14,145 nt of DNA from a virus, in the UHGV virus genome UHGV-0225651; one strand, given 5' to 3'. A model generated the notes under the pieces. That model did no database searches and was not told where the DNA came from. It saw only the letters and a list, made by a program, of their open reading frames with translations. How positions within the stretch are numbered: position 1 is the first letter of the stretch; each line of letters begins with the position of its first letter. The translations under genes and the position numbers were made by a program. Below are positions 1 through 14,145 of the stretch, one piece after another.

Positions 1-300
1 CCTATAGAGAGTATCATAGCTAACATAGAGATTAAGAGGTGTATAGGAGCTTCTAAGAGTGTATAGAGAGATGGTTAAGGTGATTGTATAGGTTGTTAAG
101 AAGGCTTGTTAGAGGGCTTGTTAGAAGGGTTATACAGAGGGCTATTAAGACCACTAGATAGATACTAAGATACTATATAGTACTATATAACTATATATAG
201 AGAGTAAGCTTAAGAAGGTTGTTAAGAAGGGTAGATATTTTGTTCACATATGATGGTGACCCAGAGGTTGGGACAACCGATAAAATTTTATAAAAAATAT
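1..300. repeat. Non-coding repeat region with degenerate direct repeats (iteron-like); possible origin or regulatory region
   Basis: Direct repeats of (C/G)TTGTTA(A)GA(A/G)GG at about 91-104, 105-116, 117-129 and 212-230; TATAGAGAG three times (about 5-13, 63-70, 197-205); ACTATATA-type repeats at 171-200. Plus strand is almost devoid of C. No ORF. Confidence 0.5.
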
Positions 301-320
301 AAATTTCGTAAATTTTACTC

Positions 321-347
321 AATAAAAAGCCCCCAATTAAGGAGGCT
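321..347 (-). terminator. Rho-independent terminator closing the minus-strand operon
   Basis: On the minus strand: stem AGCCTCC, loop TTAATT, stem GGGGGCT (7 bp with one G-U), followed by TTTTATT; sits 12 nt downstream of the stop of the 359..982 gene. Confidence 0.6.
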
Positions 348-358
348 CTTAAGATATT

Positions 359-982
359 TTAAATCAGTGTTTCCAGAACTGTTTTTAATGATGACTTGGT
401 TGTCTGATAAAAATGAGTAAAGCCATTGTTGTTATCAAATACCTGCATCATGATATCATCTCCCTTGATTGGGTACACTCGGATATCATAGTGAAAACCA
501 TTAAAGACACAAGAGCCATTACAGAATGCACTAAAGTCATCAACTGAGATATACTCTTCATGTCCTGTGATTTTTATACAAACACCTTTACTCGGTCTCT
601 TAGGGTTGATATCTTCCATCACAGACATACTCTGTCCACCAAGAGATACCATAGTGACCACTTTACGATTCTTCTGTCTAAAGTACATTTTAACTTTCTG
701 CAAAGTGTCTTCATAGAACGGATAAGACCTTTCTACAAAGATTCCTTCAAGTGGCTCTTTACCATTTTCAACTTCTCTGTTATGCCGTACTGCAAAGATA
801 ATTTGTTCGAACCAGTCAAGATTTTCTTCGGAGAGTGCTTCCCGAACATCCTTCCAGTCAAGTACTAAGTAGTTACCTTCAACTTCTTTTAAGTTATCTT
901 TTTCCATATCTATCACACCATTATCGTAAAACTTGATATTCTGGTACTGCGAATTTATTACTATTGTTCTTGATGAGGTCAT
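359..982 (-). CDS. Hypothetical protein (207 aa as listed)
   Basis: Long ORF on the operon strand. The listed start overlaps the upstream gene by 62 nt; an internal Met (MEKDNLKEV, start near 907) may be the true start. Confidence 0.55.
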   Translation of the reverse strand: MTSSRTIVINSQYQNIKFYDNGVIDMEKDNLKEVEGNYLVLDWKDVREALSEENLDWFEQIIFAVRHNREVENGKEPLEGIFVERSYPFYEDTLQKVKMYFRQKNRKVVTMVSLGGQSMSVMEDINPKRPSKGVCIKITGHEEYISVDDFSAFCNGSCVFNGFHYDIRVYPIKGDDIMMQVFDNNNGFTHFYQTTKSSLKTVLETLI

Positions 983-1385
983 CCTCTGAAACTAAAAATG
1001 TAATACCACATAAGTGTCTGTAACGACTATCATACTCGAATATCTTAAACAGATATTTACCATCATGATAAACCTGTTGCACTTCACCTTCTGCAACAAT
1101 CTCGCCTGTAATAAAATTTTTTAGTTTATACACATTACCAACTTTAGGTACTGTTTTCATCTCAGGCTCTTTTAGTGCTACACCTATTTTTGCATCACCG
1201 AGTAAATGAGAACTCTCAAAAGCTACGTGTTTCATATAGGCTTCTGAGCATTCCCAAATAAAACAATGTACAAGAACCTTAGCAGCATGTCTTGAGCAGT
1301 TCAACTTATCACAAATTTCTGTGTACATCTCATCTTTAGTAGAATTGTCAAGCATTGCTCTTTGCACTACTTCTTTAATTTTCAT
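921..1385 (-). CDS. Hypothetical protein (154 aa)
   Basis: ORF on the operon strand; its start overlaps the stop of the upstream gene by 11 nt (translational coupling). Confidence 0.6.
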   Translation of the reverse strand: MKIKEVVQRAMLDNSTKDEMYTEICDKLNCSRHAAKVLVHCFIWECSEAYMKHVAFESSHLLGDAKIGVALKEPEMKTVPKVGNVYKLKNFITGEIVAEGEVQQVYHDGKYLFKIFEYDSRYRHLCGITFLVSEDDLIKNNSNKFAVPEYQVLR

Positions 1386-1797
1386 AAGCTCTCCGAATAA
1401 CCCTATTAAGCATCTCTAAAGTCAGCTTTCCAGATTCTAAATGCGGCATAACAAGCTTTAAAGCTTTTTCAACATCATGCACAATATCAATTATACCTTC
1501 TTCATAGGCTTCTACGAGGATATCTTTTACACAGATATAGCCTTCATTGATAAGGATTTGCATATCAAAATCTTTTGATTGCTTGTTTAACTTACCTCTC
1601 CAATACCCATCAGCATTAAAAGATATCACTTCACACTCTTTAAAATCCATATCATCTGCATTGAATGGAGTAATTATTGTGCATTGGATTGGGTACTCTA
1701 CACCAGTGGTGTCAACATCAAAAACCTTCACAGAAGTGAGTGGTTTCTTTGTTTTAGAGCAGTAAACTGTCAATCTTTTACCAATAAGCTCTTTCAT
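1375..1797 (-). CDS. Hypothetical protein (140 aa)
   Basis: ORF on the operon strand with compact spacing; no motif recognised. Confidence 0.6.
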   Translation of the reverse strand: MKELIGKRLTVYCSKTKKPLTSVKVFDVDTTGVEYPIQCTIITPFNADDMDFKECEVISFNADGYWRGKLNKQSKDFDMQILINEGYICVKDILVEAYEEGIIDIVHDVEKALKLVMPHLESGKLTLEMLNRVIRRAYEN

Positions 1798-1849
1798 TTC
1801 GCTACCTTCTAAGTTTCTACAAAGGGGCTATCAAGTAACCCCTAAGTTA

Positions 1850-2074
1850 TTACTCAGACTTTTCAGTCTTCTTATCGGATTTCTTACTAGTCTTCTTCTC
1901 AGCTTTCTGTTCAGGTTCCTTCTCAGAAGTTGCCTTGATAACCATATCAAGAAGCTCTGATAAGTCACTCTTCAGCAAAGTAACAGGCTGCTCATTGTAG
2001 AAGTTTTTGTCAAGATAAACTTTAAACTCTTCTATAGAAGGAAATCCAAAAATTGGTACAGGTGTCTTAATCAT
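1850..2074 (-). CDS. Hypothetical small protein (74 aa) with Lys/Glu-rich C-terminal tail
   Basis: ORF on the operon strand; C-terminus KAEKKTSKKSDKKTEKSE is low-complexity and basic. Confidence 0.5.
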   Translation of the reverse strand: MIKTPVPIFGFPSIEEFKVYLDKNFYNEQPVTLLKSDLSELLDMVIKATSEKEPEQKAEKKTSKKSDKKTEKSE

Positions 2075-2150
2075 TACTTAGTCTCTCCATAGGCATCTTT
2101 TAAGATTGCCTTGTTAATCATTTCAGCGATTGCAAAACGAACACATACAG

Positions 2151-2684
2151 CTATAATTGTAGGTTGCATTCTTTACTTACCTCTTCAAGTTTAACCTCAG
2201 AATCCTTAAGTCGTTTCTTATGAACTCTGAACCTCATTAGTGAGATGATGATACCAGCTAAAGGAACAACATACAAGTACCAGACATCATGCAACTTTGC
2301 AGTAATCTGTGTAATGGTCAAGTCTTGAGCTATGTAGCTGATTGCTGATACAGCTAGTAATGTTGCTAAGAAGAAAACCAGTATCATAACAATATTCAGA
2401 CAACCTCTGGCATGGTATTCATGCTTAATGCACTTATTCTTCTCTTCAACAACCCTGTTGTAGTCATTTGTAAAGTCTCTGTAGAAAGCTTTTAAGTATT
2501 CTTGAGTGTAGCCTTCAAAGCAACCTGTACCGTACCAATAATCACCACCAAAATGTGCTATGATACCAGTATCCCCATTTGGTTTGGTTACTCTTAGTGA
2601 AGTATGATGACCAGTCTTCTGATAATCTATCTTGTATCTTTCTTCGTAAATCATTTCCCAACCCCTCTCAATCGTTTGTTCCAC
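2151..2684 (-). CDS. Hypothetical membrane protein (soluble N-terminal domain plus one hydrophobic segment)
   Basis: Hydrophobic stretch LNIVMILVFFLATLLAVSAISYIA in the translated ORF. The listed start overlaps the upstream ORF by 34 nt; an alternative start at MIYEERYK (near 2654) would give an ATGA-type junction. Confidence 0.55.
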   Translation of the reverse strand: MEQTIERGWEMIYEERYKIDYQKTGHHTSLRVTKPNGDTGIIAHFGGDYWYGTGCFEGYTQEYLKAFYRDFTNDYNRVVEEKNKCIKHEYHARGCLNIVMILVFFLATLLAVSAISYIAQDLTITQITAKLHDVWYLYVVPLAGIIISLMRFRVHKKRLKDSEVKLEEVSKECNLQL

Positions 2685-2869
2685 TCAAGGTCAACAAGTC
2701 TTTGCAGGACTTTCCCTCTAGGTGTTACACCTTTTAAATCTGCATCGTAGCAACGGTAAAAGTCACCTTCAGCGTGTTTACCGTAGCATTTTCTGATATT
2801 CTGGCTCCTACGATACTGCTCTAACAGGGACAGTTTGTAGTAGTCTTCAACTGTAGTTAGTTTTTTCAT
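2651..2869 (-). CDS. Hypothetical small protein (72 aa)
   Basis: ORF on the operon strand; 4-nt overlap with the upstream gene at 2866-2869. Confidence 0.45.
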   Translation of the reverse strand: MKKLTTVEDYYKLSLLEQYRRSQNIRKCYGKHAEGDFYRCYDADLKGVTPRGKVLQRLVDLEWNKRLRGVGK

Positions 2870-3411
2870 TCTTTCACCATAGCGTTTCTGAACTGGCGTT
2901 GTGTTTCTCTTGTAATTTCGTTTGGAGTAAACCCTGCTTTTAGCATATCTCTGAAAAGAACTTCTAAATGGTTCCTCTCAATGATGTAAATAGCATTCTG
3001 AATAGCTGTTTTTCGCTCCTTCAGGTCACTACTAATCTCTTCGCACTTACTGGTAAGTTCTGTATCAACTTTCTTATAGACTGGCATAACATGTGCGTAG
3101 CAACCTTTATTAGTCTCCATGAAAAATTTAAAAGATTCTTCAGAGTCCTTTAGAGCAATCCCTATAAAGTTTTTGTAAGCACCTGTGAAAGATAAGGAAT
3201 CAATCTCAGCAGTTGAGTATACAGTCCCTGCACACAGTCTTGCAGAAGTACTGAATGTGTGATTTGGTGTTGTGTCAAAGTCTAAATTCTTCAGTGGTCG
3301 GAAATAAACTGTACCATTGTGTGAGATGTGTGTTACAACAGCCTCAACACTCTTTGAAGGATTCTGTTTAACATACAAAATAATTTTATCGTGCTCTTTC
3401 ACTTTAGCCAT
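2866..3411 (-). CDS. Hypothetical protein (181 aa)
   Basis: ORF on the operon strand; no motif recognised. Confidence 0.6.
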   Translation of the reverse strand: MAKVKEHDKIILYVKQNPSKSVEAVVTHISHNGTVYFRPLKNLDFDTTPNHTFSTSARLCAGTVYSTAEIDSLSFTGAYKNFIGIALKDSEESFKFFMETNKGCYAHVMPVYKKVDTELTSKCEEISSDLKERKTAIQNAIYIIERNHLEVLFRDMLKAGFTPNEITRETQRQFRNAMVKE

Positions 3412-3483
3412 AACTATTCTCCAGAAACTAAAAAGGGAACTACCTCTCGATAGCTCCCATCATAGTCAATATTGTATACTCGG

Positions 3484-4065
3484 TCAAGAGTATTTTTTAG
3501 GCAGTAATGCACTGCGCTTGTTACTCTCTTCACTCAATAGTGCAATGAAATCATCACTTTTACCTTTCCACGGGCTGAATGAAGGTATGTGTTCACGGAT
3601 AGCCTCAATCACTGTCTTAAGTGCTGTGTTCTTCATCCACCAATCAGAATCTGCTGATGCTACCACGTAGTATCCACCGTCATCAGTTAAAATTGGCTCT
3701 GAGATACATGGTGAAATCAAAGTGGTGATGATTGAACCATTGTTCATGTAGTATGTGCGTTTCATAACCTTTTCAAGAAGCTTGTGAAGGTCACCAAACA
3801 ATGTTACAAGCTCTTTATGGTCAATATCTTTTTCGAGGTTTGCTCGATACTTCAAGAGTGCAGCATCAACCTCTCTGTCATTAAACTTGAAATATTGAAC
3901 TTCTTCCACAAGGCAAACACTGATGTTGTTAACGTTCATAGTCAACTTACAAACTTTTACAGGAGAGTTGATATTTGGTTGAAAAAGTGCAATACACCCT
4001 TCAATATTTCCAAAATGTTGTACCAGTGTTACTTGTGGAGTAATATTCTGTTGCTCTTCGGACAT
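3484..4065 (-). CDS. Hypothetical protein (193 aa)
   Basis: ORF on the operon strand; TAATG stop/start overlap with the upstream gene at 4065. Confidence 0.6.
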   Translation of the reverse strand: MSEEQQNITPQVTLVQHFGNIEGCIALFQPNINSPVKVCKLTMNVNNISVCLVEEVQYFKFNDREVDAALLKYRANLEKDIDHKELVTLFGDLHKLLEKVMKRTYYMNNGSIITTLISPCISEPILTDDGGYYVVASADSDWWMKNTALKTVIEAIREHIPSFSPWKGKSDDFIALLSEESNKRSALLPKKYS

Positions 4066-4409
4066 TACAGTTTCCTCATTAAATACTTTTTAAGTTGTGT
4101 GTTAGGTTTCTCAAAAACTTCTATAGAAGATATCTTGACAGATTCACCACGCATACCTGTATGTTTGAATATGTAATACTCTAACATCCCTATATACTTT
4201 GCTGGTAAGTCATATTTTACATACACCGTCACAGAATCTTCAAACTCAACAACCTTTGTACCATCTTTGTAGTTAAACTCTTTAGGATGGTTGTAGTTGT
4301 CTATGTCATACATTAAAAAGAGTCTTTTCCGTTGCATATCAAGCTTGTTTGTTAAAGACTCTTTGATATCTGAGAAGTTTTTGTACACTGTGACATGGAG
4401 CTTACTCAT
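4065..4409 (-). CDS. Hypothetical protein (114 aa)
   Basis: ORF on the operon strand, translationally coupled on both sides. Confidence 0.6.
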   Translation of the reverse strand: MSKLHVTVYKNFSDIKESLTNKLDMQRKRLFLMYDIDNYNHPKEFNYKDGTKVVEFEDSVTVYVKYDLPAKYIGMLEYYIFKHTGMRGESVKISSIEVFEKPNTQLKKYLMRKL

Positions 4410-4695
4410 CGTTAAACTCTCTGACGAAGAAATAGTTGACTTTGTTATTACCTACCATAAGGTCAAAGCAGGTATTTTCAAAAGGTTTGTTATAGGCATC
4501 ATATGAAACGTATGTATCAGCTACTTGCTTAGTGCTTAACTTCTTACTTGATGGGTTTAAGAGGCCACCATATAGTTTCTTGATAGCCTCTTCTACAACA
4601 GACCATATGATTTCGTCAGTAATTTCTTCGTACAGGTCAAGTTCACGCTCTAGTGAGAAGTCACAAATAGGGAAAATAACCTGTACTTTACTCAT
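4402..4695 (-). CDS. Hypothetical protein (97 aa)
   Basis: ORF on the operon strand; overlapping start and stop with neighbours. Confidence 0.55.
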   Translation of the reverse strand: MSKVQVIFPICDFSLERELDLYEEITDEIIWSVVEEAIKKLYGGLLNPSSKKLSTKQVADTYVSYDAYNKPFENTCFDLMVGNNKVNYFFVREFNDE

Positions 4696-5090
4696 TAACG
4701 AATAACCTGTGAGACTTGAATTGCTTCAGTTACTGACAAATCACCAACTTTCTCTTCTTTGATAAAAGTGAAGGTGAGTTCAACAGGCTCTTGCTCTTCT
4801 TGCTCAACTGGAACACCATTAAGCTCATCAAAGATTGATTGAGTTGTCCAGTCTTCTCCACCATCTGGATAGTGGATTGCATAAAGAGGAAACTCTAAAT
4901 TATACCAAGCAAAAACAGGGCAACCATCGGCATCATCTCGGCATCTGTGGAGATATGTGTTTGTACCTTCAAAATGCAAATGCAGATTGCCATTCTTCTC
5001 AAATAGAAGAGCATCTTGCAGGTCTAGCTCATCATTTTCGCTGTAACGACTAACATCAACTTTAACGTGGATATGACTGTTATTATTCAT
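4695..5090 (-). CDS. Hypothetical acidic protein (131 aa)
   Basis: ORF on the operon strand; Asp/Glu-rich. Confidence 0.6.
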   Translation of the reverse strand: MNNNSHIHVKVDVSRYSENDELDLQDALLFEKNGNLHLHFEGTNTYLHRCRDDADGCPVFAWYNLEFPLYAIHYPDGGEDWTTQSIFDELNGVPVEQEEQEPVELTFTFIKEEKVGDLSVTEAIQVSQVIR

Positions 5091-5481
5091 AAAAACCTCT
5101 CTCTGCTTGTTCGATTTTTGCTCTTAAAGCTTCGCAATGTTGTAAATGGTAGTTAGCTTCTTGTTCATGTGTTGCTAACTGCCTTTCAAGAACAGTTTTA
5201 TAATAACTTGCGAGTTGCTCTTTTGTCAATGGGTGTTCTGAAATAATATCAAGTCCACTTTCACCAAGAGGGTTGAATTGCCCATGTTCATTGACATTGT
5301 AAGTCTCAAACTTGAAGAGGCCATTGTTCACAGACTCAATAGGTGACAGTTCAACAAGCTCTACAGTAAACCGTGTATACACCTTGTCGCCTCTTGAAAC
5401 CACATTGTTTCCGACAATGCGTACAAGCGAGCCATTACGAGTGTACTTAAAAGTTCCAAAGTCACTAGCCCAAAGTTTCAT
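5083..5481 (-). CDS. Hypothetical protein (132 aa)
   Basis: ORF preceded on the minus strand by AAGGAG about 7 nt upstream of the ATG, directly after the 5491-5523 terminator. Confidence 0.6.
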   Translation of the reverse strand: MKLWASDFGTFKYTRNGSLVRIVGNNVVSRGDKVYTRFTVELVELSPIESVNNGLFKFETYNVNEHGQFNPLGESGLDIISEHPLTKEQLASYYKTVLERQLATHEQEANYHLQHCEALRAKIEQAERGFYE

Positions 5482-5490
5482 AGTTTTCTC

Positions 5491-5523
5491 CTTAGAAAAT
5501 AAAAAAGGCTCCCGAAGGAGCCT
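5491..5523 (-). terminator. Rho-independent terminator (or attenuator) downstream of the endolysin gene
   Basis: Perfect 7-bp stem AGGCTCC/GGAGCCT (5506-5512 and 5517-5523) with CGAA loop; on the minus strand it is followed by TTTTTTATTTT and then the RBS of the next gene. Confidence 0.65.
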
Positions 5524-5532
5524 ATGAAGATA

Positions 5533-5997
5533 TTACTTTGGATATACACTGTCAAGATAAATGTTAGCTTCCATTCTACGTCTGTTTTTCAGTCCGTTTG
5601 AAGTAACCTTCTCACCTTTGACTGTAATCTTGTTCCACCACTGCATAGCTTCTGCACAACCTACCTTATTACCAGCATTGTGGCGCTTGATAAATGTAGA
5701 GTCCTGCATAGCTGTGATACCGATGTTGTATGTTTCACTTACAAGTGCGTCGAACTCATTCTGAGAAGTGGGAACCTTGATAGCTTTGTTCACTGCTGCA
5801 ACAAACTTTTCAACATCTGTGAGAAGATACTGTTCAGCTTGTGCAGCCGTGATTTTCATACCCATCTTAACAGGTTTTCCGTCAATACGGATTGTACCAT
5901 ACCCGATTGTTGGGATTCCGGCAGAATCTTTGTAAGCCTCAAGCTTAAGACCTTCAAAGAACTTAATAGCTTCTAAACCTTTTCTTGAGAGTTGCAT
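5533..5997 (-). CDS. Endolysin, GH24 phage lysozyme (P22 gp19-like muramidase)
   Basis: The translation has the hallmark N-terminal block EGLKLEAYKDSAGIPTIGYG and resembles P22 gp19 along its length as I recall that sequence (blocks such as ITA-E, NQNxFDAL, YNIG and a C-terminal RRR patch). Start ATG overlaps the stop of the upstream gene (ATGA). Confidence 0.9.
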   Translation of the reverse strand: MQLSRKGLEAIKFFEGLKLEAYKDSAGIPTIGYGTIRIDGKPVKMGMKITAAQAEQYLLTDVEKFVAAVNKAIKVPTSQNEFDALVSETYNIGITAMQDSTFIKRHNAGNKVGCAEAMQWWNKITVKGEKVTSNGLKNRRRMEANIYLDSVYPK

Positions 5998-7130
5998 TAT
6001 GCCTCCCCTGCTGGGTTAACTGTAACTGTTGCTGCATTAGATGTTACAGAGCCACCTGCACCAGTAACTACACAAGTGTAGCTTCCTGCATCAGCAGTGG
6101 TTGCACCTTCTTTGGTGTAAGTTGCAGCAGTTGCATCGAGGATGTCTTCCTCACCTTTCTTCCACTGGTAACCTGTTGCACCTGTTGCCACAACATTCAG
6201 TGTTAAAGTCTCACCTTCAGTGATTTCTTGATTGGTTGGCTGTTGAGTGATTACCGGAAGTGCGTTAACAATAACCGTTGCAGGGCTAGAAGTGACAGAA
6301 CCACCTGCACCTGTTACAACGCAAGCGTATGAACCTGCATCTGCTGGCAGAGCACCAGACTTGCTATAGGTAGCATTTGTCGCTGAAGGAATGTCAGAGC
6401 CATCTTTCTTCCATTGGTAACCGGTTGCACCAGTTGCAGTAACTGCTAAGTTGATGTTTCCACCTTCATTAATAGTCTGGTTAGAAGGTTGCTTGGTAAT
6501 CACAGGTAGTGCGTTCACAGTCACTGTTGCTGCATCTGAGGTAACACTTGTTCCACCCTCTCCAGATACAACACAAGTGTATGAACCAGCGTCAGAAGGT
6601 GCTACTGACTGTTTTGTGTAAGTTGCAGAATTGGCACTAGGGATATCCTCACCATCCTTCTTCCACTGATATCCAGTGGCGTTAGTTGCTAGAATGCTTA
6701 GAGTAAGTGTGCCACCTTCATTTACTGTTTGATTGGTTGGTTGCTGAGTGATTGCTGGTGGCTTGATAGCATCCTTCAACTTAGCATTCAGCATTGAGAA
6801 TGGTTTAACTCTTGCCAGCCATTCACAATAAACTGTATCAACGTCTTTACCATTGATAATTGCATATTGTAAGTCCATGAAGAAATCAGCAGTTCTCATC
6901 TGTGCACCAACACTGTAAAGCAATTCATCACTAAATGGAACTTTGTAGTCTGGTTTGTAGTCAAACTTCTCAACTTCTGCAATATCAGCTTCAGGCCAAT
7001 ATGAACTATAGGTAAGTGGTAAAATAGCCTCTTGATATGTTCTAAAATCATATCTCTTACCAGCCTTTACATTTGCAATGAAACCCTTCACAAACTCTTT
7101 GAAGTCTGGGTAAGTCTTTGCTTTAATCAT
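5997..7130 (-). CDS. Two-part protein: N-terminal domain (about 125 aa) paralogous to the upstream gene, plus three tandem Ig-like repeats
   Basis: Three repeats of about 84 aa (roughly 6000-6755) of the form QQPTNQT-NEGG-L-L-ATGATGYQWKKDG-DIPSA-ATY-DAGSY-CVV-G-GG-VTS-ATVTVNALPVI, an Ig-like signature. The N-terminal region aligns with the 7127..7498 product. Confidence 0.8.
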   Translation of the reverse strand: MIKAKTYPDFKEFVKGFIANVKAGKRYDFRTYQEAILPLTYSSYWPEADIAEVEKFDYKPDYKVPFSDELLYSVGAQMRTADFFMDLQYAIINGKDVDTVYCEWLARVKPFSMLNAKLKDAIKPPAITQQPTNQTVNEGGTLTLSILATNATGYQWKKDGEDIPSANSATYTKQSVAPSDAGSYTCVVSGEGGTSVTSDAATVTVNALPVITKQPSNQTINEGGNINLAVTATGATGYQWKKDGSDIPSATNATYSKSGALPADAGSYACVVTGAGGSVTSSPATVIVNALPVITQQPTNQEITEGETLTLNVVATGATGYQWKKGEEDILDATAATYTKEGATTADAGSYTCVVTGAGGSVTSNAATVTVNPAGEA

Positions 7131-7498
7131 TTCTTTTCAGCCTCTAAATGTGCGTTTAGTCTAAAATAACCTTTGTGATTCGGAGATACATCACCAACGA
7201 CAATACCTTTAACCTTATAACCTTTACCAATTACATACTGGATATCCATAAGGAATCTTCCAAGACCAACAATATGGAACATTGGGTATAATAGATTCTC
7301 AGAGTCTGGAATATTGATTTCAGGTTTGTAGGTACGCTGTTCGATTGTTGGTGTAATATCTTCTTCAGGCCATTTACTGAGTCTCCATGTCAAAGGTGTT
7401 GGGATAACATCATTAAGGTTGTACCTTTCACCATTTTGCACGGAATTGATATAGGATTGTAGGAAGCAATAAAAGTCTTTTGCACTCTTAGCTTTCAT
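7127..7498 (-). CDS. Hypothetical protein (123 aa), stand-alone paralogue of the N-terminal domain of the Ig-repeat protein
   Basis: Shared blocks with the downstream protein: MKAKSAKDFYCFLQSYINSVQNGERYN vs MIKAKTYPDFKEFVKGFIANVKAGKRYD, WPEEDI vs WPEADI, FLMDIQYVI vs FFMDLQYAI. AAGGA RBS upstream; ATGA overlap with the downstream gene. Confidence 0.65.
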   Translation of the reverse strand: MKAKSAKDFYCFLQSYINSVQNGERYNLNDVIPTPLTWRLSKWPEEDITPTIEQRTYKPEINIPDSENLLYPMFHIVGLGRFLMDIQYVIGKGYKVKGIVVGDVSPNHKGYFRLNAHLEAEKK

Positions 7499-7521
7499 TA
7501 AATATCCTTATAAATAGTTAA

Positions 7522-7537
7522 AGGGGCATAAGCCCCT
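7522..7537 (-). terminator. Intergenic hairpin, possibly a weak terminator or processing site
   Basis: Stem AGGGGC/GCCCCT with ATAA loop between the 7546..8136 and 7127..7498 genes; followed on the minus strand by a T-rich but interrupted tract (TTAACTATTTAT). Confidence 0.35.
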
Positions 7538-7545
7538 ATTCACAC

Positions 7546-8136
7546 TTAAGCTTTGGTCTTAAGTAGGTTCTTAAGTTTTTTAAGATTCATACTCTCATCA
7601 AACTTAAAACCAAATCCATTGACATAATCAATGAACTCGGATTTCTTACTGAGTGACAATGCGTAACTCATATCAAAGTTCTTACTTGTTTCTGCATCTG
7701 GACTAGAGTTCACATCAAATGAAATTTCCGTAGGCTCTTGCTTACTTTTTCTCATATTATCAACCAACAAACATGTATAGTTTGCTGGATAGAAATTTAC
7801 ACTACCATCAACGTAGCTGTACTTATTATTATGGATAAGGTTGGAAAATACCTTAAGGAATGTTTCTGAGTCGTGGCAAACAAGTTTGAATTGGCTGCTC
7901 TCTCCAAGCGCAACTAATGAATACGGACTTTCACTATCAAAGTCATAATTTGGATTAGATGCCGTCACTGTTACACGCATCAAGTTATTAGCAATAGTCT
8001 TCTGTTTAAAAGAATTTTGAACATAGTGAAGACCTCTATCACACTGATTGACTAGCTCTTTAAGAAGGTCATTTGCATATGGTGAATTAATTGATACAGA
8101 GCCATCACTATTGTAATTAAAACTTACTGTTAACAT
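7546..8136 (-). CDS. Hypothetical protein (196 aa)
   Basis: ORF on the operon strand with GGAGA RBS about 8 nt upstream of the ATG. Confidence 0.6.
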   Translation of the reverse strand: MLTVSFNYNSDGSVSINSPYANDLLKELVNQCDRGLHYVQNSFKQKTIANNLMRVTVTASNPNYDFDSESPYSLVALGESSQFKLVCHDSETFLKVFSNLIHNNKYSYVDGSVNFYPANYTCLLVDNMRKSKQEPTEISFDVNSSPDAETSKNFDMSYALSLSKKSEFIDYVNGFGFKFDESMNLKKLKNLLKTKA

Positions 8137-8363
8137 TTTTCAGTTCTCCTGCGATTTATAATTTTGCTGCAATAGAGAAACGAAGTAAACTCACTGGAAG
8201 AAACCATTAAGTGTTGTTCACTAGATTGAGCCATTGCCCTGAAATACATTCCAGTCAAAGCATCATAGTGACTATTCTTTCCAATTGAGGTTATATAGCC
8301 ATGACTCTTTGCAGTTTGATATAAATCTATAATATCTGCGATTTCTAATTGGGAACTACACAT
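8130..8363 (-). CDS. Hypothetical small protein (77 aa)
   Basis: ORF on the operon strand with AGAGGA upstream of the ATG; overlaps both neighbours by a few nt. Confidence 0.45.
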   Translation of the reverse strand: MCSSQLEIADIIDLYQTAKSHGYITSIGKNSHYDALTGMYFRAMAQSSEQHLMVSSSEFTSFLYCSKIINRRRTEKC

Positions 8364-13681: not shown

Positions 13682-13756
13682 ACTCGCTTAGTTTATATGG
13701 TAAAGCATCACCCTTACAAGATGAAGAAAAAGGTTCAAGTCCTTTAGCGAGCACCA
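13682..13756 (+). tRNA. tRNA-Val (anticodon TAC)
   Basis: Acceptor ACTCGCT/AGCGAGC (A1/C72 unpaired); anticodon loop CTTACAA flanked by stem TCACC/GATGA (one mismatch); T-arm AAAGG-TTCAAGT-CCTTT; CCA encoded. Confidence 0.7.
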
Positions 13757-13757
13757 T

Positions 13758-13835
13758 GTTCCAGTATCCCAATTGGCAGAGGATGCAAGCTCAAACCTTG
13801 TACTAGTGACGGTTCGAATCCGTCTTGGAACACCA
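13758..13835 (+). tRNA. tRNA with anticodon CAA (Leu-type) but short variable arm
   Basis: Acceptor GTTCCAG/TTGGAAC; D-stem ATCC/GGAT; anticodon stem GCAAG/CTTGT with loop CTCAAAC; T-arm GACGG-TTCGAAT-CCGTC; CCA encoded. Confidence 0.65.
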
Positions 13836-13840
13836 ATTTT

Positions 13841-13916
13841 GCAGGATTAGTTCAAATGGATAGAGCAACAGTCTACGAAGCTGTTAATAGGGGTTCGAAT
13901 CCCTTATCCTGCGCCA
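13841..13916 (+). tRNA. tRNA-Arg (anticodon ACG)
   Basis: Acceptor GCAGGAT/ATCCTGC; D-stem GTTC/GAGC; anticodon loop CTACGAA; T-loop GGTTCGAATCC; CCA encoded. Confidence 0.85.
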
Positions 13917-13934
13917 GATAAGCAAGAGGAATTT

Positions 13935-14145
13935 ATGCAAACATTAATCGTCGTTGAACATGAAAATCCCAATAGTATTGAGTTTGTAAGGGTTCCCACT
14001 ATAGATACCCACATTTTCTTGAAAGTCGGATGGGAATGCGACCCAATAAAAGTAGAAAGATTTATTGGTCATTGCTTTGGTGGAAGACAACTTAAAAGCA
14101 TCAATTTTGAGACAATGTTACCAGAAAGCTCAGAAACAAATAATA
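13935..14145 (+). CDS. Hypothetical protein, 5' partial ORF running off the window edge (MQTLIVVEHENPNSIEFVRVPTIDTHIFLKVGWECDPIKVERFIGH...)
   Basis: ATG at 13935 preceded by AGAGGA about 7 nt upstream; open frame with no stop to 14145; begins 19 nt after the last tRNA. Not in the supplied ORF track, presumably because it is incomplete. Confidence 0.5.
   Translation, partial: MQTLIVVEHENPNSIEFVRVPTIDTHIFLKVGWECDPIKVERFIGHCFGGRQLKSINFETMLPESSETNN

What the first reader, a model, noticed from the sequence alone, without database searches (positions are those of the whole stretch)
1..300. Iteron-like repeat region with extreme strand composition skew at the end of the leftward operon
The first 300 nt have no ORF, almost no C on the plus strand, and contain three to five copies of (C/G)TTGTTA(A)GA(A/G)GG plus repeated TATAGAGAG and ACTATATA units. 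Related short motifs (GCTTCTAAGAG, CTTGTT, TTAGAAG) recur in tRNA spacers at about 12483-12496 and 13090-13165. This pattern fits a replication origin, a packaging site, or a cluster of binding sites for a phage regulator; the window edge cuts it, so more may lie upstream.
Basis: seen in the sequence. Interest (0 to 1): 0.5.

Follow-up and report, generated by a model that had tools for sequence, protein, structure and literature searches.

The report
Repeat array beside phage terminal repeat
The repeats at the start of the window are real: they are the inner tail of a roughly 1.1-kb array of about 30 copies of a 7-base motif that fills and flanks the direct terminal repeat of a Felix O1-like phage, so they most likely belong to the signal that marks where replicated DNA is cut and packaged.

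Summary
Window 1-240 has 7.9% C, the lowest in the window. It holds four copies of (C/G)TTGTTA(A)GARGG, three of TATAGAGAG and three of ACTATATA, all far above shuffled expectation.

The window comes from a Felixounavirus (97.8% identical to phage XTG1). Positions 1-358 are only the right end of a roughly 1.7-kb gene-free region between convergent operons. That region contains the virion's direct terminal repeat (DTR). Four GenBank records carry exact DTRs of 579-694 bp with identical end sequences. The DTR ends about 257 bp left of window position 1.

In the whole genome of phage ZX4221, the core heptamer YTGTTAR occurs 27 times in one orientation from inside the DTR to window position 230. 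Copies are about one helical turn apart (distances 11, 20-22, 31, 42 bp). Background is about 1 per kb. Three inverted copies sit at the DTR's left edge, so both genome ends, read inward, begin G..CCCTTAACA.

The architecture is kept in four Ounavirinae genera and is more conserved than the flanking genes. Phage T7 has an analogous array (CCTAAAG, 13 copies).

Best reading: a protein-binding lattice for generating the ends and packaging the DNA. This is inferred, not shown. An iteron-type origin is not supported but not excluded. The recurrence in tRNA spacers is not above chance.

The parts
1..240 (+). G-rich, C-poor repeat block. It is the distal (gene-proximal) part of the left-unique non-coding flank of the direct terminal repeat, about 850-1090 bp from the left physical end of the virion DNA.
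   Evidence: Composition. Position relative to the DTR by homology to radambza L002 (DTR = 4131-4744, window position 1 = 5001) and to ZX4221 (DTR 1-591, window position 1 = about 848). At most positions of window 1-296, at least 96% of 25 Felixounavirus junctions carry the window's base.
92..128 (+). Three tandem 12-13-bp units, GTTGTTAAGAAGG / CTTGTTAGAGGG / CTTGTTAGAAGG. They are distal members of the YTGTTAR heptamer array. Copy number varies between relatives.
   Evidence: The same positions in ZX4221 are junction coordinates 1444, 1457 and 1469. More than 20% of relatives have an extra 12-bp unit after window position 114.
218..230 (+). Last copy of the heptamer array (GTTGTTAAGAAGG), just before the AT-rich and terminator segment.
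   Evidence: Kept in 24 of 25 relatives. Counterparts: GTTAAGAAGGG in mistaenkt, TGTTTAGAAGGG in KMM2, and four GTTAAG(R)(R)G copies in phiEa21-4.
3..204 (+). Second motif family, TATAGAGAG / TATACAGAG / CATAGAGAT / TATAGGAGC, at 3-11, 24-32, 42-50, 62-70, 131-139 and 196-204. It runs forward here and in the DTR, and reverse-complemented (CTCTATAG) on the far side of the DTR.
   Evidence: TATAGAG occurs 6 times in the 1.7-kb junction against 3 times in the remaining 87 kb, both strands counted. Orientation read.
158..204 (.). TA-rich segment with three ACTATATA copies (172-179, 182-189, 190-197) and a (TA)n run whose length differs between relatives.
   Evidence: The longer (TA)n in ZX4221 is visible in the alignment.
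286..296 (+). TTTTATAAAAA, one of only two copies of this 11-mer in the related 89-kb genome. The other lies 73 bp inside the DTR's right boundary, so the pair brackets the G-rich block.
325..350 (-). Rho-independent terminator of the leftward operon (AAGAGCCTCCTTAATTGGGGGCTTTT on the minus strand).
   Evidence: Conserved in four genera.
359..982 (-). Last gene of the leftward operon (207 aa, unknown function, phrog_4330). It marks the inner limit of the gene-free junction region.
   Evidence: Homologues are only 47-56% identical in protein in Mooglevirus and Suspvirus.

Best explanation
Window 1-300 is the inner tail of the concatemer-junction region of a Felix O1-like myovirus.

In replicating DNA the order is: rightward early operon and its terminators; about 0.4-0.5 kb of C-rich 'right-unique' spacer; the direct terminal repeat (DTR, about 580-690 bp); about 0.6 kb of G-rich 'left-unique' spacer, whose last 350 bp are the start of this window; then the terminator and last gene of the leftward operon.

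About 30 copies of the heptamer YTGTTAR lie in one orientation, about one helical turn apart or multiples of it. They run from 65 bp inside the DTR's left edge to window position 230. Three inverted copies sit at the DTR's left edge. Each of the two cuts that create virion ends therefore falls 3-5 nt beyond the G-run of a TGTTAAGGG copy.

The most likely mechanism is that a sequence-specific, oligomerising DNA-binding protein coats one face of this DNA. The still unidentified small terminase, or an accessory packaging factor, is the obvious candidate. The coated DNA would mark the junction in concatemers and position the large terminase for the two boundary cuts. [quoted passage not shown]

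Shown: the location, the array, its phasing, its confinement to the junction, the relation of the ends to the motif, and its conservation.
Inferred: that a protein binds the array, which protein it is, and that the purpose is packaging.
For: 1. Identity. The window is 97.8% identical to Felixounavirus XTG1 and 95% to wV8.
2. Termini. Four independent GenBank records have exact DTRs: ZX4221 591 bp, NBSal004 694 bp, I14.1 581 bp, CRP22 579 bp. All four share the same end motifs: the left end starts 5'-GCCCCCTTAACAT and the right end finishes TGTTAAGGGCTACC-3'.
3. Published termini agree. UAB_Phi87 has a 608-bp DTR by Bal31 digestion plus run-off sequencing (PMC4837284). PhageTerm gives 581 bp for Pr103Blw (PMC8303462) and 613 bp for Ro111lw (PMC6454146).
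4. The array. TGTTAR occurs 27 times forward plus 3 times reversed at the DTR's left edge, all within 1.1 kb, against about 1 per kb elsewhere. CTTGTTAG occurs 8 times in the junction against 2 times in 87 kb on both strands.
5. Phasing. 14 of 26 consecutive spacings are 9-13 bp, against 2.7 expected at random. Pair distances peak at 11, 20-22, 31 and 42 bp.
6. Dyad at the left end. Arms at 6-35 and 75-104 form a 30-nt inverted repeat, 70% complementary.
7. Conservation within the genus. 80% of motif columns are invariant against 67% of non-motif columns.
8. Conservation between genera. The junction is 84-89% identical to Mooglevirus KMM2 and Suspvirus mistaenkt, while the flanking genes are 74-76% identical in DNA and 47-56% in protein.
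9. Erwinia phage phiEa21-4 (Kolesnikvirus) has the same layout, including the block AAGCAGATATACA just outside the right boundary.
10. Analogy computed directly. The T7 junction carries 13 CCTAAAG heptamers in one orientation across its right-unique spacer, 160-bp repeat and left-unique spacer, with strong strand skew.
Against: - No binding protein is identified. Genes next to the array and upstream of the large terminase have no recognisable DNA-binding or small-terminase domain. The only lead is a 123-aa DUF5681 protein at 8756-9127. It gave a low-confidence model (pLDDT 67) and no significant fold match.
- The copies inside the window lie 350-490 bp from the nearest cut site, which is far for a cleavage-positioning role.
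- In Mooglevirus KMM2 the window-region copies are degenerate, while the copies inside the DTR are kept.
- One Kolesnikvirus (SunLIRen) was reported as 'headful' by PhageTerm (PMC6256631), so DTR packaging is not established for the whole subfamily.
- The function of the T7 arrays themselves is not established (from memory), so the analogy does not carry a proven mechanism.
- DTR ends in GenBank records may be off by a few bases.
Confidence: 0.5

Rival explanations
1. Replication origin. The heptamers are iterons for a phage initiator, and the TA-rich segment (window 158-204), or the AT-rich stretch at 280-325, is the DNA-unwinding element.
For: - Directly repeated, helically phased sites lie next to easily melted TA-rich DNA.
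- The region is gene-free and strongly conserved.
- Most relatives have a relaxed DnaA box, TTATTCACA, at window position about 246-254, and a second, inverted copy sits left of the DTR.
- The phage encodes its own polymerase and primase/helicase, but no origin has been mapped (PMC3185647).
Against: - Cumulative GC skew follows transcription direction only. Its extrema are at about 8-9, 41 and 52 kb, not at the junction.
- The repeat unit is a 7-bp core on an 11-12-bp period, not a 17-22-bp iteron.
- No initiator-like protein is adjacent.
- DnaA-box-like 9-mers are not enriched: 32 occur genome-wide at up to 1 mismatch.
- This reading does not explain why inverted motif copies coincide with both virion ends.
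Confidence: 0.15
2. A binding array for a protein that is not part of the packaging machinery. Possible roles: a roadblock or insulator that stops converging transcription or replication from running across the junction; protection of the ends from exonucleases; or pairing of terminal repeats to form concatemers.
For: - The array lies between two converging operons, each with its own terminator.
- It occupies the terminal repeat, which is the substrate for end-to-end joining.
- Motif polarity reverses at the DTR's left boundary.
- In T7 the junction carries a sequence-specific polymerase pause signal, ATCTGTT (bioRxiv 2021.01.11.426313). That string occurs 3 times in the DTR here.
Against: - Both flanking operons already have intrinsic terminators.
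- The phage has no T7-type RNA polymerase (PMC3185647).
- No candidate protein is known.
- These roles do not by themselves predict that the cuts fall at a fixed distance from motif copies.
Confidence: 0.2
3. A non-coding RNA is transcribed from the G-rich strand of window 1-300.
For: - The strand skew is opposite to that of the neighbouring genes.
- The many purine-rich AAGAAGG/AAGAGG strings resemble ribosome-binding sites.
Against: - No Rfam family matches.
- Folding energy is no better than shuffles on either strand (z = -0.23 and -0.68).
- No promoter is conserved across genera upstream. The TTGATA/TTGACA seen in some genomes is absent in KMM2, and promoter-like hits are not above the shuffle expectation.
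Confidence: 0.05
4. Functionless repeats made by replication slippage in a spacer that is free to drift.
For: - The 12-bp tandem changes copy number between relatives, and the (TA)n run varies in length.
- In KMM2 the window copies are degenerate.
Against: - The region is more conserved than the flanking genes across three genera, and its architecture persists in a fourth.
- At least 96% of 25 genomes share the window's base at most positions of 1-296.
- Slippage does not explain about 30 dispersed, phased copies of one heptamer with variable spacers.
Confidence: 0.05

Closest known systems
Short-repeat arrays at the phage T7/T3 concatemer junction (SRL and SRR of Dunn & Studier 1983; names from memory, array recomputed)
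   Same: - A short exact, non-permuted terminal repeat.
- A conserved heptamer repeated more than 10 times in one orientation with variable spacers, spanning the repeat and both unique flanks.
- Non-coding DNA with strong local strand skew (the T7 left flank has 30 G in 260 nt; this window has 19 C in 240 nt).
   Different: - The motif is different (YTGTTAR against CCTAAAG), and there is no sequence homology.
- The host phage is a myovirus of a different family without its own RNA polymerase.
- The array is about four times longer and lies mostly inside a roughly 600-bp repeat.
- The copies are phased by the helical turn.
- Inverted copies bracket the repeat, so both ends read inward alike. 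This is not seen in T7.
- The function of the T7 arrays is itself unsettled.
Terminase recognition sites built from short repeats (lambda cosB R sites, SPP1 pacL/pacR boxes, P1 pac hexamers; from general knowledge)
   Same: Several short, oriented, phased repeats flank the point where the terminase cuts. They would be expected to be bound by a small-terminase oligomer that bends or wraps the DNA.
   Different: - Those sites have 3-7 repeats within 100-200 bp. Here there are about 30 copies over 1.1 kb.
- The binding protein is unknown, and no small terminase is recognisable in this phage group.
- P1 pac depends on GATC methylation, whereas this genome has no GATC at all.
Iteron-type replication origins of plasmids and lambdoid phages
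   Same: Clustered direct repeats next to AT-rich DNA in a gene-free region.
   Different: - The unit is shorter (7-bp core, 11-12-bp period).
- There are far more copies.
- No adjacent initiator gene is present.
- There is no skew extremum at the site.
- The array coincides with the virion ends.
Centromere-like arrays bound by small dimeric proteins (for example R1 parC with two sets of five 11-bp repeats; from general knowledge)
   Same: Direct repeats with an 11-bp period arranged in two opposed sets, as at the left end of the terminal repeat. Such arrays are known to assemble a continuous protein-DNA filament.
   Different: This is a virulent phage with no partition genes recognised. The context is genome ends rather than a promoter. 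The resemblance is one of architecture only.

Membership tests
T7-type concatemer-junction short-repeat array | Lies within or next to an exact, non-permuted short direct terminal repeat | tested here: met
   Exact DTRs of 579-694 bp in four relatives share the same end motifs (GCCCCCTTAACAT at the left end, TGTTAAGGGCTACC at the right). Window position 1 is about 257 bp from the right boundary. Experimental DTR of 608 bp in UAB_Phi87 (PMC4837284). The termini of the phage in this window itself were not measured.
T7-type concatemer-junction short-repeat array | At least 10 copies of one conserved heptamer in a single orientation with variable spacers, in non-coding DNA | tested here: met
   27 forward TGTTAR copies in 1.1 kb, four of them in the window. 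T7 has 13 CCTAAAG copies. No annotated genes lie in the region.
T7-type concatemer-junction short-repeat array | Strong local strand-composition skew | tested here: met
   C is 7.9% over window 1-240. 100-nt GC skew reaches +0.72 and, on the far side of the DTR, -0.70. The T7 left flank has 30 G in 260 nt.
T7-type concatemer-junction short-repeat array | Sequence relationship to the T7/T3 arrays, and a phage-encoded single-subunit RNA polymerase acting at the junction | tested here: not met
   The heptamer is different. Felix O1 encodes no RNA polymerase of its own (PMC3185647). The resemblance is therefore one of architecture, not common descent.
Terminase recognition (pac/cos-type) site | Repeats located at the cleavage sites that create the virion ends | tested here: met
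   Left end: 5'-GCCCCCTTAACA. Right end: TGTTAAGGGCTACC-3'. A motif copy lies 3-5 nt from each end in four records. This holds for the array as a whole; the window's own copies are 350-490 bp from the cut.
Terminase recognition (pac/cos-type) site | Specific binding by the small terminase, and a requirement for packaging | not testable with these tools
   No small terminase is recognisable. The DUF5681 candidate is inconclusive.
Iteron-type replication origin | Tandem iterons of about 17-22 bp | tested here: not met
   The unit is a 7-bp core on a 9-13-bp spacing.
Iteron-type replication origin | Adjacent or overlapping initiator gene | tested here: not met
   Neighbouring proteins match only families of unknown function.
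Iteron-type replication origin | Adjacent AT-rich unwinding element and DnaA boxes | tested here: inconclusive
   A TA-rich stretch at 158-204 and an AT-rich stretch at 280-325 exist. One relaxed DnaA box is present in relatives, but such boxes are not enriched.
Iteron-type replication origin | Genome-wide skew extremum or switch at the site | tested here: not met
   In ZX4221 the skew tracks gene orientation, with extrema at about 8-9, 41 and 52 kb.
3' untranslated region of the leftward operon | Lies between the stop codon and the terminator of the transcript | tested here: not met
   The stop codon is at 359 and the terminator at 350-325 on the minus strand. Region 1-300 is downstream of the terminator.
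Known RNA family | Match to an Rfam model, or folding better than shuffles | tested here: not met
   No Rfam match in the region. z-scores are -0.23 and -0.68.

The most novel reading that the evidence does not exclude
One heptamer lattice both fills the terminal repeat and, through inverted copies at its two edges, defines where the ends are cut. A single DNA-binding protein would then measure out the repeat, mark the concatemer junction for the terminase, and continue about 500 bp into the left arm, including window 92-230. This would be a terminus-defining mechanism not described for any short-DTR phage, and it would give a functional handle on the long-unexplained T7-type junction arrays.
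Probability: 0.25. Interest if true: 0.6.

Novelty: new variant of a known kind. Interest (0 to 1): 0.4.

Why it matters
Felix O1-like phages are widely used for Salmonella and E. coli typing, biocontrol and therapy. Their short terminal repeats are known, but I found no description of what specifies them. The genus papers I could read (Felix O1, wV8, UAB_Phi87) do not mention the array.

How short-DTR phages recognise the concatemer junction and duplicate the repeat is poorly understood, even in T7.

A defined, conserved array of about 30 phased copies, with motif copies abutting both cut sites, gives concrete sites to mutate. It also gives a bait for finding the missing small terminase or another junction-binding protein.

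On the practical side, it tells annotators where these genomes should be opened. It also warns that engineering insertions into this 'empty' 1.7-kb region may hit the packaging signal.

Tried and rejected
- Rfam on the junction and on the whole window found nothing in the region.
- RNA folding of both strands of 1-300 was no better than shuffles.
- Sigma-70 promoter scans gave hits at or below the shuffle expectation, and none was conserved across genera.
- Looking for the junction in possible satellites or hosts found no meaningful match. The 5,426 E. coli genomes gave one 37-nt hit, and the PLSDB plasmids gave none.
They were uninformative.
- The search for a binding protein failed. PHROGs and Pfam on seven genes of the leftward operon and on three genes upstream of the large terminase gave only unknown-function families. 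Further genes gave the same, apart from a tail protein and an RNA-binding protein.
- The 244-aa DUF7217 protein has no PDB relative.
- The 123-aa DUF5681 protein was modelled at pLDDT 67, and Foldseek found no PDB match below E = 1.
- DnaA-box and IHF-site scans showed no enrichment.
- The UAB_Phi87 record held in the collection is an older version opened in the tRNA region, so its experimentally mapped ends could not be compared directly.
- The KMM2 record's 64-bp end overlap falls in the middle of the DTR homologue. I took it to be an assembly overlap, not the physical end.
- Literature searches for the T7 SRL/SRR arrays found nothing usable in the held library. That comparison therefore rests on my own recomputation and on memory of Dunn & Studier 1983.

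Full report
**What is in the window.** Positions 1-240 are purine-rich and C-poor on the plus strand: C is 19 of 240, the lowest of any 240-nt stretch in the window. GC skew over 1-300 is +0.47, opposite in sign to the adjoining leftward genes.
- [CG]TTGTTA(A)GA[AG]GG at 92-104, 105-116, 117-128 and 218-230.
- TATAGAGAG at 3-11, 62-70 and 196-204, with close variants at 24-32, 42-50 and 131-139.
- ACTATATA at 172-179, 182-189 and 190-197.

All are far above dinucleotide-shuffle expectation. For example, the 12-mer family occurs 4 times against 0.00 expected. There is no credible ORF. The leftward operon ends with the gene at 359-982 and a terminator at 350-325 on the minus strand. Region 1-300 therefore lies beyond the terminator and is not a 3' UTR.

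**Where it comes from.** The window is a Felixounavirus: 97.8% identical to phage XTG1 and about 95% to wV8. In annotated relatives, window 1-358 is the last fifth of a 1.6-1.7-kb gene-free region. That region lies between a rightward block of small genes and the leftward operon.

**The terminal repeat.** Several GenBank records of relatives start 850-950 bp upstream of window position 1. Four of them, from different laboratories, carry exact direct terminal repeats:

| Record | DTR length (bp) |
|---|---|
| ZX4221 | 591 |
| NBSal004 | 694 |
| I14.1 | 581 |
| CRP22 | 579 |

All four share the same end motifs. The left end starts 5'-GCCCCCTTAACAT and continues with two further CTTAACAA copies; CRP22 differs at a few bases after position 13. 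The right end finishes TGTTAAGGGCTACC-3'.

Published work agrees. UAB_Phi87 has a 608-bp repeat by Bal31 digestion and run-off sequencing (PMC4837284). PhageTerm gives 581 bp for Pr103Blw (PMC8303462) and 613 bp for Ro111lw (PMC6454146). The Felix O1 paper says only that the phage 'possesses short terminal repeats' (PMC3185647).

By homology, the repeat's right boundary is about 257 bp left of window position 1. The finding therefore occupies roughly positions 850-1150 from the left physical end of the virion DNA.

**The array.** I assembled the whole ZX4221 genome (89,258 bp) and compared the junction with the rest.
- The heptamer core TGTTAR, usually preceded by C or T, occurs 27 times forward within 1,025 bp. 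It starts 65 bp inside the repeat and ends at the copy equivalent to window 218-230.
- 19 of these copies are inside the repeat.
- Three reversed copies, 11 bp apart, sit at the repeat's left edge.
- Elsewhere the motif occurs about once per kb per strand. CTTGTTAG occurs 8 times in the junction against 2 times in the other 87 kb on both strands.
- 14 of 26 consecutive spacings are 9-13 bp, against 2.7 expected at random. All pair distances cluster at 11, 20-22, 31 and 42 bp, which are multiples of the helical repeat.

The window's four copies are the distal tail of this array.

A second family (TATAGAG/TATACAG) runs forward in the repeat and the window. It is reverse-complemented on the far side of the repeat. 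The two unique flanks accordingly have opposite skew: -0.70 and +0.72 in 100-nt windows.

**Ends and motif.** Read inward from either terminus, the DNA begins G..CCCTTAACA. This is GCCCCCTTAACA at the left end and GGTAGCCCTTAACA at the right. The repeat is thus bracketed by inverted TGTTAAGGG copies, and each cut falls 3-5 nt beyond the G-run. The first 104 nt also form an imperfect dyad: 30-nt arms that are 70% complementary, made of three copies in each orientation. Immediately outside the right boundary, AAGCAGATATACA is invariant in all four genera examined.

**Conservation.**
- Among 25 Felixounavirus junctions (about 90% identical overall), 80% of motif columns are invariant against 67% of non-motif columns.
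- At most positions of window 1-296, at least 96% of genomes carry the window's base. The exceptions are a 12-bp unit that comes and goes after position 114 and a variable (TA)n run.
- Against Mooglevirus KMM2 and Suspvirus mistaenkt, the junction is 84-89% identical. The flanking genes are 74-76% identical in DNA and 47-56% in protein. The two figures come from local and global alignments respectively, so the gap is somewhat inflated.
- Erwinia phage phiEa21-4 (Kolesnikvirus) has the same plan in its 1.2-kb gap between gp31 and gp32. It has three reversed copies, a forward TGTTAAG array, the AAGCAGATATACA block, and four G-rich GTTAAG(R)(R)G copies just before the leftward terminator, which is the counterpart of the window's copies.
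- In KMM2 the window-region copies are degenerate while the copies inside the repeat are kept.

**What it most likely does.** The motif is confined to the junction. It is phased on one face of the helix, it abuts both cut sites, and the whole region is under stronger constraint than its neighbours. These facts point to a lattice of binding sites for an oligomerising protein that marks the concatemer junction and positions the terminase.

This is an inference: no binding protein is identified. The neighbouring genes and those upstream of the large terminase match only families of unknown function. The 123-aa DUF5681 protein at 8756-9127 carries an invariant KG..N..GRP.G..N motif. It gave a low-confidence helical model with no significant fold match, so it is only a lead.

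**Closest known.** I recomputed the T7 junction. It has 13 CCTAAAG heptamers in one orientation across the right-unique flank, the 160-bp repeat and the left-unique flank, and the left flank is G-poor. These are the SRL/SRR arrays of Dunn and Studier (names from memory).

The architecture matches. The motif, the phage family, the scale, the helical phasing and the inverted bracketing differ. T7 also has the polymerase pause signal ATCTGTT at its repeat's right edge (bioRxiv 2021.01.11.426313). The same string occurs three times in the repeat here, as a subset of the heptamer. This phage has no T7-type polymerase (PMC3185647), so I treat that as coincidence.

**Rivals.**
- *Iteron origin.* This is not excluded, because TA-rich DNA is adjacent and relatives have one relaxed DnaA box. 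But genome-wide skew follows gene direction only. The unit is too short for a classical iteron, no initiator gene is nearby, and an origin would not explain the end-motif relation.
- *Non-packaging binding role* (roadblock, end protection or repeat pairing). This remains possible.
- *Non-coding RNA.* Disfavoured.
- *Neutral slippage.* Disfavoured.

**The tRNA-spacer motifs.** These are not above chance. Part of that 'spacer' is a tRNA that ARAGORN missed.

**Novelty and verdict.** The terminal repeat is known for the genus. I found no description of the heptamer array, its phasing or its relation to the ends in the papers I could read. GenBank annotations mark only a few generic 'repeat_region' features.

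It is a new variant of a known kind of feature. Interest is moderate.

Noticed in passing
whole window 1-14145; also L001-L003, L008+L009 (ZX4221 whole genome), L032-L034, L037: GATC is completely absent. The window has 0 against about 50 expected. The 89-kb ZX4221 genome has 0 against 314 expected. The first 45 kb of Erwinia phage phiEa21-4 has 0 against 169. Other 4-base palindromes are present (CTAG 145, TCGA 104).
   Followed up: partly
window 12511-12589 (+) and about 12737-12818 (+): Rfam calls a tRNA at 12511-12589 (31.7 bits) that ARAGORN did not list. A second tRNA-like stretch ending ...GGTTCAACTCCTCCGTCCCATGCCA lies at about 12737-12818 and was called by neither tool. The 'tRNA spacers' named in the finding are therefore not all spacer.
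   Followed up: partly
window 9209-10624 (+): A 471-aa protein matching phrog_850 ('RNA-binding protein') sits directly upstream of the 18-tRNA cluster. A preprint on the related phage Bas63 describes the corresponding gp130 as Ro60-like and suggests that some of the 'tRNAs' may be Y-RNA-like partners (bioRxiv 2024.10.10.617714).
   Followed up: no
window 8756-9127 (+): This is the first gene of the rightward morphogenesis block. It encodes a 123-aa DUF5681 protein with a basic N-terminal motif (K12 G13 N17 G20 R21 P22 G24 N27 invariant in 28 homologues) followed by a helical hairpin. The AlphaFold model has pLDDT 67, and no PDB fold match has E below 1. It is a possible small-terminase candidate, but nothing supports this yet.
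   Followed up: partly
window 286-296; ZX4221 (L008) 664 and 1155: The 11-mer TTTTATAAAAA occurs only twice in the 89-kb genome. Both copies are in the left-unique spacer and bracket the G-rich block (73 bp after the DTR, and just before the leftward terminator).
   Followed up: partly
window about 246-254; ZX4221 (L008) 1109: Most relatives read TTATTCACA here, a perfect match to the relaxed DnaA-box consensus. This window reads TTGTTCACA. An inverted copy lies about 95 bp left of the DTR. Such 9-mers are not enriched genome-wide (32 at up to 1 mismatch).
   Followed up: partly
window 114/115 and about 190-200: There is length polymorphism between close relatives. An extra 12-bp TTGTTAGARGGC unit is present after position 114 in more than 20% of 25 genomes, and the (TA)n run varies in length. 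The window also carries about 25 extra bases at 297-325 that are absent from most Felixounavirus junctions but present in Mooglevirus KMM2.
   Followed up: partly
L037 (phiEa21-4) 16560-16920: In the Erwinia phage the right-unique flank carries at least 15 copies of a different C-rich motif, (C/T)TTCTAA(G/A). In Felixounavirus the same flank has CTCTAAAACG/CTCTATAG repeats. The far flank thus has its own repeat family, one that changes between genera.
   Followed up: no
GenBank record PP892526 (L278, L279): Phage vB_EcoM_I14.1 is a Felixounavirus by sequence (same ends, same junction), but its record's taxonomy line files it under Demerecviridae/Tequintavirus. One 'Staphylococcus' record also appears among the Felixounavirus hits.
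   Followed up: no

Follow-up and report, generated by a model that had tools for sequence, protein, structure and literature searches.

A Hoc-like capsid decoration gene and a standalone paralogue of its capsid-binding domain next to the endolysin gene of a Felix O1-like phage

Described hexamer-centre decoration proteins

The closest described systems are the Hex-Dec proteins of Escherichia phage JohannRWettstein (Bas63; bas63_0124, PDB 9NCF chain S) and of the Mooglevirus Shigella phage Sf14 (gp20, 372 aa; PDB 9C2D and 9C3A, chain S), which sit as monomers at the centres of the pentamer-proximal hexamers of a T=9 capsid (PMC12609058, PMC11821841). In Sf14 gp20, which binds these hexamers only, the N-terminal 118 aa form the capsid-binding domain (CapBD), whose residues R79 and R107 are anchored to Asp221 of the major capsid protein (PMC11821841), and three Ig-like domains follow. 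The orthologue of Felix O1, gp36, was identified in virions by mass spectrometry with 44% coverage (PMC3185647), and, according to the Bas63 paper, over 10 kb lie between the Bas63 gene and the structural module. The virion presence of Hex-Dec, its one to four Ig copies and its location outside the structural module have thereby been published already, as has the observation that Bas63 g124 is dispensable on three laboratory strains.

T4 Hoc resembles Hex-Dec in being a non-essential monomer at the hexamer centre that combines a small capsid-binding domain with a string of Ig domains forming an acidic fibre. The order of the domains is reversed, however, with the capsid-binding domain at the C-terminus in Hoc and at the N-terminus in the protein described here, and the Bas63 paper reports that the two capsid-binding domains are topologically distinct with minimal sequence similarity. 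Judged by this domain, Hoc is an analogue of Hex-Dec and not a member of its family. T5 pb10 carries one Ig-like domain, and no sequence relationship to the CapBD was detected. To our knowledge, no CapBD-only paralogue of Hoc has been described. An exhaustive CapBD profile search returned 12 clusters only, in Ounavirinae-like contexts wherever these were examined. A distant homologue (about 36% identity) is gp38 of the Kolesnikvirus Erwinia phages phiEa104 and phiEa21-4, which is encoded directly upstream of the endolysin but carries a single bacterial Big_2-type Ig-like domain, not an I-set domain, and has no CapBD-only paralogue upstream.

A three-gene cassette around Hex-Dec

The window analysed, a 14,145-nucleotide stretch of the virus genome UHGV-0225651, was assigned to Felixounavirus (Felix O1-like) and shows 95-97.5% identity to many isolates. 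The following features were located on its minus strand.

5506..5523, minus strand: intrinsic terminator, AGGCTCCTTCGGGAGCCT then TTTTTATTTT; called in the scan, annotated terminator in wV8
5533..5997, minus strand: endolysin, 154 aa; GH24 Phage_lysozyme (Pfam PF00959, E 7.6e-41), phrog_7 endolysin
5997..7130, minus strand: Hex-Dec, 377 aa; N-terminal CapBD and three Ig-like domains
6009..6257, minus strand: Ig-like domain 3, aa 292-374; Pfam and repeat alignment
6258..6506, minus strand: Ig-like domain 2, aa 209-291; Pfam and repeat alignment
6507..6758, minus strand: Ig-like domain 1, aa 125-208; Pfam Ig_3, Ig_2 and I-set
6762..7130, minus strand: CapBD of Hex-Dec, aa 1-123, with Arg79 and Arg107; ungapped alignment
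7127..7498, minus strand: CapBD-only paralogue, 123 aa; phrog_4463, 'unknown function'
7509..7537, minus strand: intrinsic-terminator-like hairpin, AGGGGCTTATGCCCCT then TTTAACTATTTAT; just upstream of the Shine-Dalgarno sequence of the paralogue

Overall, the locus is best explained (probability roughly 0.85) as a late-expressed cassette in a myophage of the Felix O1 type, which would comprise three genes with intrinsic terminators at both ends, a known decoration protein and an old duplicate of its CapBD. The gene order (paralogue, Hex-Dec, endolysin) was invariant in 33 loci from Felixounavirus, Mooglevirus, Suspvirus and one 87-kb metagenomic relative, and the Bas63 gene has the same neighbours, the paralogue 0125 upstream and the endolysin 0123 downstream. 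The hairpin at 7509..7537 forms the upstream edge of the cassette; it was not called by a simple terminator scan because of its imperfect T-run, and its counterpart is an annotated terminator in wV8 and is listed in Table 2 of Felix O1. The terminator downstream of the endolysin gene forms the other edge. Between the upstream terminator and the start of the paralogue, no promoter was called in a sigma-70 scan, and a conserved late-promoter-like motif upstream of the paralogue, CTATTTATAAGG, was rejected as its four matches in the window with up to two mismatches (1.8 expected) were not significant. In Felix O1, RT-PCR placed the maximum of ORF36 and ORF37 at 60 min and the lysin ORF35 at 25 min; this timing is crude, and one simple transcript for all three genes would hardly explain an endolysin that is expressed earlier than both of its upstream neighbours.

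The genes of the cassette overlap. The stop codon of the paralogue and the start codon of Hex-Dec share an ATGA at 7127-7130, while the Hex-Dec stop and the endolysin start have one base in common at 5997 (TAATG). The overlap of the Ig gene with the endolysin gene had thus been recognised correctly in the original prediction, but the ATGA it placed there belongs to the junction of the paralogue and Hex-Dec. Both overlaps are conserved, and each gene additionally has its own Shine-Dalgarno sequence; the sequence suggests that the genes may be translationally coupled. We also considered whether a programmed -1 frameshift at the ATGA might join the paralogue and Hex-Dec into one product and rejected this, as the sequence GCT GAA AAG AAA TGA contains no canonical slippery heptamer, and we found no evidence for such a fusion product.

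We confirmed that the 377-aa protein is the Hoc-like, hexamer-centre capsid decoration protein Hex-Dec. The protein matched both cryo-EM chains over its full length by phmmer (Bas63 9NCF_S, E 6.5e-292; Sf14 gp20 9C2D_S, E 1.4e-167), and the CapBD aligned with both without gaps over residues 1-102 and further. Its identity was 95-98% to Bas63 Hex-Dec and 84-99% to other Ounavirinae, including approximately 85-89% to Sf14 gp20, which comes from another genus and whose Ig domains are more diverged, although it has the same domain composition. R79 and R107 were kept with the same numbering as in the solved relatives. PHROG profiles named 'Hoc-like head decoration' also matched (E 2.5e-40), with matches confined to the Ig region (aa 121-290). 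The suggestion of a decoration protein in an unusual place was therefore right, as shown by the cryo-EM chain matches, the Felix O1 virion mass spectrometry and the distance of more than 10 kb from the structural module, and both the identity and the odd placement are already known; the undescribed part of the locus is the CapBD-only paralogue.

Based on the 95-98% identical relatives, Hex-Dec is expected to be physically present on the capsid of this phage. Its N-terminal CapBD of about 120 aa would act as a monomeric plug that fills the 60 pentamer-proximal hexamers at their centres, while Arg79 and Arg107 would be salt-bridged to an Asp in the major capsid protein, both of which have been shown in close relatives. 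The three I-set Ig-like domains are acidic (predicted pI 4.2). Judging from T4 Hoc, they would extend outwards and form a flexible fibre, which probably serves to attach the phage weakly to surfaces, mucus or host cells. The annotation as 'tail protein' or 'major tail protein' is found in most GenBank records and in phrog_3995, and we give it practically no chance of being correct: the Bas63 authors call it wrong, the density lies in the centres of capsid hexamers, and 9NCF and 9C2D have already refuted it. Most GenBank records thus mislabel a structurally solved capsid decoration protein.

The Ig-like region consists of three repeats of 83-84 aa (Pfam Ig_3, E 3.9e-32 over three stretches), in agreement with the original prediction of three repeats of about 84 aa. 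They had also been described as near-identical and recently duplicated, which did not hold. The repeats share 68.7% identity in protein and 68-69% in DNA (26 +/- 5% in a shuffled control), and Tandem Repeats Finder reported no period of about 250 nt. As orthologous genes of different isolates are approximately 95% identical, repeats that are only about 69% identical argue for an old internal duplication. The copy number ranged from one to four among the 33 loci, which reproduces the published range and answers the proposed check on copy number among relatives. Compared to Bas63, whose Ig domains are of the same type, the window protein has three instead of four and lacks one internal repeat: its third domain corresponds best to the fourth and last domain of Bas63, and a second phmmer stretch aligned residues 204-375 with residues 287-458 of 9ncf_S.

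Proximity to the endolysin gene

The neighbouring gene encodes an endolysin, as predicted (Phage_lysozyme, E 7.6e-41), which raised the question of whether the Ig-repeat protein and its paralogue might assist in lysis by binding to the cell wall or to polysaccharide, with joint expression of the endolysin serving this end. The shared TAATG, the conserved adjacency, the possibility that Ig-like domains bind glycans and the reduced fitness of Bas63 g124 knockouts on strain S17-1 would all be compatible with such a role. However, cryo-EM of two relatives shows the protein on capsid hexamers and mass spectrometry has identified it in virions, it is a separate open reading frame with its own Shine-Dalgarno sequence, and its RT-PCR timing in Felix O1 differs from that of the lysin. 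Furthermore, neither Pfam nor NCBIfam detected in Hex-Dec any domain recognised to bind peptidoglycan or the cell wall (LysM, SH3, PG_binding and similar). The adjacency to the endolysin gene is conserved synteny across the Ounavirinae, and in Kolesnikvirus and in one further relative (L036) approximately 50 nt separate the decoration gene from the endolysin gene without overlap, so that tight coupling to the endolysin is not a family feature. We consider a lysis accessory very unlikely; the position of Hex-Dec beside the endolysin gene reflects conserved synteny and shared late expression. The S17-1 phenotype of the g124 insertions could instead be a polar effect on the downstream endolysin gene. 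With three overlapping genes, an insertion that disrupts the decoration gene may be polar on the endolysin, and the Bas63 phenotype should be read accordingly.

In T4, inh lies beside hoc, and for this reason an Inh-like head protein was considered upstream of the cassette. The idea was dropped: the 185-aa upstream neighbour in L036 had been marked as a 'faint' match to Pfam Phage_Inh_N, which was not reproduced in a Pfam scan with E up to 10, and the homologous 196-aa neighbour in the window gave no Phage_Inh_N match at this threshold either. NCBIfam was uninformative for the latter.

A CapBD-only paralogue without the anchor arginines

The paralogy claimed for the 7127..7498 product and the N-terminus of Hex-Dec was supported and extends over approximately the first 100-120 aa. 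The two sequences were 37% identical over 101 aa (BLASTP, E 2e-17), their PHROG profiles cross-matched (3e-15 and 4e-16), and residues 2-117 of the paralogue matched both solved Hex-Dec chains by phmmer (9ncf_S, E 6e-12; 9c2d_S, E 2e-11). The paralogue comprises the whole CapBD fold, and the end of its open reading frame coincides with the beginning of the Ig linker in Hex-Dec; no Ig-like domain and no Pfam match were found, and NCBIfam was uninformative. An AlphaFold2 model based on an 18-sequence alignment that included Hex-Dec CapBD sequences had a pLDDT of 79.7 and TM scores of 0.77-0.79 to 9c2d_S and 0.74-0.75 to 9ncf_S, with no other PDB fold match at E<=0.001; it replaced an earlier, unusable model from 12 sequences (pLDDT 58). 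Counterparts are Felix O1 ORF37, wV8 gp42, VpaE1 ORF40c, bas63_0125 and, in Sf14, the open reading frame at 10506-10868 of MF327003. The paralogue retains the CapBD motifs WPE.DI, LLY, F.MD.QY and LNA.L, whereas the position of R79 is Gly in every paralogue and that of R107 is N, Q or H, with Arg only in the most distant member (P0055). It is also more basic (pI 8.6 vs 6.3).

The paralogues form a separate clade, including the member from the relative L033, and are joined to Hex-Dec by an overlapping stop and start codon in all lineages, down to 44% identity. They evolve two to four times faster than the CapBD of Hex-Dec but are under purifying selection (dN/dS 0.03-0.29 vs 0.02-0.16). The paralogue would go back to an old duplication in tandem of the module that binds the capsid; it has kept the fold but has no Ig domains. 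In vB_CECAV_041, Z31 and L023 it is a pseudogene that has lost its start codon and carries a deletion of approximately 180 nt and a frameshift. Loss by recombination between the homologous 5' ends of the two genes was considered and rejected, as these lineages keep a decayed remnant with an internal deletion and not a clean fusion.

The paralogue is probably not abundant in the virion. The Felix O1 counterpart gp37 is not among the virion proteins listed with at least 25% coverage (PMC3185647), and judging from the text of the VpaE1 paper, ORF40c is not among the virion proteins of that phage either. Seven good tryptic peptides would be expected from the paralogue, and peptides predicted for its Sf14 and Bas63 counterparts include YNLNDVIPTPLTWR, WPEEDITPTIEQR and FLMDIQYVIGK. 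This bears on the idea that the paralogue is a second, Ig-less decoration protein that occupies the 20 true-threefold hexamers left free by Hex-Dec through contacts other than R79 and R107, and that has been missed so far. Its predicted fold is that of the solved CapBD, and it is a late gene immediately upstream of Hex-Dec, with overlapping stop and start codons. In addition, the Sf14 paper ascribes the exclusion of Hex-Dec from the true-threefold hexamers to shifted positions of Asp221, so that these sites could accommodate a paralogue anchored by other residues, and icosahedral averaging of both capsid maps would weaken or smear the density of a monomer on the threefold axis. On the other hand, the Bas63 authors report no density on other hexamers, a 4.5 A asymmetric reconstruction is also available for Sf14, and the paralogue is not in the two proteomes despite its suitable peptides, although smaller proteins such as the 9.7-kDa gp23 were detected. 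Moreover, one lineage is viable with only a pseudogene in its place. We regard a second decoration protein of this kind as improbable.

Due to the loss of the anchor arginines, the paralogue may no longer bind capsids at all. An alternative explanation is that its present function has nothing to do with the capsid, a host- or defence-interacting protein being one example, and that only the fold is left of its origin. The family-wide replacement of the first arginine, that of the second everywhere except in the most distant member, the pI shift, the faster evolution and the absence from virion proteomes would agree with this. However, its position beside Hex-Dec and the stop/start overlap have been kept in all lineages, many CapBD motifs are retained, and the main text on Bas63 PhageMaP does not mention the paralogue among counters or triggers. 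A capsid-unrelated function is a possible but somewhat doubtful explanation. Most likely, the paralogue would be a late protein that the phage can do without and that is either non-structural or sub-stoichiometric, but that continues to interact with capsid hexamers or Hex-Dec during head assembly. No description of the paralogue was found in the literature searched.

A more specific proposal is that the paralogue is a functional, Ig-less hexamer binder whose synthesis shortly precedes that of Hex-Dec. It could be a placeholder or competitor, determining the sites and density of the Ig fibres, or else a cryptic second decoration protein. Masking of the 20 true-threefold hexamers or of procapsid hexamers would be an example of the former, and the latter would sit on these hexamers. 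We put this forward tentatively and consider it rather unlikely; if true, it would represent a capsid-surface patterning system of two paralogues, which is undescribed for Hoc-like proteins. The paralogue is a standalone capsid-binding module that is under purifying selection and yet has not been seen in virions. If it binds hexamers, it would provide a simple natural example of how a phage controls the placement or density of its surface fibres, which would be relevant to scaffolds for phage display and vaccines in which Hoc- or pb10-like anchors are employed.

Hex-Dec and its gene cassette

The main feature of the locus, the 377-aa protein Hex-Dec, is already known and structurally solved. 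Over its full length, it matches 9NCF chain S (Bas63 "Immunoglobulin-like domain protein", E 6.5e-292) and 9C2D/9C3A chain S (Shigella phage Sf14 gp20, E 1.4e-167), two cryo-EM entries that bear out the suggestion of an unusually placed decoration protein, as already published (PMC12609058). The Bas63 paper, which gave Hex-Dec its name, reported that the gene lies >10 kb outside the structural module in Bas63, that "tail protein" is a wrong annotation in most genomes, and that Felixounavirus species carry one to four Ig-like domains per Hex-Dec (PMC12609058). In Sf14, the capsid-binding domain (CapBD) comprises the N-terminal 118 residues of gp20, salt bridges link Arg79 and Arg107 to Asp221 on three of six capsid subunits, and gp20 was seen by mass spectrometry in particles (PMC11821841); both arginines are found at identical positions in the window's Hex-Dec. 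The two-Ig orthologue Felix O1 gp36 is present in CsCl-purified virions (44% coverage; PMC3185647). The checks proposed in the original prediction (virion proteomics, structure and repeat copy number) had already been done by others. By the mechanism shown for these close relatives, Hex-Dec would act as a capsid plug bearing an Ig fibre, which by analogy with T4 Hoc may serve in adhesion. In a genome-wide knockout screen of Bas63, g124 was dispensable on three laboratory strains and more important on S17-1 (preprint 10.1101/2024.10.10.617714).

A 3-kb stretch around the gene pair is matched by 251 phage records, all Felix O1-like myophages (Ounavirinae, Felixounavirus; e.g. SeKF_63, Andreotti, wV8 and Felix O1), with at least 80% of the stretch covered in 216 of them at mostly 90-97.5% identity. 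The layout is as follows.

Features around the Hex-Dec cassette (paralogue, Hex-Dec, endolysin)
7546..8136 (-), 196-aa gene; orthologue wV8 gp43
7522-7537, intrinsic terminator at the upstream edge of the cassette; annotated in wV8 and Felix O1
7127..7498 (-), 123-aa paralogue; orthologues wV8 gp42, Felix O1 ORF37, bas63_0125
5997..7130 (-), 377-aa Hex-Dec; orthologues wV8 gp41, Felix O1 ORF36, bas63_0124; Ig-like domains at aa 125-208, 209-291 and 292-374
5533..5997 (-), 154-aa endolysin; orthologues wV8 gp40, Felix O1 ORF35, bas63_0123
5506-5523, intrinsic terminator at the downstream edge of the cassette

The paralogy of the two ORFs was confirmed by BLASTP (37% identity across 101 residues, E 2e-17), by reciprocal PHROG profile matches (~1e-15) and by recovery of the solved Hex-Dec chains with the 123-aa protein (E 6e-12). 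The three Ig-like stretches were likewise recovered (Pfam Ig_3, E 3.9e-32; also Ig_2 and I-set). However, the repeats do not stem from a recent event as first supposed: at 68.7% protein and 68-69% DNA identity (shuffled controls 26 +/- 5%), the duplication is real but old. Tandem Repeats Finder did not detect the repeats at the DNA level.

Adjacency to the endolysin

The endolysin is a GH24 Phage_lysozyme (Pfam, E 7.6e-41). The predicted overlap of its start with the Hex-Dec stop holds for one common base (TAATG, 5995-5999), but the ATGA assigned to it sits at 7127-7130, where it joins the paralogue stop and the Hex-Dec start. Every gene of the cassette also has a Shine-Dalgarno sequence of its own. 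In all 33 loci compared, which cover Felixounavirus, Mooglevirus, Suspvirus and a distant 87-kb metagenomic relative, the paralogue is followed by Hex-Dec and then by the endolysin; the adjacency is conserved synteny. In two more distant relatives, the CapBD gene lies ~50 nt from a lysozyme gene without overlap, the CapBD being followed by a Big_2 domain in Erwinia phage phiEa104 and by a Lys-rich tail in metagenomic locus L036.

The proposed role as a lysis accessory binding cell wall or polysaccharide was rejected: domain searches detected no cell-wall-binding domain in Hex-Dec, the adjacency reflects synteny, and expression is later than that of the lysin in Felix O1, where RT-PCR placed the peak of ORF36 and ORF37 at 60 min with late morphogenesis genes and lysin ORF35 at 25 min. 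Overall, the original prediction was largely correct in observation and half right in interpretation.

Distant family members carry other C-terminal modules, namely a Lys-rich low-complexity tail in P0059 (L036 4001..4462) and, in Kolesnikvirus gp38 (L035 2501..3115), an Ig domain of the Big_2 type; the CapBD has therefore been joined to several display domains.

Other genes in the window

For the Bas63 endolysin orthologue, g123, a candidate role in triggering the Ec67 retron defence has been reported; the gene was also described as 'more non-essential' with several defence systems present. Such findings are unexpected for an endolysin. No holin is annotated beside the endolysin in these phages, which makes a 177-aa ORF at 2151..2684 (-) a possible lysis or membrane candidate; it has a GTG start (167 aa from ATG annotated in relatives) and two hydrophobic segments, and corresponds by synteny to bas63_0116, which is membrane-protein-like and conditionally important on S17-1. 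The 196-aa neighbour (phrog_4034, unknown function) keeps its position even in L036 (26% identity, E 8e-20), and a precomputed 'faint' Phage_Inh_N flag on that L036 homologue failed to reproduce on rescan.

A 471-aa DUF2828/DUF7788 protein at 9209..10624 (+), the bas63_0130 counterpart by synteny, is immediately followed by 18 clustered tRNA genes (10790..13916 (+); ARAGORN). The PhageMaP preprint describes bas63_0130 as Ro60-like and as countering 'ppl' defence, and suggests that some neighbouring 'tRNAs' could be Y-RNA-like. Within the cluster, 12511..12589 (+), a weak Rfam tRNA-model match (31.7 bits, barely over the gathering score) not called by ARAGORN, may represent a tRNA-like element that is degenerate or atypical.

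The paralogue of the capsid-binding domain

The paralogue is the only undescribed part of the locus: we found no mention of it in the Bas63 or Sf14 structural papers (PMC12609058, PMC11821841), and PHROGs labels it as of unknown function. It covers the entire CapBD and ends exactly at the CapBD/Ig linker. Its AlphaFold2 model (pLDDT 79.7, pTM 0.79), built with no templates from an alignment that included CapBD sequences, matched no PDB entries at E<=0.001 other than the two solved CapBDs, 9c2d_S (TM 0.77-0.79) and 9ncf_S (TM 0.74-0.75). The family is small: searching 1.8 billion representative proteins with a profile returned only 12 clusters. The paralogues, including a copy in distant locus L033 (44-48% identical), form their own clade and the CapBDs of the same genomes a separate one, indicating one old duplication. 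No copy was found in the Kolesnikvirus record examined (phiEa104).

The paralogue is a real gene under purifying selection (dN/dS 0.03-0.29, versus 0.02-0.16 for the Hex-Dec CapBD), its protein evolving about twice as fast (between-genus identity 73-77% versus 84-93%). The Arg79 position is Gly in every paralogue, the Arg107 position is Asn, Gln or His, with Arg in the most distant member only, and the pI is 8.6, compared to 6.3 for CapBD. In vB_CECAV_041, Z31 and an IMG/VR locus (L023), the paralogue is a pseudogene with common lesions (the ATG reads ATA, ~180 nt are deleted internally and the frame is shifted), and Hex-Dec has a single Ig domain. Given this lineage and the ~19 of 253 phage records without an intact copy (tblastn), the paralogue is dispensable in nature. 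The Z31 Hex-Dec is annotated as two CDSs of 134 and 55 aa (L003 2498..3070), which could reflect either a break in its one Ig domain too or a sequencing error in the record.

The paralogue is absent from the Felix O1 virion protein list (PMC3185647), and seven tryptic peptides of suitable size are expected from it. In VpaE1, its counterpart ORF40c is annotated only as hypothetical, and by the text on that phage the detected proteins, gp54/58/68 excepted, all have counterparts detected in Felix O1. An alternative explanation, that the paralogue decorates the 20 true-threefold hexamers that Hex-Dec leaves free, draws on the icosahedral averaging of the capsid maps, but is disfavoured because the virion proteomes are negative for it and the Bas63 authors state that other hexamers show no density (PMC12609058). 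On these data, the likelier reading is a late protein that keeps the CapBD fold and is non-structural or present in very few copies; it may yet contact capsid hexamers, acting as a placeholder, a competitor or an aid to assembly, or may have switched to a different target. The residual novelty of the locus is a small, conserved, uncharacterised paralogue of a capsid-binding module.
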